Part shown: piece after piece, positions 1 to 57,645 of the stretch
Position numbering within the stretch: position 1 is the stretch's first letter
How the letters are laid out: each line of letters opens with the position of its first letter
NCBI GenBank assembly: GCA_039799085.1
Contig: JBDLTL010000001.1
Coordinates: 1 to 57,645, forward strand
DNA: 57,645 nucleotides
Source of the DNA: Candidatus Parcubacteria bacterium
GTDB lineage: Bacteria; Patescibacteriota; Minisyncoccia; Phycocordibacterales; UBA918
Direction of reading: 5' to 3'
Notes under the pieces: generated by a model
Databases searched by the model: none
What the model saw: the letters and a program-made list of their open reading frames with translations, nothing else
Told to the model about the DNA's origin: nothing
Program-made: the position numbers and the translations under genes

Positions 1-174
1 CTGATGGCGGTGGGAGGCCTTAACTGGCTTCTTGTCGGCGTCGCAGACCTAGACTTGGTCGCCTCACTCTTCGGAGCTGGTTCTACCCTTGCCAAGGTCG
101 TCTACATTGTGGTCGGTCTCGCAACTGTAGCTGAGATTCTGACACACAAAAAGTCTTGCACGATGTGTAAGTAG
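1..174 (+). CDS. DUF378-like small membrane protein (5' end cut by window edge)
   Basis: Frame 1 is open from nt 1 to TAG at 172-174. Translation ..GGLNWLLVGVADLDLVASLFGAGSTLAKVVYIVVGLATV.. fits the LNW..VG...DLV..LFG pattern I recall for DUF378. A hairpin terminator follows. Confidence 0.6.
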   Translation: MMAVGGLNWLLVGVADLDLVASLFGAGSTLAKVVYIVVGLATVAEILTHKKSCTMCK

Positions 175-187
175 CTTACAGAGAACG

Positions 188-219
188 AAAAATCCACTTC
201 TCAAGGAAGTGGATTTTTC
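188..219 (+). terminator. Rho-independent terminator
   Basis: aaaaatccacttc / loop tcaag / gaagtggattttt, a 13-bp stem ending in a T-run, immediately after the stop at 174. Confidence 0.8.
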
Positions 220-222
220 GTT

Positions 223-245
223 TGGCGGAAGTGACAGGATTCGAA
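223..245 (-). pseudogene. Orphan tRNA 3' fragment (T-loop, T-stem 3' strand, acceptor 3' strand, discriminator G, encoded CCA)
   Basis: Minus strand reads TTCGAAT-CCTGT-CACTTCC-G-CCA. No T-stem 5' strand (ACAGG) lies upstream. CACTTCC is the exact complement of GGAAGTG in the orphan 5' fragment at 547-572. Confidence 0.6.
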
Positions 246-256
246 ACTTACAGTTT

Positions 257-293
257 CAGTACAAGCTGTCGATATTATTACTTCCTTATGGTC
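257..293 (-). repeat. Family-B short repeat, degenerate or shortened copy (B4)
   Basis: Minus strand GACCATAAGGAAGTAATAATATCGACAGCTTGTACTG shares GACC.., AAGGA(G/A)G, TCGAC and (A/C)(G/T)CTTGT(A/G).TG blocks with B1-B3. It lies 11 nt upstream of the orphan T-loop fragment. Confidence 0.4.
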
Positions 294-313
294 GTAAAAT
301 ATCTGACAACCTT

Positions 314-340
314 CTGAAATATTCTCCCAGAATATTTCAG
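314..340. repeat. Perfect 12-bp hairpin (ctgaaatattct-ccc-agaatatttcag)
   Basis: Exact inverted repeat with a 3-nt loop in non-coding DNA. No flanking T-run, so it is not an obvious terminator. Confidence 0.7.
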
Positions 341-369
341 CCTGCGTGAGCTTTCACCCAACACGCGCT

Positions 370-426
370 GACCAATTTTTAGGGAGACCTTAAGTCGACC
401 ATAAAAATGGAAATGCTCTTGTGGTG
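370..426 (+). repeat. Family-B short repeat, copy B2 (57 nt)
   Basis: GACCAATTTTTAGGGAGACCTTAAGTCGACCATAAAAATGGAAATGCTCTTGTGGTG. The last 26 nt match B3 at 24/26 and B1 at 21/26 by hand alignment. Confidence 0.7.
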
Positions 427-432
427 CAAGCG

Positions 433-546
433 TTAAAATTCTTAGCGGAGAGAAGAGGATTCGAACCTCCGATACGATTACTCGTATACATCCTTTCCAA
501 GGATGCGCATTCAACCACTCTGCCATCTCTCCGCTAAAAATTTTAA
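433..546. repeat. 14-nt inverted repeat (433-446 / 533-546, 13/14 complementary) bracketing tRNA-Ser(GGA)
   Basis: ttaaaattcttagc versus the reverse complement of gctaaaaattttaa (ttaaaatttttagc). It is contiguous with the 7-bp acceptor stem, giving a potential 21-bp helix. Confidence 0.75.
446..532 (-). tRNA. tRNA-Ser(GGA)
   Basis: Minus strand GGAGAGA-TG-GCAGAGTGGTTGAATGC-G-CATCC-TTGGAAA-GGATG-long variable arm (ATACGA gtaa TCGTAT)-GGAGG-TTCGAAT-CCTCT-TCTCTCC-G. No encoded CCA. Confidence 0.9.
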
Positions 547-572
547 GCCTTCAACCGCTCGGCCACACTTCC
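547..572 (-). pseudogene. Orphan tRNA-Ser-type 5' fragment (acceptor 5' strand plus D-arm only)
   Basis: Minus strand GGAAGTG-TG-GCCGAGCGGTTGAAGGC is a typical class II (Ser/Leu) D-arm. It runs straight into the inverted repeat flanking tRNA-Ser(GGA), with no anticodon arm. Confidence 0.6.
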
Positions 573-586
573 TTTAAAATCATCGG

Positions 587-731
587 CGGAAAGGGCGGGA
601 TTTGCACCACAAGAGTATTTCCGAAATTATAGTCGATACAAGCTCTCCTTAATTTCTAGGTCAACCCGCGATAGAGTTTCCCCTATGCCGGTTTTCGAAA
701 CCGGTGCTTTCAACCACTCAGCCACCTTTCC
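587..731 (-). tRNA. tRNA-Ser(CGA) interrupted by a 58-nt insert in the T-loop (87 nt without the insert)
   Basis: GGAAAGG-TG-GCTGAGTGGTTGAAAGC-A-CCGGT-TTCGAAA-ACCGG-variable arm-GCGGG-TT-[58 nt]-CAAAT-CCCGC-CCTTTCC-G. All stems are perfect once 605-662 is removed. Confidence 0.75.
605..662 (-). mobile_element. Family-B element copy B1 (58 nt) inserted between T-loop positions 55 and 56 of tRNA-Ser(CGA)
   Basis: Minus strand GACCTAGAAATTAAGGAGAGCTTGTATCGACTATAATTTCGGAAATACTCTTGTGGTG. Homologous to 370-426 and 54902-54955. No target duplication at the junctions. Confidence 0.65.
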
Positions 732-759
732 ATGAATGAGCGATTATTTATACCATATG

Positions 760-799
760 AAAGTGCGGTCAAAAATCTTTAGATTTTTGACCGCACTTT
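760..799 (-). terminator. Terminator hairpin downstream of the 802-1929 gene
   Basis: aaagtgcggtcaaaaatc / ttta / gatttttgaccgcacttt, an 18-bp perfect stem 2 nt after the stop codon. Confidence 0.8.
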
Positions 800-801
800 C
801 C

Positions 802-1929
802 CTAGCTCATCCGCACATCTTCAATGAGATGCAGGATATGGAGAATTGGTCGAGCAACAGTGAGCATGTAGTCCTTCACCTCCTCTTCGTCGATACTAGC
901 GACACTGTCGTGAATGCGCGTCTGTGCATCTGGATATAAGAGGTACATTTTCCCTTCGATAAATGAAATGCGAATGTTTCCCTTCTGCTGTTTCCACCAG
1001 TCATAGAGATCGCTCATGAAATTTGGTGTGAGAATGTACCGGGCCTCAATCTTGTCGGTCGTCATGACGTGTAGCAAGTCTTCAAACTCGGCCCACTCAA
1101 GCATGGTTTTTTCTGGAAGTGTTTCTTTTATAAGATTCCAAAAATCCACATGCCCAAAACCTGAGTCATCACCTTCTGTTGAGACAAATGTCTTAGCGTC
1201 GAGTGTGTGTGGGAGATCGTATGACACAAAGTACCCTTTGAAAATTCGCTTCACTTGGCGATTTTTCCCACTACCAGTGATATTTCTAATATCCATCTCA
1301 CCCGCAGAAAGTCGCCGACCGTCTAGTGAAAGGATTTCAAATAGATTGTCGACTTTGGTGGTGTTGAAAGGCTCAGTTATAAGCTCTGAATGGCGGAGTG
1401 TCTCAAGTAGTGCAATTGCCTCCGGTGAAGGTTCGACAAGCTGTCGGTACTTCTGAAATACTCGTTGCACCTTTCCCCACTTTGTATCTGGGTACACGCG
1501 CTCGTCAATTTTTGTCGTGTGCTCAATAAGCGAACCTTCGACGCCAAGAAGCGTAAAGATTTTTTTGAACATCACCTTATCAACCTGCCCATGAAAAGCC
1601 TTGATAACAAGAGCCCCCCTGGCAACCGTCATTACGCCAAAGTATGCAAAAACACCTATAGAAGCGAGGAAAATGAGCGTACCGATAATACCGCTCCAAG
1701 CGGAGACAGAAGTCGAGAGAATCGAACCGAACACAAAGAAAAAGATGTTTGGAATGATGAGAATCATGAAAAGAGACAGTGCCACGAGCCGTTGTTTGCG
1801 ACGGTATGAAACATACTGTACTTCTATATCACCCACCTTTTGTTTGATAGATTGCGTAGTTACAGGCAAATCAGACAGCAAGACAGTCTCGAGGGCTGAT
1901 TCGTTTGGAATGCGTGATTTGAGCTCCAT
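802..1929 (-). CDS. Membrane protein, DUF3137-like (LemA/HtpX neighbourhood)
   Basis: 375-aa ORF with two central TM helices. The domain assignment is from memory of the LemA-DUF3137 gene pairing and is not verified. Confidence 0.6.
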   Translation of the reverse strand: MELKSRIPNESALETVLLSDLPVTTQSIKQKVGDIEVQYVSYRRKQRLVALSLFMILIIPNIFFFVFGSILSTSVSAWSGIIGTLIFLASIGVFAYFGVMTVARGALVIKAFHGQVDKVMFKKIFTLLGVEGSLIEHTTKIDERVYPDTKWGKVQRVFQKYRQLVEPSPEAIALLETLRHSELITEPFNTTKVDNLFEILSLDGRRLSAGEMDIRNITGSGKNRQVKRIFKGYFVSYDLPHTLDAKTFVSTEGDDSGFGHVDFWNLIKETLPEKTMLEWAEFEDLLHVMTTDKIEARYILTPNFMSDLYDWWKQQKGNIRISFIEGKMYLLYPDAQTRIHDSVASIDEEEVKDYMLTVARPILHILHLIEDVRMS

Positions 1930-1938
1930 ACGCCACTG

Positions 1939-2838
1939 TTATACATCCATATTCCGAAGAATGCGAATGCGGTCTTCTGCTGGTGGGTGAGTCTGGAAAA
2001 GACCGCTGATTTTTTGACGAAGTGAACGTGAGTCACCGCCAAATGGATCAGCAATAAAAAGATGGGCGGTTGCATTGTTGGCACGAGCCATTGGGACTGC
2101 GTGTGCGTGGATTTTTTCGAGCGCTGAAGCGAGACCTTCTGGGTAACGAGTGAGGAGGGCGCCGCTTGCGTCCGCGAGATACTCACGCTTCCGAGATATC
2201 GCCATTTGAATAAGCTGAGCCGCAATTGGTGCCAAAATAATCCCGACGATACCAAGAATCAAAAAGATAACTCCAGCTTTGTTGTCTTCCCTATCACCAC
2301 CAAACATCATCGCACGCATAAAAAAATCAGCAAGAATAGCAACAAAGCCAGCGAGTACAACAGCAACTGTCGACACGAGCATATCGCGATTTCCAATATG
2401 AGAAAGTTCGTGTGCCATCACCCCTTCAAGCTCAGTTTGATTCAAGATAGCAAGTAGTCCTGTGGTGGCCGCTACTGCAGCGTGCTCAGGATCACGCCCG
2501 GTTGCAAACGCATTTGGCGCCATGTCATTGACGACATACACCTTTGGCATTGGTAGCCCAGCGGTGATCGAGAGATTTTCAACGACATTCCAAAGCATTG
2601 GATGTGTGTCTCTGGTCACCGGCTGAGCACCAGTCATTTTGATGACTAACTTATCGGACCACCAGTAGCTACCGATATTCATTACAATCGCAAAGATAAC
2701 CGCGACATAAAGAACAATCGGGTCACCCAGCAAGTAGGCCGCCCCGTACCCAAGCCCAATAACGAGCACGAGAAAAACAGCCATGAGAAACCATGTCTTA
2801 CGAATATTAGCCCCCTGGTGTGTGTAGAGTGTTGCCAT
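1939..2838 (-). CDS. htpX: Zinc metalloprotease HtpX (M48)
   Basis: 299 aa with an N-terminal TM pair, a HELSHIGNRD zinc motif, and C-terminal FQTHPP..RI. Confidence 0.92.
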   Translation of the reverse strand: MATLYTHQGANIRKTWFLMAVFLVLVIGLGYGAAYLLGDPIVLYVAVIFAIVMNIGSYWWSDKLVIKMTGAQPVTRDTHPMLWNVVENLSITAGLPMPKVYVVNDMAPNAFATGRDPEHAAVAATTGLLAILNQTELEGVMAHELSHIGNRDMLVSTVAVVLAGFVAILADFFMRAMMFGGDREDNKAGVIFLILGIVGIILAPIAAQLIQMAISRKREYLADASGALLTRYPEGLASALEKIHAHAVPMARANNATAHLFIADPFGGDSRSLRQKISGLFQTHPPAEDRIRILRNMDV

Positions 2839-2978
2839 TGAATGAGAAAACGAGCCGTAAGGCGATTATTTCGAATTTATACAGGCGCTTAGCATATTTC
2901 GACCTCCAAGGGAGAAGTAGGCTGTAGCGAGCTGTAAAGGAATTCTAACGCATTACAGAATTAAATAAAATGTACAAA

Positions 2979-3368
2979 TTACAACGGAATTCCTTGTGGA
3001 CTCTCGTTTGATTTGTAGCCAACATCAGCTGACCAGTGCAGGAAATACCCGTGCTTGTATCCACCCTTTCGTATCAAGTTTTCTTTACGCGCAGCGATTA
3101 CTTCTTCTTTCGTTATTTCAAGCTGATTAATGAGGGTTTCGAGTACAACCATAAGGTCGCTGTATTCTTCGAGAAATTCTTGCTTTTCTCGCACCATTGC
3201 GATAGACGATGCTTCTTCTTGAATTTTTTTGAAGAGCTCTTGCTGAAGCTCCTGGACGTCAGTTATCTTTCGGTACTCACACTGCTCGTGCTTTCCTTCA
3301 ATTTTTGTTGGAATATTGTCACGCACCAACTTGTTGTAGTAGACACGAGTAATTTCGGACATACTCAA
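2979..3368 (-). CDS. MazG-like nucleoside triphosphate pyrophosphohydrolase
   Basis: 129 aa. The YNKLVRDNIP start and E-rich helices (EEASS..EFLEEYSDL) are typical of the small all-alpha NTP-PPase family. Confidence 0.65.
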   Translation of the reverse strand: MSMSEITRVYYNKLVRDNIPTKIEGKHEQCEYRKITDVQELQQELFKKIQEEASSIAMVREKQEFLEEYSDLMVVLETLINQLEITKEEVIAARKENLIRKGGYKHGYFLHWSADVGYKSNESPQGIPL

Positions 3369-3953
3369 CTAAAAACTAACCTTTACTGGCTCTCGCTGCT
3401 CGCTTCCTTCGGGAAGTTCGAAGAATGCCTCTGCCTTAAAGTTGAACATGTTACCAACCACATTTGAAGGAAATGCCTGAAGCGCGATATTGAGATCACG
3501 AACATTACCATTGTAGAAACGACGAGCTGCCTGAATCTTGTTTTCAGTGTCTGAGAGCTCTGTCTGAAGCTGAGCGAAGTTAGTATTTGCTTTGAGATCT
3601 GGGTAGTTTTCTGCGATAGCTATGAGCTTTCCAAGTGCGCCAGTAAGTGCACCTTCAGCTTGCGACATTGCAGCCATTTGCTCTGGAGTAACGGCACCTG
3701 CGTCGATGTGAGTCTGAGTTGCTATCGTACGAGCCTGTGTAACCGCATCAAGTGTCTCACGCTCATGCGCAGCGTAGCCCTTTACTGTCTCAATAAGATT
3801 TGGGATGAGGTCATAGCGACGCTTGAGCTGTACATCAATATCAGCCCATGCTTCCTTAGCGCGCTGAGTAAGTTTTACGAAATTATTGTAAAGGTAGATA
3901 ACATAGAAAACTACGAGAGCAACTACGGCGATGATAATCCAAGTCGTGTTCAT
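3369..3953 (-). CDS. lemA: LemA family protein
   Basis: 194 aa with an N-terminal TM helix, then YNNFV.L...EAWADIDVQLKRRYDLIPNL, a typical LemA sequence. Confidence 0.9.
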   Translation of the reverse strand: MNTTWIIIAVVALVVFYVIYLYNNFVKLTQRAKEAWADIDVQLKRRYDLIPNLIETVKGYAAHERETLDAVTQARTIATQTHIDAGAVTPEQMAAMSQAEGALTGALGKLIAIAENYPDLKANTNFAQLQTELSDTENKIQAARRFYNGNVRDLNIALQAFPSNVVGNMFNFKAEAFFELPEGSEQREPVKVSF

Positions 3954-4043
3954 GATTGCAATACTTATTGTAATGACAAAATTATACCACGATTTCTGAA
4001 TTTCAAGCGCCCTCTCTTAGTGAAGGTGTCCTGAACTTTAATA

Positions 4044-4072
4044 TTGACACTTTATATTTTAAGTGTTATTTT
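4044..4072 (+). promoter_or_regulatory. Candidate sigma70-type promoter for the 4109 gene
   Basis: TTGACA (4044-4049), 17-nt spacer, TATTTT (4067-4072). By-eye match only. Confidence 0.3.
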
Positions 4073-4108
4073 CTTTGCCCGCTGTTTTGCGGAATTTTGG
4101 AGGGTCAA

Positions 4109-4693
4109 ATGAAACACGAGTTCTTCTTCGATACTGACAAAGTGTCTGTCCTTTACATGTCGAACACGGTGTCAATCATCGAAAACCAAGACGGCACGAT
4201 ATCCGTAAGTGGGACCGCTATACATCTGAGGGATCAGGAGAAGGCACTTCTTCGCTACCTCATCAAGGGCGAAGGTCGGGTGCGCACCAAGGCAATGTTC
4301 CTCTCACACCTCGCCTGTGGCAAGAACATCGACTACAAGCTAATTGACGTCCTCGTCTGCAAGGTGCGCACGAAACTTCGATTGGCACATCCTGCCGCGG
4401 CGGAGCTGCTTCGCCTGGTCTGGGGTCGCGGCTACGCCTGGGGACTGCCTCAGACAACTCCCCCGACCAATTGGCATCCCTTAGTCCCCAATCCGGGACG
4501 ATGGACCATCGCACTGAAGTCAGACCTCATCGAAGCGTTGCGACGCTATGATGTCGAAGTCGATACGGTGTTGCAGCACCTTCCCGACCTCTCGATTGAG
4601 GAACTCTTCGAATGGAAGCGCGCCTATCAGGACAAAGGCCGCGCGGGACTTCGCACGACGAGACCTGATGTGAAATACCTGTGTCTCACGTAA
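4109..4693 (+). CDS. DNA-binding protein: OmpR/PhoB-type winged helix fused to a DUF1153-like HTH
   Basis: ATG at 4109 lies 6 nt after GGAGGG; the ORF track's TTG at 4097 is less likely. EKALLRYL..G.V.TK..F...L......IDVLVCKVRTKL.....RLVWGRGYAW is a Trans_reg_C pattern. RWTIALKSDLIEALRR....LSIEELFEWKRAYQDKGRAGLRTTR resembles DUF1153. Visibly G+C-rich. Confidence 0.75.
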   Translation: MKHEFFFDTDKVSVLYMSNTVSIIENQDGTISVSGTAIHLRDQEKALLRYLIKGEGRVRTKAMFLSHLACGKNIDYKLIDVLVCKVRTKLRLAHPAAAELLRLVWGRGYAWGLPQTTPPTNWHPLVPNPGRWTIALKSDLIEALRRYDVEVDTVLQHLPDLSIEELFEWKRAYQDKGRAGLRTTRPDVKYLCLT

Positions 4694-4717
4694 ACATCAT
4701 TGCCACAGCGGCTAAGC

Positions 4718-4746
4718 GGCGCGGGCTCCCCATCGGAGCCCGCGCC
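4718..4746 (+). terminator. Terminator of the 4109-4693 gene
   Basis: ggcgcgggctcc / ccatc / ggagcccgcgcc, followed by attt. Confidence 0.75.
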
Positions 4747-4761
4747 ATTTCTATATATGAA

Positions 4762-4792
4762 GAAAGAGCGGCGCCTTCGGCGCCGCTCTTTC
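4762..4792 (-). terminator. Terminator of groEL
   Basis: gaaagagcggcgcc / ttcg / gcgccgctctttc, 20 nt beyond the groEL stop. Confidence 0.8.
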
Positions 4793-4812
4793 TTAAAAGA
4801 CTTTTAGAAGAT

Positions 4813-6462
4813 CTAATACATTCCTCCCATGCCACCCATACCCGACATGTCAGGCATGACAGACTTTCCTTCCTCTGGTTCATCAGCAATCGCTGCCTCT
4901 GTCGTGAGGAGAATCGCCGCAGCTGAGACTGCGTGCTGTACACCTGAGCGCTCCACCTTCACTGGGTCGATGATACCGGCCTTTATCATATCGTCTACCA
5001 TCTCACCCTTCGCAGCATCGTAGCCAGCATTACCACCAGCTTGCTTCACCTTCTCAACAATCACCGCACCATCGTGCTTACCGGTATTGTCCGCGATTTG
5101 CTTAAGTGGTACTTCAAGTGCCTTAAGCACAATATTGTATCCAATCATCTCTTCGCGTGAGAGCTCTTTGTTTTCGATATTCTTCTCCACGATTCCCGCA
5201 GCGCGAGCAAGTGATGTTCCGCCACCTGGCACAATACCTTCATCAATCGCTGCCTTCGTAGCGTTTACCGCATCTTCGATTTTAAGCTTGAGGTACTTCA
5301 TTTCAGTCTCAGTGGCGGCACCTACTCGAATGACAGCTACACCGCCAGTAAGCTTAGCGATACGCTCCTCGAGTTTTTCTTTATCAAACTTCGAAGATGT
5401 TCCTTCAAGCTGTGCTTTAAGTGCAATCACGCGCTCTTCGACAGCCGACTTTTCGCCAGCGCCACCAACAATAGTTGTCGTATCTTTGGTTGATACCACT
5501 CGGTCAGCATGTCCTAGTTGCGCAAGCTCAACTGTTTCGAGCTTGTAGCCAAGGTCGTCACTAATCACCTGTGCACCGGTTGTCACCGCGATATCGGTAA
5601 GCATTTCCTTCTTACGGTCACCATAGCCTGGAGCCTTGATAGCAAGCACTGAGAATCCGCCCTTGAGCTTATTAACCACAAAGGTCGTGAGGGCTTCACC
5701 TTCAACTTCGTCTGCAATAATTACTAGCTCCTTCTTACCTGACTGCGCGATTTTCTCGAGGAGTGGAAGGATCTCTTGTACTGACGAAATCTTCTTGTCA
5801 GTAATCAGAAGCTGGGCATTTTTGTACTCTGCTTCCATACGCTCCGGGTTGGTCACCATGTACGGCGACACGTAGCCCTTATCGAACTGCATGCCTTCGG
5901 TGAGCTCCGTTTCGATACCAAATGACTGTGATTCCTCTACTGTCACCACACCGTCCTTACCGACCTTGTCGATAGTCTCGGCAATCTTCTCACCAAGCTC
6001 AGCGTCTTCTGCAGAAATAGTCGCAACCTGCTTAATCTCTTCAACGGAAGAAATCTTGGTAGCCATCTCCTTGAGGGCATCTACCACATCCTTAGCAGCG
6101 TGCTCCATACCATTGCGCACCGCCATTGCGTTGATACCCATAGTCGTCTGACGGAGTCCTTCGTTTACAAGTGCCTGAGTAAGCACCGTCGCAGTAGTCG
6201 TACCATCTCCAGCTACTTCGTTGGTCTTGGTCGCTACTTCCTTGATGATTTCAGCGCCCATGTTCTCGAACTTATCTTTGAGGACAATTTCCTTTGCAAT
6301 CGAGACACCATCATTCGTAATAGTTGGACCACCAAAGCCCTTGTCGAGGATGACATTGCGACCACGCGGACCGAGTGTTACCTTCACAGCATTTGCGACC
6401 GTATCAACTCCTTTCTGCAGCTTCTTTTTTACTTCCTCTCCGTAAATTACTTGTTTTGCCAT
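4813..6462 (-). CDS. groL: Chaperonin GroEL
   Basis: 549 aa: [31 protein letters not shown]..., with a C-terminal [10 protein letters not shown] tail. Confidence 0.98.
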
Positions 6463-6476
6463 AAAAATCTCTACGA

Positions 6477-6797
6477 TTAGTTAGTAAATACACCCAAGAT
6501 GCTCGCTTCGTTTACAATGTAATATTCCTTTCCATCTACCTTCAGCTCATCATAGCCATACTTTGAAAAGACAACGTGGTCACCGACCTGTACATCAAGT
6601 GGAATACGATTTTCGCCATCTTCATCAAATTTTCCGGGACCGACAGCGAGCACCACTCCTTGTTCTGGTTTTTCTTTCTTGGCACTGTCAGGGATGATAA
6701 TTCCTGACGGTGACGCAGTTCCCTGCTCTTCATCTGTGAGCGGACGCACAATCACCTTATCGTTAAGCGGTCTGATTGGACTGTTTTGTTCTGACAT
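6477..6797 (-). CDS. groS: Co-chaperonin GroES
   Basis: 106 aa: IRPLNDKVIVRP...GIIIPDSAKEKP.QG.V.AVGPG, immediately upstream of groEL. Confidence 0.96.
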   Translation of the reverse strand: MSEQNSPIRPLNDKVIVRPLTDEEQGTASPSGIIIPDSAKKEKPEQGVVLAVGPGKFDEDGENRIPLDVQVGDHVVFSKYGYDELKVDGKEYYIVNEASILGVFTN

Positions 6798-6917
6798 AGT
6801 TAAAGATTAAGAACTAATTTTTAATACAATTTTATGTACGACGAAAAGGCCAATTTATTTCGTTCGTCGCGCCGATATTTTACTCGATTCTTATAGTTGG
6901 CGCAAAAGATGGCCTCC

Positions 6918-6946
6918 TTGCGAAAAGGCAGTTTCTTTGCTATATT
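6918..6946 (+). promoter_or_regulatory. Candidate promoter for secG
   Basis: TTGCGA (6918-6923), 17 nt, TATATT (6941-6946). The ATG is only 9 nt downstream and there is no Shine-Dalgarno sequence, implying a very short leader or a leaderless mRNA. Confidence 0.3.
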
Positions 6947-6955
6947 CTTCCTCGC

Positions 6956-7195
6956 ATGAATATTATCGATTCAGTGCTTCCAGCACTGCCGTATATCCAG
7001 ATAATCCTCTCCGTCCTCCTTGTTGCAGCTATTCTCTTGCAGCAGCGTGGTTCTAGTTTGGGAGGGGCCTTTGGAGGCGACAACTTCAGCTCAGCATTTC
7101 ACAAGCGCCGTGGCGCCGAGCTTTTCCTCTTTAAGTTCACCGTAGGTATTTCAATCCTCTTTGTATTGTCTACCATCGTGAGCCTGATGGCATAG
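6956..7195 (+). CDS. secG: Preprotein translocase subunit SecG
   Basis: 79 aa with two TM helices flanking LLQQRGSSLGGAFGG, the SecG signature G-rich loop. Confidence 0.85.
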   Translation: MNIIDSVLPALPYIQIILSVLLVAAILLQQRGSSLGGAFGGDNFSSAFHKRRGAELFLFKFTVGISILFVLSTIVSLMA

Positions 7196-7298
7196 GGTTT
7201 CTCTCCCTCTCCATCTCTTTTTGGAAAACTACGCCAGGTGTAACTCCTGTCTTTTGACGCGTTCTTTTGTGAAATATTGGTAATCTCTTATAACGTTT

Positions 7299-9044
7299 AT
7301 GAATCTCTCTCGTCGACCGTTTTCATCACTGTTCGACAAACTCCTCTCTCTCATCGAAACTCCAGCTCCAAGCGATCGGACTCTGCTTCGGGTTTTGTTT
7401 TTTGCTACGATTTTTTCTGGTATCTTTCTTCTGTTTACAATCAGTAGTCACTTTGCTTCTCCGACCCCTATTAGTGGCGGCACCCTTCGCGAAGGGCTCG
7501 TCGGCACGCCACGTTTTATCAATCCGACACTCGCCACGACGCGTGTAGACCAAGACCTTACGGCTCTCATATACCGTGGTCTCATGAAGATTGATGGCAC
7601 CGGAACTCTTGTTCCTGATGCAGCTGAATCCATTACCATTTCAGAAGATGGTCTTACGTATAATGTCATTGTACGCAAAGATATCCGCTTTCATGACGAC
7701 AAACCACTGACCGCACGTGATGTTGTCTTTACCATTCAAACGATTCAAAACCCCGACCTCAAGAGCCCGCTTCGCGGCAACTGGAGTGATATCACTGTCG
7801 AAGAGATTGGCGAGTATGAATTCAATGTAGTTCTTACAGAGCCATATGCTCCTTTTATTGAAAACTTCCAGTTTGGTATTCTTCCCGCACACCTCTGGAG
7901 CAGTCTCCCCACAGAACAGATTCCATTTAGTCAGCTCAACACCGAGCCAATCGGGGCTGGTCCTTTTGCTCTCAAAAGCGCCGTTCGTGACGAATCTGGT
8001 GTTATTGATCACTATGTCTTCACTTCATTTAAGGATAATCCTGACGCTCCAAACATCAATACCTTCGAGCTCTATTTCTACACTGAGGAGACACTTCTCA
8101 TTGAAGCTTTGAAGAAGCACGCCATTGACGCAAGTGCGTACGTCTCGAACGAAAACCTTGCATCACTCACAGCAGACAAAGACTACATCGTGCATCAAAG
8201 TCCTCTCCCCCGTGTCTTTGGTATTTTCCTCAATCAAAATAAATCAGCCGCTCTTCGCGACCCTGCAGTACGAGAAGCGCTTTCGATTGCTATCGACAGA
8301 GACGTGCTTATCGATTCAGCGCTTGGCGGACAAGGTTTCCCCATTTTCGGACCTGTCGCAAGTGAAAATGATGCGCTACAATCAGGAGACGGTTCATACC
8401 CTACCGCTTCCACCAGCCCTTCAGTCGAACGTGCCAAAACACTCCTCACTGAAGCCGGTTGGCTTCCCAATAACCTCGGTCTCTTAGAGAAACAAATTGA
8501 TGGCTCTGCTGAAACTCTCAGCCTCACACTGCGCACCAGCAACGCACCTCTCTTTGAACCAATGACAGAGCATATCATTGAAAAGTGGAAGGCTATTGGA
8601 GTGGAGGTAAGCGTAGAGCAATTTGAACAATCAGGACTTGTCCAGTCAGTGATTCGCCCACGAGACTTTCAAGGGCTACTCTTTGGACTTGATATGAGCA
8701 GGTCGGGTGACCTTTACCCTTTCTGGCATTCGTCACAAAAGGACGACCCGGGGCTGAATATCGCCCAGTACACCAACCTCACCGTAGACACTCTACTTGG
8801 GAAAGCACGAACTGAGCAAAATGCCGAAGCACGAAAAGCGGCCCTACAAGAAGCAAGTACCATCATCGCGAGCGAACGACCTGCCATCTTCCTCTTCCAG
8901 CCAATGATGACGTATGTCGTAGCCGAGGATGTCATCGTGACCGAAAGTAAGAATATCGCCAAGCCGTCAGACAGATTTAGCACCGTAAACGAATGGTACA
9001 CAGACAGCGATACCTTATGGAATGTATTTCACAATAGAAATTAA
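7299..9044 (+). CDS. ABC transporter substrate-binding protein, family 5 (peptide/nickel type), membrane-anchored
   Basis: 581 aa with an N-terminal TM helix. GL.K.D..G.LVPDLAESW..S.DG.TYTF.LRKDI.FHDG-like blocks (GLMKIDGTGTLVPDAAESITISEDGLTYNVIVRKDIRFHDD). Confidence 0.8.
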   Translation: MNLSRRPFSSLFDKLLSLIETPAPSDRTLLRVLFFATIFSGIFLLFTISSHFASPTPISGGTLREGLVGTPRFINPTLATTRVDQDLTALIYRGLMKIDGTGTLVPDAAESITISEDGLTYNVIVRKDIRFHDDKPLTARDVVFTIQTIQNPDLKSPLRGNWSDITVEEIGEYEFNVVLTEPYAPFIENFQFGILPAHLWSSLPTEQIPFSQLNTEPIGAGPFALKSAVRDESGVIDHYVFTSFKDNPDAPNINTFELYFYTEETLLIEALKKHAIDASAYVSNENLASLTADKDYIVHQSPLPRVFGIFLNQNKSAALRDPAVREALSIAIDRDVLIDSALGGQGFPIFGPVASENDALQSGDGSYPTASTSPSVERAKTLLTEAGWLPNNLGLLEKQIDGSAETLSLTLRTSNAPLFEPMTEHIIEKWKAIGVEVSVEQFEQSGLVQSVIRPRDFQGLLFGLDMSRSGDLYPFWHSSQKDDPGLNIAQYTNLTVDTLLGKARTEQNAEARKAALQEASTIIASERPAIFLFQPMMTYVVAEDVIVTESKNIAKPSDRFSTVNEWYTDSDTLWNVFHNRN

Positions 9045-9076
9045 TCAGAATATTAGAACCGAATAACAAACATTTT

Positions 9077-11074
9077 ATGGAAAATTCTCCACAACAACCA
9101 ACAGCAGGTGGTAGCAATCAAAACGGCCGCCGCAACAACCACAGGCGCCGTCGAACGAGTCGACCTTTCACTGCTGGAACACCTCGACGTGACCACAATG
9201 GTCCTCGACACGAGCGACCGCTTGCAACGGGAGCAAAACCTCACACCGCAAAAGCTGATCAGCCAAAAGGTAACAGTAAGCCTAATCGCGCACGCCGTGG
9301 CCGAAGTAACGATCGACGCCGCCCTAACAAAGCTCCAGCCCTCACACACCGACTTTCTATCACCGACCAAAAATCACCGGTAATTCCAGAGATTCTTGAC
9401 GAAGACACAGTTCGCATCATCACCGTATCAGGTGTTGAAGAAATTGGTCGCAACATGAACATTATCGAAACCAAGGACGACATCATCGTAATCGATGCTG
9501 GCTTCCAGTTCGTGTCAGCAGAAGGCGGAACACCAGGTGTCGACTACATTCTTCCAAATACGCAGTACCTCGAAGAGCGTAAGGATAAGATTCGAGCCAT
9601 GGTCGTAACCCACGGTCACCTCGACCACATCGGTGGTATTCCGTACGTTATGGAACGTATTGGCAATCCCCCTATCTACACTCAGTACCTCACGTCACTC
9701 ATGATTTTGAAGCGCCAAGAGGAATTCCCTCAGATGGAGCCAATCACCATGAACGTGATTAAGGAGGGCGAATCATTCACTGTCGGAAAGACTCACATCA
9801 AGACCTTCCGCGTAACGCACTCAATCCCAGACGCGATGGGTGTCTGTGTTGAAACCAAGCACGGTGATGTTGTCATCACTGGTGACATCAAGCTCGTTCA
9901 CGAAGACGGCAAAGTCGTAGTTGAAGAGCGTGGCCAATGGGAAAAGGTCGGGCTCAACAAAAACCTCGCACTTTTGTGTGACTCGACCAACGCGGACCGC
10001 GCCGGCTTCTCAGCTTCTGAAGCAAAGGTATTTGAAACACTCGAGACCATTATTAAGGCTTCTCGTGGACGTCTCGTCATTGGTACATTTGCCTCACAGT
10101 TTGACCGACTTATTAGTGTCATCAAGACCTGTGAAGAGAACGGTAAAAAGGTGGTAATGGAAGGACGTAGCATCAAGACAAACATCGACATTGCTGTACT
10201 CGCAAAGCTCGTTGAAGTAAAGTCAGATACTTTCATTCAAGCAAAAGACATCAACAACTACCCTGCTGACCGAGTGGTAATTCTCTCAACTGGTGCTCAG
10301 GGAGAACAGTTTGCTGCTCTCATGCGCATGGCAACTGACAAGCACAAAGACATCATTCTCAATGAACGAGACACCGTTGTTCTCTCATCATCAGTTATTC
10401 CAGGCAACGAAGTTGCGGTACAGAAGCTCAAAGATGCTATCTACCGAAAGAACGTAAAGGTAATAAACTACCAAGGTTCTCACGTGCACTCTTCAGGTCA
10501 CGGTAACGCCGGCGAGCTTGTGTGGGTACACCAGACAATCAAGCCAAAATTCCTTATTCCTGTACACGGTCACCACTTCCATCTCAAGAGTCACATGTAC
10601 GCTGCGATTGAGAATGGTTTCCCTCGTGAAAACATCGCCGTACCAGACAACGGTACCATCATCGATATCAAGAACGGTACTGAGATGACTGTTCTCCCAA
10701 TGAAGATTCCAAACGAGCTCATGCTTGTGGACGGCTTCACTGTCGGTACCAAACAAGAAGTGGTGCTCCGCGATCGTGAGACCCTTGCAAATGATGGCAT
10801 GTTTGTGATTATCGCCACCGTCAACAGCAAGACTGGCAAACTTCGTAAATCTCCTGACATCATCTCTCGTGGCTTCATTTACCTCCGCGAGAATCAGCAG
10901 CTACTTTCTGAAGCGCGCGTCCTTATCAAGCGTACTGTTGAGAAACAGACCGAAGGCATGAATCCTGTCGACCTTGAACAAGTAAAAGACCACGTCGCTG
11001 ACGTAGTAAGCACCTTCCTTCTTCAGAAGACACAGAAGAACCCGATGGTGATTCCCGTACTCATTGGAATTTAA
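9077..11074 (+). CDS. rnj: Ribonuclease J (beta-CASP metallo-beta-lactamase) with a roughly 100-aa basic N-terminal extension
   Basis: 665 aa. VTHGHLDHIGG motif, beta-CASP region and a C-terminal domain. The N-terminal 100 aa are R/N/P-rich low complexity. Confidence 0.9.
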   Translation: MENSPQQPTAGGSNQNGRRNNHRRRRTSRPFTAGTPRRDHNGPRHERPLATGAKPHTAKADQPKGNSKPNRARRGRSNDRRRPNKAPALTHRLSITDQKSPVIPEILDEDTVRIITVSGVEEIGRNMNIIETKDDIIVIDAGFQFVSAEGGTPGVDYILPNTQYLEERKDKIRAMVVTHGHLDHIGGIPYVMERIGNPPIYTQYLTSLMILKRQEEFPQMEPITMNVIKEGESFTVGKTHIKTFRVTHSIPDAMGVCVETKHGDVVITGDIKLVHEDGKVVVEERGQWEKVGLNKNLALLCDSTNADRAGFSASEAKVFETLETIIKASRGRLVIGTFASQFDRLISVIKTCEENGKKVVMEGRSIKTNIDIAVLAKLVEVKSDTFIQAKDINNYPADRVVILSTGAQGEQFAALMRMATDKHKDIILNERDTVVLSSSVIPGNEVAVQKLKDAIYRKNVKVINYQGSHVHSSGHGNAGELVWVHQTIKPKFLIPVHGHHFHLKSHMYAAIENGFPRENIAVPDNGTIIDIKNGTEMTVLPMKIPNELMLVDGFTVGTKQEVVLRDRETLANDGMFVIIATVNSKTGKLRKSPDIISRGFIYLRENQQLLSEARVLIKRTVEKQTEGMNPVDLEQVKDHVADVVSTFLLQKTQKNPMVIPVLIGI

Positions 11075-11089
11075 CGAATAACCGACGAA

Positions 11090-11122
11090 AAGGCGTGGGA
11101 GGCTCTGCCTCCCACGCCTTTT
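11090..11122 (+). terminator. Terminator of rnj
   Basis: aaggcgtgggagg / ctctg / cctcccacgcctt, then tt. Confidence 0.85.
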
Positions 11123-11172
11123 CACATTCTTCTGCAATTCACTCCACACTTCACGGTACAATAAAGCCACCT

Positions 11173-12372
11173 ATGCCACGCGCCACCTCACGTTCCGAGC
11201 ACGGAAAAATGCTCAAACACCGCTATATACCACTTTATATCGCATCACTTGCACTGATGTTCCATACCTTTGTGATTGCGTACCTTAACTCCTCTCTTCT
11301 CGAGCAATTCATTTCAACAGAAGCTGTCAGTACCATCTACATCATCACTTCGGCCCTGACAGTTCTCATTTTCCTTTTCGTCTCTCGAGTTCTGCACAAG
11401 GTAGGCAACTTCAAACTCACTCTCGCACTCCTTATTCTCAATGGACTTGCAGTTACCGGCATTGCGTTTGCAGAAACAATGCGTATTGCCGTCCCACTGA
11501 TGGCAACCCACCTTATCATCATTGCACTCATCGTCTTCAACCTCGACATTTTCATGGAAGAGCATATTGGTAATGACGAAGGAGTAACTGGTACTAGGCG
11601 AGGTCTTCTCCTCACTCTCATGAGTGCCATTGGCGCGATTTCACCATTCATCGCGAGTGAACTCATCGCCTACTCAGATGGTGACTTCACCCCAGTGTAT
11701 GTTGTCAGTGCGCTATCGTTGATTCCTATCATCGGGATTCTTCTTTTATACTTCCGAGACTTCCAAGACCCACCTTATACCGACATCAAAGTACTTGAGG
11801 CCCTGCACGGCTTTTGGGTAAAGAAGGATATCCGAGCGGTTTTCTGTGTCCACTTCGTACTACAAATGTTCTTCATGTGTATGGTGGTCTTTGTGCCGCT
11901 ATATCTCATCACCCATGTTGGTCTATCTTGGGCGCAGTTTGGCATCATCATGCTCTTCGGACAATTCGCGTACGTACTCTTTGAGTACCCAATTGGAGTC
12001 ATTGCCGACAAGTATATTGGCGAGAAAGAAATGATGGCACTTGGTCTCATGATTCTTTCTGTCTCAACCGCTTGGATTTCGTTTGTGAATGAACCAAATG
12101 TGTTGGTCTGGATAATAGTGATGTTTATCACTCGCGTCGGCGCGAGCTTCGTTGAGGTGACGACCGAAGTCCACTTCTTCAAGCGGGCCAATAGTACCGA
12201 CGCACAAATCATCAGCTTCTTCCGTGTCACTCGACCGCTCGCATACCTCGCAGGCGCTATCGTCGGCAGCATCGCCCTCCTCTACCTTCCATTCAATCTC
12301 CTCTTTGTGGTCTTCGGTCTCCTCACCATTCCAGCAATGTTTATGACGCTAGAGATAGAAGATACGAAATAA
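11173..12372 (+). CDS. MFS transporter
   Basis: About 12 predicted TM helices. The ORF-track start at 11095 lies inside the rnj terminator hairpin, so ATG 11173 (or 11209) is preferred. Confidence 0.75.
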   Translation: MPRATSRSEHGKMLKHRYIPLYIASLALMFHTFVIAYLNSSLLEQFISTEAVSTIYIITSALTVLIFLFVSRVLHKVGNFKLTLALLILNGLAVTGIAFAETMRIAVPLMATHLIIIALIVFNLDIFMEEHIGNDEGVTGTRRGLLLTLMSAIGAISPFIASELIAYSDGDFTPVYVVSALSLIPIIGILLLYFRDFQDPPYTDIKVLEALHGFWVKKDIRAVFCVHFVLQMFFMCMVVFVPLYLITHVGLSWAQFGIIMLFGQFAYVLFEYPIGVIADKYIGEKEMMALGLMILSVSTAWISFVNEPNVLVWIIVMFITRVGASFVEVTTEVHFFKRANSTDAQIISFFRVTRPLAYLAGAIVGSIALLYLPFNLLFVVFGLLTIPAMFMTLEIEDTK

Positions 12373-12377
12373 TCATT

Positions 12378-13211
12378 CTAAGGCAATCGGTATTTTGTCT
12401 TATCCTTAATTACCAAACCTTCCTTATGGAGCGCGTCGAGCGAAAGCTCGACGCGCTCTTTTTCTATATCTCGTAATTGCTTCAGAAACTCACTCTGTGA
12501 AAATGATTTTTCTGATAACATACGTAAAATCGCACCACGGACAAAGCGATTACTGGTTTTAAAATCTGATTGCTTTTGATACGATGTACTCTTTTTATTT
12601 AAGTTCCCAACCGTCTCTTTCAAGTGTGAACCATAATCCATCAGTGCCCAATTCCATTCTCGAGGATTTTTGATATCGAGCGTACGTTCAATAATTGGAA
12701 AGAGTTCTTTGTCAGTGACACCTTCCTTGTCATGAAAAAAGTGGTGAATGTATACCGTGCGGACGTTGGTCTCAATCAGCGGCACTGGTTCGCTATACGC
12801 AAAGCTCATGACAGCACCGGCGGTGTATTCACCAATGCCAGGAAGCGCGCGAAGTGCTTGCAGGGTCTTTGGCCACTTCCCATTATGCTCCAGAGCCACC
12901 ATTTCGGCAGCCTGCTTCAAAAACTTCGCACGTCGATTGTACCCAAGTCCCTGCCAAGCTCTGAGCACGTCGCCAAGAGGCGCGGCGGCAAGCCGCTTAA
13001 GCGTGGGAAACGACTTCAAAAATTCTTTGTACTTAGGCATCACGCGCGACACTTGTGTCTGCTGAAGCATAATTTCTGACACGAGAATCCTATACGGGTC
13101 TATTGTCTTTCGCCACGGCAAATCATGTCTACCAGAAGCCTTGTAGTAGTTCCAGACATGTTTTACAAAGTCTTTCTCCTGCTTACTCAAAGAGACTTTC
13201 TTTTCTGCCAT
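12378..13211 (-). CDS. HhH-GPD DNA glycosylase, MutY/EndoIII-like, lacking Fe-S cluster cysteines
   Basis: DLPWRKT.DPY.ILVSEIMLQQTQV.RV...Y..F...FP and LPGIGEYTAGAV (HhH). There are no Cys residues after the HhH-GPD core. The start is uncertain (13211 or 13238); either overlaps the photolyase 3' end. Confidence 0.7.
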   Translation of the reverse strand: MAEKKVSLSKQEKDFVKHVWNYYKASGRHDLPWRKTIDPYRILVSEIMLQQTQVSRVMPKYKEFLKSFPTLKRLAAAPLGDVLRAWQGLGYNRRAKFLKQAAEMVALEHNGKWPKTLQALRALPGIGEYTAGAVMSFAYSEPVPLIETNVRTVYIHHFFHDKEGVTDKELFPIIERTLDIKNPREWNWALMDYGSHLKETVGNLNKKSTSYQKQSDFKTSNRFVRGAILRMLSEKSFSQSEFLKQLRDIEKERVELSLDALHKEGLVIKDKTKYRLP

Positions 13212-14544
13212 ACCGCTCAATATACGCCTTGATATCAAACTTCCGCTTCGCTCCGGCGTAGTTCATAAAGCGAATTTTGCCAAAGACGGTGCGCTCATTC
13301 CACGCCCTGTCATGCACACCGCACATTGACCACATCACACCTACGACACCATTTGGATCCATACCATCAAGCTCATACTTGTCATTGAGATACAGCCCCA
13401 TATCGATCGCAGTCTGCACATCTGGAGTCCACTCGAGAATCTTTTTTGCCCAATACATACGGCACCAGCCATGCATCTTACCTTCGCTTACCATCTGGAG
13501 TTGCATGGCGTTCCAGAGGTCGTCGTGTGTTTCGGCCCTTTCAAACTGCTCTTTCGTATAGATATATTCTCGAACATCACTCTTGTGTTCATCAAGTGTT
13601 TTTTGAGCCCAAGCATGTGCGCCCGCCACCTTGTCGTAGTTTTTATTATAAAAACAATAATTATCAGCAAGTTCACGACGTACAATGAGCTCTTCGAGGA
13701 AAGCTTCGCGAGCTTCCTTATTATTCTCATACGCCTGATTTACCTCATAAGCCACACGTTGTGCAGACAGTTGACCAAAGTGCAGGTATGGCGAAAGTCC
13801 TGACACGCCGTTCTTGGTCGGGTCATTGCGGTCTTCGTGGTAGGTATCGAGTCTCGAAGCAATAAATGTTTGGAGATGTTTCTTGGCAGCTTTTTCTCCC
13901 GCCACAAATGCCGTGTCGCCCACTTCTTCAAGCGGTAGCTTTTTGAGATATCCATCCCAATTTATTTCAGAGTGTTTTAAAGAACCTTCATGTGGATGTT
14001 TACGCACCTTAGGAAAATCAGTGAGGTACTGCGTGAGCGCACGGTGTACTTTCGGACGAAATGTATACGCAGCAAATTCTTCTTTATCACTTGCCTGCCA
14101 GACCGGGATGATGTTGTGAGCGTCGACTTCGGTCAGGGCGCACGAAAGTTGCGCAGCAACTTTCGTGCGCCGCTCCCTCGCATATCGAAGCGGGCTAAAA
14201 TCAACCACCACTTCACCGACACCGTGTTTCTTCGCAAACTGTGGTATCACTTCTTCTGGAGTACCGAAAAGAACAGTAAATGGAATATTGAGAGAAGCTA
14301 AATTCTCTTCAACTTCAGAAAGTCCTGCAAACATGAAGTTATACTGACGTGTATTGGCACGACCTTCAATCCGAAAAAGATTGAAAACTACGTAGAGCGG
14401 GACATTTCGTTCAATCGCTTTCTCTTGTGCATAGAGAAGAGCCCAGTTGTCAGAAACACGTTGGTCTCGACTCATCCAGTACACGACCGGCCCACCTGTG
14501 GCAGCGCGGTCATTCAAACTCCTTACTCTCCGCTCATCTACCAT
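13183..14544 (-). CDS. phr: Deoxyribodipyrimidine photolyase, class II CPD type
   Basis: 453 aa: GPVVYWMSRDQRVSDNWAL N-terminus, and a C-terminal GKMHGWCRMYWAKKILEW...NDKYELDG.DPNG FAD-binding region. Confidence 0.9.
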   Translation of the reverse strand: MVDERRVRSLNDRAATGGPVVYWMSRDQRVSDNWALLYAQEKAIERNVPLYVVFNLFRIEGRANTRQYNFMFAGLSEVEENLASLNIPFTVLFGTPEEVIPQFAKKHGVGEVVVDFSPLRYARERRTKVAAQLSCALTEVDAHNIIPVWQASDKEEFAAYTFRPKVHRALTQYLTDFPKVRKHPHEGSLKHSEINWDGYLKKLPLEEVGDTAFVAGEKAAKKHLQTFIASRLDTYHEDRNDPTKNGVSGLSPYLHFGQLSAQRVAYEVNQAYENNKEAREAFLEELIVRRELADNYCFYNKNYDKVAGAHAWAQKTLDEHKSDVREYIYTKEQFERAETHDDLWNAMQLQMVSEGKMHGWCRMYWAKKILEWTPDVQTAIDMGLYLNDKYELDGMDPNGVVGVMWSMCGVHDRAWNERTVFGKIRFMNYAGAKRKFDIKAYIERYGRKESLFE

Positions 14545-14546
14545 AC

Positions 14547-14777
14547 TTACTCCACAACTTCGTAGTCTACACGTTGCGAATCTTGAACCTTACGAGGCAT
14601 CACAACCATCGCTGCAAGATACAAGAGAATACCTGGAAAGAACCCAGTGAGAATAAGAAACGCCACCGCAAGTACGCGAAAGAGAGTTGGGTCCTGCTCA
14701 AAATAGTTCGCCAATCCCGCCAGCACTCCAGATACCACCGCTTTCTCCTTATCCTTTGTCAATCTCTTTTTGCTCAT
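14547..14777 (-). CDS. PspC domain protein
   Basis: 76 aa: L.KDKE.AVVSGVLAGLANYF..DPTLFRV, followed by a TM helix. Confidence 0.8.
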   Translation of the reverse strand: MSKKRLTKDKEKAVVSGVLAGLANYFEQDPTLFRVLAVAFLILTGFFPGILLYLAAMVVMPRKVQDSQRVDYEVVE

Positions 14778-14785
14778 ATAAAATC

Positions 14786-15472
14786 CTACAACTTATAAAT
14801 AACATCCTTTCGCTCAACGACAACCTCCCACCCATTGCGTTTGGCGTGATTGTACAAGGCTTGATTGGGATTAAAACAAATCGGTCGAGCCACACTCTCA
14901 AGAAGCGGAATGTCTCCCTCGGTATCCCCTACTGCAATCGACTTTTCGCGAGAAAGCTCGGGATACTTCTCAAAAATTCGCTTCACGATATTTGATTTAT
15001 TCTTGATGAGATGTTCTTCACTGACGATGCCTGTGAATCTATCCTGCGGACCAATTTCATAAATGCGCCCATACACCTTATCGAAGCCGTACTGCTCACA
15101 GAATTCGTCGAGAATAGTTTTAGGTGACTGTGAAATAGCAATGATTATATAGCCTTGTGCCTTAAGCTCAGCAATCAAGTCTCGTGTGTAACGGTACACA
15201 AACTTACTCTGCACCGCCACCACTCGTCTACCGACATCTGCAAGTGCACCGTAGTGCACTCCTTTGATGTACGTCACAAACGCCAACACCACGTCGTCGA
15301 TATATGTCTCGTAACTTCCCTCGCGATTGCGCCAAAGTCTGTGTGACTCTGCGTACATGTCTTTTGCTTCTTCGGGAAACACACCATCTTTAATAAACTG
15401 CTCGACAATTTCAATCAAGAGACTTGAGCGGAAGACTGTGCCGTCAACGTCAAAGAATGCTACCGGTTTCAT
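14786..15472 (-). CDS. HAD-superfamily hydrolase (HAD-IB / SerB-like)
   Basis: MKPVAFFDVDGTVF (DxDGT motif) and a distal GDTEGDIPLL. The longer ORF-track N-terminus crosses the 15497-15532 terminator, so ATG 15472 is used. Confidence 0.8.
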   Translation of the reverse strand: MKPVAFFDVDGTVFRSSLLIEIVEQFIKDGVFPEEAKDMYAESHRLWRNREGSYETYIDDVVLAFVTYIKGVHYGALADVGRRVVAVQSKFVYRYTRDLIAELKAQGYIIIAISQSPKTILDEFCEQYGFDKVYGRIYEIGPQDRFTGIVSEEHLIKNKSNIVKRIFEKYPELSREKSIAVGDTEGDIPLLESVARPICFNPNQALYNHAKRNGWEVVVERKDVIYKL

Positions 15473-15496
15473 AGTGGCTCTATTATACCGCAAAAG

Positions 15497-15532
15497 AAAA
15501 AAGGCGCCGGCCCTCAGGCCGGCGCCTTTTTT
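15497..15532 (-). terminator. Terminator of the 15537-16652 gene
   Basis: aaaaaaggcgccggcc / ctca / ggccggcgcctttttt. Confidence 0.85.
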
Positions 15533-15536
15533 CACC

Positions 15537-16652
15537 CTACCGAACAGGATGAAGAACAACGTCAACGAGCGCACCGAGCGTAACCATAAAGAGTGCGAGA
15601 AGGAGGGCTGGACCGAGTACCGGCACAAGCACCAAGAGCGCAATTCCAGCCACACCTGACACAAGAATCACGGGTGAAAGCGGCATAAAACGTTTTTTGT
15701 AGACGTACATGAGAAGTTGTCCAAGTACCGCCGCCATACTGAAGAGAGCGAGAAGAATTGCAAAGAGGTACGCCACAAGCGCTGTCACTCCAACAAATGA
15801 GCCGAGCACACTCACGATTAAGACCACAAACACAACCGGTGCCGCAAATAAGAAGACGAAGCCAGTTGCAAACGGACGAATACCACGAACGAGTGCACGT
15901 TCCGTGACTCGAATGAGGAGCTGTTTAGCGATGAGGTACCAAACAAGCGTCGAGAAAAGAAGCATCAAAAGCGGTACCAAGAAAGCCTTATATGCAACTC
16001 CTTCTGTTTCGTTCACGGGGTCGTTACGGACCGGGTCTCCAGCCATTTTTGCATTTGGAGAACGTTCGAGGGTTGCGAGACTCGTGTACTTCACGTTGCC
16101 AGCAATATCAGCCTTGTCGCCAAGAATAAGTTGTCCTGTCGCAACATCAATACTACCTTTTACGGGTGCATCGATTCGTAGATTTTCTACCTGGCCAAGA
16201 ATATTACCACCGACAGAACCGCTAATGTCAGCTTCACCACTGTATAAAATGACATCACCTCCAACCGATGCGGTAGAGAGAATTGTTACAGACCCAGCAA
16301 GCACAAAGAGGTCGCCGGTAATCGGCTTAGCGATCACCACATCTCCAGCCACAACTCGCACATCATCACCAATAGCACCATGCACATCAACACTCTCTCC
16401 TGCGAGAAGCGCGTCTGAAGTGACACTGCCGTTTACAGTCACTTTTCGACCGATAGACACCATGTCGCCCGCGATTTCGCCCGAGACATTAAGGATGTTG
16501 GCCATCGAGTAGAAGTCACCTTCAATTTTTTGGTCATTTTCAACAGAAACAGTCTCGCCGGTGCGAATCACCGAAGTAGCCTCAGCTGGAGTAGCGAAGA
16601 CAAAGAGAAAAAGTCCGATAAAGGTTGCAAATGCTAGTTTTTTTGGATTCAT
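15537..16652 (-). CDS. Membrane protein with a polymer-forming (bactofilin-like) beta-helical repeat domain
   Basis: Signal/TM segment, then repeated G(D/S)(V/I)...G motifs (ISGEIAGDM, VNGSVTSDA, VHGAIGDDV, VAGDVVI), then multiple C-terminal TM helices. Start at MNPKKL (16652). Confidence 0.65.
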   Translation of the reverse strand: MNPKKLAFATFIGLFLFVFATPAEATSVIRTGETVSVENDQKIEGDFYSMANILNVSGEIAGDMVSIGRKVTVNGSVTSDALLAGESVDVHGAIGDDVRVVAGDVVIAKPITGDLFVLAGSVTILSTASVGGDVILYSGEADISGSVGGNILGQVENLRIDAPVKGSIDVATGQLILGDKADIAGNVKYTSLATLERSPNAKMAGDPVRNDPVNETEGVAYKAFLVPLLMLLFSTLVWYLIAKQLLIRVTERALVRGIRPFATGFVFLFAAPVVFVVLIVSVLGSFVGVTALVAYLFAILLALFSMAAVLGQLLMYVYKKRFMPLSPVILVSGVAGIALLVLVPVLGPALLLALFMVTLGALVDVVLHPVR

Positions 16653-16840
16653 ATATTGACAAAGGGCAGAAGTCTGCCCAGATGCCACGATTCTACCACA
16701 TTTTAGAAAAAAATGAAGGGCATTTGCTCTTTCCTGTATTTAACATATTTGAGCGTCCGCGGGGAAGACAAGCTCGCTTGAGCACAAAAGACATAGAAGC
16801 GTGCGAAATATGTTACGTGCAGGAGATACGAAGATTCCTT

Positions 16841-17263
16841 CTACCTCGTTAAACACGGAATGAGCTTGGTGATTTCGAGAACACTCGGTGCCGCACCCGC
16901 AATAATTTCCTCAATTCGTGTCGCACCGAGCTTCTCTCCCCCACAGGTAATCATTTCTGGCGTAAGAACAAACGTCTCAACATCAATGTTTACAGCAGAA
17001 AGTGCTTTCTTGTGCGAGTCGGTCAGTGGAAGTGACGAGAGCGGAATTCCCTCCTTGGGGACCTTCTCAACCAAATCTGAAACGGCCGTCTCTGTTTCCG
17101 ACTTTGTCTCTACTACTGCGTCTTTCAAAGACTCTTTCACGACCTCAGCAGAAGGAGTCCCTGCCGAGGTTGAGAGGTTTTTCGTGACGTACAGATATAC
17201 CCCCACTGTCACGATGCCAGCAAGAACGAAGAAAAATACCGACCGCAAAATAAATGTTTTCAT
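16841..17263 (-). CDS. Hypothetical membrane-anchored protein
   Basis: 140 aa with an N-terminal TM helix. No motif recognised. Confidence 0.55.
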   Translation of the reverse strand: MKTFILRSVFFFVLAGIVTVGVYLYVTKNLSTSAGTPSAEVVKESLKDAVVETKSETETAVSDLVEKVPKEGIPLSSLPLTDSHKKALSAVNIDVETFVLTPEMITCGGEKLGATRIEEIIAGAAPSVLEITKLIPCLTR

Positions 17264-17373
17264 ATAGTGCTGTACTCGACCGGTGCTTGCAAGAAAAGAA
17301 TCATTGTAAGCGCAAGCATGATAAGAAACAAAATTGCAAAAAAGATTGAGAGCCGAGGTCTCGATAATTCCAT
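17260..17373 (-). CDS. Possible 37-aa hydrophobic micro-protein, stop overlapping the next start (ATGA)
   Basis: MELSRPRLSIFFAILFLIMLALTMILFLQAPVEYSTI. Read by hand because it is below the ORF-track cut-off. Confidence 0.3.
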   Translation of the reverse strand: MELSRPRLSIFFAILFLIMLALTMILFLQAPVEYSTI

Positions 17374-17429
17374 TTTCCCTGTATGCCAGTTACGGACGTA
17401 AAGGAACGAGAAGATAAATTTTACAAAGC

Positions 17430-17744
17430 TCATGAAATATCTCTCTTATACGCAGCGCCAGTAACGATAAGAAGTAGCAAACCAAAAGCGAGCACGAGAA
17501 ATGGGTGGTTAGAAAAAAAGTGGTATCGATGCATAATCTCCTCAATTCCAAACGACACTGACACAAATCCGACCGTGACGAGCAGAAGAAACATAACCGG
17601 AAAACGCTTAATGAGGAGCTTTCGAATTGGTCTCACTTCAGCCCGCAGTACCGTTTCGGATTTAAGGGCCACGTCTTCAATCTCTTTTAAAGTTTGAAAC
17701 ACTCCTTCGGTGCCTTCAAGTACATTATTAGGTTCTACTTTCAC
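17430..17744 (-). CDS. Hypothetical two-TM membrane protein
   Basis: 104 aa with a hydrophilic N-terminus and then two TM helices. Confidence 0.5.
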   Translation of the reverse strand: MKVEPNNVLEGTEGVFQTLKEIEDVALKSETVLRAEVRPIRKLLIKRFPVMFLLLVTVGFVSVSFGIEEIMHRYHFFSNHPFLVLAFGLLLLIVTGAAYKRDIS

Positions 17745-17752
17745 GCGACTAA

Positions 17753-18952
17753 TTATAACGCTTTTTCAAGCGTGAGCGTTACCGTTTTTTCCTCACCCTT
17801 TGAAAGAATTTCCAGCGTTACCGTCTGTCCAACTGTCTTCGTTCGCAAAACAGAAGAAAAATCTTTGTCTCTCAATTCTTCACCATCAACCGAAAGAATA
17901 ATATCTCCCTCTGTAATTCCAGCTTTTTCAGCTGGTGAGTTTGGCGCGACGGCCGGCTCGGCCTCACTCTGTCCTCGTGCTACGAGCGCACCGTAGTCAA
18001 CCGTGAGATTATTGATTCTTACTAGCCTTGGTGTCACCATCGTGTACCGCACACCAGCAAAGGGGCGGACGATTTCGCCATGCTCTTTCACTGAATCAAC
18101 TGCCTGTTTTACTACGTGTGCTGGTAGAGCAAAACCAATATTCTCAGCTCCTCGTGATGTGGCAACATTCACTCCGATAACTTTCCCATCAAGTGTTAGG
18201 AGCGGTCCTCCAGAGTTGCCAGGGTTTATAGCTGCATCGGTTTGGATAACCTGATCAAGCTGCTCACTTCTTCCCCATTCGTCACTCGCCACAATCGAGC
18301 GCGAGAGCCCCGAAACAACTCCGACCGAAACTGAGTTTTGAAACTCAGCCAAAGCATTACCAATTGCAACCACCGCTTGGCCGAGTTTGAGCGCGGAAGA
18401 ATCTCCAAACTCAAGATACGTAAGCGCTTCTACAATAGGCTCGTTGATTTTAAGCACCGCAATATCCAAGTCAGCATCACGCGCCAACACATCAACCTTG
18501 TACGCAGTTCCATCATTAAGAAGGATTGAATACCGCGCATCGACATCAGCTACGACATGATTGTTTGTCACGATAAGACCATCGTTGCTCACAATAAATC
18601 CTGAGCCGCCACCAACCTCACGTTCTTCGGTACCATTCTCTCGAATGCGCGGAATATTAAAAAATCCCCACGGGTCAAACTGCTCATAGTATCGTTCGTA
18701 GACAGGGACGTCTTTGGTAACCACAACAGAAACAACCGCACTGTTCGCTTTCGATACCATTTCAACAACTGGCTCTTTTTGTTCGGCAGAAACTACGGCG
18801 CTTGAGACTTCTTTTACATCACCACCTTGCGACAACACAAAGGAAGCAATCTGACTACGAAATATAAATAGCGTACCTGCAACAATAACGAGCGTGAGGA
18901 AACTGCTCAGCAACACTACCTGTGCAGGATGTAACGGGGGTTTGTTTTCCAT
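17753..18952 (-). CDS. htrA: HtrA/DegP-family serine protease with PDZ domain
   Basis: GSGFIVS.DGLIVTNNHVV, QTDAAINPGNSGGPLL (catalytic Ser), and a C-terminal PDZ (AEKAGI.EGDIILSVDG). Confidence 0.92.
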   Translation of the reverse strand: MENKPPLHPAQVVLLSSFLTLVIVAGTLFIFRSQIASFVLSQGGDVKEVSSAVVSAEQKEPVVEMVSKANSAVVSVVVTKDVPVYERYYEQFDPWGFFNIPRIRENGTEEREVGGGSGFIVSNDGLIVTNNHVVADVDARYSILLNDGTAYKVDVLARDADLDIAVLKINEPIVEALTYLEFGDSSALKLGQAVVAIGNALAEFQNSVSVGVVSGLSRSIVASDEWGRSEQLDQVIQTDAAINPGNSGGPLLTLDGKVIGVNVATSRGAENIGFALPAHVVKQAVDSVKEHGEIVRPFAGVRYTMVTPRLVRINNLTVDYGALVARGQSEAEPAVAPNSPAEKAGITEGDIILSVDGEELRDKDFSSVLRTKTVGQTVTLEILSKGEEKTVTLTLEKAL

Positions 18953-18972
18953 ACGCGCTATTATACGCGATG

Positions 18973-19998
18973 TTACTCAGTTTTATTCTGGAAAAGACGC
19001 TTGCCTCGTTCCCACATTTCTGGTCTGTCTTGAAGAAGTAGCCAGTACCACCATTCTGCTCCCCAAAGATACTGCGTGTCATAGTGTGTACCCTCAGCAT
19101 ACGTCAGAATATCTTCAAATTTTTCAAGATTCATACGGGTAAATTGCGTCTCAACCGGGACGTCAACCACCGGCTCAAGAAGCCACGGCTCGGCAGAAAG
19201 TTCAATGAGTACTGTCCTCTTTTCGCCGTATATAGCCCCCATGAGATTATCCTTCACGCGATAAAACCACGGTGGAAGGAACGTGCGGAATTGACCGAGC
19301 TCAGGATTCCAGAAATGCACATAGACACTAGTCCCAAACATATCGCCGCGAGAGTACGCACCCTGCCACGTACCGAGATTGCCACTATCGGTGACCAATA
19401 TCGGACGCGTGCCATCAAGCGAACGGACGAGCTCTATCTCCTTGTCTAAGAAAGCAGTATCCAGATGACCACAATGCTCAAACGCAAAGACTTCCAAGAA
19501 CGGCTCGTTCTCAACCTGCCAAATCGTCACCGCCGAACTTCCTTTGTAGCGATTCACGACTGCTTCCATGTACTTCATCTGCTCTTCGTTTCGCTCTTCC
19601 TCAGAAAGAGTTTGTGCCCACTTCGGCACATGACACTCTGGCCATCGCGGTAAGCGACGTCCTACCGCCAAAACCACACTCGCCCCCACACGCTCTGCGC
19701 CAGCAATTTGGTAGTCGAGTTCGTCAAAATTATAGACACCTCTCCCCGGCTCCACCATGGGCCAGTGGGCCGCGAGCCTCAGATGACGTACCCCGAGGTC
19801 ATTTAATATTGCATCGTATGCGTCTCTCCACTCCAGCCCGAGCTCCTCTGCGTACATGGTATTAAACGACATACCGTACGTAATACTTTCAGGTTTTGCT
19901 TTTTGCGCCAAAAGAAATACTGCAATACACAGAAATACAACGATGCAAAGGACACCAATCACGAAATATTTGAGCCCTCTACGCATCCATGGCTTCAT
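18973..19998 (-). CDS. Membrane-anchored glycoside hydrolase, clan GH-A-like
   Basis: 341 aa with an N-terminal TM helix. WQVENEP (the NEP acid/base motif typical of (beta/alpha)8 GH-A enzymes). The family is not resolved. Confidence 0.6.
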   Translation of the reverse strand: MKPWMRRGLKYFVIGVLCIVVFLCIAVFLLAQKAKPESITYGMSFNTMYAEELGLEWRDAYDAILNDLGVRHLRLAAHWPMVEPGRGVYNFDELDYQIAGAERVGASVVLAVGRRLPRWPECHVPKWAQTLSEEERNEEQMKYMEAVVNRYKGSSAVTIWQVENEPFLEVFAFEHCGHLDTAFLDKEIELVRSLDGTRPILVTDSGNLGTWQGAYSRGDMFGTSVYVHFWNPELGQFRTFLPPWFYRVKDNLMGAIYGEKRTVLIELSAEPWLLEPVVDVPVETQFTRMNLEKFEDILTYAEGTHYDTQYLWGAEWWYWLLLQDRPEMWERGKRLFQNKTE

Positions 19999-20013
19999 AC
20001 GTAACTCATTCTA

Positions 20014-20946
20014 TCATGCGAAGAGCATGAAGAAGCCTGAAACAATGACAATGATGAAGATAAGTTTCCTGAAGAAAACATTCGGCCGTGTATCTCTATC
20101 AGTAGCTGAAGCAGGAAGCCAATGAGCGAAGATAACTGTGAGGAATAGAATGAATACGAAACGAACGCCGTCCATAGCTTGGACCACAGACACCTCCCCA
20201 AGATCAGTGGCCTTAAGGAGCAAGAATGCAGCCACACCAGCAATAACTTTTGTGAGAATAACGATGAATCCTGTCTTTTTGGTAGTTGATTTCGATTGCT
20301 GCTTGATTTTGTCCCAGTAGACAGGAACCATGAGAAGTGAAAGTGCAAAAAACACAAAACAAAGACGTGACCAAAAGAAACCGTCGTCAAAACTAGTCTC
20401 CATAAAGAGCCCCTTCATAGTGATGTAGTGGAGAGCAAAGAACACTCCGCTATGGAAAACATGTAGCACCACACTCCACTCAGGCAGTGTTTTAGCAACA
20501 AGTAATGTCCCAAGTGACATTAGAACAATCCCTATCATGTGACCTTGTGTAAGCTGTGCATCAAGGAAGATAAAGCTCATTCCAAAAGTCGAGAGCGCTG
20601 AAACGGTGCCGATAATCGGCATGACTACCGCTGCGTCAGAATTCTTGAGGGCATCGTACATCGAAACGAGCGCCATAAAGAATGTATACGCCGACAAAAA
20701 CGCCATACTCACGACCTGAATAGTCGGAAACTCCACATTTCTAAAACTCGGCATACCGAGGTCAGCCAGCGGTGGAATTAGCCCCGCAAAGAAAATGACA
20801 ACCCAAAATCCCGTAAGGAGACATGAGTAAAACGCGTACACAAATGGCCGCGGCATTACTTTGTCATCAGAGACGATATATTTGTCGAGCACGGCAACAA
20901 AGGCATTCAACAATTGCCCGAATGTCGCCAGTAAGATCCAATGCAT
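20014..20946 (-). CDS. DMT/EamA-like permease
   Basis: 310 aa with about 10 TM helices in two repeats. Confidence 0.65.
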   Translation of the reverse strand: MHWILLATFGQLLNAFVAVLDKYIVSDDKVMPRPFVYAFYSCLLTGFWVVIFFAGLIPPLADLGMPSFRNVEFPTIQVVSMAFLSAYTFFMALVSMYDALKNSDAAVVMPIIGTVSALSTFGMSFIFLDAQLTQGHMIGIVLMSLGTLLVAKTLPEWSVVLHVFHSGVFFALHYITMKGLFMETSFDDGFFWSRLCFVFFALSLLMVPVYWDKIKQQSKSTTKKTGFIVILTKVIAGVAAFLLLKATDLGEVSVVQAMDGVRFVFILFLTVIFAHWLPASATDRDTRPNVFFRKLIFIIVIVSGFFMLFA

Positions 20947-20951
20947 CCCCT

Positions 20952-22175
20952 CTATTCTACAACAGCATTTGCGTCACAAATCGCTTTGTACACGTATGCG
21001 GAAGGACGAATCTTTCGTTCGAGAGTAGCGTAATCAACCTCAACCAAACCGAATCTTTTTTCAAATCCAAGCGCCCACTCATAGTTATCAAGAAGTGACC
21101 AGTAAATGTGCGCTTGTACGTCCACCCCACTTTGCAACGCTCGCCACGCAGCGCCGACTTGCTTTGTGATGTATTCAGCCCGACCAGAGTCAGCCTCATC
21201 GGCCAGACCGGCTTCTGCAATATAGATTGGCTTTTTGTACCGCTTAAGCATCATGAGCGCATCGTAGATTCTCTCTGGAGCAAAGTTCCAATCCATATCA
21301 GTCTTTCTCCACTTCCGCTTATCACCAAATTTCGTATAAAAGTAATAATTGAGTCCGATTGAATCATAGTGTCCGGCGGTGCGTTTCATGAAAACATGCG
21401 TCCATTGCCAGTTAGCGATGCTGGCAGCAAGCTTATTGAACGGGTTCCAATTTGCATCAAAGACAATCACATGGTGGACAAAGTTTACATCAACATTCGG
21501 GCGAACGTTCTTAATCGCTTTATATGCAGCATTGTGTGCAAGAGCCATGTGCTTGCGCACCTTAAAGTAGAGAAATAGCGGCGCAAGACCCTTGGTAGCC
21601 TTCGCTTCATAACTCCTACCAGAGTTAGTAATAGCCACCATATCAGTGAGAGCAAAACGCTTGAACGGAGGCCAGCTACCGCGGAGCCAACCGTTACTGG
21701 CGTACACACTTGGCTCGTTGATGGTAGAAAAATGACCACATAAATCACTCAGGCGCTCGACCACAAACGCACAGTAGCGTGCGAAAATTTCCGGTGAGTC
21801 TTTTTGTTCAAAGCCACCACGGTCAGAAAACCAAAGCGGTAGTGTGAAATGCCAGAGCGTGATGATTGGCATGATGCTGCGCGCCTGAAGGGCGCGCAAC
21901 ACTTCTCGATAATGCTCTATCGCCTCTTCGTTGAATTTTCCTTCCTCAGGCTCAATTCGTGCCCATTCCACTGAAAAACGATGAACATTATGTCCAAGAC
22001 TCTTTGCAATATCAAAATCTTGCTCGTACCTTGTGTAATGTTCACATGCACGGCCACAGGTAGGTACACGACCGTCGCGAGCAGCTTGCGCCCAGTCACA
22101 GTTTTCAATTCCACCTTCTACCTGGTAGGAAGCGGTAGCGGCACCCCAGAGGAAGCCTTTTGGAAATTCTTTCAT
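20952..22175 (-). CDS. Glycoside hydrolase family 1 (beta-glucosidase-like)
   Basis: FPKGFLWGAATASYQVEGG, TINEP acid/base, and a YIAEAGL nucleophile region (a variant of ITENG). Confidence 0.9.
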   Translation of the reverse strand: MKEFPKGFLWGAATASYQVEGGIENCDWAQAARDGRVPTCGRACEHYTRYEQDFDIAKSLGHNVHRFSVEWARIEPEEGKFNEEAIEHYREVLRALQARSIMPIITLWHFTLPLWFSDRGGFEQKDSPEIFARYCAFVVERLSDLCGHFSTINEPSVYASNGWLRGSWPPFKRFALTDMVAITNSGRSYEAKATKGLAPLFLYFKVRKHMALAHNAAYKAIKNVRPNVDVNFVHHVIVFDANWNPFNKLAASIANWQWTHVFMKRTAGHYDSIGLNYYFYTKFGDKRKWRKTDMDWNFAPERIYDALMMLKRYKKPIYIAEAGLADEADSGRAEYITKQVGAAWRALQSGVDVQAHIYWSLLDNYEWALGFEKRFGLVEVDYATLERKIRPSAYVYKAICDANAVVE

Positions 22176-22332
22176 ATTTATTGTTGCTGTATCTTACAGA
22201 TACTGTACACCTTGTCGCCACTTTGCTCCAAGTATTCGCAAAGTAGCTGGCAAGGTCTTGCGAAATGGGTTCCTTCCCATTTCTCACCCCATAAAAACCC
22301 CTCTGGAAATTTCTTTTCACCCATACCTGAAA

Positions 22333-23175
22333 CTACTTCTGCTTACTCTTAATAAGCGCCATTGCGCCATACAGTCCACCCTCATCTCTCAGTGCTGCAT
22401 CAACAATAATCGGACATGGTACAAACCCACGTAGTGCTTCGACTGTCTTCTCGCGTATTACTTCAAGCATAATGCGAGGGTCACCCACCACCATCGAACC
22501 TCCAAGTACTATCACATCTGGTGACCAAAAAAGAATAGCGTTTCGAAGTCCTACCGCTAAGTACCCTGCCAATTCGTCCCATACCGGGTCATCTTGAGCT
22601 ATCTCATACGGCTTACATCCACGCCTCCGCTCCAAAGCTGAACCTGAGATGAGATTTTCAAGCGTATGGAGCGTGTCTGAACCAAAAATACTTCCATCTA
22701 TATCAAGAATCTGATGTCCCGGTTCGAAGCCAATACTCGTAACGTCAAGAACCCCATTCACATAACGAGCTCCACCAACACCGGTACTCACCGTAAAGTA
22801 AGCAACAATCGCACCCTCTTTCCCAGCTCCATAAACCGCTTCGCCAAGTCCAACAATCGCAGAATCATTCTCCAGGAAAACAGGTGCTGAGAGTTTATTC
22901 TCAATATCAATAGTCAGTGGCTTATTAATCCAATCTGTGAGGACAACCTCATTACTGATACCTGTCTTATCCTTCTTCAATGGACCTCGAATACCTCCTG
23001 CGATAGCAGTGATTGGTTTTCCGCCTGTAAGTTCTAGTGCGGCGGAACAAATAGCTTCAACCCCCGCCTCATACTGCATCGGAGTTTCAAATTTAATCGG
23101 AGTTCCGTAGCTCTTTAAATCCTCACTGACAGCAACACGGGTCTTCGTTCCCCCAATATCAAAAATTACGTACAT
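22333..23175 (-). CDS. ROK-family sugar kinase
   Basis: FDIGGTKTRVA, ENDSAIVGLGE and GGS blocks. Confidence 0.8.
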   Translation of the reverse strand: MYVIFDIGGTKTRVAVSEDLKSYGTPIKFETPMQYEAGVEAICSAALELTGGKPITAIAGGIRGPLKKDKTGISNEVVLTDWINKPLTIDIENKLSAPVFLENDSAIVGLGEAVYGAGKEGAIVAYFTVSTGVGGARYVNGVLDVTSIGFEPGHQILDIDGSIFGSDTLHTLENLISGSALERRRGCKPYEIAQDDPVWDELAGYLAVGLRNAILFWSPDVIVLGGSMVVGDPRIMLEVIREKTVEALRGFVPCPIIVDAALRDEGGLYGAMALIKSKQK

Positions 23176-23194
23176 AACAAAAGTATAACAGAAG

Positions 23195-23224
23195 CCGCGC
23201 CCAAGCTCGAAAGCAAGGGCGCGG
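23195..23224 (-). terminator. Terminator after paralogue 1
   Basis: ccgcgccc...gggcgcgg stem with an inner gct-cgaa-agc pairing. Confidence 0.55.
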
Positions 23225-23242
23225 GACGGTCACGGTAATGAC

Positions 23243-23653
23243 CTAAATGAAGGTGTGTCCACCGAAGGTGCGTTGGATGGCCAAGGCTTCGAGATGGTTC
23301 TGGGAAACATCTTTCCGAAGTAGGCCCGGCATCATTCCTTCGGTGAGAACGAGCTCACCAGGAACTCCCCGATGATCCTCAACCCAGAACGTGACTGGAT
23401 CGGGACCAATCCTGACCATGATATACAAAGAAACAAGCTCTCGACGACACATCATAGTTACACCGCCGGAAGAAAAGAAGGCTCGGTAACCACGCGAATG
23501 GATGTGCGGCACGCGAATCATGAGACTCTGCCAGTTCTGGCCGAAGCGCCAGATAATCGGCCACCGCTTCGAGATAGCCTTTGGGTCGCCATCCAAGGTG
23601 ACGGCACCTTGCTTCGGAGGCTCCACATCGACATTTTTCCACCACATACCCAT
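23243..23653 (-). CDS. Hypothetical W/R-rich protein, paralogue 1 of 2
   Basis: AAGGAG lies 7 nt upstream of ATG 23653. ISKRWPIIWRFGQNW...RGYRAFF...VRIGPDPVTFWVE aligns with the 23728-24135 product. No known domain recognised. Confidence 0.65.
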   Translation of the reverse strand: MGMWWKNVDVEPPKQGAVTLDGDPKAISKRWPIIWRFGQNWQSLMIRVPHIHSRGYRAFFSSGGVTMMCRRELVSLYIMVRIGPDPVTFWVEDHRGVPGELVLTEGMMPGLLRKDVSQNHLEALAIQRTFGGHTFI

Positions 23654-23690
23654 CAAACTTCTCCTTCAATAGAAAGTGCATTCAAATTTT

Positions 23691-23719
23691 ATTATAACAT
23701 AATAATTAGACTATTTCAA
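23691..23719 (-). promoter_or_regulatory. Near-consensus sigma70 promoter for paralogue 1
   Basis: Minus strand TTGAAA (23719-23714), 17 nt, TATAAT (23696-23691). It is embedded in the motif GCTATTGAAATA, which recurs upstream of paralogue 2 (24190-24201). Confidence 0.55.
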
Positions 23720-23727
23720 TAGCCTCA

Positions 23728-24135
23728 TTAAATCTTTGTGAAAGTGAAGCCTTTGGGGAAAAATTTAAGTTGAGCCTCGTTTCGCTTCTTGGTGACGAGC
23801 GGACCCCCCTTCTTGGTACCACTGTATGTCAGCTGAAGCGGTTCGTGTGTGCGGGTTTCAGCCCAAAAATATGTCTTCTGTGGACCAACACGAACAGAGA
23901 CAAACTCAGTGTGAATAAGCTGATGGTAGCGCACTATTCGCCTACCTTCTACATAGAAATATAGGTAATATCCTCGCCTAGGTGATGCCATGCCGACCAC
24001 CCGCAAAAGATACCGATACTGTCCCAATCGCCACAGTAACGGCCATCGCCTCGAGATCGTTCCGTGCACCTCTTGCAACACAAGGGCGTGCGCAGGAACG
24101 CGTCTATATCGCATTACTGGCCAAAACATTCCCAT
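23728..24135 (-). CDS. Hypothetical W/R-rich protein, paralogue 2 of 2
   Basis: ISRRWPLLWRLGQYR...RGYYLYF...VRVGPQKTYFWAE. Roughly one-third identical to paralogue 1 by hand alignment. Confidence 0.65.
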   Translation of the reverse strand: MGMFWPVMRYRRVPAHALVLQEVHGTISRRWPLLWRLGQYRYLLRVVGMASPRRGYYLYFYVEGRRIVRYHQLIHTEFVSVRVGPQKTYFWAETRTHEPLQLTYSGTKKGGPLVTKKRNEAQLKFFPKGFTFTKI

Positions 24136-24201
24136 AATGTTTACCTTATCGGTTAAAACCTCCTATATATACAGTACAATGTTTTTGGAGTATTTCAATA
24201 G

Positions 24202-24903
24202 CTAAAACTCAACCGCATTTAAAAAGCTTGCCGGTGCAAGGTGCTGTTTCCACTTTTCATAGAGAGCTGTGGTAGCAAGAACATCATCGATGTTGTGTGA
24301 GATAAGTTCAGCGAACCTCCCGGCGGCGTATAGTTCCGCAACCTGACTTCCATCCACCTCTCCTTTCTGACTCTCAATACCATAGGCTCGAAGCAAGAGG
24401 TGAAGCGACGGACGTTTACTCATTGCTCCATACATAGTAAGTTCATCCATCAAATCAACGTGGTAGGGCAAGAATTGCTTCGTGAGATACCGATTCTGTT
24501 GGAATGTCTGAGCTGGACGAATACCGTGCACCACCGAACGGTGAAGCAAGAACGGCACATCAAAGGCTCGACCATTGAAGGTAACAAACACATCATAACT
24601 CTGCACACCGTCCCAAAAATCTTCGAGAGTCTCTTTTTCTGTACGTTTCTTTATAACAAAATCACCTATACGAGACTCCACTTGCTTTTCATCTGCAACA
24701 GAGTAAACGACACCTTGTCGTCGCTCGATATCAAAAAGCGTAATACTTACTATACTTCCCGTGAGCGGAGAAAGTCCCAACTGTGATTTCACTTCATCCT
24801 CGCTTGCGCCTCTGGCACTTCTAAGCAACTGGGATTTTGTGTAAGCGTCAAAAGAATCCCACGGGTCGGGAATCGTTTCAATATCAAAGACGAGTGTGGC
24901 CAT
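24202..24903 (-). CDS. RNase H-fold 3'-5' exonuclease (DnaQ/PolB-exonuclease-like)
   Basis: LVFDIETIPD (ExoI), VTFNGRAFDVPFL (ExoII), and a distal H....D (ISHNIDDV) ExoIII-like block. Confidence 0.75.
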   Translation of the reverse strand: MATLVFDIETIPDPWDSFDAYTKSQLLRSARGASEDEVKSQLGLSPLTGSIVSITLFDIERRQGVVYSVADEKQVESRIGDFVIKKRTEKETLEDFWDGVQSYDVFVTFNGRAFDVPFLLHRSVVHGIRPAQTFQQNRYLTKQFLPYHVDLMDELTMYGAMSKRPSLHLLLRAYGIESQKGEVDGSQVAELYAAGRFAELISHNIDDVLATTALYEKWKQHLAPASFLNAVEF

Positions 24904-24905
24904 GC

Positions 24906-25691
24906 CTAAAGCGATACCGGCACACCAGCAAAGCAGTTGATGATTGTCTCACGCTCGGCACTGATGACATACCGATACTGACCGCCGACCATCATACCGC
25001 CACAGACATCTGTCTTTCCTTCTGAAGTGCCGTAAATTGGGAAGCCATCAAGCGCGTATCCGACGAGTGTCCCAGCGCCAAAAACTCCGTATGCCCCCAC
25101 TTCGTTATTACGAATGAGTGAACCGTCTTTTGCAATACCAATGATGTCTGTTGAGAGACAGCTCGGGTTAGCATTTGGGACACTTCGCACTGGAAGCTGC
25201 AAAACAATTTCTTTTGAAACAATAGGCGCAGAAGAAGAGCTTGTATCAGCAGAGGTAGCCTGGCCCTCACGATACACCAGTCTTGCACCCTCGACTTCTT
25301 CAATGATGAGTCCTCGCGGGCTCCATGCTGGAGTTGCTATGCGGTAATTAACGCACTCTTTTACAGCCACAGCTGCTTCTGCACCTTCCTCCACTTCTGG
25401 AAGTGGCGATTCTTCAGACACTGTCTCTTCCACTTGTGACTCAACTTCTTCATCAAGACCCAAGGCGGCGATTTTCTTACGAAGTGAAGAGATTCGATCT
25501 TCTCGTGAAGGCTCAGTCTCTTCTGGAGTGATGACTTCGTAGGTTTCTGGCTGCTCTGTTGAAGAAAAGACCGAAGCCGACATACCTGAAAGACCTGGTA
25601 TAACACCCTGAGTCAAAGCAGTTGCCGCAATCCCCACCAGCAAAAAGGTGATAGTCGCGAGCATAAGCGCATAATCCCTCGTTCGAAACAT
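24906..25691 (-). CDS. Membrane-anchored YHYH-domain-like protein
   Basis: GYALDGFPIYG...DVCGG...GQYRYV resembles the LDxCxGH...YHYH family. Start taken at MFRTRDY because the longer N-terminus crosses the 25705-25733 hairpin. Confidence 0.6.
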   Translation of the reverse strand: MFRTRDYALMLATITFLLVGIAATALTQGVIPGLSGMSASVFSSTEQPETYEVITPEETEPSREDRISSLRKKIAALGLDEEVESQVEETVSEESPLPEVEEGAEAAVAVKECVNYRIATPAWSPRGLIIEEVEGARLVYREGQATSADTSSSSAPIVSKEIVLQLPVRSVPNANPSCLSTDIIGIAKDGSLIRNNEVGAYGVFGAGTLVGYALDGFPIYGTSEGKTDVCGGMMVGGQYRYVISAERETIINCFAGVPVSL

Positions 25692-25704
25692 AGCGCCATA
25701 ATAC

Positions 25705-25733
25705 CACAAAGCGAGGCAGCTCACGCTGCCTCG
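25705..25733 (-). terminator. Terminator of the ATP-grasp gene
   Basis: gcgaggcag / ctcac / gctgcctcgc. Confidence 0.55.
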
Positions 25734-25755
25734 CTTCCCCACACCACAGTCTCAA

Positions 25756-27051
25756 CTACTTAGAAGAACGGCTTTTAACCTTGATATCAACCATTTTTTC
25801 TACCCGACGAATATCAGCAAGGAGTTTCGCTCGTTCGGAATTATACAAAAAGAGATTAAACACCGAACGTCCACCGTTTCGTGCAAACGTCGCTTTGTCA
25901 CCCACTTTTTTATTGATATCAATCTTATGAAATGATGAAAGTTGTTCGAGCCGCTTGATACCTTTCATTTCTGTTATCACTCCTTCCTTGGCAGCAAACC
26001 ACTTCATGGCACACGCATACCCTTTGCACTTCTTTGGAAGAATTGGCTTCTTAGGAATGCGAATCAATACGTCGTTGAGGGTGTGATTGATATCACAACT
26101 GAGCTCGTGAAGGATATGACGGAATCCGCCAACACGAGCACCAATTTCGATAATTTTCCAATCATCGTCAATCTTGAGGAGTTCCGTGTGCGCAGTGGTA
26201 CTTCTAAGACCAAGTGCATGAATACCGGCTTCTGCAACAGTCTGTGCCTTTTGAATCGAGCGAGCAGTCAAACCAGATGGTGTCATTTGGAGGTAATTGT
26301 AAAAATCATCATGACCGATTTTCTTTCCTGTTGTCACCTTTACGAGCGGACAGTGATGTACCGTTCCGCGAGAATCAACATACGAATCAACTGAATACAT
26401 GTCTCCCTCCATGTATTCCTCTGCTATGATGCGTGGATCAATGAGATGATGCTCCTGCACGTAGGCTTTTTTTACATCACGAAAAGTCCGACGTAGTGTC
26501 GCTTCCAACTCTTCCTCGTGGTAACAAATCGACACAAAACGACTAGCGGCCAAGTTGGTCGGTTTGATAATCATTGGAAAGCCAACTTTCTTGGCAATCC
26601 GTTCGCGCTCTTCTTTTGAGTTTGCCTTTACGAGCGTGAACTTCGGCGTGATTTTCTTGTCGTAGAGACGAAAACGCTTGCGCATTTCGTACTTATCGCT
26701 CGCCCAGTTGAGCGACTCCGTGGTAGGTGTTCGCAGATACGGCACATGTGGAAGCACCTCAACAAATCGGCGCATGTACTGTTCAGACCGACAGGTAACA
26801 GCGAGTAGCTCACCTTGGTACGGAAGTAGTGCTTCCGCGATTTTCTGCGGTTTGGAAAAATCACACTCAAGATAGAGATCGAGACCAGGAATATTTACGT
26901 ACTCTTTCTTGGTTTCTACACGAGAATCTCGAAGCAACATAATACGCAAAGGACCACCGAAAAGTGGTTCATACGCGCGAAGCTGTGCGAGGGTGTTTGC
27001 ACTATCTGGCAGACCCATCACATAGACAATAATATTCTTTTTCTTTTTCAT
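25756..27051 (-). CDS. ATP-grasp enzyme (amino-acid/carboxylate-amine ligase-like)
   Basis: 431 aa. DKYEMRKRF, GFPMIIKPTNLAASR, IAEEYMEG and IEIGARVGG fit ATP-grasp motifs. Substrate unknown. Confidence 0.85.
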   Translation of the reverse strand: MKKKKNIIVYVMGLPDSANTLAQLRAYEPLFGGPLRIMLLRDSRVETKKEYVNIPGLDLYLECDFSKPQKIAEALLPYQGELLAVTCRSEQYMRRFVEVLPHVPYLRTPTTESLNWASDKYEMRKRFRLYDKKITPKFTLVKANSKEERERIAKKVGFPMIIKPTNLAASRFVSICYHEEELEATLRRTFRDVKKAYVQEHHLIDPRIIAEEYMEGDMYSVDSYVDSRGTVHHCPLVKVTTGKKIGHDDFYNYLQMTPSGLTARSIQKAQTVAEAGIHALGLRSTTAHTELLKIDDDWKIIEIGARVGGFRHILHELSCDINHTLNDVLIRIPKKPILPKKCKGYACAMKWFAAKEGVITEMKGIKRLEQLSSFHKIDINKKVGDKATFARNGGRSVFNLFLYNSERAKLLADIRRVEKMVDIKVKSRSSK

Positions 27052-27163
27052 TCTGCAGGCAATAAAAAAGCTGTCCTAATGACACAGCACTATATCTTTT
27101 ATGTATACGACAGTTCGTACTTGCTTCCTTGACAAACATGATAATACAATATTTAATCAAAAA

Positions 27164-27910
27164 ATGCAACTCACCTATCCGAGTCACCACTCGTGGACAA
27201 AGGATATTTCAGCCGGCATCGAGATAGATTTCTCGGGGCGAGCCGCAAAGAAAATCCACCACTCTCTTCCAAGGCTAGAAGAAGCAGGTGTCACCTACCG
27301 TATTGAGCCTCTCACCGAGCACTTTTTCAACGACTTCCTTCCTCTCTACACAAACCAGATTGGCGCAAAAGACAACGCACTCTTGCATGACGTCGTCGAA
27401 AAAACTCTCCACAACAAAAGCCACGATTTCCCCTACTACTCATTTTCACTATGGGAGCATGGTGAGTTTATCGGCGGAACGATTTTTTCACTCCGGACCG
27501 ACAAAGTATCTTACGCCTTTAGAGTCTTCGTGACCGATTGGAATCAAAGTAATCTTAAAGCAAGTCCTGCTCTGATTGGTGAGTACGTCATTGCTGAATT
27601 CGCCACTAAGGAAGGTAAGAAATTTCTGTCTCATGGCAAAGACAGAAATCCGTATGGCATCAATGCCGCCATCGGACTTGCCACATTCAAACTATCTGTC
27701 GGCTGTAAGGCAACGGTAGCGACCGGTAGCGAAACACGCACAATAGACACAACGACAATAGACACCGACTGTCTGATTCTTGAACAACCCACCGAAGGCG
27801 ACGTCATCACAAACGCCCGACTTGTCACCAGTCGTGATACATACGAAAAATACATTCAGGTAACAAAATACCCCAACCTATTATCGGTTGAGGTACTGTT
27901 TAGAGATTAG
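27164..27910 (+). CDS. Hypothetical protein, possibly acyltransferase-fold, divergent from the ATP-grasp gene
   Basis: The ORF is open from 27101. TTGACA at 27129-27134 followed by TATTTA at 27150-27155 would place the transcription start near ATG 27164. Function not recognised with confidence. Confidence 0.55.
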   Translation: MQLTYPSHHSWTKDISAGIEIDFSGRAAKKIHHSLPRLEEAGVTYRIEPLTEHFFNDFLPLYTNQIGAKDNALLHDVVEKTLHNKSHDFPYYSFSLWEHGEFIGGTIFSLRTDKVSYAFRVFVTDWNQSNLKASPALIGEYVIAEFATKEGKKFLSHGKDRNPYGINAAIGLATFKLSVGCKATVATGSETRTIDTTTIDTDCLILEQPTEGDVITNARLVTSRDTYEKYIQVTKYPNLLSVEVLFRD

Positions 27911-28614
27911 AGGCCGAAGCGTACACCCTCTGTTCCAGTTGCTGCTCCTGCAGGAGGTGTTGAAGTGGCGGAACTTGATGCCATCGCAGCAGCGGTACCT
28001 TCTGGGTCGGCTGCCATGGCAATCTGCGTAATAAATTCTTCGAAAGTTTCGATTTCCATCTTTTGGCCGTTAAGGAAGAAGGTCGGTGTACTGGTGAGTT
28101 CGAGCTCTCGCGCTTCAGTAAGGTCAGCCTTTACCGCATCACGAAGCAGTGATGCGCGCTGGTGGCGCTTGAATGTTTCCACATCAAGACCGAGATCCTG
28201 CGCATACTGCACAAAGAGAGACGCTGGGGCAACTGCATTAGTCCAAGCCTGCTGGTTCTTAAACAACATGTCATGGTACTCAAAGAATTTTCCCTGCTGG
28301 CCAGCTGCTTCAGCAGCAATTGCTGCCTGCTGTGCGTATGGGTGAATTGGTAGCGGGTAGTGCTTGTACTCGAAGCGAATCTTATCGCCGTACTGATTCA
28401 TAACTTCTTCGAGAACCGGCTGGAAAGATGCACATGCTGGACACTGAAAGTCTGAGTATTCGACTAGTGTCACCGCTGCTTCAGGATTTCCTTTAATCTT
28501 ATCAACGACGGTCACTCCCTCATTATTACTCTTACTTGCAGTATTCGAGTACCAAATAGCGCCCCCGAAGAGCACGACTGCAATAAGTCCAACAAGTATC
28601 CATGGATTTTTCAT
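27907..28614 (-). CDS. DsbA-family thiol:disulfide oxidoreductase, membrane-anchored
   Basis: N-terminal TM helix, VEYSDFQCPAC active site, HP...A, and PTFFLNG (cis-Pro loop). Confidence 0.85.
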   Translation of the reverse strand: MKNPWILVGLIAVVLFGGAIWYSNTASKSNNEGVTVVDKIKGNPEAAVTLVEYSDFQCPACASFQPVLEEVMNQYGDKIRFEYKHYPLPIHPYAQQAAIAAEAAGQQGKFFEYHDMLFKNQQAWTNAVAPASLFVQYAQDLGLDVETFKRHQRASLLRDAVKADLTEARELELTSTPTFFLNGQKMEIETFEEFITQIAMAADPEGTAAAMASSSATSTPPAGAATGTEGVRFGL

Positions 28615-28706
28615 ATGACGATAAGTGTATCACAGTGCGGCGACCTGCAAAAAATTAGACAAAGTTACAAAAACATTGTATTGTAACGGCCACTCTATTA
28701 CTACGT

Positions 28707-29453
28707 ATGGCGGTCAAACCAAATTTCACTAAGAAAAAGAAGCGCAAAGTTCACGGCGCCACCTTCTGGGATAGCGAATACACCAATCCTTCCCACTTGA
28801 AGCTCTCTACTGTTGAGAGTGGTGACTTGGCAAAATTTACTCGTTGGCTCGGCCGTCAGGACACCAATCTCATCCTAAGACAAGGAGCAAGCGCCGTTGA
28901 CGCAGGCTGTGGCAATGGTCGTAACCTCATTTACCTCGCTCGAGAATTTCATATGAAGGGATTTGGCGTCGACATTTCCTCCGCTGCTATCGCTCAAGCG
29001 AGGCGAGCTTCAGAAAAACTTCCTATCACCTACCAGGTCGGTAGCGCAGGAAGTGCTTTTGCACTTCCTGACGAGTCACAAACACTCGCACTCGACATGA
29101 TGACGTCGCACTTCCTAAGCAAAACTGAGCGCACTGCGCTTCGTGACGAACTTCACCGTGTTTTGGTACCAGGTGGATTTCTCTTTATGAAAACCTTCCT
29201 TAAAGACGAAGACCTTCACACTTCTCGCCTTCTCAAGGATCACCCTGGAACAGAGGTTGGTAGTTACATTCATCCCGTCATGGGCGTAGCTGAGTATGTA
29301 TACAGTGAAGAGGAGCTGGTGGCATTTCTTTCAGAGAAGTTCATTGTCCGCAAAATCTACCGCTCACACCGTCACGCTACAAAGGGAGGTGCTGGTAAGC
29401 GTCGGACAATTTCTATCTACGCAGAAAAAGACTACGGTGTCGCCCGTGGTTAA
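28707..29453 (+). CDS. Class I SAM-dependent methyltransferase
   Basis: VDAGCGNGRN (motif I) and LVPGGFLF (post-II). Confidence 0.85.
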   Translation: MAVKPNFTKKKKRKVHGATFWDSEYTNPSHLKLSTVESGDLAKFTRWLGRQDTNLILRQGASAVDAGCGNGRNLIYLAREFHMKGFGVDISSAAIAQARRASEKLPITYQVGSAGSAFALPDESQTLALDMMTSHFLSKTERTALRDELHRVLVPGGFLFMKTFLKDEDLHTSRLLKDHPGTEVGSYIHPVMGVAEYVYSEEELVAFLSEKFIVRKIYRSHRHATKGGAGKRRTISIYAEKDYGVARG

Positions 29454-30049
29454 AACTCTCCTTCAAGAGTTCCGTACTCCATTCCAGCCTCGACAACAGC
29501 GCCGAGGTCTTTAAACTGTACGTCAGCAGGCGGAATGAAGATGCTGCCATCGACTGTCGCCCATTCGCTGCACGTATATTGAACAGTTTCATCAAGTGGA
29601 ACTGGCTCTTTGGTATCAACTTGTTTGGTTTTTTCATCTGTGACATCAGACTTGAAGCCAAAAGTGTCATCGCCAATTTTTGACCAAACGTACATAGAGT
29701 TTCCGCCCACAATCATCGAGGAGACGACGGTGCCCCCAAACTCGGCCGCAGGCATAACGAAGTCTCCACGAAGATTGCCACCGCTGGTGAAGTACGTTCC
29801 TTCGATTTTTTCTTGTCCTGACTTCTCAACAACAATCTGACACTCAAGATTTTTACCCTTTGCTTGTAGCTCGGCGAGTGTTCCGTTACCTGAGAACGAC
29901 TTCTCGTCGGCAGGACCAACACCCTCAACAGAAACCGGTCCAACAGGCTCGGTCGTAGCTGTTTTGTCTTTCGTCCCAAAGATAGCCACTACCGCATAGG
30001 CAGCTGCGAGAAGTGCAATGATAACAACAATGATGAGTGCTCGTTTCAT
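29450..30049 (-). CDS. Hypothetical membrane-anchored or secreted protein
   Basis: 199 aa with an N-terminal TM helix. No motif recognised. Confidence 0.55.
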   Translation of the reverse strand: MKRALIIVVIIALLAAAYAVVAIFGTKDKTATTEPVGPVSVEGVGPADEKSFSGNGTLAELQAKGKNLECQIVVEKSGQEKIEGTYFTSGGNLRGDFVMPAAEFGGTVVSSMIVGGNSMYVWSKIGDDTFGFKSDVTDEKTKQVDTKEPVPLDETVQYTCSEWATVDGSIFIPPADVQFKDLGAVVEAGMEYGTLEGEF

Positions 30050-30134
30050 AGGCGTTTTATATTAATGCTTCTAGTATACCTCCTTTTGGAAAAATGCAGC
30101 AGGTTTTACTCATTTTTATGTCATAATAGACTGT

Positions 30135-31139
30135 ATGTTACGGAAGATTCTGATTCGCGGACTATACGGAATGGTGCTCATACTCTGCGTCGCCACAACC
30201 GCTGGCATAAGTCTCCTTCTGGAATCAAAGCAGTTTGTCTTTGATCAAAGTATTCCGGATGAAAAAACCGCCACCGTCATCGACACCAGTCCTTTCCCTG
30301 TGAGTGTTGACCCTGTGTCTAAGACCATAGCTGACGTTGACCTCCTTCAAAACCAACCTCAAGAAAATCTCGCATACAGCAACACTAATCGCGATAGCTG
30401 GAAAGCAAAAGTAGCTGCTTTCTTCTCAAAACGTGAGTGGTACCAGAACCTCGCTTCACCAGTCTCTCGCATAATTGTTATCTGGCCCGGTGAACGAAAA
30501 GAGGAAGTTGTCAAAAATGTTGGCGACATTCTTCGTTGGAGTACAGAAGAGCGAGCTGAGTTTGCCAAGCGTATCGAGACAAGCGAGCCCTCACTCAGTG
30601 AAGGTAAATTTTATCCCGGACAGTACGTTGCTCACCGTGGCGCCACCCCTGAAGAAGTGGCGCTCATGATTGAAGAAAAATTTGATACCGACATTCTCAA
30701 CCGTTACACCACTGACGTTGCTGACAAAGTACCGCTGGAAGATGCTCTGGTGATTGCATCACTCCTTGAACGAGAGGCTCACGACTTTGAGAACATGCGC
30801 GAGATTTCTGGGGTTATCTGGAACAGACTTTTTATTGCTATGCCTCTCCAGCTTGATGCCACACTTCAGTATGCGAAGGGTGCTTCAGGAAAAAACTGGT
30901 GGCCGACACCGCGTCCAGCTGATAAGTACATTAAATCTCCATACAATACCTATATGAATGAAGGGCTGCCTCCCGGACCGATTGCGAATCCTTCTGCTGC
31001 TGCCGTCATTGCCGCTCTCAACCCCCTACCAACCGACTGCCTCTTCTACTTCCACGACAGAAAGGGTGGGTACTACTGCTCTGAAACATACGAAGAGCAC
31101 GTCGCGAAATTAAAGCAAGTATACGGTCGAGGGAAATAA
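30135..31139 (+). CDS. mltG: Endolytic murein transglycosylase MltG (YceG-like)
   Basis: ASLLEREA, VIWNRL...MPLQLDATLQYA and YNTY...GLPPGPIANP. Confidence 0.9.
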   Translation: MLRKILIRGLYGMVLILCVATTAGISLLLESKQFVFDQSIPDEKTATVIDTSPFPVSVDPVSKTIADVDLLQNQPQENLAYSNTNRDSWKAKVAAFFSKREWYQNLASPVSRIIVIWPGERKEEVVKNVGDILRWSTEERAEFAKRIETSEPSLSEGKFYPGQYVAHRGATPEEVALMIEEKFDTDILNRYTTDVADKVPLEDALVIASLLEREAHDFENMREISGVIWNRLFIAMPLQLDATLQYAKGASGKNWWPTPRPADKYIKSPYNTYMNEGLPPGPIANPSAAAVIAALNPLPTDCLFYFHDRKGGYYCSETYEEHVAKLKQVYGRGK

Positions 31140-31140
31140 T

Positions 31141-31172
31141 AAAAGGCGGGCCCCATCCGGGGCCCGCCTTTT
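31141..31172. terminator. Bidirectional terminator between convergent genes
   Basis: aaaaggcgggcccc / atcc / ggggcccgcctttt. Confidence 0.85.
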
Positions 31173-31180
31173 ATTATTTC

Positions 31181-31996
31181 TTACGCCTCCTTCAGCGCCT
31201 GCTCAATCATCTGTTCGATAGCGCTCGCTGGTAGCGCTCCGTTGATCGGGTAGGTCTTTCCACTTGGACCAATGATGATACTCCATGGAGTTCCGCGACC
31301 GCCAGTCTCTGCTGCGTCTGCAATATCTGCTTCAATTGCAGCCTTATGCTTTTCGCCTTCAAAACAAGCTGTGAAAGCACTCTTTGAGACACCAGTTTCG
31401 CCAACAAGCTTTGGAATGAGTGTTTCGATATCAGTACGATTGTTGGTAAGTGTCTCTTCAAAGTAACGGTCCGTAAACATCCAGAACTTCTCGTTGCCAC
31501 CGAGCTCGCCTACACATTCAGAAGCCATTGCTGCGGCCATTGCCTTTACCGGGTGGAGTTGCTCAAGCGGGAACTGTCGGTATACCCACGCCACCTTATC
31601 TTCTCCGTACTTATCGACTACGACCTTCAGTGTCTCGTGGTGCCGCTTACAATATGGACACTCAAAGTCAGAGAACTCAACAATCTTCACCGGAGCATTG
31701 ATATCGCCACGAATGTGATCTGCGTCGGTGACCGGATCAATTTTATTTGTTGTATCGGCTGCAGGCTCCTCAACACCATCGCCACCCTCCACTGCGAGTT
31801 TACCCTTTTCTACTGTACCACCACTTAGGTACAACCCCGCTCCCACAAAAAGCCCAGCGATAACAATCGAAACTGGAACAAGCAGGTCCTTAAGCACGAT
31901 ACTCTGTGCCGGCGCAGTTGTAGCGACTACTGGAGCAGCAACCGGAGCACTCGTTTCAGCTACCGGCTTTGCTTCAACAACATTCTCTTCAGACAT
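31181..31996 (-). CDS. DsbA-family thioredoxin-fold protein, membrane-anchored
   Basis: VEFSDFECPYC active site and GTPWSII near the C-terminus. Confidence 0.85.
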   Translation of the reverse strand: MSEENVVEAKPVAETSAPVAAPVVATTAPAQSIVLKDLLVPVSIVIAGLFVGAGLYLSGGTVEKGKLAVEGGDGVEEPAADTTNKIDPVTDADHIRGDINAPVKIVEFSDFECPYCKRHHETLKVVVDKYGEDKVAWVYRQFPLEQLHPVKAMAAAMASECVGELGGNEKFWMFTDRYFEETLTNNRTDIETLIPKLVGETGVSKSAFTACFEGEKHKAAIEADIADAAETGGRGTPWSIIIGPSGKTYPINGALPASAIEQMIEQALKEA

Positions 31997-32041
31997 AACA
32001 ATTAGATAATCAGATAACCTTTAATAAGTTCACACATACTA

Positions 32042-33010
32042 CTACGCAACAGCGTTTTGAGCTATTTCACCCTTGAGCACAGCGATTATGTTTTCGGCTG
32101 CCATAACCGCCATTTTGTCTCTCGTCTCGATGCTGGCAGAAGCAATATGTGGCGTCAAAACAACATTCTCAAGGTTGGCTAGTCCTGGTGCAAGTTCTGG
32201 TTCATGCTCAAACACATCAAGCCCAGCTCCAGAAATAACACCGTTTCTCAATGCTTCTGTAAGAGCTACTTCGTCGACAACCGGTCCACGGGAGGTGTTC
32301 ACGAGGTATGCAGTTGGTTTCATCAACGCCAATCGCTCAGAATTAATGAGGTGCTCGGTGGTTGGTAAAAGCGGCACATGGACAGATACAACATCAGCTA
32401 CCTTAAGCACCTCCTCAACTGATGAGAGGTAGGTGCACGGGATGTCAGCTTCAAGCGCCGGGACTGGATTCACATCATAGTAAACGACATTCATACCAAA
32501 ACCCTTTTGAAGACGAGTTGCAACCCCTGCACCAATCCGACCAGCTCCGAGGACACCGAGTGTCTTTCCCTTCATATCAGACCCGAGCAAGAGCTCTGGC
32601 CCCCACGCCTTGAACTTGCCTGCCCGCGTGAACCGATCACCTTCTGGAATACGCTTAGCAACCGCAAGAATAAGTGACACCGCAAACTCAGCTACTGTAT
32701 CAGTAAGGACACCAGGAGTGTTTGAGACGACGATTCCCTTTTCCTTTGCAGTTGCAACATCAATGTTATTGAACCCTACTGCATAGTTGGCGATGATTTT
32801 TACACCAGGAACAGCATTAAGCACGTCTCTATCGACAGTGTCTGTAAGGAGTGCAAGTACAGCATCGTAAGGACGTTCTTCGAGCTTAGCAATAAGTTCT
32901 GCTTTACCAAGCACCTCACCTCTTGAACCAATAACTACCTCGTGTCCCGCTGCCTCCAACGCATCAATACCAGCTTTTGGAATTGCCTGCGTCACAAAAA
33001 TCAGTGCCAT
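32042..33010 (-). CDS. D-isomer-specific 2-hydroxyacid dehydrogenase (glyoxylate/hydroxypyruvate reductase-like)
   Basis: GVLGAGRIGAGVA Rossmann motif, NTSRGPVVDE, and TPHIASAS (catalytic His). Confidence 0.9.
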   Translation of the reverse strand: MALIFVTQAIPKAGIDALEAAGHEVVIGSRGEVLGKAELIAKLEERPYDAVLALLTDTVDRDVLNAVPGVKIIANYAVGFNNIDVATAKEKGIVVSNTPGVLTDTVAEFAVSLILAVAKRIPEGDRFTRAGKFKAWGPELLLGSDMKGKTLGVLGAGRIGAGVATRLQKGFGMNVVYYDVNPVPALEADIPCTYLSSVEEVLKVADVVSVHVPLLPTTEHLINSERLALMKPTAYLVNTSRGPVVDEVALTEALRNGVISGAGLDVFEHEPELAPGLANLENVVLTPHIASASIETRDKMAVMAAENIIAVLKGEIAQNAVA

Positions 33011-33052
33011 ACTATATTACTTAAATTACGGGGATATTTTACCATACGGAAA

Positions 33053-33081
33053 ATGGGCGCCTTGCTACGCAAGGCGCCCAT
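33053..33081 (-). terminator. Terminator of the NUDIX gene
   Basis: atgggcgccttg / cta / cgcaaggcgcccat, followed on the minus strand by tttcc. Confidence 0.7.
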
Positions 33082-33087
33082 CACTCT

Positions 33088-33570
33088 CTACACCTCCTCC
33101 ACCACCTCAAGCTCCTTTTCTAGAATTACCCCAGGATGGTCGCTGGTCGCTGGTCTATCAAAATGAAATCGTCCCCGAAATTTCTGATCCGCTTCAAGAT
33201 ACGGAAACCAGTGACTGTCATCAATCCACATCTGCTCAAACGGAACAGAGGAAAATTCAAACCATTGTGGGCGCATTTCTTCACTTTCGGTCGGCTCACC
33301 ATCGTACGCGGTCACTTTGAAAATATGTACCTCAAGTTCTTTTGGCTCGCTTTCAAATGTAAAATCAAGAATACCCACCTTTTCATACGATACAGGTGTG
33401 ACACCCACTTCTTCTTCAAACTCACGCACCAGTGCTTCCTCAATACTTTCCCCCTCTTCAAGCTTACCGCCAAAACCATTCCATCGTCCTTCACCAAAAC
33501 CCCGCTTCTTCATACCAAGAAGAACCCTATTCCCTTGCACAACCATACCGAGTGTTAAAACCTTCTTCAT
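33088..33570 (-). CDS. NUDIX hydrolase (MutT-like)
   Basis: Nudix box GGKLEEGESIEEALVREFEEEVGV. Confidence 0.88.
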   Translation of the reverse strand: MKKVLTLGMVVQGNRVLLGMKKRGFGEGRWNGFGGKLEEGESIEEALVREFEEEVGVTPVSYEKVGILDFTFESEPKELEVHIFKVTAYDGEPTESEEMRPQWFEFSSVPFEQMWIDDSHWFPYLEADQKFRGRFHFDRPATSDHPGVILEKELEVVEEV

Positions 33571-33579
33571 GAATTAATT

Positions 33580-33990
33580 CTATCGTTCATTATAGACTCC
33601 CGCCACTTTAAAATTGATGTATAAATTCATGAGATAATTCCACACTCCTGTCACAGCCGCCACAATCACCCGCGCATACACGTAGTACGCACCAAAGACA
33701 CTCACGAGCACATACATTCCAAACGTCACAAAAATCAAACCGACCCCGGCTATACCAAGAAAATTAGCATAAGCACTCTGGTGTGCGCGCGTCGTCCCGA
33801 CAAAAACAAAGCGTCGACTGAGCACGTAGTTGAGAGAGACAGCCAAGACAAATGCTATGCCAGCCGCGACCAAGTAATCTACCTGAAGCCAGTCAGTCAA
33901 AAGAAAAAGTAAAGCAAGATCAAGTAAAAAGGTTCCTAGTCCAATACTTGAATAGAGTAAAAAACGTCTCAATGCCCGCGCTTCAATCAT
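33580..33990 (-). CDS. GtrA-family membrane protein
   Basis: 136 aa with 4 TM helices, and NY.LSRRFVF. Confidence 0.85.
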   Translation of the reverse strand: MIEARALRRFLLYSSIGLGTFLLDLALLFLLTDWLQVDYLVAAGIAFVLAVSLNYVLSRRFVFVGTTRAHQSAYANFLGIAGVGLIFVTFGMYVLVSVFGAYYVYARVIVAAVTGVWNYLMNLYINFKVAGVYNER

Positions 33991-34118
33991 TTTACCTTTG
34001 GCTCCCTCTTAACGTTCTTTGTACCAAGATTTTTCACAACACCCTCCATCCGTGACGCCACACGACGAGGTTCTTGCTGTTTATCAGTATGGTGATTTGG
34101 AACATTGTCTTTTTTCAT
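33987..34118 (-). CDS. Possible 43-aa basic micro-protein translationally coupled (ATGA) to gtrA
   Basis: Hand translation MKKDNVPNHHTDKQQEPRRVASRMEGVVKNLGTKNVKREPKVK. Weak AAAGAG upstream. Confidence 0.25.
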   Translation of the reverse strand: MKKDNVPNHHTDKQQEPRRVASRMEGVVKNLGTKNVKREPKVK

Positions 34119-34191
34119 ACTCTTTCATTGTACGCCTGCGATTTGAACTCGACAATGCACATCATCTTAGAGAGTGGTATCATGGTGGTAT

Positions 34192-34998
34192 ATGAATCGT
34201 TCAATTACTTTCATCGGAGTTTTTGCAGCCTTATTTGTAATGTTTACAACTGCACCAACCGCCGATGCCAATCACACGTGGGGCAACTATCACTGGGCTC
34301 GTATCCAAAATCCTTTTACACTTAAATTGGGAGACAATCTTACCAACACATGGGACAGCTACCTCCTTACCACGTCTACTGACTGGAGTTCGTCCACAGT
34401 ACTTGATACTGTCGTAGTTGCTGGCAACACCAACAACACTAAGGGTAAGAACACACCGAAGAACTGTACTCCAACAAATGGTCGAGGTGAGGTGTGTAAT
34501 GCTAAGTATGGCGCGACCGGCTGGCTCGGTATCGCGTCTATCTGGGCTTCGGGTGATCACATTACAGCAGGTACCGTAAAGCTCAATGACACGTACTTCA
34601 ATACAGCTACGTATAACAAGCCAGCCTGGAAGAATCTTGTGATGTGTCAGGAGGTTGGTCACCTTTTTGGCCTCGGACACCAAGATGAAACATTTGATAA
34701 TCCAAACCTGAATACCTGCATGGATTACACGAATAATCCAGATTCAAATCAGGAGCCAAATAGTCATGACTACGAACTCCTTCTTCAGATTTATAATCAT
34801 CTCGACACAACAACCACTATCGCAAACAGCCTCTCTCTCCTTGCAGCCGATAGTAACAGCGAGGCTGACTGGGGTCTTGAAATTCACCGTTCTGATGATG
34901 GACGTTCATCAATCTTTGTAAAAGATCTTGGAAACGGTAACCGCGTCGTCCGGCACGTGTACTGGGTTGAACCACGAGGCAACCACCATCACGAATAG
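34192..34998 (+). CDS. Secreted metzincin-like protein with a variant zinc motif (QEVGHLFGLGH)
   Basis: Signal peptide MNRSITFIGVFAALFVMFTTAPTADA. CQEVGHLFGLGHQDE resembles HExxHxxGxxH, but the first His is Gln. Confidence 0.6.
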   Translation: MNRSITFIGVFAALFVMFTTAPTADANHTWGNYHWARIQNPFTLKLGDNLTNTWDSYLLTTSTDWSSSTVLDTVVVAGNTNNTKGKNTPKNCTPTNGRGEVCNAKYGATGWLGIASIWASGDHITAGTVKLNDTYFNTATYNKPAWKNLVMCQEVGHLFGLGHQDETFDNPNLNTCMDYTNNPDSNQEPNSHDYELLLQIYNHLDTTTTIANSLSLLAADSNSEADWGLEIHRSDDGRSSIFVKDLGNGNRVVRHVYWVEPRGNHHHE

Positions 34999-35016
34999 AT
35001 TCATTAAAATTAGATT

Positions 35017-35047
35017 GGCCGGCGCACGATTCGTGCGCCGGCCTTTT
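35017..35047 (+). terminator. Terminator
   Basis: ggccggcgcacg / att / cgtgcgccggcc, then tttt. Confidence 0.88.
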
Positions 35048-35347
35048 CAAAAGAGCGAGTGCGAGGTCTAGCAACGGGTGTATCCCCGCGCTTAGCGATT
35101 GCTCCCTTCTTTGGACGATGCATGACTTGCAGAGGCATCATTTGTACAGCGCACCACCGTGATTGGCTTGCGTGCTTTTTCTTTTTCTTCTGCAGTAAGA
35201 AAAAGAACCGGATAGTCTCACTCCTTGGTAATTCTGGCAAATCCCCTGGTATTTGTCCATTATCTCACTTGCCACAGAAAGGTATTGCTCTTAGCTCAAC
35301 ATGGCGCTATCGTACACAGAGGAGCACACCAGTAGGGAGTTCTTCTT

Positions 35348-35791
35348 ATGCCGACCAAATACATGCCCCCTCCACTCGATCAAGCATGGCTTCGAGCCAA
35401 ACTTATCGATACCTTCTATATAAAAGAGAAAGGCGACAACAATCCAGATTTAGAAGCCAGACAACTGATGTCTGACCTGGTACACGCCTACCTTATGTGG
35501 TGGGTGCTGATGATTACTTTTCCTGAGCGTCGAATAGTCGGAACTGCTCCACTATGGGAAGTCCGGCGAATCCACGCTAGCGAACTCGAACGATTTCTCT
35601 CCGACTGCCTTGGCTACCTCGGACGAATTCCACAGAAGAAGGATCTGTGGCGAGGACCGCTTGATTTCCGCGGCACTCATGAGACCGCTCGTTCTGTTCA
35701 TGAACTATTCGATTACCCTGATCTTGTCTGGGAACCAATTCTCCGCACTGCGAGAGAACAACGGGATGAAAAAATCATCCGTCTTCATTAA
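35348..35791 (+). CDS. Hypothetical protein (orphan)
   Basis: 147 aa. AGGGAG lies about 10 nt upstream of the ATG. No domain recognised. Confidence 0.55.
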   Translation: MPTKYMPPPLDQAWLRAKLIDTFYIKEKGDNNPDLEARQLMSDLVHAYLMWWVLMITFPERRIVGTAPLWEVRRIHASELERFLSDCLGYLGRIPQKKDLWRGPLDFRGTHETARSVHELFDYPDLVWEPILRTAREQRDEKIIRLH

Positions 35792-35821
35792 ACAAAGCCC
35801 CTCTTCGGAGGGGCTTAAGTA

Positions 35822-36352
35822 TTATTTAAAGATAACCTTCGTACCATCACTCGTTTTTACAATAAGCTCACCCTTACCAGTGAATTGGTAGGTGGCAAAT
35901 TTCTCAAGGAGACTGGCGTACTCTGCTTCTTGTGAACCTTCACAGTACATCTTGGTGCCAGCAATCGGGCCAAAGGTAAGTGCGCCACTGTACGCTTCGT
36001 ACGTACTCGACATACTATTGCAATCAGTACCAATCTCAACCGTACCACTACCTCCAAACGCGAGTGTAAAGACGTCTGGCTTCTTGGGGAGAAGTTCATT
36101 TCCATCAGCAAATTCGGCGCGTACCCACTCCCACGTCTTCATATCAAGTGCGACCAACGCCGGGACTACGGTACTTCCCTCCACCGGCGTCGCTTCCTCT
36201 AGAGAATCAGTCTGCTCGATAGTTGATGATGCGACCGGAGTAGCTGACATCGGCACATCCCCCTTTGGTGAAAACACATACACATACGCCACTATGCCAA
36301 CGACCGTGGCAAGCACAAGGATTAGCAGAGCTATGATGTGTGTTTTTTTCAT
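35822..36352 (-). CDS. META-domain (HslJ-like) protein, membrane-anchored
   Basis: W.W........P..P..FTL.F...G.V...TDCN......Y......L.FGP.A.T.M.C pattern (WEWVRAEF...FTLAFGGSGTVEIGTDCNSMSSTYEA..LTFGPIAGTKMYC). Confidence 0.78.
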   Translation of the reverse strand: MKKTHIIALLILVLATVVGIVAYVYVFSPKGDVPMSATPVASSTIEQTDSLEEATPVEGSTVVPALVALDMKTWEWVRAEFADGNELLPKKPDVFTLAFGGSGTVEIGTDCNSMSSTYEAYSGALTFGPIAGTKMYCEGSQEAEYASLLEKFATYQFTGKGELIVKTSDGTKVIFK

Positions 36353-36373
36353 AGGCGGTTATTCTAACACACC

Positions 36374-36832
36374 TTATCCAAGTGTCAGATATAAAAGAAC
36401 AGGCATCACCCACGTCAGCCAGTCGACCACCCCCTTATATCGAAGTTGACCAAGCTGCTTTGGTTGCCAATAAAATTCTTGAATGAAAATCCCCACAATC
36501 ATAAGAGACATCAAGATATAGAGAGCCATCTCGCTGCCAAAGAGCCGTTGTGACAAAAAAGTTGAAAGGATGATAAATGCAATCGAACCAAGCAAGTGGA
36601 ACGTCCCTCGATAGAACGTCAGCTTGAACCCGAAGTGATTTGGTCCATACTTCGCGAACGACTCTTCCAGCGCTCGCTTGTATGACTCTCGACCACGCAC
36701 AAACCTCCCACCCACATCTGAAGCAAAGGGGTAAATCCGGTCTGGAATGGTATGAATAAATAAGTAGAGGTTTTTCAGAGTTGCTCTCATAGGGCCAGTA
36801 TACCACCACAATAACCTTGAAGTCGTTCTCAC
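36374..36832 (-). CDS. Hypothetical membrane protein
   Basis: 152 aa with 3 TM helices in the C-terminal half. Preferred over the overlapping 36435-36842 frame, whose product looks non-protein-like. Confidence 0.5.
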   Translation of the reverse strand: MRTTSRLLWWYTGPMRATLKNLYLFIHTIPDRIYPFASDVGGRFVRGRESYKRALEESFAKYGPNHFGFKLTFYRGTFHLLGSIAFIILSTFLSQRLFGSEMALYILMSLMIVGIFIQEFYWQPKQLGQLRYKGVVDWLTWVMPVLLYLTLG

Positions 36833-36868
36833 ACAGCACCACCTCCCATTAGTTCAAAATTACGCAGT

Positions 36869-37231
36869 CTACTCAACCTCCACCGCGAATCCTCCAACTG
36901 CCATCCGCTTCATATCAAACGGCATATCCATGGGCTTGTCGGCATACTTTTTATCAAAGTACTGCATAACTTTTTTGTTAATTTCGTTTCGTTCTTTCTT
37001 CGAGGCAAACACAATGAAAGAAAACCACACCTCCTCGTCTTCCTTTGCCTTTGCCATTTTAGGAAAGGTAAAAGTAACACCTGGCGGAGTTATATCGTCA
37101 GCTCGACACTCTTTGTAATCTAGCGCGCCAAACTCTCGCCACTTCTTAGACGCCTCACGTGCCATCTTTTTATACTCAGCTTTCTTGTCCTTTGGAATAA
37201 CGAGAACAAAACCATCAACATATGTTTTCAT
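36869..37231 (-). CDS. DUF1428-like protein
   Basis: MKTYVDGFVLVIPKDK...YKKMA....K.W.E.GAL.Y.EC..DD fits DUF1428 as I remember it. Confidence 0.7.
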   Translation of the reverse strand: MKTYVDGFVLVIPKDKKAEYKKMAREASKKWREFGALDYKECRADDITPPGVTFTFPKMAKAKEDEEVWFSFIVFASKKERNEINKKVMQYFDKKYADKPMDMPFDMKRMAVGGFAVEVE

Positions 37232-37347
37232 ATACTTCAGTGTATCACGACCATATTTAGTACGTCACTTTCCATCTAATTAAAACTTAGATTATGTACA
37301 GGAAAATCAATCTTACGTGCTTTGCTCGCCTGCGCGACGAATCTTGA

Positions 37348-37632
37348 TTAAATGTCAGAGTATCGCTTTTTCCGCTCTTTGGTGTAATAAAACCACGGAC
37401 GCGCTGGTGCACCATTCATAAAGTCTAGCGCCGCCATGTACGTATCGAGCACACATGGGTCTTGTCGCACTCCACTTACCTTACATATCTTCTGATAAAG
37501 CTTATACGGGTCCTGCTTTTTTAATTCAGAGGGACTCTTAAGACCGAGCAGCGTGAAGTCACGCACCATCGCCGGACCAATATTTGGAATATCTCTAAAC
37601 TCCCTTACCTCAGAAAAGTGCTTGGCCTTCAC
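37348..37632 (-). CDS. Helix-hairpin-helix DNA-binding protein (Cdd1 / mitomycin-resistance-like)
   Basis: F.DIPNIGPAMVRDF.LLGI..P..L....P..LY..L. Confidence 0.65.
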   Translation of the reverse strand: MKAKHFSEVREFRDIPNIGPAMVRDFTLLGLKSPSELKKQDPYKLYQKICKVSGVRQDPCVLDTYMAALDFMNGAPARPWFYYTKERKKRYSDI

Positions 37633-37634
37633 AG

Positions 37635-38090
37635 TTACACAAAGAGACTAACAAGAAACGCCGTGAGCAACATCGTTACGAGCGGATAGAGAGCATCGGC
37701 AAAAAACTTCTGCCACGCAATCTCGCGCTCACAGTTACCCCAAAGGATATGTGCGCCGATTGTCGGCACAATGAAACACAGCCAGTTGAACACAATAAAC
37801 CCGAGTGCAACAGTGAGGTCTACGCCATTTTTGACACTCATGGTGACGATAGTCACTACTGCAACTGAGGTAAGGAGCGAGAGTAACATTTGCGCCCCAT
37901 ACACCTTTGGCATAGTTGGCTTGGCTTCTTCAATTTTTTGCTTCTGCTCTTCTGGTGAGAGCTTGTCGAAACCAAGGTACCGCATATGGAGCCGACCCAT
38001 CGGACTCTGTGGCATGTGCCAAAGTGTCCCGACCACAACAGAAAGCACCACCCCAGCAAGTACCAATAATATAAATGAAACTGTAATCAT
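37635..38090 (-). CDS. DUF1761-like membrane protein
   Basis: 151 aa with 4 TM helices, and LWH.P..PMG.. Confidence 0.6.
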   Translation of the reverse strand: MITVSFILLVLAGVVLSVVVGTLWHMPQSPMGRLHMRYLGFDKLSPEEQKQKIEEAKPTMPKVYGAQMLLSLLTSVAVVTIVTMSVKNGVDLTVALGFIVFNWLCFIVPTIGAHILWGNCEREIAWQKFFADALYPLVTMLLTAFLVSLFV

Positions 38091-38200
38091 AAGATGTGAA
38101 GTTAGAGCTATTTTAAGGGAACGTACCTAAAGTCTAGCACAGATTCAAATCCCTGAAATCGTGGTATAATGAGGATTATTGGCTTATAAGCACTAATGTT

Positions 38201-39181
38201 ATGAACACCAATCTAACCTTGCCCCTACAAAAGGCACTGCTGATTGTGCTCACTGCCGCGTTAGTTTTTCTCGGCTTTGCACCATACGCTCGTGCTGATA
38301 GAGGTGGCATACCAAATTATCACGCAAATTACCGGGCCTTTTTAAACCCTGGTCACCAGTACAAGTACACGAGCGGTTATTACTCAACCACCGAACTACA
38401 AGAAATTATTAATCAATTACTAATCTATCTTGCACAACTACAAGATTTGCAAGATGAGGAAGATGACAACACATACGATAGTGACGTTGAAGTAAAGACA
38501 CTCGCTGCAACCGATATTGACGGGGACGAAGCAACCTTACGCGGTGAAGTTACTGACTTCAACTCATCTTCATACGCTACGGTATGGTTTCAGCATGGGT
38601 ACAGCCAGCGCTCACTCCATTCTTCAAATTCAGTTACTATCGATGATGACGAGGATGGCCTGTTTACCCTTCCGCTTGATAACCTCATTGAAGATCGCTC
38701 CTACTACTATCGCGCTGTCGCTCGCGATGACGATGGCGACGTAGACTACGGCGAGCTTCGCCACTTCATCACCGATGGTAGCAACTACGATGATACTGAC
38801 GGCACTGATAACGAGCCGGATGTAGACACCGACAGTGCTAACGACATCGATGACGACAGTGTGACGCTTCGTGGTTCAGTCGACATGAATGACTTTGAGG
38901 ACGGTCTCGTCTTCTTTATCTACGGTGAGAGCGAGAACCAAATTGACGATATCGAAAACGACTTCGACACCTATAACGACATTGATGAGGATGGGGTCAA
39001 TCTCCAAAAAGTGACTGTCGATAGTGGCCTCGATGATGATGACTACTATGAAGAAGGTATTTCTGGACTCGATGAGGACACTGACTACTTCTTCCGTCTC
39101 TGTGTTGAGTACGAAGATGAAGATACTGACGAAGTCCTTGCTTGTGGCACAACCGAGGATTTCACTACTGATGAATTCTAG
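38201..39181 (+). CDS. Secreted, extremely acidic (D/E-rich) repeat protein
   Basis: Signal peptide ending ..PYARA. Two related modules (DEATLRGEVTDFNSSSYATVWFQHG / DSVTLRGSVDMNDFEDGLVFFIYG) are separated by D/E/T/N-rich stretches. Confidence 0.7.
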   Translation: MNTNLTLPLQKALLIVLTAALVFLGFAPYARADRGGIPNYHANYRAFLNPGHQYKYTSGYYSTTELQEIINQLLIYLAQLQDLQDEEDDNTYDSDVEVKTLAATDIDGDEATLRGEVTDFNSSSYATVWFQHGYSQRSLHSSNSVTIDDDEDGLFTLPLDNLIEDRSYYYRAVARDDDGDVDYGELRHFITDGSNYDDTDGTDNEPDVDTDSANDIDDDSVTLRGSVDMNDFEDGLVFFIYGESENQIDDIENDFDTYNDIDEDGVNLQKVTVDSGLDDDDYYEEGISGLDEDTDYFFRLCVEYEDEDTDEVLACGTTEDFTTDEF

Positions 39182-39266
39182 AGAGTCCGTCTAGTAAAAG
39201 AAAAAGCAGGCGTGAAGCCTGCTTTTTCTGTGTTTGTTGGGTGTTTGAGAGGATGTTGGAACTACT

Positions 39267-39917
39267 TTAGTATTCCAAATATAAACCATCTCCAACAAAA
39301 TCAAACTTATCATGATTAAGACTAATAGCCGCAAAATCATCAACTGCAATAACTCTTGATGAAAATCTATCCAACTTAGATTCAATCACCTCAGCAGTTA
39401 TGTTTGGAAAATATGGCGAATCCAAATGTGGCATAAAAACAAAATCAAAAAACCTCATTCCAGTACCATTATCAGACTCACAGTCTTCTCCGTACAGTTC
39501 GATATTTAAACCTTTTGGTAAAAATATCCCGGCGACCATACTACCAGCACTAATTCCCATATATACTCGATCATCAAGAGAATTAACTAAATAATCTTTA
39601 ACTCCTTGCTCTATAAAAATTTTTGAAAGATACGATTCATCACCTCCTCCAACACAAATTACATCAGCAAGTTCAAAATGTTTTTGCCACAACACGTTCG
39701 GTAAGCCAGCAATGTCTAAGATATCGAAAGATAGAGGTTTTCTATTGGTGAATTCGAAAATATTTTCTGTAAGCCATCGCTTGTCTTCAACTGATGTGTT
39801 TGCCGCTGTTGTGACGAATAAAACCTTAATTTCTGAAAAGGGTTTACCAACTAGGCCTACAAGTGCCTCTGCAATCTTATCTGAAGTGAGACCAGCTGAT
39901 GTAAGAAGTAGTTTCAT
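39267..39917 (-). CDS. Peptidase S51 (peptidase E-like) family protein
   Basis: MKLLLTSAG........L....GK......VLFVTTAA, and GISAGSMV (nucleophile Ser). Confidence 0.78.
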   Translation of the reverse strand: MKLLLTSAGLTSDKIAEALVGLVGKPFSEIKVLFVTTAANTSVEDKRWLTENIFEFTNRKPLSFDILDIAGLPNVLWQKHFELADVICVGGGDESYLSKIFIEQGVKDYLVNSLDDRVYMGISAGSMVAGIFLPKGLNIELYGEDCESDNGTGMRFFDFVFMPHLDSPYFPNITAEVIESKLDRFSSRVIAVDDFAAISLNHDKFDFVGDGLYLEY

Positions 39918-40004
39918 ACTGTAAGTATACCAAAAAGTTCCTCATCCCCGCCTCAACATCGATAAACACAGAAAAGCGCCATGAAGGCGCTTTTCTCTGG
40001 TTTG

Positions 40005-40150
40005 CTGCCCGACAAGGACTCGGTCACGAATCACTAAGTATATTTATTCGCTTCGCTCTAAATCTACCAAGTGTTCTCGACCCCGGCTCGCTGTTCGTCG
40101 CTCTAGGAAAGGAGCGACTCACAACGCTCCGCCTTTCTCGTCCTTTGTCA
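40005..40150 (-). repeat. Family-A repeat copy E2, including an 18-nt copy of the tRNA-Gln 3' end (40005-40022)
   Basis: ctgcccgacaaggactcg is 18/18 identical to 41160-41177. It is followed by gtcacgaatcactaagtatattt..., homologous to 40980 onward. Confidence 0.7.
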
Positions 40151-40156
40151 GATTGG

Positions 40157-40202
40157 GCGAGCAAAAGAAAAACACCCTCAAGGGTGCTTTTCTTTTGCTC
40201 GC
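40157..40202. repeat. Long hairpin with about 20 bp of pairing
   Basis: gcgagcaaaagaaaaacaccct / caa / gggtgcttttcttttgctcgc. Confidence 0.6.
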
Positions 40203-40296
40203 TGGCTGTATGGAATGAAGTTAGAACTTTTTTAAATGAAAAAGCCGCCGTTCCCTTTCGGTACTAGGCGGCTACTGAGACACTAAAGGGCGTTGA

Positions 40297-40893
40297 TCAT
40301 TTGGGTGCCTTCTCACCCATGAAGCGACGGCCGACCAGTTGACTATGCAGATTTTCCAGAATCTCCACACCTACTGATGATACGCCCTTGAGCGAAAGGT
40401 GCGGATTGTCCTTATCTCGTTGCACAGGGCTCGTCTCGAGAAATTTTCGCAGAGCATTGTATGCTTCTGTTTCGAGAAAACCCTGCTGGTCTGCCCCGTT
40501 TTCTTGAAGAGCAAAGTAGGGTCGGATTTCACCGAGAAGTTCCTTGAAGTCAGAATAGCCCTCCAACGCCCGAAACGGGTCTTCGATGTCGACCTCATCC
40601 ATCAAGGATTTTTCAAGAACCGCAATTCCGGTAAGCAGTGATGCGAGACTCGAGAAGTCAATATAGACCTTTCTAGGTGCAAACACGCAGATTAAGTCTG
40701 AAACTCGTCCGAGGGCGATCGCGGCCTGGCCTGCTTCGATAAGACGATAGTAGGTCGGCGAAACTCCTAGCGATTGAGCCATATACTCAGTTGAGAGTTT
40801 TACCGAATTTCTTCTTAGGCGCAGATAAGCACCGAGGAACTTCTGGAGCGGGTTTAGGGCTCCGTTCGGAGCATGTACTCTATTTCTTCCCAT
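40297..40893 (-). CDS. XRE-family helix-turn-helix protein with an unknown C-terminal domain
   Basis: LRLRRNSVKLSTEYMAQSLGVSPTYYRLIEAGQ is an HTH_XRE pattern. It has its own terminator (agccgcctagtaccgaaagggaacggcggcttttt on the minus strand) just after the stop. Confidence 0.8.
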   Translation of the reverse strand: MGRNRVHAPNGALNPLQKFLGAYLRLRRNSVKLSTEYMAQSLGVSPTYYRLIEAGQAAIALGRVSDLICVFAPRKVYIDFSSLASLLTGIAVLEKSLMDEVDIEDPFRALEGYSDFKELLGEIRPYFALQENGADQQGFLETEAYNALRKFLETSPVQRDKDNPHLSLKGVSSVGVEILENLHSQLVGRRFMGEKAPK

Positions 40894-40961
40894 TGTTTTT
40901 CCCCTTCAGGAATAATCTTCTATAAGGAGAATAGAATGAAAATAGGGTATTGTCAAATATA

Positions 40962-41113
40962 CTGCCCGACAGGGACTCGGTCACGAATCACTAAGTATAT
41001 TTGTTCACTACGTTCCAAATCTACTAAGTGTTCTCGACCCAGACTCGCCGACAAGCCCTCGCTACGCTCGTCTTGTATACCGGCTCCGTCTTTCGAGTCC
41101 CTGTCCGGCTAGC
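40962..41113 (-). repeat. Family-A repeat copy E1, bounded by a direct (40962-40979) and an inverted (41094-41113) copy of the tRNA-Gln 3' end
   Basis: ctgcccgacagggactcg is 17/18 identical to the tRNA end. cgagtccctgtccggctagc on the same strand is its near reverse complement. The core is homologous to E2, E3 and E4. Confidence 0.7.
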
Positions 41114-41122
41114 AACAGCAAA

Positions 41123-41150
41123 GGCCGCAGATGTATACACATCTGCGGCC
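41123..41150 (-). terminator. Terminator downstream of tRNA-Gln
   Basis: ggccgcagatgt / atac / acatctgcggcc. On the minus strand it is followed by tttgctgtt. Confidence 0.75.
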
Positions 41151-41159
41151 TGCTGATTG

Positions 41160-41230
41160 CTGCCCGACAAGGACTCGAACCTCGATAGACGGTACCAGAA
41201 ACCGTAGTCCTACCATTAGACGATCGGGCA
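41160..41230 (-). tRNA. tRNA-Gln(CTG)
   Basis: TGCCCGA-TC-GTCTAATGGTAGGAC-T-ACGGT-TTCTGGT-ACCGT-CTAT-CGAGG-TTCGAGT-CCTTG-TCGGGCA-G. The U1-A72 pair is typical of bacterial tRNA-Gln. Confidence 0.92.
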
Positions 41231-41234
41231 ATAT

Positions 41235-41372
41235 TTGATTGTGCATTTACCCGAATCGGATAATGGGAGGACGGGAGTCCTCCTGCCAAGCGAGCGAGGG
41301 TCGCGGAAATGTTTACATTTCCATGACCGAGCGAGTGCAGGCAGAAAGATTTGGACCTGTTCCAAATCTTGG
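41235..41372 (-). repeat. 138-nt hairpin-rich element (D) bounded by a perfect 21-bp direct repeat (41214-41234 / 41373-41393) of the tRNA-Gln 5' end
   Basis: cattagacgatcgggcaatat occurs twice. The interior has three clean hairpins (aagatttgg/ccaaatctt, ggaaatg/catttcc, ggaggac/gtcctcc). Confidence 0.7.
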
Positions 41373-41478
41373 CATTAGACGATCGGGCAATATGTTGGGG
41401 CGACATTGCGAAGCTTTGTCGCCCAGTGGCAGTATAGTGCCAGAAACTAGAAAACTTTCAAGTACTCCTCTCCCCTCC

Positions 41479-42090
41479 TTATTTCTCTACATGCCAGCCA
41501 CAGCGGTGTGACGGCTTATCAAAGTCATAGACAAACTTTGTCACACTACCATTCTTGATAGTGAGAATGTAGTAGAAACACTGAAGCGCTCGGAGCGGAC
41601 CGATTGGTCTGTCGTTGCACAAGTGCATGATGAAGAAGTTAATGAAAACTGAATGTGAGACCACCACCACTCGTGCATGAGGCGGGTATGAGAGGAGGTG
41701 AAGTCGCGCTTTATTGATACGTTCGCGGAACATCTTGTATGTCTCCCCTCCTTCGTTTTTGCTGGTAAAACCAAAGTACCACCTTGCATAAAACCAGATG
41801 GATTTGAGACTCTTGAGAAGGTGCCCATCGAGCCGTGGTGGTTTTTCAACTTCCGCGAACAAGGCCGTTGTCTCAGGGATGATGTCACACTCACGACCAA
41901 TGATTCTTGCCGTCTCAAGAGCTCGCACCATAGAGCTTGAGAGAAGATGAGTTGGATTGAGCGACGCCACATATGTCGCTGCCTCTGTGGCCTGCTTGAT
42001 ACCGAGTTCAGTAATGTCTGTTCTGTCTGATTGGTGACGTCCAGCAATGTTGCCATTGGTTTGCCCATGGCGTACAAGATACACTTCCAT
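41479..42090 (-). CDS. Histidine phosphatase family protein (phosphoglycerate-mutase-like)
   Basis: MEVYLVRHGQTNGN (RHG motif) and a distal SH. Confidence 0.85.
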   Translation of the reverse strand: MEVYLVRHGQTNGNIAGRHQSDRTDITELGIKQATEAATYVASLNPTHLLSSSMVRALETARIIGRECDIIPETTALFAEVEKPPRLDGHLLKSLKSIWFYARWYFGFTSKNEGGETYKMFRERINKARLHLLSYPPHARVVVVSHSVFINFFIMHLCNDRPIGPLRALQCFYYILTIKNGSVTKFVYDFDKPSHRCGWHVEK

Positions 42091-42091
42091 A

Positions 42092-43123
42092 CTATCCTTC
42101 GAGACTATCTATAATTGCCATCTCAAGCGGAAGCACCGGAATCGGTGAACGACTGATGAGGTCGGATGCCGAAAGAAGCTTCAGAAGTAAATGCGAGTTG
42201 AGTGGAGATGGGCCGCTGGCGTAGGTGAGGAGTTTTTCTTGTGACTCTGGACCAAAGGAAGCAAGAATTGACTTACTCTGTGACGGAAGATTACGCAAGA
42301 GCATAACAGCACGGATATGCTCAAGCAGCAGGCGCACAAAGAGCTTGATATTCACCGGACCTTGGGTGATGGTGTGTACGACTTCAAGAGCACATTCTTT
42401 GTCTTTCATATGAAGCGCGTGGAGAAGCTCAAGAATACTTGAAGTCTTCGGCGCACCGATGATAGCTGCAACTTCGTCCGCACTGCCGATAGTGTCGCCT
42501 GAAGCGAGGATGACCTTTTGGACGATACCGAGCGCATCACGGAAGGAACCGTCGGCTGCGAGCGCGATGAGGTCGCCCGCTTCAGGCGACATCGTAAATC
42601 CTTCTTCCTTCGCAACATCAATCGCGAGTTTCGTAAGTACCGCACGCGACGGAGAATTGAAGCGAAACACCTGACAACGAGAGAGAATGGTATCAAGAAG
42701 TTTTTCTTCTTCGGTCGTCGCAAGAATGAAGATGACGTGCGCTGGTGGCTCTTCGAGGGTCTTTAGGAGCGCATTGAATGCTTCTTTGGTGAGCATGTGC
42801 ACCTCGTCGATAATGTATACCTTGTACGGCGATTCATACGGCAATGTATGTACTGCTTCTTTGAGTTCACGCACATCATCAATACCACGATTGGAGGCAG
42901 CGTCGATTTCGTAGATATCGAGATCGCGCGCGCCAACGGCGCGCGCGAAAATACGCGCCAGCGTCGTCTTCCCAGTCCCACGAGTCCCAGAGAAAAGTAA
43001 TGCGTGCGGAATAGTGCCTTTTTTAATCGCACCTTCAAGGACGGTGACAATATGGTCTTGGTCACGGACTTCGTTAAATTCTTGTGGTCGATACTTGCGA
43101 TAGAGCGCTGTTGCTTCTGACAT
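42092..43123 (-). CDS. dnaX: DNA polymerase III subunit gamma/tau (short form)
   Basis: LYRKYRPQEF.EV..Q.H, GTRGTGKTT (P-loop), IIDEVHML and TLEEPP. Confidence 0.92.
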   Translation of the reverse strand: MSEATALYRKYRPQEFNEVRDQDHIVTVLEGAIKKGTIPHALLFSGTRGTGKTTLARIFARAVGARDLDIYEIDAASNRGIDDVRELKEAVHTLPYESPYKVYIIDEVHMLTKEAFNALLKTLEEPPAHVIFILATTEEEKLLDTILSRCQVFRFNSPSRAVLTKLAIDVAKEEGFTMSPEAGDLIALAADGSFRDALGIVQKVILASGDTIGSADEVAAIIGAPKTSSILELLHALHMKDKECALEVVHTITQGPVNIKLFVRLLLEHIRAVMLLRNLPSQSKSILASFGPESQEKLLTYASGPSPLNSHLLLKLLSASDLISRSPIPVLPLEMAIIDSLEG

Positions 43124-43143
43124 GGTGAGTAGTATACCAGATA

Positions 43144-43175
43144 AAAAGAGCGGCGCCGTAGGCGCCGCTCTTTTT
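43144..43175 (-). terminator. Terminator
   Basis: aaaagagcggcgcc / gta / ggcgccgctctttt. Confidence 0.85.
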
Positions 43176-43177
43176 CT

Positions 43178-43663
43178 TTACTTCACTGCCTTCTTGGCTG
43201 TTTTAGCCACTTTCTTCGCTGTGGTCTTCACATCCTTAACTGCTGCCTTTGCCTCCTTCTTTACCACTTTAGCGGTTGCTGTTGTGGTCTTCTTGAGCGG
43301 TGCAGCTGCTTTTTCAATCTGCTTCCAGTGATCTTTCATTTCTTTTGAGAACTCAACGAGGTCTTTTTTACTTGCATTCTTAGCACCAGCATATGCTCCT
43401 GATACAGACTTGATAAGGTCTTCGTATTCCTTCTGTGTCATCTCACTTGCGTCTTCGAGTTTCTCAAGCACTTCAGCCTTCGCTTTAAGCGCCCAACTTT
43501 TCACCTGCTTACGATTCTTTGCAGCATTCTTGCTTCCGTAGAGGAAGAACGCTCCCGCTGCTGCTACTGCAGCCGCTCCAAGTCCTACACCAACTGCTGC
43601 TGCACTTCCCTTCTTTTCGGCTGGTGATGCGGCCGACTTACTCACTTCTTTCTTTTGCGCCAT
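43178..43663 (-). CDS. Lys/Ala-rich protein with one TM-like segment (YtxH-like?)
   Basis: 161 aa. GAAAVAAAGAFFLYG followed by K/A/E-rich helices. Confidence 0.55.
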   Translation of the reverse strand: MAQKKEVSKSAASPAEKKGSAAAVGVGLGAAAVAAAGAFFLYGSKNAAKNRKQVKSWALKAKAEVLEKLEDASEMTQKEYEDLIKSVSGAYAGAKNASKKDLVEFSKEMKDHWKQIEKAAAPLKKTTTATAKVVKKEAKAAVKDVKTTAKKVAKTAKKAVK

Positions 43664-43684
43664 GATTTTATTATTTAAAAAATA

Positions 43685-43966
43685 CTAATTGTCAGCTTCT
43701 GTTTTGGCACGCTTCTTTTTCTTTGTACCAAACACAAATCCAACAATGGTAGACACCAGTCCACCAGTTGCAACGAGCTTACGTACATGAGCCACATCTT
43801 CTGCCATCACTTCGCTTGCGCTATCAATACGCTCCAAAATAGAACGAACCGTCTTCATGATTTTGTAAATTTGGAACAAAATCATTGTCACAACAATGCA
43901 AAAAACGACCGTCGCTAGGCTGGCAATGTAAAAGAAAATGTTTGCTTGAAGTACTTCACTCATCAC
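43685..43966 (-). CDS. Small membrane protein (DUF948-like?)
   Basis: 93 aa with an N-terminal TM helix and then a coiled segment. Confidence 0.55.
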   Translation of the reverse strand: MMSEVLQANIFFYIASLATVVFCIVVTMILFQIYKIMKTVRSILERIDSASEVMAEDVAHVRKLVATGGLVSTIVGFVFGTKKKKRAKTEADN

Positions 43967-44021
43967 TTACTAGTGTACCAATGAAATGCCTTAAATTAAG
44001 GTATCTGTGCACAGGATAAGG

Positions 44022-44052
44022 AAAGCCCCGCAGCATATAGGTGCGGGGCTTT
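44022..44052 (-). terminator. Terminator
   Basis: aaagccccgca / gcatatagg / tgcggggcttt. Confidence 0.8.
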
Positions 44053-44060
44053 GACGTATG

Positions 44061-44294
44061 TCACCGAAACGAAAAATCGGTCTCTCTGTCGGTAAGTTCG
44101 TATGAACGAGTGAGATGTCTTCCTTCGGATTCATATTTCACACTCTTCCTACCTTCACAATCGTGACTGACAGAAAGAATTGTTGCCTTTTCTATTCCAC
44201 CAGACTGTGTACGGACCAAAACTTCACAATTTTTCAGAGCTTCAGTTACCTCTTGTCTCGGAAGCCAGCGAACACTTTGACGTACTTCTGACAT
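44061..44294 (-). CDS. Hypothetical 77-aa protein
   Basis: An ORF bracketed by two terminators. No motif recognised. Confidence 0.45.
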   Translation of the reverse strand: MSEVRQSVRWLPRQEVTEALKNCEVLVRTQSGGIEKATILSVSHDCEGRKSVKYESEGRHLTRSYELTDRETDFSFR

Positions 44295-44317
44295 ACTGTC
44301 TCCTCTTTAAAGAACAG

Positions 44318-44344
44318 AAAAGCCCTCCACGATGGAGGGCTTTT
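44318..44344 (-). terminator. Terminator of dus
   Basis: aaaagccctcc / acgat / ggagggctttt. Confidence 0.85.
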
Positions 44345-44456
44345 GTATACCGAGATAAATTTATCCAAACACACAGAAGTCCTCCATCGTTGATGGAAGG
44401 AGCAGGAGACCAAGTAGGTTCTGTGCGTGCGAATGAATCATAAATATGAGAGTAAT

Positions 44457-45599
44457 CTACGACTGAAGGTCTATCAATTTGTGACCTTGGAGAAACTTCT
44501 CTACGACTTGTTCTACCTCAGAAGCAGAGTTTTGTTGCATCAACTCATGGCGAAAATCAGCTGCGCCATGGAAGCCATTTACATAGGCTTTGTAGTGCTT
44601 TTTCATTACAGCAAAGTTCTTGTGCGGCAAAAGCTCCTCAAAAAGTTTGGTGTGCTCGACCATTACTGCGAGGCGTTCTTCAAGCGAGACATACTCGACC
44701 CCTTCCTCACTAACATCATGTGAAATTAGCTTTTCCCTATCGACACCACTCGTCGGGAGCGCATTGAGTCTGTGTGGTAGTCGTTTGGTCGGATGGAAGA
44801 ACCACGGATTACCAAAGAGCGCCCGACCAATCATGGCACCATCTGCACCTGTTTCGACGACTTTCTGGCGCGCGTCGCCCTGTGAGAGTACGTCTCCGTT
44901 ACCTATGATGCGAGTATTTGGTGCGAGCTTATCGCGCAGTGCGACGACGCGCGCAACGCGCTCCCACTGTGCCGGTGCTTTACTCATCTCTTTACGAGTA
45001 CGAGCGTGAATAGTGAGTGCAGCAGGTTGCTCCGCGAGCAGTGTCGGAATCCAGGTATCAATTTCGTCTTTGTTGTATCCGATGCGGGTCTTCACCGAAA
45101 CCGGCAAATCTCCCGCACCTCGCTTGGCAGCTCGAATGATTTCTCGCGCAACATCAGGAGTTTTAATCATTGCTGATCCACAACCTTGCTTTTCAATCGA
45201 ACGATCTGGGCACCCCATGTTGATGTCGATACCATCAAAGCCAAGCTCACGGCAGAGATTAGCAGCATATTCCATATGCTCAGGATTACTCGTAAAAAGC
45301 TGAGCTACAATCGGTCGCTCTTCTTCATGATAGATAAGGTCAGCCATGAGTTTCACCTTCCCTTCTGGTGTGGCGCGCACGAGCCCGTCTGCGGCGACGA
45401 ACTCTGTCCACATCACGTCAGGTCCGCCCACAGTAGCGTCAGACCGCTCGTGCGCGCCATACTTCGCCAACATACGACGAAAGGCCGCGTCAGTGACATC
45501 GGCCATCGGTGCTACAACAAAATATGGTGTTGGAAGTTTCTCCCAGAAATTCATAAATGAAATAATGAACGTAGTGACTATATTGAATTTACGTCCCAA
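44457..45599 (-). CDS. dus: tRNA-dihydrouridine synthase
   Basis: APMADVTDAAFR, GIDINMGCP and VKTRIG motifs. Confidence 0.9.
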   Translation of the reverse strand: MGRKFNIVTTFIISFMNFWEKLPTPYFVVAPMADVTDAAFRRMLAKYGAHERSDATVGGPDVMWTEFVAADGLVRATPEGKVKLMADLIYHEEERPIVAQLFTSNPEHMEYAANLCRELGFDGIDINMGCPDRSIEKQGCGSAMIKTPDVAREIIRAAKRGAGDLPVSVKTRIGYNKDEIDTWIPTLLAEQPAALTIHARTRKEMSKAPAQWERVARVVALRDKLAPNTRIIGNGDVLSQGDARQKVVETGADGAMIGRALFGNPWFFHPTKRLPHRLNALPTSGVDREKLISHDVSEEGVEYVSLEERLAVMVEHTKLFEELLPHKNFAVMKKHYKAYVNGFHGAADFRHELMQQNSASEVEQVVEKFLQGHKLIDLQS

Positions 45600-45688
45600 T
45601 TCGTCCTACCTAAGGCGGATCGCTGAACGTCACGTCAGTACTCTACCGTTCAAATAATAAAAAGCAATAACCATTACCTTAAAGTGAA

Positions 45689-46666
45689 TTAAAAAGAGAT
45701 AGTTACACCATCTTCGGCTTCTGGAGCTGGAGACTCATCTTCCACCACCGACTCACTTATTGGTGTTGAAGCAAGCGCAGGAACTGGTTCTGGCGGTACG
45801 GTCTCTGACGACGGGGTACTCGATGAAGTACTTGCCGGTGTACTTGAAGCTGTTGTTTCTAGAGTCACTTCATTTACAAACACCTTTTCGCCGAAGCGTA
45901 AGTCAACGTACTCGAAGTTACCGGGTTTGATGTGCGCAAACTTCTCAGAATGAAGCACGGTGAGCATGTTATCAAGCGTTGCTTTTGAATCTTGCTTTAG
46001 AGACACCTTAAACTCTCCGCCATTAACAACACCAAAGAACACATCACCAGCAGCATCTACCTCGGCTCTCTCAATATACCAGCCAGCTTCACCAAAAAGA
46101 CGGACGAGCTCTTGAACCTTTTTGTAATCTTCAGCGGGAAATGCTTGTGTATGTTCGCTTGGACCACGACCAATCGCCACAAATCGCAAAAACGCTCCCC
46201 CACTAAGCGCGGGAGCTGATGAGAAAGAGTATCCATTTTCGTCCAAGAAAAAGCACCCCTCGGTGTCACTGCCACCGCACCACAGCGCATGCGGAGTATA
46301 CTCATCAAACTCAACTACGAGCTCCGTCCCTCCTGAGCGGACCACTGAAAGATTTTTGATTCGTTTTATTTCTTTCACGCTATTCTCGATATCATCGTGA
46401 GGAAAGGTAAAAGCAAAAGTGCGAGGTACGAGCTTAAGGTATGAACCTTCGAGCTTACCACGAACAATCTTCTCGACCTCCTCGTGTGGGATTGTTTCTC
46501 CACCCTTTACTGTAACAGTAGAAATAGTGAGAGCGTGCACTCGTGTCCCGTACCAGATACTAATGATGAGCATACCAAAAAACGCAATAATCATTAGGCC
46601 AATGATTATTTGTCGCATGAGGAGCATAGTGCTCGGACTGACCGTTTTGTATGGTCGGGGCTTCAT
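45689..46666 (-). CDS. ftsQ: Cell-division protein FtsQ-like (TM plus POTRA) with an S/T/P/E-rich tail
   Basis: TM helix, then I.TV.V.G....P.EEV and a POTRA-like fold pattern. Start at MKPRPYK because the longer N-terminus overlaps the serS terminator hairpin. Confidence 0.7.
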   Translation of the reverse strand: MKPRPYKTVSPSTMLLMRQIIIGLMIIAFFGMLIISIWYGTRVHALTISTVTVKGGETIPHEEVEKIVRGKLEGSYLKLVPRTFAFTFPHDDIENSVKEIKRIKNLSVVRSGGTELVVEFDEYTPHALWCGGSDTEGCFFLDENGYSFSSAPALSGGAFLRFVAIGRGPSEHTQAFPAEDYKKVQELVRLFGEAGWYIERAEVDAAGDVFFGVVNGGEFKVSLKQDSKATLDNMLTVLHSEKFAHIKPGNFEYVDLRFGEKVFVNEVTLETTASSTPASTSSSTPSSETVPPEPVPALASTPISESVVEDESPAPEAEDGVTISF

Positions 46667-46686
46667 GGTGAAAATAGTACCACGAA

Positions 46687-46728
46687 AAAAGCCGAGAAAA
46701 TGCACTCCCGTGCATTTTCTCGGCTTTT
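46687..46728 (-). terminator. Terminator of serS
   Basis: aaaagccgagaaaatgcac / tccc / gtgcattttctcggctttt. Confidence 0.85.
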
Positions 46729-46736
46729 CACAAAAC

Positions 46737-47999
46737 TTAACCTATCACTTCCTTTCCGAAGTATGGTCGAAGCACTTCTGGAATCTTAATGCTTCCGTCT
46801 GCCTGTTGAAAATTCTCAACGAGTGACACGAGAATGCGTGGTGTTGGGATAGCCGTACAGTTGAGCGAGTGCGCATAGCGTACCTTCCCAGCCTCATCAC
46901 GATACCGGATATTGAAACGGCGAGTCTGGAAATCATGAAAGTATGACGCAGAACTAATTTCACGGTACGTTTTCTCGCCCGGAACCCAGAGCTCAACGTC
47001 GTACTTCTTCACCTGACCCTGCCCAAGATCACCGCCACAGTTCACAACAGTATGATACGGGATATTGAGCGACTCGATAAACTCCTCAGTGTTGCGATTA
47101 AGCTCTTCGTGAAGTCGTACACTTTCTGCATGTGACGCTTCACAGAGTATGACCTGTTCGAGCTTGTAAAACTCATGCACACGAATGAGTCCACGTGTAT
47201 CCTTCCCATGACTACCCGCTTCACGGCGATAACAGGGAGAGAAGCCGAGGTACTTAATCGGAAACTGCTCCTTATCAAGAATCTCATCTGAGTGGTACCC
47301 CATCACTGACACTTCAGCTGTACCGATGAGATAATCTTCGTCTTGCGTACGGTAAACATCGTCAGCGTCGTTTGGAAGATGCCCGGTACCGTAGAGGTTG
47401 GCCTTGCGAACCACTGTCGGCGGGAGCACTGGCACAAACCCTTTTGCTTGGAAGAAGTCATTGGCGTAATTCCAAATCGCCCAAGAGAGGCGAGCACCAT
47501 CTCCAAGCAGGTAATAGCCACGGAAGCCGTGTACCTTACTTCCACGTTCGAAGTCGACCATGTTGTGCTTGAGCATTAATTCCACGTGATCTTTCGCCTC
47601 AAAATCAAAGTGTGACTGCTCGCCCCACACCTTTACTTCCTCATTGTCAGCATCGCTGTTTCCATCAGGTACTGTCATATCTGGAATGTTCGGCACCTGG
47701 AGCATGAGCGCTTGCCATTCCTCCATGATTGGCTTAATAGCTTCTTCATCCTTCTGCATATCAGCCTTCAGGACTTGCATGTCATTGATAAGCTGCTGGC
47801 GAGCTACTGGGTCAGCTGTTGTTGGGATAGCATCAGAGGCTTTCTTTTGTTCGGCACGCTTCGTTTCAAGTCGAGACATAATCTCACGACGAGAATCATC
47901 CACCGAAACAAGACGGTCGATGTCGATAGTAATTTTCTTTTTGGTCGCCGCCATCTTTACGATATCGACGTTTTCTCGGATGAATTTAATGTCCAACAT
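46737..47999 (-). CDS. serS: Seryl-tRNA synthetase
   Basis: MLDIKFIREN, an N-terminal coiled coil, class II motifs (FRGY.., GTAEV, CYRREAGS, H.LN.TA). Confidence 0.97.
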   Translation of the reverse strand: MLDIKFIRENVDIVKMAATKKKITIDIDRLVSVDDSRREIMSRLETKRAEQKKASDAIPTTADPVARQQLINDMQVLKADMQKDEEAIKPIMEEWQALMLQVPNIPDMTVPDGNSDADNEEVKVWGEQSHFDFEAKDHVELMLKHNMVDFERGSKVHGFRGYYLLGDGARLSWAIWNYANDFFQAKGFVPVLPPTVVRKANLYGTGHLPNDADDVYRTQDEDYLIGTAEVSVMGYHSDEILDKEQFPIKYLGFSPCYRREAGSHGKDTRGLIRVHEFYKLEQVILCEASHAESVRLHEELNRNTEEFIESLNIPYHTVVNCGGDLGQGQVKKYDVELWVPGEKTYREISSASYFHDFQTRRFNIRYRDEAGKVRYAHSLNCTAIPTPRILVSLVENFQQADGSIKIPEVLRPYFGKEVIG

Positions 48000-48145
48000 T
48001 AAGTGAAAATAATGAGCGGTAGCGAATATATTTTACTTACATCGCAGAAGGCGCCATTCCTAGCGCCTGTCGCCGATGCAGTACCACCAACCGTTGCTTC
48101 TAATAGTCACATTATACACGAAAGTCCTAGTGTTAGAATGGTGCC

Positions 48146-49009
48146 ATGTCCTTTCCAATTTGTGAGGTGTCGGCGGCGGAATTTCCTTCGCTTTTGCGGG
48201 AAATTCCGCAGCCACCGAAGTCGCTCAATTACCGTGGCTCACTGCCACCCACTGATATCACACTCCTCTCAGTTGTCGGTTCTCGTAAATACACGTCGTA
48301 TGGAAAGCAGGTGGCAGATGAACTCATTGGTGGACTCCGAAATTACCCCGTTGGGATTGTTTCTGGGCTTGCACTTGGCATCGACTCGCTCGCGCACGAA
48401 GCAGCACTCAAAAATAATTTGTATACCCTCGCCATCCCGGGTGGAGGACTGAGTGATGATGTCATTTATCCCGCCAGTCACAAGCCACTTGCTCATCGTA
48501 TTCTTGAAGCTGGTGGTGGACTTCTCTCAGAGTATGCACCGGACTTTCGAGCGGCTGATTGGTCATTCCCACAGCGCAACCGAATTGTTGCTGGTATTAG
48601 CAGGGCAACACTTCTCATAGAAGCCGCTGAAAAATCCGGGACCCTTATCACTGCTCGTATGGCGACAGATTACAATCGTGAACTCCTTGTGGTCCCGGGA
48701 AGTATTTTTTCGAAGACATCCGAAGGCGTGCACCAGTTCTTAAAACTCGGTGCAACACCAGTGACTTCTGCGAAGGATATTTTGGATGTGCTCGGGATTA
48801 TTGAGACAAGAGCGGCAGAGGCGAAGCCTCTGCCGCTCCTCTCTCCCGAAGAATCAACTGTCATCTCTCACCTTTCCGAACCCCGCCACCGAGACGAGCT
48901 CATTCGATTACTTTCAATGGACATTTCCAAGGCTTCCCAGCTTCTTATGATGATGGAATTATCTGGACATATCACCTCTCACGATAATGTTTATCGCTCG
49001 TGCTACTAG
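48146..49009 (+). CDS. dprA: DNA-processing protein DprA (Smf)
   Basis: VVGSRK.T.YG, SGLALGIDS.AHEAAL and GTLITA blocks. Confidence 0.9.
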   Translation: MSFPICEVSAAEFPSLLREIPQPPKSLNYRGSLPPTDITLLSVVGSRKYTSYGKQVADELIGGLRNYPVGIVSGLALGIDSLAHEAALKNNLYTLAIPGGGLSDDVIYPASHKPLAHRILEAGGGLLSEYAPDFRAADWSFPQRNRIVAGISRATLLIEAAEKSGTLITARMATDYNRELLVVPGSIFSKTSEGVHQFLKLGATPVTSAKDILDVLGIIETRAAEAKPLPLLSPEESTVISHLSEPRHRDELIRLLSMDISKASQLLMMMELSGHITSHDNVYRSCY

Positions 49010-49141
49010 AGTTATTGTTTGACAGAATCGCACATTACTAGTATTTGTTACTGCTAACTGCATCCAGGAATTTGCCCAAGGAGAGGACAAATTCGGATGT
49101 AAATTCAGAATAGTCGATTCTCTCCTTTCTTCATTTAATAT

Positions 49142-51502
49142 ATGAGTAAAAAGACACTTGTCATCGTGGAGTCGCCTGCCAAGGCGAAAACTATCGAAAA
49201 ATACCTAGGCGAAGGCTACACTGTGCTTTCGTCTATTGGGCATGTTCGCGATCTCCCAAAAAGCAATAACGACGCCGTCGACATCGAAGGCGGCTTTATT
49301 CCGAAGTACATCATCTCTCCTGACAAGACCAAAGTCATCGCTGGACTCAAATCTGCTGCCAAGAAAGTAGACGAAGTACTCCTCGCATCCGACCCCGACC
49401 GCGAGGGAGAAGCTATCGCGTGGCACGTTGCCGAACTCCTCAAGGACTCAAACAAAAATCTCAAGCGTGTTGCGTTCAATGAAATCACCAAAGATGCTGT
49501 CCTCGAAGCCATCGCCAAACCGCGTGAGATTGATATCAATTTGAAGGAAGCGCAAGAAGCGCGTCGTGTACTCGACCGTTTGGTGGGCTACGATCTTTCT
49601 GGACTTATTTGGAAGAAGGTTCGCTACGGACTTTCGGCTGGTCGTGTACAGTCCCCCGCCCTTCGTATCGTCATGGAACGCGAACGTGAGATTCGTGCCT
49701 TTATTCCTGAAGATTACTTCGTACTCACTGCCAACTTGAAGAAAGACAAGATGGCAATTCCTTTTGCGTGTACTATCGAACCAAAAGAAGAAGTGGAAGC
49801 AAAGCGCATCAAGAAAGTTGGAGAAGCTCACTCGTGGGAAGTTATTGATGTGAAAGAGACGGAAGCGAGTCGTGCGCCGCGCCCGCCGTTTACCACCTCG
49901 ACACTCCAGCAAGTCGCTTCGACCCGCTTAGGCTTCTCACCATCACACACCATGGGCGCGGCGCAAAAACTCTACGAAGCGGGACACATCACCTACATGC
50001 GTACTGACAGCACGAACATGAGCGCGCAGGCACAAAAGCAAATCATCGCGATGCTTCATGCTGACTTCGGCAAAGACTACGTCCAGCCACGCACCTACAA
50101 GACCAAGAGTAAGTCTGCTCAAGAAGCCCACGAAGCTGTTCGCCCTACCAATTTTGGCAAGCATTCAGCCGGAAGTACTGAAGACCAGAAAGCTCTCTAC
50201 GAACTTATCTGGCAGCGCGCTGTATCATCACAAATGGCTGACGCAAAAATTAAGCGCACCAAAATTCTCACCAACGTCACAGGGAGCAAAGAAACCATTC
50301 CCGACTTTGCTGTAAATGGTTCTCGAGTTATCTTCGACGGTTGGCTAGCGGCTGACCCACGTTCACGTGGTGATGATGTCGAAGTACCAAAAATCGCCAA
50401 AGGTGATTCCCTTTCATGCGCCTCAGTTGATATCGAAGCCAAGCAAACCCAACCGCCAAGCCGCTACTCAGAAGCAGGTCTCATTAAGGAACTCGAGAAG
50501 CGTGGTATCGGCCGCCCATCTACGTACGCAAGCATCATGAACACCATCACCCAGCGTGGCTACGTAGCAAAAGAAGGTCGCACACTCATCCCAACCGATA
50601 CTGGTGACGTAGTTTCAACTTTTCTTGAGACGCACTTTGCTGAATATATTGGTGATGATTTCACAAGTGACATGGAAGACCAACTCGATGAAATCGCCAC
50701 CGGTGATCGTACTTACAAAAAGACGCTCGGTGATTTCTATAAGCCTTTCCACAAAGCTGTCGAAGGAAAAGAAAATATTGAGAAACTCACGACGCTCGGA
50801 AAAGCTCCAAAAGAATTCCCTTGTCCGGAGTGTGGCGCAGACATGGTGAAGAAGCTTGGTAAGAACGGTACGTTCCTTTCATGTGAGCGCTTCCCTGACT
50901 GTAATGGCGCACGTCTCGCTGACGGATCAATGCTCAAAGCTGATGCACCTATCGGGACCCACCCTGAAAGTGGTGAAGAGATTTACGTGCTCAACGGCCG
51001 GTTCGGCCCGTACGTTCAACTCGGAGCCACACCTGAAAAAGTAAAAGGTAAGAAAGCGCCGACTCCACGCCGAACCGGCCTACCGGAAGGAACGAAACCG
51101 GAAGATGTCACCCTTGAGCTCGCAGTCCGTCTCCTCGCCCTTCCCCGCGAACTCGGTGCACACCCAACTACCAGCGAGCCAATTATTGCCAATACCGGAA
51201 AGTTTGGTCCGTACATCGGACATGCTGGGGACTTCCGTTCACTCAAGGGCAATGACAACCCATACGACGTCACCTACGAACGAGCCCTTGAGATTCTCGC
51301 CATGCCCAAAGGTACACGTAAAGGAGAAAAGCTTCTCAAAGAACTCGGCGTTAATCCAAAGACAAAAAAGCTCGTAAATGTCTTTGAATCAAAATCAGGT
51401 CGCTACTTGAAGAAAGGATTCAAACGCATCGGCATTCCTGACAATATTAAAACTGAAGATATCACTCTCGAGCTCGCGGTAGAGCTGCTGGGAGGTAAAT
51501 AA
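49142..51502 (+). CDS. topA: DNA topoisomerase I
   Basis: TOPRIM start LVIVESPAKAKTIEKYLG, ITYMRTDS (catalytic Tyr), and a C-terminal C4 zinc ribbon (CPECG...CERFPDC). Confidence 0.97.
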   Translation: MSKKTLVIVESPAKAKTIEKYLGEGYTVLSSIGHVRDLPKSNNDAVDIEGGFIPKYIISPDKTKVIAGLKSAAKKVDEVLLASDPDREGEAIAWHVAELLKDSNKNLKRVAFNEITKDAVLEAIAKPREIDINLKEAQEARRVLDRLVGYDLSGLIWKKVRYGLSAGRVQSPALRIVMEREREIRAFIPEDYFVLTANLKKDKMAIPFACTIEPKEEVEAKRIKKVGEAHSWEVIDVKETEASRAPRPPFTTSTLQQVASTRLGFSPSHTMGAAQKLYEAGHITYMRTDSTNMSAQAQKQIIAMLHADFGKDYVQPRTYKTKSKSAQEAHEAVRPTNFGKHSAGSTEDQKALYELIWQRAVSSQMADAKIKRTKILTNVTGSKETIPDFAVNGSRVIFDGWLAADPRSRGDDVEVPKIAKGDSLSCASVDIEAKQTQPPSRYSEAGLIKELEKRGIGRPSTYASIMNTITQRGYVAKEGRTLIPTDTGDVVSTFLETHFAEYIGDDFTSDMEDQLDEIATGDRTYKKTLGDFYKPFHKAVEGKENIEKLTTLGKAPKEFPCPECGADMVKKLGKNGTFLSCERFPDCNGARLADGSMLKADAPIGTHPESGEEIYVLNGRFGPYVQLGATPEKVKGKKAPTPRRTGLPEGTKPEDVTLELAVRLLALPRELGAHPTTSEPIIANTGKFGPYIGHAGDFRSLKGNDNPYDVTYERALEILAMPKGTRKGEKLLKELGVNPKTKKLVNVFESKSGRYLKKGFKRIGIPDNIKTEDITLELAVELLGGK

Positions 51503-51509
51503 ACGAAGG

Positions 51510-51545
51510 CCCGGCGCTGCAATTGCATGCGCCGGGTCTTTTCTT
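51510..51545. terminator. Bidirectional terminator
   Basis: cccggcgc-tgcaattgcat-gcgccggg, followed by tcttttctt. Confidence 0.8.
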
Positions 51546-51555
51546 GAGGCCGCTC

Positions 51556-51837
51556 CTAGCGACCTCTTGTACTCATGAGTGCAATCTGCTCACGAACAGT
51601 ATCATCATTACCCTCGGGCCAAGAGGAGACTTCCTCCACCCGAGGCGGAGAAATCCGCCTCCGCATTTTCAGATCTCCGATTTCTGAATTTGAACCTGCA
51701 ACCGGAACGTACCGCGGTCCGTCGTAGTCGATGCAAACAAATTTTTCTGTCAGATCGATGTGCGAGAATCCCGAAAGGTCCATTCCAGGAAACTGATCTG
51801 CGACGACGGTGTTACGTTCACTGAAATCTTCAAGCAT
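51556..51837 (-). CDS. Hypothetical 93-aa protein (orphan)
   Basis: GGAGGG lies 7 nt upstream of ATG 51837. The longer ORF-track version overlaps the rel start region. Confidence 0.4.
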   Translation of the reverse strand: MLEDFSERNTVVADQFPGMDLSGFSHIDLTEKFVCIDYDGPRYVPVAGSNSEIGDLKMRRRISPPRVEEVSSWPEGNDDTVREQIALMSTRGR

Positions 51838-51969
51838 GGTAGTACCCTCCAAATGTACAGTCTCTTCCCTGCCATCCAAGCAAGGAAGCATGTTATATCT
51901 CGAGTATCGAAAAAAGACAACTCCAAGTAAAAACTTGTCACATTCTACTTTAGTGCCTACAATGAAAAA

Positions 51970-53517
51970 ATGGTTATTGGAGTAGATAAAATCATTGGGC
52001 AAATCCGCCACCTTACCCCTGCCGACAAGGCGCTTATTGAACGTGCTTACGAATTTGCGGAAAAGGCACACGCGAACCACAAGCGGTACTCAGGCGATCC
52101 GTACATGATACACGTCGCTGATGTCGGCTTTAAGCTCGCCGCTATGGGCATGCAACCTTCTACCATTGCAGCCGGCCTCCTCCATGACACAGTCGAAGAC
52201 ACTGAAGTAACCACCACAGATATTAAAGAGCAGTTTGGTGAAGAAATCCTCTTTCTCGTAGATGGTGTTACCAAACTATCTTCTGTTCGCTACCACGGTA
52301 CTGACCGACACAACGAGAGCCTTCGTAAACTCTTCGTGGCAACTAGTCAGGATATCCGCGTCCTCATCATCAAGCTCGTCGACAGACTCCACAATCTCGA
52401 GACCCTTCACCACATTCCTGCCGAAAAACAGCTTCGTATCGCCCGCGAGACGCTTGAAATCCATGTTCCTGTCGCTCACCGCCTTGGTATGGGTAAGCTC
52501 CGCAAGGAACTTGAAGACTTGGCGTTTCCCTACGTATATCCCGAAGAAGCAAAACGTGTCGAAGCACTTCTCAAGCAACGTGCCGGCAAAAGTCAGGAGC
52601 TCCTAGAACGTGAACGAAAAATTCTTCAAAAACGCCTTGTCGATTCTGGACTCAAGGGATTCAACACCTTCTATCGAGTGAAGGGGCTTTACAGTCTCTA
52701 TCATAAGCTCAAAAGAAAAGAATGGGACATCAATGCTGTTTATGATCTTCTTGCCATGCGAGTCGTCGTGGAAAATATGGAAGATTGCTACCGTGTCCTT
52801 GGTATCGTACACGAGCTTTGGCGTCCACTTCCTAAGCGTGTAAAAGACTACATCGCCTTCCCTAAACCAAACGGGTACCAATCAATCCACACCACCGTCA
52901 CCACCCAAAACGGTGTCATCATGGAGATCCAAATCCGCACGAAGCGTATGCATCAAGAATCTGAATTCGGTGTGGCTTCTCACATCCTCTACAAGCAACC
53001 TGAAGTCACTGACAAAGTTGAGAAACCTTCAGTGTTTGCTTCTCTCATTCCTTCACTCTTCCGACCATTTCGTGCTCGTGCACTAGCCAGTGAACAGATT
53101 GATACTGCAAAAGCTGAGCCTCATCACCACAAAATCCCTCGCTGGATTTCACAAATTGGTCAAGTATATAACGAAACAAAACACTCTACCCAAAATTTCG
53201 TCGAGGACATGCAATCGGACTTCTTCTCAAACCGAATCTTTGTCTTCACCCCGATTGGCGACGTTGTCGACCTACCCGTCGGTGCTACGCCGATTGACTT
53301 TGCGTACGCGATTCACTCCGAAGTCGGAGATCATACAGCATCTGCAAAAATTAATAAAAAAATGGTCCAGCTTGATACTGAGCTTAAAAATGGTGACATT
53401 GTAGAAATTGAGACACGAAAATCTGCCCGCCCATCACCAAAATGGCTCGACTTTGCAAAAACTTCGCTGGCCAGACGACGTATCAGAAGCGCTCTTGAAG
53501 AAGGGGCTACACAGTAA
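51970..53517 (+). CDS. rel: Bifunctional (p)ppGpp synthetase/hydrolase, RelA/SpoT homologue
   Basis: HD domain (HDTVEDT), synthetase block (YRVKGLYSLYHKLKRK, DLLAMRVV, GYQSIHT), and a C-terminal TGS-like region (F.FTP.G). Confidence 0.92.
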   Translation: MVIGVDKIIGQIRHLTPADKALIERAYEFAEKAHANHKRYSGDPYMIHVADVGFKLAAMGMQPSTIAAGLLHDTVEDTEVTTTDIKEQFGEEILFLVDGVTKLSSVRYHGTDRHNESLRKLFVATSQDIRVLIIKLVDRLHNLETLHHIPAEKQLRIARETLEIHVPVAHRLGMGKLRKELEDLAFPYVYPEEAKRVEALLKQRAGKSQELLERERKILQKRLVDSGLKGFNTFYRVKGLYSLYHKLKRKEWDINAVYDLLAMRVVVENMEDCYRVLGIVHELWRPLPKRVKDYIAFPKPNGYQSIHTTVTTQNGVIMEIQIRTKRMHQESEFGVASHILYKQPEVTDKVEKPSVFASLIPSLFRPFRARALASEQIDTAKAEPHHHKIPRWISQIGQVYNETKHSTQNFVEDMQSDFFSNRIFVFTPIGDVVDLPVGATPIDFAYAIHSEVGDHTASAKINKKMVQLDTELKNGDIVEIETRKSARPSPKWLDFAKTSLARRRIRSALEEGATQ

Positions 53518-54685
53518 AGTTGTGCATTGAGTAGAGGTCGCTGTCGTCCTCTTCAGCCTCAAGAGGAATCTCCTCAGCAATTTCGTCTGGAATTTCTGGC
53601 ACAACGACAGCTTCACTAATCGCAGCTAGCGACTCAACGGACAAGGATGTGTTCTCATGCTGCGTCGGTACCGTATGAAACACCGGTGTAGTCACTTCTG
53701 TCACAAAATTTGGAATTGTATCTGACACTTCTACCATCTCAGATCTCGGTGCAACATCAAGAAATTCGGCAGGCAGAACAGGTGATATTTCAAGGGGTGT
53801 CGCTTCAGAGAGAGCTTCACTAGCCACCACTGCACGAGGAGCAAATGATACTCCCTGCTGTTCAGCTTTCATGCGATTCAAGATAACCTCAAGATCATCA
53901 GTTGAGAAATAGTCGATAGTAAGCTTCCCACCGAAGTCGGTCTTTTGAATCTGTACACGAGTACCGAGGGTCTCAGTAAAACGCTTCTCAATTTCAATAA
54001 GCTGAACGTCAAAGTCATCGGGGTTTCGCTTACGGATTTTGTCTGTCGCAATCTTTCTCGCAATGCGCTCCACTTCTCGAACTGAGAGTTTTTTGAGGAG
54101 AATTTCTTGAAATACGACTTCTTGCTCTTCTTTTCTATCATTGAGCATGAGAAGCGTTCGCGCATGCCCTTCAGAAAGTTTTCCAAGACGAAGCGCATCG
54201 AGCATGTGCGACGGCAACCCAAGGAGACGGATTGAGTTCGACACATACTCTCGACTTCGTCCCATCTTCTGAGCTACCTGAGCGTGTGAGAGCCCGAACA
54301 TATTAGCAAGTTGTTCAAAAGCGAGTGCACGGTCGACAGCATTGAGGTCCTCACGCTGAAGGTTTTCGATAATCGCAAGCTCGAGCTTTTCTTGTTCACT
54401 TTGCTCACCATCGCGAATAATCACCGGCACGAGCGAAACACCAGCAAGCTTACTGGCACGAAGACGTCGCTCACCAGCGATAAGTTCGTACTCAGTGAAG
54501 AATGTTCCATCTTCACGTTGGATTTCTTTACGGGTTACGGTAAGAGGCTGAAGTACGCCATACATGCGAATAGAATCAGCCAACTCTTGTAGCTTGTGCT
54601 GGTCAAATTCGCGTCGTGGTTGAAACGGATTGGGAACAATCTTCTCAACCTCTACCCAGTAAATTGAATCTCCTTGAAATGCCAT
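53507..54685 (-). CDS. parB: ParB/Spo0J partition protein with a roughly 130-aa acidic C-terminal extension
   Basis: I.PNPFQPRREF, GVLQPLTV and IAGERRLRA. Start at MAFQGD. Confidence 0.85.
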   Translation of the reverse strand: MAFQGDSIYWVEVEKIVPNPFQPRREFDQHKLQELADSIRMYGVLQPLTVTRKEIQREDGTFFTEYELIAGERRLRASKLAGVSLVPVIIRDGEQSEQEKLELAIIENLQREDLNAVDRALAFEQLANMFGLSHAQVAQKMGRSREYVSNSIRLLGLPSHMLDALRLGKLSEGHARTLLMLNDRKEEQEVVFQEILLKKLSVREVERIARKIATDKIRKRNPDDFDVQLIEIEKRFTETLGTRVQIQKTDFGGKLTIDYFSTDDLEVILNRMKAEQQGVSFAPRAVVASEALSEATPLEISPVLPAEFLDVAPRSEMVEVSDTIPNFVTEVTTPVFHTVPTQHENTSLSVESLAAISEAVVVPEIPDEIAEEIPLEAEEDDSDLYSMHNFTV

Positions 54686-54802
54686 ATATAGAAAAATACC
54701 CAAGCGGTCCACCTCCAAAATTGGTAGCAAAATGCTCTTGCCGTCATTCTACCACAGACCGTATTCTCGCCCTGTTTATAACTTTGCTTACGATGGGAAA
54801 TT

Positions 54803-54972
54803 ATGGGACTTGGTCACAAGTCACTCCTTTCAGTCGTGCTCGCGACCCCACCTCGCCGACAAGCCCTCGCTTCGTTCGTCTTGTGTACCGGCTCCGGCTT
54901 TGACCTAATTTTCAAGGAGTGAAACGACTATGAAAATGGAAATGCTCTTGTAGTGCAAGTCCCATCTCCAAC
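54803..54972. mobile_element. Composite: T-arm fragment (54803-54812), family-A copy E3 (54813-54901), nested family-B copy B3 (54902-54955), inverted tRNA-Leu 3'-end copy (54956-54972)
   Basis: atgggacttg and caagtcccat(ctccaac) are inverted and match the T-arm/acceptor of tRNA-Leu(CAA) at 55021-55046. B3 sits precisely at the junction that is uninterrupted in copy E1 (41093/41094). Confidence 0.65.
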
Positions 54973-54984
54973 TACAAAATACAA

Positions 54985-55012
54985 CGACCGCAAACTTGGC
55001 AGTTTGCGGTCG
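54985..55012 (-). terminator. Terminator downstream of tRNA-Leu
   Basis: cgaccgcaaact / tggc / agtttgcggtcg, with T-runs on both sides. Confidence 0.75.
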
Positions 55013-55020
55013 GTATTTTG

Positions 55021-55101
55021 TGCTGGAGATGGGACTTGAACCCATAAGCCTTGCGGCATTCGATTTTGAGTCGAACGTGTATACCATTCCACCACTCCAG
55101 C
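55021..55101 (-). tRNA. tRNA-Leu(CAA)
   Basis: GCTGGAG-TG-GTGGAATGGTATACAC-G-TTCGA-CTCAAAA-TCGAA-variable arm-ATGGG-TTCAAGT-CCCAT-CTCCAGC-A. Confidence 0.9.
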
Positions 55102-55202
55102 GAATGCACATGAGTGTAGCAAATAATATCACTTACATCTAGTTTTGCGCCCGCAGTGCAAAGCACTGCGGGCGCATCAGTTCTATATGCTACACTTTTG
55201 GC

Positions 55203-56099
55203 ATGTCAAAACCTAAAGTCATCGCCATTGTAGGACCAACTGCCTCAGGCAAGACTGCTCTTTCAATTGCAATTGCAAAAAAGTTCGGCGGTGAAGTTGT
55301 CTCTGCCGACTCAAGGCAGGTCTACGTTGGCATGGATATCGGCACAGGAAAAATCACTCACGACGAAATGCAAGGGGTTCCTCATCACCTTATCGACATT
55401 GCTGATCCTGTGACTGTTTACACCGGTGCAGACTTTGCTCGAGATGCACACAAAGCTGTCACTGCCATTCACAATCGAGGACACCTTCCCATCGTTGCTG
55501 GTGGTACGTTTTTCTACATCGACCTTCTCCGTGGCAAGATGCAACCAGCACCTGTGGAACCAAACGAAGACTTCCGTAATTCACTCGCCCACTTCAAAGA
55601 TGATGAGCTCTTTGCTCAACTACAAGACAAGGACCCGAAGCGAGCAGAAAACATCGACCCGTTCAATCGTCGTCGCCTCGTACGTGCACTGGAAGTTATT
55701 GAAGCTCTCGGTAGCGTACCTGAACACAAACCAGCTGAATCACCGTACGATTGGCTCATCATCGGTGTTGAAGTACCGAATTCACCGCTCCATGACAAAA
55801 TCCGCGAACGTCTTTTGGTGCGACTCGAAGCCGGCATGATAAAAGAGGTTGAAAATCTCGTTGCACAAGGAGTTTCCTATGAGCGTCTTGATGACCTTGG
55901 TCTTGAGTATCGTTACATTGGTCAATACCTCCAAAAACAACTCACCTACGATGAAATGGTAAACCAACTTGAAACGAAAATTCGTCAGTACGCCAAGCGT
56001 CAACTCACTTGGCTTAAGCGCGACGCAGAAATTGAATGGTATTCCGCGAGCAATCATCCTGCGATTTTCTCCCGTCTTGAGGATTTTCTAAAAGAATAA
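55203..56099 (+). CDS. miaA: tRNA dimethylallyltransferase
   Basis: IAIVGPTASGKT, SADSRQVY.GMDIGT.K and HHLID. Confidence 0.93.
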   Translation: MSKPKVIAIVGPTASGKTALSIAIAKKFGGEVVSADSRQVYVGMDIGTGKITHDEMQGVPHHLIDIADPVTVYTGADFARDAHKAVTAIHNRGHLPIVAGGTFFYIDLLRGKMQPAPVEPNEDFRNSLAHFKDDELFAQLQDKDPKRAENIDPFNRRRLVRALEVIEALGSVPEHKPAESPYDWLIIGVEVPNSPLHDKIRERLLVRLEAGMIKEVENLVAQGVSYERLDDLGLEYRYIGQYLQKQLTYDEMVNQLETKIRQYAKRQLTWLKRDAEIEWYSASNHPAIFSRLEDFLKE

Positions 56100-56168
56100 C
56101 CGTAGTTGATTTTATTGTTCCTTTCGCCTACTATACAGCGACGTTTGGGAAACCAAACTTACATAAGA

Positions 56169-56239
56169 GGGCCTATAGTTCAGTGGTAGAATGCCGGTCT
56201 CCAAAACCGTTGACCGAGGTTCGAATCCTCGTGGGCCCG
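56169..56239 (+). tRNA. tRNA-Trp(CCA)
   Basis: GGGCCTA-TA-GTTCAGTGGTAGAAT-G-CCGGT-CTCCAAA-ACCGT-TGAC-CGAGG-TTCGAAT-CCTCG-TGGGCCC-G. Confidence 0.92.
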
Positions 56240-56247
56240 CGAGTATC

Positions 56248-56274
56248 AAAAACAACCCATGTAGGGTTGTTTTT
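56248..56274 (+). terminator. Terminator after tRNA-Trp
   Basis: aaaaacaaccc / atgta / gggttgttttt. Confidence 0.8.
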
Positions 56275-56280
56275 GTTTGT

Positions 56281-56383
56281 GGGAGCAAGGGCTTGTCGGC
56301 GAGCTGAGGTCGAGGGTACTTAGAAAAATATGAGCGAAACGAAATATTTTACCTAGTAGCTCGTGACTGAATCCTCGTGGGCC
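56281..56383 (+). repeat. Family-A repeat copy E4 (left-truncated) ending in a 15-nt direct repeat of the tRNA-Trp 3' end (56369-56383 = 56223-56237)
   Basis: gggcttgtcggcgag..ggtcgag..acttag....cgtgac is the reverse-complement orientation of the E1-E3 core. It is followed by gaatcctcgtgggcc. Confidence 0.7.
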
Positions 56384-56393
56384 AGCAAAAATA

Positions 56394-56420
56394 AAACTCC
56401 TTTCGTTCCGAGAGGAGTTT
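56394..56420. terminator. Bidirectional terminator
   Basis: aaactccttt(c) / gttcc / (g)agaggagttt, with T-runs on both strands. Confidence 0.7.
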
Positions 56421-56427
56421 ATTTTGC

Positions 56428-57450
56428 TTAATTTGCAAACTTTGCCACACACGCTCTTTGCTTTGGGTGTGGTTCGCTGTCAGTCCCCAACCAAGCACGA
56501 TAGCCATTTTCTGTTTCATAAATACACAGTGCAGCAGCAACATTACACTGCTGGTTTGATGCCGCCGTTCTACACAAAGCAGCCTGAGCTTCCATTCCAG
56601 CTTTTGGCTTTCCTCCTGAATAGGCTTTTGAGCAGTTAAGATCTGTACTTGAATTTACAGCAGCCTTACACTGAGGAAGATTGAGGTTGTGACAACTGTT
56701 ATTGTAGCCAAATACGACCTGGAACATACCACTTGCAGAAGAGTTTGGATTAGGAGCAGGATTATTGTTACAGGTACTCTCCGCTTCAGCAATGCAAGAA
56801 AATACATTTGCTTGTGTAGCATTCATACCCATCGACTGAAGCTTTGCTGGACTACAATCAGCCTTTGTTGAAACACCAGCCGCACCAACCAGAGCTGGAT
56901 CCACTGGACCTAGGGATTCAAGCATTTGTGCCGCAGTAAATACAGGGTCTGCATCAAAAAAGTTTGGCTCAATCTTTGAGCTCGCCTGTTCAGTACACCT
57001 CACCTTCGTCCACGGACCCCAGCCATCAATCTCTCCACTTCCACCCTTCAATAACGTATGGAGCAATGTATCAATTAAGAGCCACGCACAAAGGAAGATA
57101 ATGAGTCCAATGAATGCATTAGTGAAACTCTGTTTGGCTGCCTGGAGAGCACCAGGATTGCCTTCTGTGACAAGCTTGAAGCCAGCTCGGACCGCCAAGA
57201 TCGCGAAGAAGAGGAAAGCCATGCCAAAAAGCCACTTGATGATGGTGTTGGCCATCACCATGAAGTCACAGAGGTCGCAGGTGATACCGGAGCATGGGAC
57301 GAAGCCTTTCCCTTGAATAACCCCTTCTCCGCTGATAGTAGGGTCTTTGAAAGAGTCGGCGATTTGGGATTGAGCAAAACTCGCCGAAACAGAATAAAAG
57401 AAGAAAAAAACGAAAGTAAAGATTAATGCTGCAGCTGTCTTTTTAAACAT
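56428..57450 (-). CDS. T4SS-pilin-like (TrbC/VirB2-type) N-terminal domain fused to a Cys-rich, possibly lysozyme-like C-terminal domain
   Basis: Signal peptide MFKKTAAALIFTFVFFFFYSVSASFA. LVTEGNPGALQAAKQSFTNAFIGLIIFLCAWLLI matches the two-TM ..GNP....AK pilin pattern seen in CPR genomes. The C-terminal AEAES...SGMFQV resembles SLT E-S / G-L-M-Q motifs. Confidence 0.65.
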   Translation of the reverse strand: MFKKTAAALIFTFVFFFFYSVSASFAQSQIADSFKDPTISGEGVIQGKGFVPCSGITCDLCDFMVMANTIIKWLFGMAFLFFAILAVRAGFKLVTEGNPGALQAAKQSFTNAFIGLIIFLCAWLLIDTLLHTLLKGGSGEIDGWGPWTKVRCTEQASSKIEPNFFDADPVFTAAQMLESLGPVDPALVGAAGVSTKADCSPAKLQSMGMNATQANVFSCIAEAESTCNNNPAPNPNSSASGMFQVVFGYNNSCHNLNLPQCKAAVNSSTDLNCSKAYSGGKPKAGMEAQAALCRTAASNQQCNVAAALCIYETENGYRAWLGTDSEPHPKQRACVAKFAN

Positions 57451-57457
57451 AATATCT

Positions 57458-57645
57458 CTATCTTGCACCACCCATATCACAGTGAATGTGATTTGCCCCT
57501 CGCTCATCATTAATAAAAGTAAACCCTGCCGACCGACACAATTGAATGATTTGATCGTAGTTAGCACCGCCCGAAACCGGCTGCAAGTCAACCGCCGTTC
57601 CTACATAATGCTGACTATTCGCACTATGCCCAACACCTTCTGTGT
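57458..57645 (-). CDS. LAS-type zinc peptidase (M15, VanY / D-Ala-D-Ala carboxypeptidase-like), C-terminal part only
   Basis: Hand translation ..SQHYVGTAVDLQP...ANHIHCDMGGAR*. This gives H-x6-D and H-x-H zinc ligands. The gene continues beyond the window. Confidence 0.6.
   Translation of the reverse strand, partial: TEGVGHSANSQHYVGTAVDLQPVSGGANYDQIIQLCRSAGFTFINDERGANHIHCDMGGAR

Follow-up and report, generated by a model that had tools for sequence, protein, structure and literature searches.

Gene-less folded modules of about 200 bases at tRNA genes of Parcubacteria: an apparently undescribed family

Results

The tRNA-Gln locus

The window, i.e., the whole 57,645-nucleotide stretch of Candidatus Parcubacteria DNA that we analysed, contains an intact tRNA-Gln(CTG) gene, which was found by ARAGORN and scores 53.8 bits with the Rfam tRNA model. 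It is identical (71/71) to tRNA-Gln of the relatives L170 and L171. Read in the sense of the tRNA, the gene is followed by an intact module (designated as E1), a repeat of the tRNA end, a gene cassette with a helix-turn-helix (HTH) gene, a decayed repeat, a degenerate module (E2), another repeat and a terminator, while a mirror-image module lies on its 5' side. The features are listed below in this sense, with the type of evidence in brackets.

41235-41393, minus strand: mirror-image 5' module of tRNA-Gln (direct repeats, promoter scan)
41373-41393, minus strand: upstream copy of leader plus tRNA nt 1-17 (21/21) in the 5' module, which also has a structured core of 138 nt
41289-41260, minus strand: promoter-like site of the 5' module
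41245-41265, minus strand: inverted copy Y' of the 5' module
41159/41160-41230, minus strand: tRNA-Gln(CTG), intact
41160-41177, minus strand: proximal X copy (nt 56-73), inside tRNA-Gln itself
41114-41159, minus strand: E1 part 1, trailer, GC-rich hairpin and complementary trailer (t-HP-t')
41094-41113, minus strand: E1 part 2, X' = GCTAGCCGGACAGGGACTCG, antisense of tRNA nt 56-74 with one extra A (inverted repeats)
41038-41093, minus strand: E1 part 3, junction AAAG and helices P2a/P2b/P3 (AAAGACGGAGCCGGTATACAAGACGAGCGTAGCGAGGGCTTGTCGGCGAGTCTGGG; nhmmer E = 1e-22)
40980-41037, minus strand: E1 part 4, long hairpin P4 with the end ..GATTCGTGAC, joined to C56 of the next copy (MFE fold)
40962-40979, minus strand: middle direct copy of nt 56-73, CGAGTCCCTGTCGGGCAG, with C63 for T63
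40228-40961, minus strand: HTH gene cassette, separate from the modules, with a promoter-like site (40956-40928), an ORF (40297-40893) and a terminator hairpin
40201-40227, minus strand: right repeat of the cassette, decayed and tRNA-3'-end-like, GTTCTAACTTCATTCCATACAGCCAGC, homologous to GTTCGAATAACGTCCCAGACGGCCAGC (L167) and TTCGGATCTCGTCCCAGACTCCCAGC (L164)
40023-40202, minus strand: module E2, degenerate (inverted repeat, 22 nt at 95%), with hairpin (40157-40202), decayed X' (40137-40156) and core (40023-40136)
40005-40022, minus strand: distal direct copy of nt 56-73, 18/18 (21/21 including CAA)
39964-40004, minus strand: terminator hairpin past the last copy, with a terminator-like site at 39996-39970 (inverted repeat)

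The 18-mer CTGCCCGACAAGGACTCG, which corresponds to C56-G73 of tRNA-Gln, occurs in three direct copies, as claimed in a preliminary description of this DNA: 41160-41177 (18/18), 40962-40979 (17/18) and 40005-40022 (18/18). The expected number was 0.03, and three or more occurrences were seen in 0 of 100 shuffles; together with the common junction of the extra copies, these figures rule out a chance origin. That both extra copies are joined at one nucleotide to conserved sequence was also borne out, because GTCACGAATCACTAAGTATATTT follows each of them on the plus strand at 23/23 positions. In the sense of the tRNA, this junction reads ..GTGAC|C56 in both. The 87-nt blocks starting at the extra copies (40005-40091 and 40962-41048) are 90% identical, and this shared block of E2 and E1 spans the adjoining tRNA-end copy and continues into the P4 end of the core. 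C63 of the middle copy agrees with a G in X' of E1 and with the T stem of the decayed tRNA-Gln of L172. The copied block had been described as ending at the discriminator; in most family members it extends to C74.

E1 is a single intact module of 198 nt, has no credible gene, and folds with -111.5 kcal/mol (z = -9.5). Its first part includes a terminator-like site (41151-41122, 13 pairs). Because units at Glu, His and Arg tRNAs have a hairpin of this type as well, it is a part of the module rather than of the host; P4 of the E1 type was likewise found behind Phe, Glu, Ser and Val tRNAs. The inverted tRNA copy that had been noticed in E1 at 41094-41113 is real (16 nt at 94% complementarity). 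An inverted copy is present in every intact unit, a general rule that the preliminary description did not contain.

In contrast, the second unit, described as a single unit of about 940 bp, is a composite of the HTH cassette (40228-40961), the decayed repeat (40201-40227) and a degenerate A-type module (40023-40202). In the last of these, E2, P2/P3 are altered and P4 is near that of E1, and the match to the family A core is marginal (nhmmer E = 1.2). The cassette ORF, the sole gene between the tRNA-Gln repeats, encodes a 198-aa protein with an XRE-type HTH (Pfam HTH_31/HTH_3). The HTH cassettes of L164 and L167 begin with sequence homologous to that after the middle copy, TATATTTGACAA... Elsewhere, direct repeats resembling a T loop flank the cassette homologues of L167, where they are 29/29 identical, and of L169; the L164 homologue lies after tRNA-Gln, and that of L165/L166 lies amid a methyltransferase gene, an HTH_17 gene and other island-type genes. 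We rejected the HTH protein as a candidate recombinase: Pfam gave only the HTH domain, and PHROG a weak HTH match. Its AlphaFold model is all-helical with a pLDDT of 46 and was unusable.

The preliminary description did not mention the mirror-image module 5' of the same tRNA-Gln. Members of the core family of this module are also found in tRNA-Gln of L172, inside the D loop, and upstream of tRNA-Gln in L122; L171 lacks the module.

Other modules in the window

Two further tRNA genes of the window are followed by units of the same family as E1 and E2, designated as family A, and a third carries an insert of family B.

54803-54901, minus strand: family A unit behind tRNA-Leu(CAA) (nhmmer E = 1.6e-17), with core (54813-54901) and decayed direct copy CAAGTCCCAT (54803-54812)
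54902-54955, plus strand: family B insert, which splits the core of the tRNA-Leu unit from its X' (54956-54975)
56241-56386, plus strand: family A unit behind tRNA-Trp, with direct copy TGAATCCTCGTGGGCCAG (56369-56386)
605-662, minus strand: family B, P4-like hairpin of 58 nt, in the T loop (55|56) of tRNA-Ser(CGA)

The four family A copies within 57 kb are 80-90% alike, and the one core carries three different tRNA ends (Gln, Leu and Trp). Three of the four (E2, Leu and Trp) are broken; the tRNA-Trp unit has lost X' and the 5' half of P2/P3, and its ortholog in L139 is intact. The family B insertion lies at TT|C and is not accompanied by a duplication. It expands the T loop of tRNA-Ser(CGA) (587-731; 43 bits with the Rfam tRNA model) to 63 nt versus 5, and ARAGORN missed this gene. 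Families A and B use the same junction position in the T loop (C56), in agreement with the preliminary description.

Distribution and anatomy of family A

Several related families of small modules (about 170-210 nt), protein-less and highly structured, occupy the loops of tRNA genes in a clade of Parcubacteria (Patescibacteria/CPR), and family A is one of them. We collected about 40 non-redundant copies from Patescibacteria MAGs and groundwater metagenomes; the core is carried by 43 metagenome loci and two Patescibacteria MAGs. A scan of genome contigs with a 16-mer core query, which was too short, returned 120 matches, 118 of which were chance matches from unrelated phyla, and the real ones were L007 and L080. 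Family A stands behind at least 16 tRNA species, including tRNAs for Leu (four times), Gln (twice), Phe, Gly (twice), Tyr, Glu, Trp, Ser (three times), Arg (twice) and His; at tRNA-Val, a unit of another core family comes first and the A unit follows at 272 nt. Of 49 pattern matches, 33 had a same-strand upstream tRNA by ARAGORN, and in 27 of these 33 units the core motif starts 78-83 nt past the tRNA 3' end, with 78-80 nt as the usual distance.

Each unit carries an inverted and a direct copy of the end of its own tRNA. In the sense of the tRNA, the order is a trailer with a terminator-like hairpin, X', a three-way-junction core, GTGAC and X, where X' is the antisense of host tRNA nt 56-74 with one bulged base and X is a direct copy of nt 56-74. 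The core has two hairpin arms, P2/P3 and P4, ends in ..GTGAC, and contains tandem G.A-rich motifs and GNA loops. Units at different tRNAs have hairpin and P4 types in common, and the distal copy is often truncated. Complete modules leave the host tRNA intact. The internal ctcgccgacaagccctcg, said to occur in all family A copies, is present in the E1, tRNA-Leu and tRNA-Trp copies and not in E2. Its proposed origin as a fossil tRNA-Gln end is wrong: it is the 3' strand of P2b/P3, an invariant core element that is unchanged behind Leu, Phe, Gly, Glu, Arg, Ser, Trp and other tRNAs.

Fold of the core and nature of X'

RNAalifold gave a three-way junction with compensatory changes in 24 of 38 pairs. 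For the core helices alone, 97.4% were paired versus 77.9% in shuffles, and doubly changed cells numbered 67 versus 16.9 in shuffles, with slid controls at 23-42%. P2a and P2b covary without one-sided changes, and compensatory changes occur in all seven pairs of P4 (7/7); the retrieval pattern fixed 21 core bases, and the conservation of P3 is therefore partly by construction. In all modules compared (22 of 22), the tRNA-sense strand had a more stable fold than the antisense strand, with a mean difference of 14.9 kcal/mol, and G.U pairs numbered 106 versus 35 in this comparison of strands.

In 20 of 26 units, X' contains an additional base. It tracks the complement of X and never the 5' strand of the tRNA (14:0:3), and copying from the tRNA's own 5' acceptor/T-stem strands was rejected accordingly (0 of 17 informative positions). 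The origin of X' or of the distal X by simple fold-back fill-in is contradicted by the conserved extra base and by the hairpin, which is of module type and not the native terminator of the host. X' is designed rather than a plain copy. Where the tRNA X and the distal X differ, X' sides with the tRNA copy at 14 sites, which are mostly truncated distal copies or junction bases, while at the point substitutions of E1, L125 and L138 it sides with the distal copy; given this mixed agreement, X' does not decide the crossover site or which copy is element-borne. The C56 boundary is the inner end of the X'/X helix and need not be the crossover point; strands may be exchanged either at 55|56 or at 74|trailer. 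A continuous helix spans the 73/74 boundary, and a conserved bulge lies 2-3 bp from it.

Turnover among relatives

At the tRNA-Gln locus, close relatives have an empty site, other modules, or a tRNA gene split by three bare cores. L171, whose tRNA-Gln is 71/71 identical, has no module on either side; L164 has no E1; and L170 and L172 show other arrangements. In L172, bare cores occupy the D, anticodon and T loops of tRNA-Gln, which also has a 3-nt deletion and acceptor mismatches; such interrupted tRNA copies look dead. In L139, an identical tRNA-Leu(CAA) is accompanied by another module family, and the orientation relative to miaA is inverted. Units in tandem were found in L149, L141, L124, L137 and L080, and bystander tRNAs on the same contigs had no copy. 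Modules are thus present, absent or replaced at orthologous sites, and some have decayed. It is only this comparison of related genomes that points to mobility of the modules.

Searches for an enzyme or a known family

The statement that the units contain no recombinase holds: Pfam searches of 14 window ORFs found no recombinase domain, and no integrase or integrase fragment was found next to any unit. ORF clustering around 48 loci yielded no recurrent ORF beside the units, only spurious unit-overlapping ORFs and host genes. Neither tnpA, tnpB, iscB, IS110 nor cas genes were found near the units or among the tested window ORFs, nor was a reverse-transcriptase gene beside the units, whose neighbours are tRNA genes and unrelated host genes. 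With Rfam 15, tRNA was the sole match at the gathering score, and matches at E <= 5 were at chance level. The family A core is absent from 2.9 million viral contigs of IMG/VR, 50,697 phage records and 72,556 plasmids. Full-text literature searches, judged by title and abstract, returned no title or abstract describing such an architecture.

MITEs and other non-autonomous DDE transposons have their own terminal inverted repeats, a short target duplication of fixed length (2-14 bp) and many near-identical copies in a genome; here, the inverted pair X'/X is target-derived and differs for each tRNA, the duplication is 18-19 nt, and the 57 kb available hold four copies. A hammerhead or other known ribozyme was rejected: Rfam, with its ribozymes, tmRNA, tRNA-like RNAs and large ornate RNAs, gave no match, and the junction does not fit the hammerhead core, as the CGA/TCG segments are Watson-Crick paired with no CUGANGA.

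Discussion

The explanation that we favour, with a confidence slightly above even, is that the modules are non-autonomous elements, mobilised in trans, whose targets are tRNA gene loops and whose own hairpin restores the tRNA. They would be inserted by a site-specific enzyme with its gene elsewhere, of the tyrosine-recombinase type or of the HUH type acting on tRNA stem-loops; the substrate of this enzyme would be the folded sense strand as ssDNA or an RNA copy. The X/X' helix may imitate the acceptor/T-arm helix of the target, by analogy with the attC or CTX-phage attP hairpin. The tRNA 3' end, the hairpin and X' make up a single long stem, as a result of which the tRNA gene is kept intact and acquires a terminator, and the displaced or duplicated tRNA 3' end remains as the direct repeat. 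Loss of the palindromic hairpin would turn a harmless module into a bare core in a loop and kill the tRNA; probable cases are tRNA-Ser(CGA) with its family B insert in the window and tRNA-Gln of L172. Several findings count against this explanation, among them the mixed agreement of X' with the two X copies and the conservation of P3 that is due in part to the retrieval pattern. The copies of a genome are 80-90% alike without a sign of recent bursts, which also fits old, vertically inherited and possibly functional RNA modules exchanged by homologous recombination. Moreover, X and X' imply specificity for one tRNA, yet the hairpin and P4 types recur at many tRNAs.

The fold itself could instead be that of an RNA module, useful to the host or selfish, co-transcribed as a 3' extension of the tRNA. 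The 3' strand of the X'/X helix comprises the T-stem/acceptor strand and N73-C74, so that the helix mimics an acceptor/T-arm minihelix and could therefore be processed by RNase P, RNase Z or a CCA-adding enzyme. Processing might yield a small RNA that is stable and perhaps even circular, or the unit might serve as a terminator or processing cassette; spread at the DNA level would then be secondary, by recombination or reverse transcription. The sense-strand fold bias (22/22) with its excess of G.U pairs, the strong covariation, and the tandem G.A-rich motifs and GNA loops of the conserved core agree with such an RNA, as do the constant spacing and orientation to the tRNA, the location of the 73/74 boundary in a continuous helix with a conserved bulge 2-3 bp off, the terminator supplied by the module and the promoter-like site by the 5' module, and the age and divergence of copies within a genome. 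We nevertheless regard this explanation as unlikely: three of the four family A copies of the window are broken, modules are lacking at many tRNAs and at the identical tRNA-Gln of a close relative, different families replace one another at an identical tRNA, and there is no Rfam match. In addition, a terminator-like first hairpin would stop most transcripts before X', and the distal copy, which the X'/X helix requires, is often truncated. A further reading, quite unlikely in our estimation, is a new class of mobile element without an autonomous protein that exploits the enzymes of tRNA maturation; in effect, tRNA genes of bacteria would have a parasite of viroid size. The module would be transcribed behind its tRNA and excised by RNase Z, possibly with RNase P, because the X'/X helix exactly mimics the acceptor/T-arm minihelix of the host. 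The nicked helix (N73-C74 | trailer) might then be sealed to a three-armed circular RNA of about 200 nt, or to an ssDNA circle, which a host or trans-acting enzyme would reinsert at a matching tRNA gene, with the 18-19-nt sense/antisense pair encoding the target specificity.

The preliminary description had interpreted the repeats as scars of integrase-mediated insertion. They do mark insertions at a tRNA gene, since the site is empty in L171 and lacks E1 in L164; the constant architecture, the covarying fold, the antisense tRNA end and the many different tRNAs are at odds with a scar of a decayed integrase island. We consider it distinctly improbable that the units are ordinary remnants of tRNA-integrating islands or prophages, in which attL would be the tRNA and attR the partial copy, the interior and the integrase would have been deleted in a streamlined genome, and family A would be a conserved attP arm. 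The direct repeats do span the tRNA from a loop to the 3' end, the HTH cassette resembles a small cargo element and has the L165/L166 homologue amid island-type genes, and copies build up in tandem with the older ones distal, as in tycheposons and integrase elements (10.1101/2020.12.28.424599). However, about 40 units share one size and architecture with no ragged deletion end points, the core occurs at 16 or more tRNA species with matched arms, and the compensatory changes indicate single-strand folding, which is unexpected for double-stranded protein-binding arms; no integrase or fragment lies beside any unit, and viral, phage and plasmid collections lack the core. Even less probable, in fact very much so, is a relic or accessory RNA of a transposon with a guide RNA (the omega-RNA of TnpB/IscB, the bridge RNA of IS110, or homing by CRISPR-associated transposons), in which the core would be the scaffold and the tRNA-matched segment of 18-19 nt the guide. 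The geometry of a scaffold followed by a flanking guide (..GTGAC|X) and the T-rich GGTT 5' of the target are compatible with this, and family B at TT|C without duplication resembles IS200/IS605 elements, which insert at a target motif without duplicating it. Against it, tnpA, tnpB, iscB, IS110 and cas are missing near the units and among the tested window ORFs, Rfam gave no match to omega-RNA or another IS-associated RNA family, the two guides, sense and antisense, are mutually complementary, so that the X'/X helix would sequester them, and the arms are much longer than the guides of IS110.

Several known systems resemble the modules in part. Williams reportedly found in 2002 that the anticodon and T loops are the preferred sublocations of integration in tRNA genes. 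Like integrase islands (P4-like elements, ICEs and tycheposons) and their integrase-less derivatives (CIMEs), the modules leave the tRNA intact, have a direct repeat from a loop to the 3' end, and stack in tandem with older ones distal; the insertion is flanked by repeats of a tRNA segment (at Gln, Leu, Trp and about 40 loci elsewhere), and relatives have an empty site (L171) or no E1 (L164). Unlike those islands, the modules are 170-210 nt long with no gene and no integrase inside, have a constant covarying structure and an internal antisense copy of the tRNA end, share one core at >=16 tRNA species with D-loop and 5'-side versions, and have a core absent from viral and plasmid collections. 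In tycheposons and other tRNA-integrating elements, repeated insertions stack in tandem with the older ones distal (10.1101/2020.12.28.424599).

The attC sites of integrons and the attP(+) hairpin of CTX phage, which are recombined by IntI or XerCD through exchange of single strands, are imperfect palindromes with covarying arms and an extrahelical base that fold from one strand, and the cassette contains no recombinase. The modules appear analogous in their palindrome, covarying arms, bulge (20/26) and sense-strand folding (22/22), in a folded duplex that would imitate the double-stranded target, and in the missing recombinase. They differ in that the arms are copies of the host tRNA end rather than arbitrary sequence, the GTT/AAC triplet rule does not apply, there are two extra conserved hairpins, and the target is a tRNA gene and not attI or dif. 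Integration of casposons and CRISPR spacers by Cas1 duplicates 14-15 bp of target or a whole repeat, and some casposons are said to favour the 3' ends of tRNA genes. A long target duplication and tRNA 3' ends are thus shared; the modules, however, have neither Cas1 nor terminal inverted repeats of the casposon type, and their duplication is accompanied by an inverted copy and a structured core. In archaea, tRNA genes may be disrupted by multiple introns at non-canonical positions, or be split or permuted, with exon-complementary sequence by the junction. Inserts in the D, anticodon and T loops and exon-complementary sequence beside the junction are common to both, whereas complete modules leave the tRNA uninterrupted and interrupted copies look dead (L172); the host of the modules is a bacterium, in which no splicing endonuclease is known.

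tRNA genes are classic landing pads of integrases, and the elements that usually occupy them are kilobases long and encode a recombinase of their own. In the present case, about 200 nt of folded sequence make up the entire element, which is matched to whichever tRNA precedes it and which rebuilds the tRNA end and supplies a terminator or, on the 5' side, a promoter. Several module families occur at D, anticodon and T loops, and where the hairpin is absent, probably through loss, the tRNA gene is interrupted. If our explanation is correct, the modules would represent mobile DNA or RNA of a new type within the Candidate Phyla Radiation, non-autonomous and based on structure, and would imply an enzyme that recognises stem-loops of tRNA genes or tRNA-like helices with a programmable match of 18-19 nt. 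They would also be a bacterial parallel to the idea that mobile elements drive the fragmentation of archaeal tRNA genes, and would explain the tRNA fragments and pseudo-tRNAs that litter the tRNA loci of these tiny genomes. Such fragments mislead tRNA finders, as with the one tRNA-Ser that ARAGORN missed here.

Organization of the tRNA-Gln locus

The MAG is named Candidatus Parcubacteria bacterium, and its NCBI entries RL538_50 and RL538_51 are ORFs of the window. The sequence CTGCCCGACAAGGACTCG, the reverse complement of tRNA-Gln nt C56-G73, is found at 41160 (within the tRNA), 40962 (one mismatch) and 40005 (exact); 0.03 occurrences were expected by chance, and three copies were reached in no shuffle. 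GTCACGAATCACTAAGTATATTT is joined at the identical base to each of the two extra copies, and the 87-nt blocks starting at these copies are 90% identical. The inverted copy of the tRNA end at 41094-41113 was also confirmed. The preliminary description of these repeats was sound as to the three 18-mers, their common junction and the inverted copy, but needed three corrections. One of these is that its tandem unit of about 940 bp is not a single unit: the region resolves into an HTH cassette, a decayed repeat and module E2. The features of the locus are as follows:

41235-41393, minus strand: mirror-image 5' module, upstream of tRNA-Gln
41159/41160-41230, minus strand: tRNA-Gln(CTG), detected by ARAGORN and Rfam
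41159-40980: module E1, first outward from tRNA-Gln
40979-40962: direct repeat of the tRNA-Gln end, after E1
40961-40228: HTH cassette with its own promoter-like site
40227-40201: decayed T-loop-to-3'-end repeat, homologous to the repeats flanking the HTH cassette in the relative loci L167, L169 and L164
40202-40023: module E2, after the decayed repeat
40022-40005: direct repeat of the tRNA-Gln end, after E2
beyond 40022-40005: terminator, last in the array

The outermost repeat still matches tRNA-Gln at 18/18 positions, and the inner pseudo-copy is strongly decayed. Our analysis of the window covers 57 kb of the source genome, in which E1 is the sole intact family A module.

In the 5' module, the leader and nt 1-17 are duplicated (21/21; 41393-41373), and the 138-nt structured core holds both a promoter-like TTGGCA-18-CATTAT and Y' (41265-41245), in which the 5' portion of the tRNA is copied in inverted orientation. 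Members of the core family of 41235-41372 also lie upstream of tRNA-Gln in L122 and inside the tRNA-Gln D loop in L172. At tRNA-Leu in L125 and L142, the 5' portion of the tRNA is also duplicated upstream, but this core is missing.

Distribution and architecture of family A

Repeat finding over the whole window revealed that the A core recurs behind tRNA-Leu(CAA) (54813-54901; junction ..GTGAC followed by CAAGTCCCAT) and tRNA-Trp (56280-56368; ..GTGAC followed by TGAATCCTCGTGGGCCAG), in both cases on the tRNA's strand and fused to the respective tRNA's own end. Because the same core is joined to different tRNA ends, a fixed attP sequence does not explain the junctions. A 16-mer scan of species-representative genomes gave mostly noise and two true matches (L007 and L080, both Patescibacteria MAGs). 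A longer degenerate pattern, which fixed part of the core, matched 43 metagenome loci and gave no match in IMG/VR. Among the 49 pattern matches listed, 33 units had a detected same-strand upstream tRNA, and in 27 of these 33 the core motif starts 78-83 nt past the tRNA 3' end. The hosts are tRNA-Leu(CAA, TAA, TAG, CAG), Gln(CTG, TTG), Phe, Gly(GCC, CCC), Tyr, Glu, Trp, Ser(GGA, GCT, TGA), Arg(TCT, GCG) and His; at tRNA-Val, an A unit lies at 272 nt, beyond a unit whose core is of a different family.

About 40 non-redundant units have a common order of parts, exemplified by the complete unit E1 (41159 down to 40962). In the tRNA sense, the tRNA (..C56-N73-C74) is followed by a trailer starting with CAAA, a GC-rich hairpin and a complementary trailer ending with TTTG; then by X' (antisense of 56-74) and AAAG with P2a/P2b/P3; then by GGGTCG.., the P4 hairpin, ..(C/G)TGAC and the direct copy of 56-74 (X); and finally by the locus's own downstream sequence, mostly a terminator. 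Hairpin types and P4 types are common to units at different tRNAs: the E1-type P4 also occurs at the tRNAs for Phe, Glu, Ser and Val, and the E1-type hairpin at those for Glu, His and Arg. The hairpin and P4 are accordingly parts of the module, whereas X' and X vary with the tRNA.

At least three further core families have the X'-AAAG..GGGTCG..P4..GAC/X layout or a variant of it (L124, L137, L158, L147, L160 at tRNA-Arg, L126 at tRNA-Trp, and L122; for example, AAAAGAGCGAGTATATCGC..). Another of these families, a 'C type', ends with ..GTACTG....TGTAAG, and the T-arm positions at which it meets the tRNA copy differ slightly. Three units with a Ser-like arm (L007 1-200, L123 and L163) have upstream a conserved 100-nt region (GGTCAAGC..GCTTGACC..GTTCTAACTCGAG..), which is neither a tRNA nor an Rfam family. 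In L162, a group I intron (1188-1437; Rfam, 88.5 bits) occupies the anticodon loop of a tRNA that has an A module downstream, and in L080 a putative HNH-endonuclease-like ORF (about 5290-5765; ..CELCGW..DHVNGDHYDNRIENLRILCPNCH..) lies directly upstream of a module-bearing tRNA-Leu(TAA).

Predicted fold and the origin of X'

RNAalifold predicted a three-way junction for 22 units, consisting of P1 (X' with X), P2-P3 and P4, with compensatory changes at 24 of the 38 pairs. When P1 was left out, the core helices were 97.4% paired versus 77.9% in column shuffles, with 67 versus 16.9 doubly changed cells; partner-slid controls gave 23-42%. P2a occurs as GAC/GTC, ACC/GGT, AGC/GCT and GTC/GAC, with no one-sided changes. 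For E1 plus the tRNA end, the folding energy is -111.5 kcal/mol on the sense strand (z = -9.5) and -93.3 on the other; the sense strand is more stable in all 22 modules (mean margin, 14.9 kcal/mol), in which G.U pairs number 106 in sense and 35 in antisense. This strand bias and G.U excess argue that the relevant structure is formed by the sense strand, as RNA or single-stranded DNA.

X' is, judging from its sequence, a designed complement. At tRNA wobble-pair positions, it was the complement of the 3' strand 14 times, the tRNA 5' strand 0 times and neither 3 times. In L139, CCA is encoded in the tRNA-Leu gene, and the X' of that unit complements GCACCA. An extra base (A in 18 units) is present in 20 of 26 units, two or three positions inside the outer end and adjoining the pairs with N73 and C74; X' is unlikely to be a plain polymerase copy, from which such a conserved bulge is not expected. 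The 3' strand of the X'/X helix comprises the 3' part of the T loop, the T-stem strand, the acceptor strand and N73-C74, so that the helix would reproduce the acceptor/T-arm stack and add 5 bp into the junction.

Insertion, turnover and decay in relatives

Sequence comparison of orthologous dnaX-His_Phos-tRNA-Gln loci of closer relatives (His_Phos 78-81% identical) provides the decisive evidence for insertion and turnover. L171 has an identical tRNA-Gln (71/71), a plain promoter and leader, and the native downstream sequence CCATTGACAGC..; the 5' module, E1 and the HTH cassette are absent from this locus. In L170, complementary sequences of about 33 nt flank the same intact tRNA-Gln, and after it comes an old tRNA-Gln copy with two interruptions, one in the anticodon region and one in the T arm; the latter is a bare core from a different family. 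L172 has at this place only a tRNA-Gln with decayed exons, split by three bare cores: in the D loop (between nt 17 and 18; the family of 41235-41372), in the anticodon loop (family B, inverted) and in the T loop. The split genes are:

L172 1410-1702 and L170 3827-3996: pseudo-tRNA-Gln genes with up to three small structured inserts (D, anticodon and T loops)

Both orientations of family B were found. In the more distant L164, the HTH gene directly follows tRNA-Gln; after it come a decayed copy of the tRNA end and then the native CATTGACAGCTAG, as in L171.

L139 has tRNA-Leu(CAA) and tRNA-Trp identical to those of the window. Its tRNA-Leu(CAA), which encodes CCA unlike the window's gene, carries a different module family, and the segment of this tRNA and its module (window 54803-55202) is inverted relative to miaA between the two. 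The L139 tRNA-Trp module is an intact orthologue of the window version, from which X' and half of P2/P3 have been lost. In L149, L141, L124, L137 and L080, units stand in tandem, whether from one family or from different ones. No module copies were found at other tRNAs on the same contigs.

Other tRNA genes and the HTH cassette

587-731, minus strand: tRNA-Ser(CGA), detected by Rfam only (43 bits) and missed by ARAGORN
445-532, minus strand: intact tRNA-Ser(GGA)

The T loop of tRNA-Ser(CGA) is split at T55/C56 by a 58-nt family B element (605-662), and all four exon stems are intact. tRNA-Ser(GGA) lies between the 5' fragment (GGAAGTGTGGCCGAGCGGTTGAAGGC) and the 3' fragment (TTTCGAATCCTGTCACTTCCGCC) of a different tRNA-Ser (the two sites are 224-246 and 547-572, minus strand) whose acceptor strands match each other, and has a complementary leader and trailer of 14-16 nt (inverted repeat 423-453/526-556). 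This arrangement and the same design at the L170 tRNA-Gln, with its longer flanks, suggest that whole tRNA genes may be delivered as cassettes.

The 198-aa HTH gene is carried in a cassette of about 750 bp with T-loop-to-3'-end-like direct repeats at its two ends. In L167 (617-1213 with flanks), these are 29/29 identical on both sides with no tRNA nearby, and the cassette is similarly flanked in L169 and L164; in L165/L166, the gene lies among N6/N4 methyltransferase, HTH_17, GIY-YIG and CDPS genes. The AlphaFold model of the protein, whose C-terminal part comprises 130 residues, has a pLDDT of 46.

Possible mechanism and alternative explanations

Taken together, family A units are discrete modules with tRNA-matched sense and antisense arms, a single-strand fold and insertion polymorphism between relatives. 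No genes were found in cis with the modules, and nothing related to them among known RNA families, phages or plasmids. The modules would be non-autonomous and mobilized by an enzyme that is encoded outside them and works on the stem-loops of tRNA genes, with the folded X/X' arm mimicking the target. Strand exchange could occur at 55/56 or at 74/trailer. The hairpin X-t-HP-t'-X' would restore the tRNA 3' end and so make insertion harmless. Long palindromes tend to be lost through deletion across their base; here this would leave tRNA(1-55)-core-(56-73), and this exact state is seen in the window's tRNA-Ser(CGA) with family B, and also in L172 and L170. X' agrees with the tRNA's copy over the distal copy at 14 differing sites, mostly in truncated distal copies and at junction bases. 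At the internal point substitutions of E1, L125 and L138, X' matches the distal copy; the variant base C63 is native to the T stem of the L172 allele. These substitutions hint that X' and the distal copy might travel together, and homologous replacement could yield the same pattern.

The strongest rival is an RNA, functional or selfish, that is linked to the tRNA and that RNase P or RNase Z would process because it mimics a minihelix; it fits most of the structural data, but fits badly with the breakage, absence and replacement of modules. The repeated tRNA ends had originally been read as the classic scar of integrase-mediated insertion, and in its plain form this reading fails on the constant architecture, the covariation and the many tRNAs. 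Relics of guide-RNA transposons would call for a partner gene, and none was found. The modules nevertheless resemble tRNA-integrating elements in behaviour, including tandem stacking, which has been reported for tycheposons (10.1101/2020.12.28.424599), and folded single-strand att sites are their closest mechanistic analogues. Full-text literature searches aimed at the architecture returned no description of it in titles or abstracts. Measured against known classes, the modules lack a defining feature of integrase elements, MITEs, IS200/IS605 derivatives and retrons, as they do of any Rfam family.

Other observations in the window

A 29-nt palindromic terminator-like sequence (AAAGAGCGGCGCC....GGCGCCGCTCTTT) occurs at 4763-4791 and 43145-43173 (93-97% alike). 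Two adjacent paralogous ORFs of about 136 aa (23243-23656 and 23728-24135, minus strand), which have no Pfam match, contain the motif ..RRWP(I/L)(I/L)WR(F/L)GQ.. and adjoin a PolB-exonuclease-like RNase H-fold protein (24202-24903).

Follow-up and report, generated by a model that had tools for sequence, protein, structure and literature searches.

Patescibacteria are ultra-small organisms with genomes of ~1 Mb and are thought to be poor in mobile elements. Among the described systems closest to the elements reported here, the IS200/IS605-derived PATEs and the REP/RAYT elements are tiny hairpin elements, which insert without target duplication 3' of a short specific sequence and whose target is read via base pairing with the end of the element. 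They have two distinct end hairpins and use the targets TTAC and TTGAT, and in REPs the palindrome is preceded by GTAG; to our knowledge, no PATE or REP/RAYT element is specific for the tRNA T-loop. Integrative elements that target tRNA genes with a crossover in the T-loop produce a direct repeat extending to just past the tRNA's 3' end, restore the tRNA and form tandem arrays. Integron attC sites are folded single-strand attachment sites and act similarly to the site of the CTX phage. In the latter, an IMEX, two inverted imperfect copies of the target stand ~90 nt apart, one functional and two dead sites result, and the recombinase acts in trans (PMC3089051). The IS91 family makes no target duplication and uses the targets 5'-CTTG, GTTC and CTCG, with T at position 2 (PMC13181058); its members have subterminal palindromes and a fixed orientation, insert as single-stranded circles and can carry adjacent DNA along (PMC13181058). 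Moreover, the non-canonical tRNA introns of the Thermoproteales, which are short and conserved and occupy unusual positions including the T-arm, are on record as transposed (PMC4033280, PMC4090602).

Here we analysed a locus beside tRNA-Leu(CAA) in a stretch of 57,645 nt (the window). The window encodes MiaA, ParB, RelA, TopA, GroEL/ES, RNase J, SerRS and DprA and is bacterial, chromosomal DNA; the genomes nearest to it are Paceibacteria, within Patescibacteria/CPR. Positions 54803-55019 are a non-autonomous element of ~215 bp (family A) inserted at the 3' end of tRNA-Leu(CAA), into which a non-autonomous element of 54 nt (B3, family B) was inserted later; the explanation as a whole, with a movement that would be of the HUH type, is on balance somewhat more probable than not.

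Layout of the tRNA-Leu(CAA) locus

On the forward strand, the element begins with a left arm (Xbar_L, atgggacttg, 54803-54812), which is the reverse complement of tRNA-Leu positions 56-65 and has only 10 nt here compared with 19 nt in the relatives; the same 10-mer recurs identically within tRNA-Leu at 55029-55038. It is followed on the same strand by the A core of 89 nt (54813-54901; nhmmer 59 bits, E 1e-16), which is composed of the P1 hairpin region (GTCACAAGTCAC...GCGACC) and a near-invariant 58-nt motif (GACCCCACCTCGCCGACAAGCCCTCGCTTCGTTCGTCTTGTGTACCGGCTCCGGCTTT), ends with the bases ccggctccggcttt and shows ~90% identity to the core of the orthologous copy in L028. Then comes B3 (54902-54955, forward strand), which is assigned to the B family by a profile E-value of 1e-14, a clean indel and a covarying hairpin, and which consists of GACC, the 7-bp covarying hairpin and the tail GGAAATGCTCTTGTAGTG, in this order. 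In the next segment, X' (caagtcccatctccaac, 54956-54972, forward strand), tRNA-Leu positions 56 to ~72 are copied imperfectly and in inverted orientation, with one mismatch to the tRNA. The initial annotation had described both flanks of the composite as inverted pieces of tRNA-Leu; this holds for the right one, X', and the left one is instead a direct repeat on the forward strand. Between X' and the tRNA gene lies a spacer (54973-55019) with a hairpin at 54985-55012, which has a 12-bp stem and is predicted as a terminator on both strands; it is supplied by the element and serves tRNA-Leu too. The arrangement CTACAAA...hairpin...TTTGTG is common to all A copies. Finally, tRNA-Leu(CAA) itself is located on the reverse strand at 55020-55101, as called by both ARAGORN and Rfam, and its 3' segment is both the target and the repeat. 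In addition, the block of promoter, tRNA-Leu and element (window ~54790-55128) flips between parB and miaA among the relatives: its orientation is the same in the window, L060 and L064, and opposite in the other relatives (L028 and the others of the L060-L068 set). The breakpoints of this block in the window are at short inverted TTTGCT/AGCAAA sequences.

The occupied and the empty junction

The canonical A copy E1 (arm 40962-40979, core 40980-41093, X' 41094-41109, forward strand; 66 bits), which is next to tRNA-Gln, has no B element, and its unoccupied junction reads ccggctccgtcttt directly followed by cgagtccctgtccggc (41080-41109). When E1, the copy at tRNA-Leu (E3) and the orthologous copy of L028 were aligned with MAFFT, a single gap of 54 nt was obtained, exactly between CTTT and C(A/G)AGTCC. 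The gap falls between ...CCGGCTTT and CAAGTCCC, with the flanks ...CCGG(C/T)CTTT and C(A/G)AGTCC, and thus the earlier proposal that B3 sits precisely at the boundary of the A core and the T-loop-like segment is borne out by this three-way alignment. The same relative position as in B1 had also been claimed, and it was recovered: B1 is placed between T55 and C56 of tRNA-Ser(CGA). B3 gave global alignment z-scores of 7.9 against B1 and 9.8 against B2 (2000 shuffles), and a profile search of the window returned exactly three B copies with E-values from 1e-10 to 1e-14. The initial annotation had itself raised the reading that E1 and E3 differ by an ordinary indel and that B3 resembles B1 and B2 by chance; the shortness of B alone speaks for it, but it is refuted by these z-scores and E-values, the same boundaries are found in 19 further B copies, and its probability is negligible.

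Furthermore, when the A copies were scored for B at this junction, as had been suggested, none of the 16 other canonical copies carried it, including the orthologous copy of L028 and that of the closest relative L060. The states of the orthologous tRNA-Leu(CAA) locus (see below) show that the arrival of B3 postdates the split of the window lineage from L028 and L060. B is also found beside three core families, between arms and in T-loops, and together with its absence from the 16 other A copies this agrees with its description as a discrete insertion. As to polymorphism among strains, the only other contigs with the MiaA of the window were 100% identical, and the nearest ParB was 79% identical.

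The B family

The set analysed comprises 20 copies, three from the window and 17 from metagenomes. The exact-pattern scan of metagenome contigs gave 20 loci, 19 of them real, and a profile search, in which CAA was not required after the element, gave two more copies. The B elements are 52-58 nt in length and start with GACC(T)A at the 5' end. Their 7-bp hairpin is paired to 97.6%, which is reached by none of 500 shuffles, and double (compensatory) changes occur in all seven pairs; GGAG and GAC are the loop motifs, and the 3' end is an almost invariant tail of 18 nt, GGAAAT(A/G)CTCTTGTGGTG. The three copies of the window differ from one another by ~20-25%.

The element is followed by C(A/G)AnTC in 15 of the 20 copies (P ~9e-15, given that CAA was forced by the search) and directly preceded by TT in 12. 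When the copies were collapsed to 12 conservative contexts, P was still ~4e-5, and the enrichment of T-loop sequence in the flanks, for which the earlier work had asked a statistical test, is therefore supported at both levels. The copy of L010, for which the search did not require CAA, has CGATTCC directly after it, and so CAA is part of the target and not of B. In every copy the orientation relative to the T-loop-like sequence is constant (sense), and there is no target duplication, as no bases are repeated in the flanks of the 20 copies. Most of the occupied sites are non-functional 3' fragments of tRNAs, in line with the suggestion that B recognises a T-loop-like target even outside a functional tRNA.

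With regard to the neighbouring sequence, B follows a canonical A core only in E3, an A2-type core in L043, L047, L058 and L010, and a C-type core in the window (223-426) and in L044, L048, L050, L055 and L056; it is directly between tRNA-derived arms in L045, and inside tRNA T-loops or duplicates of tRNA 3' ends in B1, L041 and L057. In every core family, some copies have B and others lack it. Some of the B copies may have travelled as composites with their core and not by separate insertions, and the number of independent events would then be smaller. Two copies are unusual: the one at 1007-1097 of L040 holds a 39-nt insertion between its hairpin and 3' tail, and the one at 103-157 of L052 (reverse strand) lies within an A variant, in front of CAAATCG, and not at the junction of core and X'.

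B1 (58 nt, 605-662, reverse strand) lies in the T-loop of tRNA-Ser(CGA) (587-731, reverse strand), of which all four stems are intact. The tRNA with B1 is found by Rfam with 43 bits and missed by ARAGORN, and exact deletion of the 58 nt yields a canonical tRNA-Ser(CGA) that ARAGORN detects. In the fold of the interrupted tRNA, the junctions are inside a continuous helix (U54-A58, U55-A57, G-C56). B2 (57 nt, 370-426, forward strand) is at the end of a C-family element next to tRNA-Ser(GGA), which has its arm at 223-245 and its core at 246-369 on the forward strand. This element (223-369) contains a hairpin GAAAC-TTACA-GTTTC followed by AGTAC, and its arm (tggcggaagtgacaggattcgaa) corresponds to a tRNA 3' end including TGG (CCA), which matches neither of the adjacent tRNA-Ser genes. 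B was also considered as a promoter and as a small ORF, and both were rejected: its TTGACC and TATGAA-like boxes are 23-27 nt apart and no promoter was predicted, and the peptide of AAGGAG...ATG is not conserved, with ATG missing in B1.

The A family

Using the pattern CTCGCCGACAAGCCCTYGCT, 14 loci of Patescibacteria were found in the genome collection; 23 high-GC matches in genome contigs were discarded as chance, since their similarity is confined to the 20-mer. The common layout is an arm, a variable hairpin region, the near-invariant 58-mer, X', the CTACAAA...hairpin...TTTGTG segment and a convergent tRNA gene. In the arm, the stretch of the adjacent tRNA between C56 and a point slightly beyond the discriminator appears as its reverse complement, so that the arm is a direct repeat of the tRNA end; these repeats measure 19-21 nt (C56 to C74 of the tRNA). 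X' repeats this tRNA segment imperfectly in inverted orientation, beginning at C56. The tRNAs beside A copies are those for Leu (three anticodons), Gln, Trp, Gly (two anticodons), Ser, and Arg or Val. As the arms track the adjacent tRNA, they are specific to the locus and do not represent ends of the element. Covariation is seen in the helix that flanks the 58-mer, with pair 8:54 as AU, CG, GC and UA. The inverted arms are 89-115 nt apart, or 143 nt in E3 with B3, and a single-strand DNA fold pairs them (z -2.35) though they are often mismatched. The near-invariance of the 58-mer could be caused by a host function.

Two further A-type elements are present in the window, and each of its five tRNA genes has at least one tiny element of the A, B or related families. 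E2 (40002-40210, forward strand) is an A2 variant further from tRNA-Gln than E1, with a perfect 21-nt repeat of the tRNA-Gln end (40002-40022), a degenerate X' (40137-40151) and its own hairpin (40157-40202). E4 (56283-56382, reverse strand) is a truncated copy downstream of tRNA-Trp; its arm (56363-56382) repeats the 3' end of tRNA-Trp, and its complete counterpart is found in L012. An origin by tRNA-primed reverse transcription, with the arm as primer-binding site, was rejected, as the repeat of E2 has the 3-nt genomic trailer CAA and not CCA. It was also judged unlikely that A is an RNA gene with a conserved closing helix, since complementarity of the arms is not maintained and there are relatives with an empty site.

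The orthologous locus in related genomes

The orthologous parB/tRNA-Leu(CAA)/miaA locus was retrieved through ParB homologues, and 12 related genomes were compared. The site is empty in L061, L066, L067 and L012. A alone is present in L028, with a core of ~90% identity, and in L060, the nearest relative (ParB 79%), in which the core is decayed and scores 23 bits vs ~60. L065 and L068 have A variants with an extra hairpin inside X', L062 and L064 have C-family elements, and L063 has a tandem array together with a 5'-side element; A with B is found in the window only. From these several states at one orthologous site it follows that A is inserted DNA and not a fixed host gene; A is itself a mobile insertion and no fixed landmark for B. 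The states further show several element families competing for one tRNA-Leu(CAA) site. With at least six states of this site in 12 related genomes, the ends of tRNA genes are a hidden hot spot of turnover.

Placement of the elements in the T-loop

The positions of A and B fit one rule: read on the antisense strand of the T-loop sequence, each lies directly 3' of NT(T/C)G, that is, between T55 and C56. The A cores start right after CTTG, CTCG, ATCG, TTCG or TTTG in 14 of the 16 copies checked, with L014 (TTAG) and the window copy E4 (TTCA) as the exceptions, and B, read on the reverse strand, starts right after NT(T/C)G in 19 of 20 copies. Moreover, the A core opens with GTCACAAG and B, read as its reverse complement, with CAC(C/T)ACAAG, CACAAG being common to the two, and it is the CACAAG-containing end of the element that adjoins the tetranucleotide. 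The pairing of the start of A with the tail of B3 in the fold of E3 reflects this shared end. B3 is found at the junction of core and X', and in its orientation, because X' offers a T55-C56 target on the opposite strand.

Proposed mode of movement and alternative explanations

We suppose that the A unit ends with its own tRNA 3' segment, which would restore the tRNA and leave the original segment as a direct repeat, and that X', the inverted segment, would present the CTTG target on the other strand as the landing place of B3. A and B may move as folded single-stranded DNA, driven in trans by an enzyme of the HUH rolling-circle type, either IS91-like or IS200/IS605-like, with the end of the element presumably pairing with the target (CUUG with CAAG). 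A unit reaching from one CT(C/T)G to its own arm ending with CT(C/T)G would, once inserted, make the tRNA complete again and would also form head-to-tail arrays; arrays of this kind are seen in L026, L021, L063 and in E2/E1 of the window. As for a far end of the IS91 type, the A unit ends with CT(C/T)G by construction (the tRNA arm), and B ends with GGTC, its sole hairpin being 6 nt away. Several points count against this explanation. There is no candidate enzyme among the ~50 ORFs of the window, where no gene for an integrase, transposase, HUH protein, TnpA or RAYT was detected, and neither free nor circular forms were observed; B carries a single hairpin instead of a subterminal pair, and the GGTC at its far end does not belong to the known cleavage tetranucleotides of IS91; the ~20-25% divergence of the window B copies bears no mark of recent activity; the possible composite travel of core and B lowers the count of independent insertions; and it is left unexplained how the A core acquires the arm for a new tRNA. 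In addition, the near-invariance of the 58-mer is also compatible with a host function, and a recombinase that acts on a folded attachment hairpin would likewise be consistent with the direct repeat and the inverted copy.

The last point leads to the main alternative, which we regard as rather unlikely, namely that A integrates by site-specific recombination: its inverted arms Xbar and X' would pair in single-stranded DNA and mimic the tRNA gene's 3' end for a tyrosine recombinase supplied in trans, B being a module carried or exchanged in the same reaction. The geometry of A equals the aftermath of CTX phage integration, with one functional site and two dead inverted att copies ~90 bp apart (PMC3089051), and most of the direct repeats are perfect 19-mers that extend from the T-loop slightly beyond the discriminator, as with tRNA-targeting integrases. 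The extra hairpins, often in X' where the T-stem and acceptor parts meet, and the left repeat of E1, whose T-stem part resembles X' and whose acceptor part resembles the tRNA, point in the same direction, but this hybrid-repeat pattern is absent from L005 and L028. Moreover, B has no repeat at all and can occupy a tRNA T-loop by itself, the complementarity of X' to the left arm is often poor, the hairpin duplex is without the 5' half of the T-arm that a two-armed recombinase core site needs, and no recombinase gene is near any copy of the window.

Two other explanations start from RNA. B could be an intervening sequence at the RNA level, either an intron in the T-loop or a spacer that is excised, and could spread through reverse splicing and reverse transcription, for which one could cite B1 in the otherwise intact tRNA-Ser(CGA), whose exact removal restores the tRNA, the constant sense orientation of B to the T-loop sequence, the covarying hairpin with a possible pseudoknot (AAGGAG with CUCUU) and the transposed introns known among archaeal tRNAs (PMC4033280, PMC4090602). 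But the host is bacterial, with MiaA, DprA and RNase J present; no bulge-helix-bulge is formed, the junctions being inside a continuous helix; Rfam gave no ribozyme or intron match; a complete tRNA context applies to at most 1-3 of the 20 copies; and no reverse transcriptase is encoded in the window, which makes this origin improbable. Hardly better placed, and if anything slightly worse, is the idea that A and B are RNA or terminator modules of tRNA operons that benefit the host, for example a tRNA-minihelix-like small RNA or a processing signal, maintained by selection, with B as an optional domain gained by duplication or gene conversion. The nearly invariant 58-mer in Paceibacteria, Saccharibacteria, Kaiserbacteria and Nomurabacteria, a compensatory change in P1 between orthologous E3 and L028 (CAC:GUG vs CGC:GCG), the bidirectional terminator supplied by the element and the presence of an element at all five tRNA genes of the window accord with it. 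Against it, the site is empty in 4 of the 12 genomes and taken by unrelated families or arrays in others, the A copy of L060 is decaying (23 bits vs ~60), the closing helix is not kept complementary, and no element-borne promoter is evident.

Comparison with described elements and significance

On the preferred reading, that of elements moved by an HUH-type enzyme, the IS91 family (HUH, rolling-circle; relatives ISCR and Helitrons) is a close parallel: A and B share with it the lack of target duplication, a tetranucleotide target, the fixed orientation and hairpins near the ends, the IS91 tetranucleotides are exactly present in the T-loop region GGTTC(A/G)AGTCC, and the A repeat is explained as an element-borne tRNA end and not as a target duplication. 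Unlike IS91, however, A and B are non-coding and of 54 to ~215 nt, no HUH transposase is found among the ~50 window ORFs, B has a single hairpin and a target preference beyond four bases (C(A/G)AnTCC), and A has tRNA-matching arms that rebuild the tRNA. As in REPs, many A copies have GTAG ahead of the palindrome when the tRNA strand is read; in contrast to PATEs, B has a single 7-bp hairpin, and CUUG/CAAG pairing is possible but not at the foot of the hairpin. The inverted arms of A, with one functional target and two dead copies, resemble CTX-type IMEX, but the target is the 3' end of a tRNA gene and not dif (XerCD) or attI, there is no phage or cassette cargo, and a highly conserved three-way junction takes the place of the neutral spacer of CTX and attC. 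The direct repeat of A, from inside the tRNA to its 3' end, is like that of tRNA-targeting elements with tyrosine integrases, and B has none; these A elements differ in being ~200 nt, with no integrase in the element or the window, in the use of many tRNAs by one core family and in the internal inverted att copy. The otherwise intact interrupted tRNA recalls the Thermoproteales introns, but the host here is bacterial, there is no bulge-helix-bulge and B is mostly in non-functional tRNA fragments. Two further classes were dismissed for B: a group I intron, as 52-58 nt compare with a catalytic core of >200 nt and Rfam gave no match at E up to 10, and a DDE-type MITE, as there is no target duplication and the sole inverted symmetry (TTG...CAA) comes from the T-loop itself.

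Neither A nor B was assigned a family in Rfam, searched at gathering thresholds and at E up to 10, and the only matches were microRNA-like ones to the long hairpin; the A and B patterns had 0 matches in IMG/VR viral contigs; and no description of the elements was found in the full-text literature. The A and B families are thus undescribed: their features are of known kinds (miniature non-autonomous and tRNA-targeting integrative elements), and the combination was not found reported. Tentatively, and with more doubt than for the locus itself, we suggest that A, B, the C family, the X' hairpin and the 5'-side elements form an undescribed class of miniature structured mobile elements confined to Patescibacteria, which would home to the tRNA T-loop and 3' end and to their own T-loop-mimicking arms, rebuild the tRNA and be moved in trans by an unrecognised enzyme acting on single-stranded DNA. 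If this is true, B would have no known precedent among bacterial elements in its specific insertion between T55 and C56, which is possible even within an otherwise intact tRNA gene. Since every tRNA gene of the 57-kb stretch has at least one tiny element, the activity of mobile elements would be unexpected for Patescibacteria. The rule of NT(T/C)G with CACAAG offers a handle for finding the enzyme, conceivably a recombinase or transposase of compact size whose guide is structure or base pairing. In practical terms, interrupted genes such as tRNA-Ser(CGA) escape standard tRNA finders, annotation can be misled by the tRNA-like fragments, and the presence or absence of an element could mark strains of uncultured lineages at a fine scale.

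Other small repeats and inserts

A hairpin of 23-32 nt (e.g. acgtaaagc...gctttact) occurs in X' between the T-stem and acceptor parts, at positions 65 and 66, in L044, L048, L050, L047, L043, L010, L062, L063, L065 and L068; this could represent either a fourth small element or a branch built into the arm. On the 5' side of tRNA-Gln in the window (41218-41394), ~135 nt (41239-41373) are inserted between the copies of a 21-nt direct repeat of the tRNA 5' end (cattagacgatcgggcaatat), and this segment has an A-like hairpin, GGTCATGGAAATG...CATTTCCGCGACC; a similar 5'-side element is beside tRNA-Leu at 2311-2425 of L063. Between E2 and E1 there is an HTH_3/XRE-type gene (40297-40893, reverse strand), which may be the cargo of an older insertion. 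In addition, a tandem pentamer (TCGCT)2, usually TCGCTTCGCTC, is located at the hairpin tips of all core families, both in the window and in the other loci; it is found in the A, A2 and C copies of the window (e.g. 40063-40075, 41060-41072 and 56335-56347) and may be a putative protein-binding site. Finally, two near-identical GC-rich palindromes of 29 nt (AAAGAGCGGCGCC..GGCGCCGCTCTTT) are present 38 kb apart at 4763-4791 and 43145-43173 of the window, and are probably terminator hairpins of a shared type.

Follow-up and report, generated by a model that had tools for sequence, protein, structure and literature searches.

Short Structured DNA Units behind tRNA Genes of Patescibacteria, with a Truncated Copy at tRNA-Trp

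1. Introduction

The textbook signature of integration into a tRNA gene is a restored tRNA together with a direct repeat of its part between the T-loop and the 3' end; tandem accretion of integrative elements at such genes is also known. The units described here, which lie behind tRNA genes of Patescibacteria, resemble these elements in the direct repeat that begins in the T-loop and extends slightly beyond the tRNA 3' end, the displaced 3' end left as a relic, the new 3' end that keeps the tRNA intact, the tandem accretion, and the empty sites in relatives. They differ in being 130–200 nt long without an integrase or other gene, in having a covarying structured core, an extra inverted tRNA copy, and their own terminator, and in covering as a family at least 13 tRNA identities.

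With the integron attC site the units share the order of target-site hybrid, cargo, inverted half-site, structured spacer, and direct half-site, as well as an imperfect inverted repeat folding to a hairpin, in which the structure is kept while the sequence varies. As in integron cassettes, diverse units form arrays at one fixed site, are empty or carry a small ORF, would be moved in trans, and fold preferentially on one strand. Unlike attC, however, they have no R-box (RYYYAAC/GTTRRRY), their junctions being GTGAC joined to C(56) and ...GGAGCCG... with tRNA-derived stems; the target tRNA is the source of the paired stem, and the spacer is a conserved three-way junction instead of a variable loop. 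No IntI, attI, or Pc platform stands at the array heads, where the tRNA gene takes the place of “attI”.

In the phage CTXphi about 90 bp separate two target-like sites of opposite orientation, and once the phage has integrated, one copy is functional and two are not (PMC3089051). The units are similar to such IMEX in the opposed target-like sites 90–110 nt apart with a predicted forked hairpin that mimics the double-stranded target, in one functional target accompanied by two dead copies, in tandem arrays, and in an enzyme that is not encoded by the element (PMC3089051). They differ in the target, which is the tRNA T-loop or 3' end and not dif used via host XerCD, and in size, being modules of 0.2–1 kb in contrast to a 7-kb phage.

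Like CIMEs and MITEs, the units are short, non-coding, and multi-copy, depend on an enzyme from elsewhere, and formally possess terminal inverted repeats. Unlike those of MITEs, these inverted repeats are copies of the local tRNA that differ between unit copies and are not transposase-binding ends; there is no target-site duplication of fixed length (the repeat measures 4–25 nt), and the association with tRNA genes is strict. We know of no parent element for the units. Single-strand initiation signals are, to our knowledge, not described as chromosomal modules at tRNA genes. They share with the units a GCGNAGC mini-hairpin on one strand at a hairpin apex, as in the phage G4 origin and RSF1010 ssiA (PMC13037366), although no replicon is attached to the units. 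General analogues apart, no described equivalent was found in the literature.

2. The tRNA-Trp Locus

The analysed DNA, referred to below as the window, is a whole 57.6-kb stretch (57,645 nt) of a Candidatus Parcubacteria contig. The 15-nt sequence GAATCCTCGTGGGCC occurs in it exactly twice, both times on the plus strand, once as the 3' end of tRNA-Trp and once downstream (Table 1), just where a previous sequence-only reading of this DNA had placed the repeat; past the 15 nt a weak similarity between the copies goes on (GGGCC[C/A]GC[G/A]A). When up to two mismatches were allowed, shuffled sequences gave 0.09 matches on average, and two matches were reached in 2 of 100 shuffles, which leaves a little room for an origin without any element, be it a chance repeat, slippage at the 3' end of tRNA-Trp, or a local segmental duplication there. 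Such an origin is hardly credible, because the same architecture is seen at three other window positions and at about 30 independent loci with other tRNAs, and because the bracketed DNA belongs to a conserved family and is not duplicated local sequence.

Table 1: Positions of the features at the tRNA-Gln, tRNA-Leu, and tRNA-Trp loci of the window.
Feature	Position	Strand	Basis or remark
Outer, second unit of tRNA-Gln array	40002–40961	-	957-nt period
Full-length family-A unit behind tRNA-Gln (reference unit)	40962–41158	-	
Reference unit, S_c	40962–40979		
Reference unit, P2	40980–41039		
Reference unit, core	41044–41093		
Reference unit, S_b	41094–41109		
Reference unit, H	~41112–41158		
Family-A unit behind tRNA-Leu(CAA)	54803–55019	-	S_c degenerate
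Leu unit, S_c	54803–54812		
Leu unit, P2	54813–54847		
Leu unit, core	54852–54901		
Leu unit, family-B element	54902–54955		
Leu unit, S_b	54956–54972		Followed by H
tRNA-Trp(CCA), intact	56169–56240	+	ARAGORN 56169–56240; Rfam tRNA 56169–56239, 68 bits
Direct-repeat copy 1 (S_a)	56223–56237	+	T-loop G57 to acceptor 3' strand of tRNA-Trp
Trailer CGAG, hairpin H, and T-rich tract	56241–56279	+	H stem 56248–56258 / 56264–56274; sequence reading
Family-A core, 5' half (CTCGCCGACAAGCCCTTGCT)	56284–56303	-	Reverse complement of core, 1 mismatch
Hairpin P2 (type 3; CTTAG / CTAG arms), 60 nt	56308–56367	+	Sequence reading; ends CTCGTGAC
Direct-repeat copy 2 (S_c)	56369–56383	+	Next base C>A
Second terminator hairpin (AAAACTCCTYTC...GAGAGGAGTTT)	56384–56427	+	Sequence reading

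The tRNA-Trp sequence is the same in the related loci L026, L066, L067, and L071 and differs by one base in L069. Its present 3' end and the trailer were probably supplied by the inserted unit, and the downstream repeat copy is a relic, the displaced original tRNA-Trp 3' end.

The two copies enclose 131 nt (56238–56368), the length reported earlier together with a terminator, and a terminator-like hairpin followed by a T-rich tract is indeed present at 56248–56274. The ORFs overlapping this segment are short only (58–68 aa), the space being filled by hairpins and core, and there is no plausible gene within it. Beside tRNA-Trp a CGCGAG trailer is common only to the family-A units at tRNA-Trp in L010 and L056 and is missing at the unit-free sites in L066, L071, and L024; hence hairpin H is a terminator for tRNA-Trp that arrived with the unit. 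The second terminator, behind the distal repeat, is probably the original one of tRNA-Trp, shared with the convergent gene at 56428–57591 on the minus strand; at the empty sites of L066 and L071 a CAC..ATAAAAC trailer and a terminator occupy the place matching 56384–56427.

In full units the parts follow each other in the tRNA direction as S_a, the terminator hairpin H, S_b', the core hairpin P3, P2, and S_c, where S_b' is an inverted copy of the tRNA 3' end, P3 holds a near-invariant 50-nt core, P2 is a variable hairpin with a GTGAC end, and S_c is a direct copy from T-loop C56. The core at tRNA-Trp had been described as truncated, and alignment with full units bears this out: about 50 nt are missing between 56283 and 56284, namely, the 3' half of the core (half of P3), the inverted tRNA copy S_b', and the linker. 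After this loss the Trp copy is probably dead or immobile, and, as an inactive relic, it would be of little importance alone. Its 60-nt hairpin ends ...TAGCTCGTGAC (GTGAC), followed by a t (56368) and then by the second repeat copy.

3. Sister Units in the Window

All four P2-bearing units of the window (4/4) stand at tRNAs, and none was found elsewhere in the 57 kb. The GTCACGA end lies in the orientation opposite to Trp at 40980, directly after the tRNA-Gln 3'-end copy (40962–40979), and again, as GTCACAAG, at 54813, directly after the degenerate tRNA-Leu copy (54803–54812); together with its occurrence before 56369 this agrees with the claim that one conserved end abuts the Gln, Leu, and Trp copies. 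The further claim of one family at these three tRNAs, with the duplicated segment matching the local tRNA in each case, stands as well and extends to at least 13 identities.

Behind tRNA-Gln the units form an array, whose outer member has the same P2 hairpin (40023–40082) as the inner one, together with another core, its own hairpin (40157–40202), a cargo ORF with an HTH domain (40297–40893, minus strand), and the outermost tRNA-Gln 3'-end copy (40002–40022). The internal inverted copy of this array agrees at one variable position with the distal repeat and not with the tRNA, a point against the mechanism proposed below, which would then need a crossover 3' of that position. In the unit behind tRNA-Leu a 54-nt family-B element is inserted within the T-loop of the inverted copy S_b.

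4. Fold of the Units

In units across loci S_b always starts 28 nt after the core, the junction lies between T-loop positions 55 and 56 in most units, and the repeat measures 4–25 nt. S and S', about 110 nt apart, are mutually complementary, with 92% of P1 cells paired, and since they pair with each other, the unit is predicted to be an almost fully self-complementary structure with three arms. The RNAalifold consensus of the aligned units is accordingly a three-way junction, in which 94.6% of the cells are paired, in comparison with 77% in shuffles and 32–47% in slid controls. Double changes were found in 20 of the 35 consensus pairs, the P2 helix covaries across the family, and the 3-bp closing helix of P3 occurs as ACC/GGT, GAC/GTC, AAC/GTT, GGC/GCC, GTC/GAC, and AGC/GCT, with GCC/GGC in L049 as well. 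Folded as single-stranded DNA, the Gln unit reaches -65.5 kcal/mol (z = -10.4). Neither the inverted copy nor the three-way-junction fold had been recognised in the sequence-only reading, nor that the terminator came with the element.

With RNA parameters, the tRNA-sense strand outfolds the complementary strand in 32 of 33 units, and with DNA parameters it does so in all 33. Wobble and mismatch counts of the consensus helices are equal for both strands; thus the preference rests on the loops and on a mini-hairpin motif. This motif, GCGNAGC, forms the P3 apex on the tRNA-sense strand in 26 of the 33 units, with all four bases at N, and never occurs there on the complement. It is characterized as an extraordinarily stable DNA mini-hairpin, much weaker as RNA, which occurs at single-strand priming sites (PMC13037366).

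A three-way junction that is conserved and covaries, a core that is near-invariant across Patescibacteria classes, and better folding of the tRNA-sense strand could also be expected of a functional non-coding RNA gene or cis-regulatory RNA module, co-transcribed with the tRNA or convergent to it, which might act as a tRNA-like minihelix RNA or as a processing or termination device. Its spread would then be due to carriage as cargo or to gene conversion, and the repeats would be needed for the RNA to pair with the tRNA end or to imitate it; the S'/S stem does correspond to the acceptor plus T-stem stack of the adjoining tRNA. P2 and core sequences were moreover found in contigs of metatranscriptome libraries at a depth comparable to or above that of the tRNA, but these contigs are at least 500 nt long and could be DNA carry-over. 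An RNA role is nevertheless improbable in our estimation: the helices have no excess of G.U over A.C pairs on either strand, the apical GCGNAGC is stable as DNA and not as RNA, a terminator separates tRNA and unit when read in the sense direction, a conserved promoter is missing, and no Rfam family matches. Two further facts against it, the patchy occupancy of the site and the short stems of some related units, are given in the next section.

5. Insertion Polymorphism among Relatives

The loci of relatives with the MiaA-tRNA-Trp arrangement were compared, their MiaA being 84–87% identical. In L066 and L071 the site is empty, MiaA and tRNA-Trp being directly followed by trailer, terminator, and convergent gene, while L026 and L067–L069 hold other units or arrays, including an array of four diverse units. 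The distal flank of the window's Trp unit (after 56383) resembles the trailers of the empty sites; the gene downstream of these sites showed no detectable homology to that of the window, and orthology therefore covers the left flank (MiaA and tRNA) only. Because the site beside the same left flank is empty in some relatives and otherwise occupied in others, comparison of these sequences supports the view of the Trp segment as an insertion and not a fixed structural module, as had been proposed; L066 and L071 provide the empty sites, with orthology at the left flank. For an RNA module it is unfavourable that the site of close relatives is empty or differently occupied and that many tRNAs carry no unit.

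The proposal that the process is directed to the T-loop stood in part: it fits the 55/56 junction of most units, but in L067 and L069 tRNA-Trp is followed by related units whose junction is at its extreme 3' terminus (GTGAC joined to CGCAG) and whose repeat spans only 4–6 nt, and the T-loop is not obligatory as the junction. The P1 stem of these related units has just 4–5 bp and no tRNA mimicry, which also speaks against an RNA that imitates the tRNA end.

In assembled contigs of the source metagenomes, which drop rare variants, a search for an excised or empty variant gave the filled form only, and an exact-protein look-up of MiaA returned the same strain only.

6. Distribution of the Family

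Contigs that contain the 20-mer core number 14 from Patescibacteria genomes and 26 from metagenomes, and most of them have a convergent tRNA about 110 nt off, with at least 13 tRNA identities covered. In total about 30 distinct Patescibacteria loci have the same module, whose minimal format is 130–200 nt; the core is near-invariant across classes, arrays are found in L024, at the tRNA-Gln of the window, and in L067, and many tRNAs carry no unit. The 20-mer also gave 23 matches in high-GC genomes (Streptomyces, Paraburkholderia, and others), and these were discarded as unrelated, apparently coding, high-GC sequence.

The core and two P2 motifs had no match in 2.9 million viral contigs, and the full Gln unit gave no BLAST match among 50,697 phage or 72,556 plasmid records. 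Rfam 15 at the gathering threshold found only tRNAs in the whole window, and at E ≤ 10 nothing credible over the Gln unit.

The “relaxed core specificity” suggested earlier is not supported, as each full unit holds its own inverted copy of the 3' end of the same tRNA. According to this matched copy and to the trailer shared by the Trp units, the family resembles a set of numerous lineages with one matching tRNA each and not a single promiscuous element.

Several other candidates were considered and rejected: priming by tRNA at a primer-binding site of retroviral type (the copies have no TGG/CCA), a hammerhead or other known ribozyme core (consensus sequence absent), IS91 GTTC targeting or IS200/IS605 ends (the junction lies between TT and C, and there is no HUH gene), and a peptide-coding core (1-nt indels between copies).

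7. Search for a Linked Enzyme or Cargo

A Pfam scan of 40 ORFs of the window detected no integrase, transposase, or reverse transcriptase, and no protein family recurred near the units when 178 ORFs close to them in the other loci were compared all against all by BLAST; the units are therefore non-autonomous. The neighbours at array heads are MiaA, ParB, histidine phosphatase, and DnaX, and the arrays begin at tRNA genes. Larger cargo is met in the same position as the HTH ORF of the window's Gln array and as DGR cassettes or a TIR-like gene in L056, L059, and L057.

This cargo, together with the T-loop-to-3'-end direct repeat with restored tRNA at Trp and the accretion at tRNA genes familiar from integrative elements, would suit an integrase acting on double-stranded DNA, the segment being then a CIME-like deletion remnant (attL and attR) of a larger tRNA-targeting island or prophage, with core and hairpins as arm-type protein-binding sites of attP. 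We consider such an origin unlikely, since about 30 independent copies in the minimal 130–200-nt format have no integrase in them or nearby, the core is absent from the viral contigs, and the Gln unit is unmatched in the phage and plasmid collections. Covarying helices with diverging sequence are not expected of arm-type sites either, and a double-stranded attP has no use for the extra inverted tRNA copy.

DGR reverse transcriptases lie 2–3 kb from units in L056 and L059, and the repeat is of variable length, 9–25 nt; when parsed from trailer to S_c, the units begin and end where tRNA 3' ends are processed, after the discriminator. These facts recall a SINE-like retro-insertion, in which a processed transcript that starts where the tRNA 3' end is cleaved and stops at the following tRNA-like 3' end would be reverse-transcribed in trans and inserted behind the tRNA gene. 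However, the unit ends have no CCA or A-tail, no reverse transcriptase was seen in the scanned window ORFs or recurrently near units, the insertion site is non-random and always the cognate tRNA, and the DGR links concern two loci with a larger island that interrupts the tRNA; the DGR reverse transcriptases are best read as cargo of these islands. Retro-insertion is accordingly very improbable.

8. Proposed Mechanism

The explanation towards which we lean, by analogy with integron attC and the folded attP of CTXphi, is the insertion of the unit as folded single-stranded DNA by a recombinase acting in trans, with a stem that mimics the tRNA end. The moving strand would be the tRNA-sense strand, at which its better folding and its one-sided GCGNAGC apex hint indirectly; its S/S' stem would imitate the double-stranded end of the tRNA gene, and a putative recombinase encoded elsewhere would join the folded unit to this gene. 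The repeat, the polymorphism of the insertion in relatives, the family with its fold, and the lack of a linked enzyme gene are observed, whereas we infer that the intermediate is single-stranded, which kind of recombinase acts, and where exactly the crossover falls. With the unit would have come a new 3' end for the tRNA, the short CGAG trailer, and a terminator hairpin belonging to the unit, so that the tRNA is predicted to have stayed intact and expressed, while the original tRNA-Trp 3' end would have been pushed 146 nt downstream to its present place just ahead of the original terminator. Tandem arrays may be built by repeated insertion, and the Trp copy would later have lost its approximately 50 nt with half of P3 and S_b'.

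9. Conclusions

As a tentative and rather doubtful generalization, Patescibacteria (CPR), a very large group that is poorly understood, may harbour an unrecognised class of protein-less mobile DNA: three-armed cassettes of 0.13–1 kb, base-paired over almost their full length, that, as single-stranded DNA circles, would dock at tRNA 3' ends with a tRNA-end hairpin as the attachment site, be moved by a host recombinase, bring in terminators, small regulators, or defence genes, and form arrays behind tRNA genes. The 50-nt near-invariant core with the GCGNAGC mini-hairpin is a searchable and testable motif, and the comparison of unit presence with candidate recombinase genes across genomes would offer a route to the recombinase. 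The class would explain the long, repeat-rich, hard-to-assemble intergenic regions around CPR tRNA genes, as well as the partial tRNA copies and interrupted tRNAs that confuse CPR tRNA annotation. If true, it would represent a new format of site-specific mobile DNA with integron- and CTXphi-like logic but another target and other sequence rules, and the tRNA genes of CPR would be docking sites for tiny structured DNA modules without an enzyme of their own.

Repeat and insert at the tRNA-Trp gene

The window contains exactly two copies of the 15-mer GAATCCTCGTGGGCC, the first of which spans T-loop G57 to the acceptor strand and is part of the tRNA-Trp gene itself. The sequence-only reading had described this repeat and the segment between its copies, and the description was right on all points, including a truncated core: in the alignment the Trp copy is ~50 nt shorter than complete units of family A, the units with a conserved core at tRNA genes. 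GTCAC-type ends also adjoin partial copies of tRNA-Gln and tRNA-Leu. The Trp repeat is real and marks an old insertion, after which the unit lost its ~50 nt; it is now probably inert. Downstream lies a convergent gene for a Cys-rich protein of 387 aa with a T4SS_pilin domain (PF18895); the C-terminal half of this protein is poorly conserved among relatives.

Features of the window at and around tRNA genes
Feature	Position	Strand	Remark
tRNA-Trp(CCA)	56169-56240		ARAGORN; Rfam score 68 bits; contains first 15-mer copy
First 15-mer copy	56223-56237	+	
Segment between 15-mer copies	56238-56368		131 nt
Hairpin with T-rich tail	56248-56279		within the 131-nt segment
20-mer CTCGCCGACAAGCCCTCGCT	56284-56303		within the 131-nt segment; reverse complement, 1 mismatch
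60-nt hairpin	56308-56367		ends CTCGTGAC, 1 base ahead of second 15-mer copy
Second 15-mer copy	56369-56383	+	
T4SS_pilin-domain gene	56428-57591	-	convergent
tRNA-Gln partial copy	40962-40979		then GTCACGA
tRNA-Leu partial copy	54803-54812		then GTCACAAG
Unit behind tRNA-Gln	40962-41158		intact
tRNA-Gln 3'-end copies	40002, 40959, 41157		
Cargo ORF of outer Gln unit	40297-40893	-	198 aa
tRNA-Gln 5'-end duplicates	41213-41234, 41374-41395		4 nt upstream + first 18 nt
tRNA-Ser(CGA)	587-731	-	interrupted
Insert in tRNA-Ser(CGA)	605-662		58 nt, family B
Family-B copy	379-429	+	downstream of tRNA-Ser(GGA)
Family-B copy	54902-54955	+	T-loop (TT/C) of inverted tRNA-Leu copy within family-A unit
Relic antisense copy of tRNA-Ser-like 3' end	224-245		GGCGGAAGTGACAGGATTCGAA; after terminator
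Third element type	246-~370		starts CTTACAGTTTCAGTAC
Palindromic hairpin pair	4763-4791, 43145-43173		29 nt each

Empty and filled sites in relatives

Loci of relatives were fetched via MiaA homologues (84-87% identity). In L066 and L071, directly after an identical tRNA-Trp, come a trailer (CAC..ATAAAAC), a terminator, and then a convergent gene. These are empty sites, in other species-level lineages and with orthology demonstrable for the left flank only; the outcome that would have spoken against an insertion, absence of an empty site from all relatives, did not arise. At these sites a gene with no detectable homology takes the place of the T4SS_pilin-domain gene. Contigs of the source metagenome showed the filled Trp form only.

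Other relatives carry different inserts. L026 retains the flanks on both sides, MiaA on one and a homologue of the pilin-like gene on the other, and has a unit with the P2 type of the window, a different core, and no distal repeat, while in L069 a unit of the L026 type is followed by another element and then by a distal copy CGAATCCTCGTGGGCCCG ~420 nt downstream. L067 and L068 contain an array of four mutually diverse units ending GTGAC, followed by CGCAG, CGCTG, CGCAG, and CGCAA, respectively. In L067 this array lies behind tRNA-Trp at 1900-2375, with units of ~115-150 nt in the frame GCGGG...GTGAC/CGC.., which leaves a paired stem of only 4-5 bp and puts the junction at the very 3' end of the tRNA, not in the T-loop.

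The trailer CGCGAG of the window tRNA-Trp is common to family-A units at tRNA-Trp in L010 and L056 and is not present at the unit-free sites in L066, L071, and L024, the trailers of which are instead resembled by the sequence after the distal copy of the window (G CAAAAATAAAAC and a hairpin). The simplest reading of these sequences is that the present 3' end, trailer, and terminator of tRNA-Trp were supplied by the unit and that the second 15-mer copy is the displaced original 3' end of the gene.

Anatomy and distribution of the family

Read in the direction of the tRNA, a complete unit consists of the tRNA 3' end (S_a), a few trailer bases, a long hairpin (H) resembling the terminator of the tRNA, the same 3' end in inverted form (S_b'), a core of ~50 nt with hardly any variation, a variable hairpin (P2) with GTGAC at its end, and the tRNA 3' end once more, in direct orientation from T-loop C56 (S_c). 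The inverted copy had been missed by the sequence-only reading, which saw the direct repeat. In most units the repeat starts at C56 and ends 0-4 nt beyond the discriminator; in some it covers only 9-13 nt.

Tandem arrays were found in L024, in L067, and at tRNA-Gln of the window, where three 3'-end copies indicate a two-unit array. The outer Gln unit has a 957-nt period, the same P2 as the inner unit, and a different core; its cargo ORF, placed between two of the tRNA-Gln 3'-end copies, encodes an HTH_3/HTH_31 domain at the N terminus, the C-terminal half being uncharacterised. At one C/T variant the internal inverted copy of the array agrees with the distal repeat and not with the tRNA, so that the exchange must have taken place 3' of that position unless the copies were converted later. 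In the Leu unit the T-loop of the inverted copy is the exact insertion site of an extra 54-nt element.

Scanning one genome per species, the 20-mer core matched 14 Patescibacteria contigs (Paceibacteria, Saccharibacteria, Kaiserbacteria, Nomurabacteria, and Parcubacteria), and a stricter two-part pattern matched 26 metagenome contigs. All low-GC matches have one common architecture, in which the inverted copy begins exactly 28 nt past the core and, in most, a convergent tRNA lies ~110 nt past it. Matches in high-GC genomes were due to chance, the sequence being unrelated and apparently coding. Units occur at tRNA-Leu (three anticodons), Trp, Val, Gly (two), Ser (two), Phe, Tyr, Glu, Arg, His, and Gln, and the adjoining tRNA is always the source of both copies, inverted and direct. 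When the fetched loci were searched with regular expressions for the four P2 types, 37 units were found, in all of which P2 is directly followed by C56... of the local tRNA (CGCAG instead in one lineage); in the window there are only four P2 units, every one at a tRNA. Trp units of different genomes have P2 type 3, 2, or 4, that is, modular mosaicism. Of 51 tRNAs in the fetched CPR loci, 21 were followed within 1.5 kb downstream by a direct 3'-end copy and 15 by an inverted one, so unit occupancy is frequent and not universal. No match to the family was found in Rfam, in phage and plasmid records, or in viral contigs.

Fold and strand preference

The RNAalifold consensus of 26 distinct units (alignment A1) shows three helices around a junction: P1, in which S' is paired with S; P2, the GTCAC hairpin; and P3, the core, closed by a 3-bp helix. 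Paired cells amount to 94.6% compared with 77% in column shuffles, none of 500 shuffles reaching the observed value, and to 32-47% with slid partners; the covariation score is 0.46 (controls about 0.1), with double changes in 20 of 35 pairs. The covariation of P1 is partly trivial, because both its arms are copied from a tRNA, but that of P2 and P3 is not. The P3 closing helix appears as ACC/GGT, GAC/GTC, AAC/GTT, GGC/GCC, GTC/GAC, and AGC/GCT in A1 and as GCC/GGC in L049 outside it, and the inner P3 stem is invariant within this subfamily; in unit 2 of the L067 array the apical sequence is unchanged but sits on another stem. Folded as tRNA-sense single-stranded DNA from the tRNA-Gln T-loop to the distal copy, the Gln unit forms a long S_a:S_b' hairpin into H, then P3 and P2 (-65.5 kcal/mol, z = -10.4), and is thus almost wholly self-complementary.

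Compared with its complement, the tRNA-sense strand gives the more stable fold in 32 of 33 units under RNA parameters and in all 33 under DNA parameters. G.T and A.C are equally numerous in the consensus helices, which is unusual for a structure selected purely as RNA. At the P3 apex, 26/33 units have GCGNAGC on the tRNA-sense strand (N being A in 12, G in 11, T in 2, and C in 1) and one further unit has GCGAAAGC; the motif is absent from the opposite strand, and related units likewise carry such motifs on the tRNA-sense strand only. GCGNAGC and GCGNNAGC are described as "extraordinarily stable DNA mini-hairpins" with Tm of 70-76 C for all four N and far less stable RNA counterparts, and they are known at single-strand priming sites, e.g., the phage G4 origin, with a related CCGAAGG mini-hairpin in RSF1010 ssiA (PMC13037366). 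P2- and core-like sequences are also present in contigs from RNA libraries (wastewater, soil); these contigs are long and could stem from DNA carry-over. A role of the unit at the DNA level, in single-stranded form, is modestly preferred over an RNA role.

Other elements at tRNA genes

The insert of tRNA-Ser(CGA) lies exactly between T-loop T55 and C56, and the interrupted gene scores 43 bits as tRNA in Rfam and is not called by ARAGORN. This insert belongs to the second small insert family, family B (GACCTA..AATTTTCAAGGAG..GGAAATGCTCTTGTRGTG, then C56), which has relatives in three other Patescibacteria loci (L008, L044, and L056). The third element type also flanks T-arm copies in L019, L060, and L003.

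The duplicated 5' end of tRNA-Gln brackets a 139-nt segment of another repeat type, which indicates that tRNA genes take insertions on the 5' side too. Insertion polymorphism on the 5' side of tRNA-Trp is seen in L069, L070, and between L067 and L068, which have the same MiaA protein. The duplicated block of L067 comprises 23 nt of leader and tRNA bases 1-32, the D-loop of the upstream duplicate is broken by a ~80-nt element, and the insert brings an extended -10-like box (TGTGGTATATA); L068 is without the insertion.

Near family-A units in L056 (+2.0 kb) and L059 (+2.5-3.4 kb), where the adjacent tRNA is truncated, there are diversity-generating retroelement (DGR) cassettes: both loci have a DGR-type reverse transcriptase, L059 also has an Avd-like protein, and L056 has a variable protein and a template-repeat-like reading. 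Probably they are larger islands that integrated at the tRNA in question. The near-identical pair of palindromic GC-rich hairpins (AAAGAGCGGCGCC..GGCGCCGCTCTTT), 38 kb apart in the window, is probably a shared bidirectional terminator type.

Relation to known systems and possible mechanism

The units are associated site-specifically with the 3' end of the cognate tRNA gene, and insertion polymorphism is seen among relatives. The Trp locus has the repeat and the empty site of a tRNA-targeting integrative element, but not the integrase: the scan of 40 window ORFs turned up no recombinase, transposase, or reverse transcriptase, and around units at other loci no protein family is seen repeatedly. 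The unit is not a MITE in the usual sense, described RNA families gave no match, and no account of such tRNA-linked modules in CPR bacteria was found in the literature.

We infer a topology of functional target copy, cargo, inverted target copy, ~110 nt structure, and direct target copy, which integron cassettes and CTXphi also have once integrated. With integron cassettes the units share structure and arrays, but R-box and IntI/attI are lacking; with CTXphi-type elements they share the inverted sites, but the target differs. CTXphi has two dif-like sites in opposite orientation about 90 bp apart, which in the single-stranded genome fold into a forked hairpin serving as the attachment site, and its integration results in one functional and two non-functional sites (PMC3089051; see also PMC4792948 and PMC3442271). 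From the common topology folded single-strand integration is proposed: the unit would enter the tRNA gene as a single strand in folded form, its S/S' stem imitating the end of that gene; the recombinase acting on it would be encoded elsewhere, and replication would follow. The conserved P2 and P3 arms would be the protein-recognition or priming determinants.

The interest of the Trp repeat is the family behind it, which may, though this is less likely than not, be a distinct class of single-stranded cassette, and which is classed here as site-specific, non-autonomous integrative DNA.
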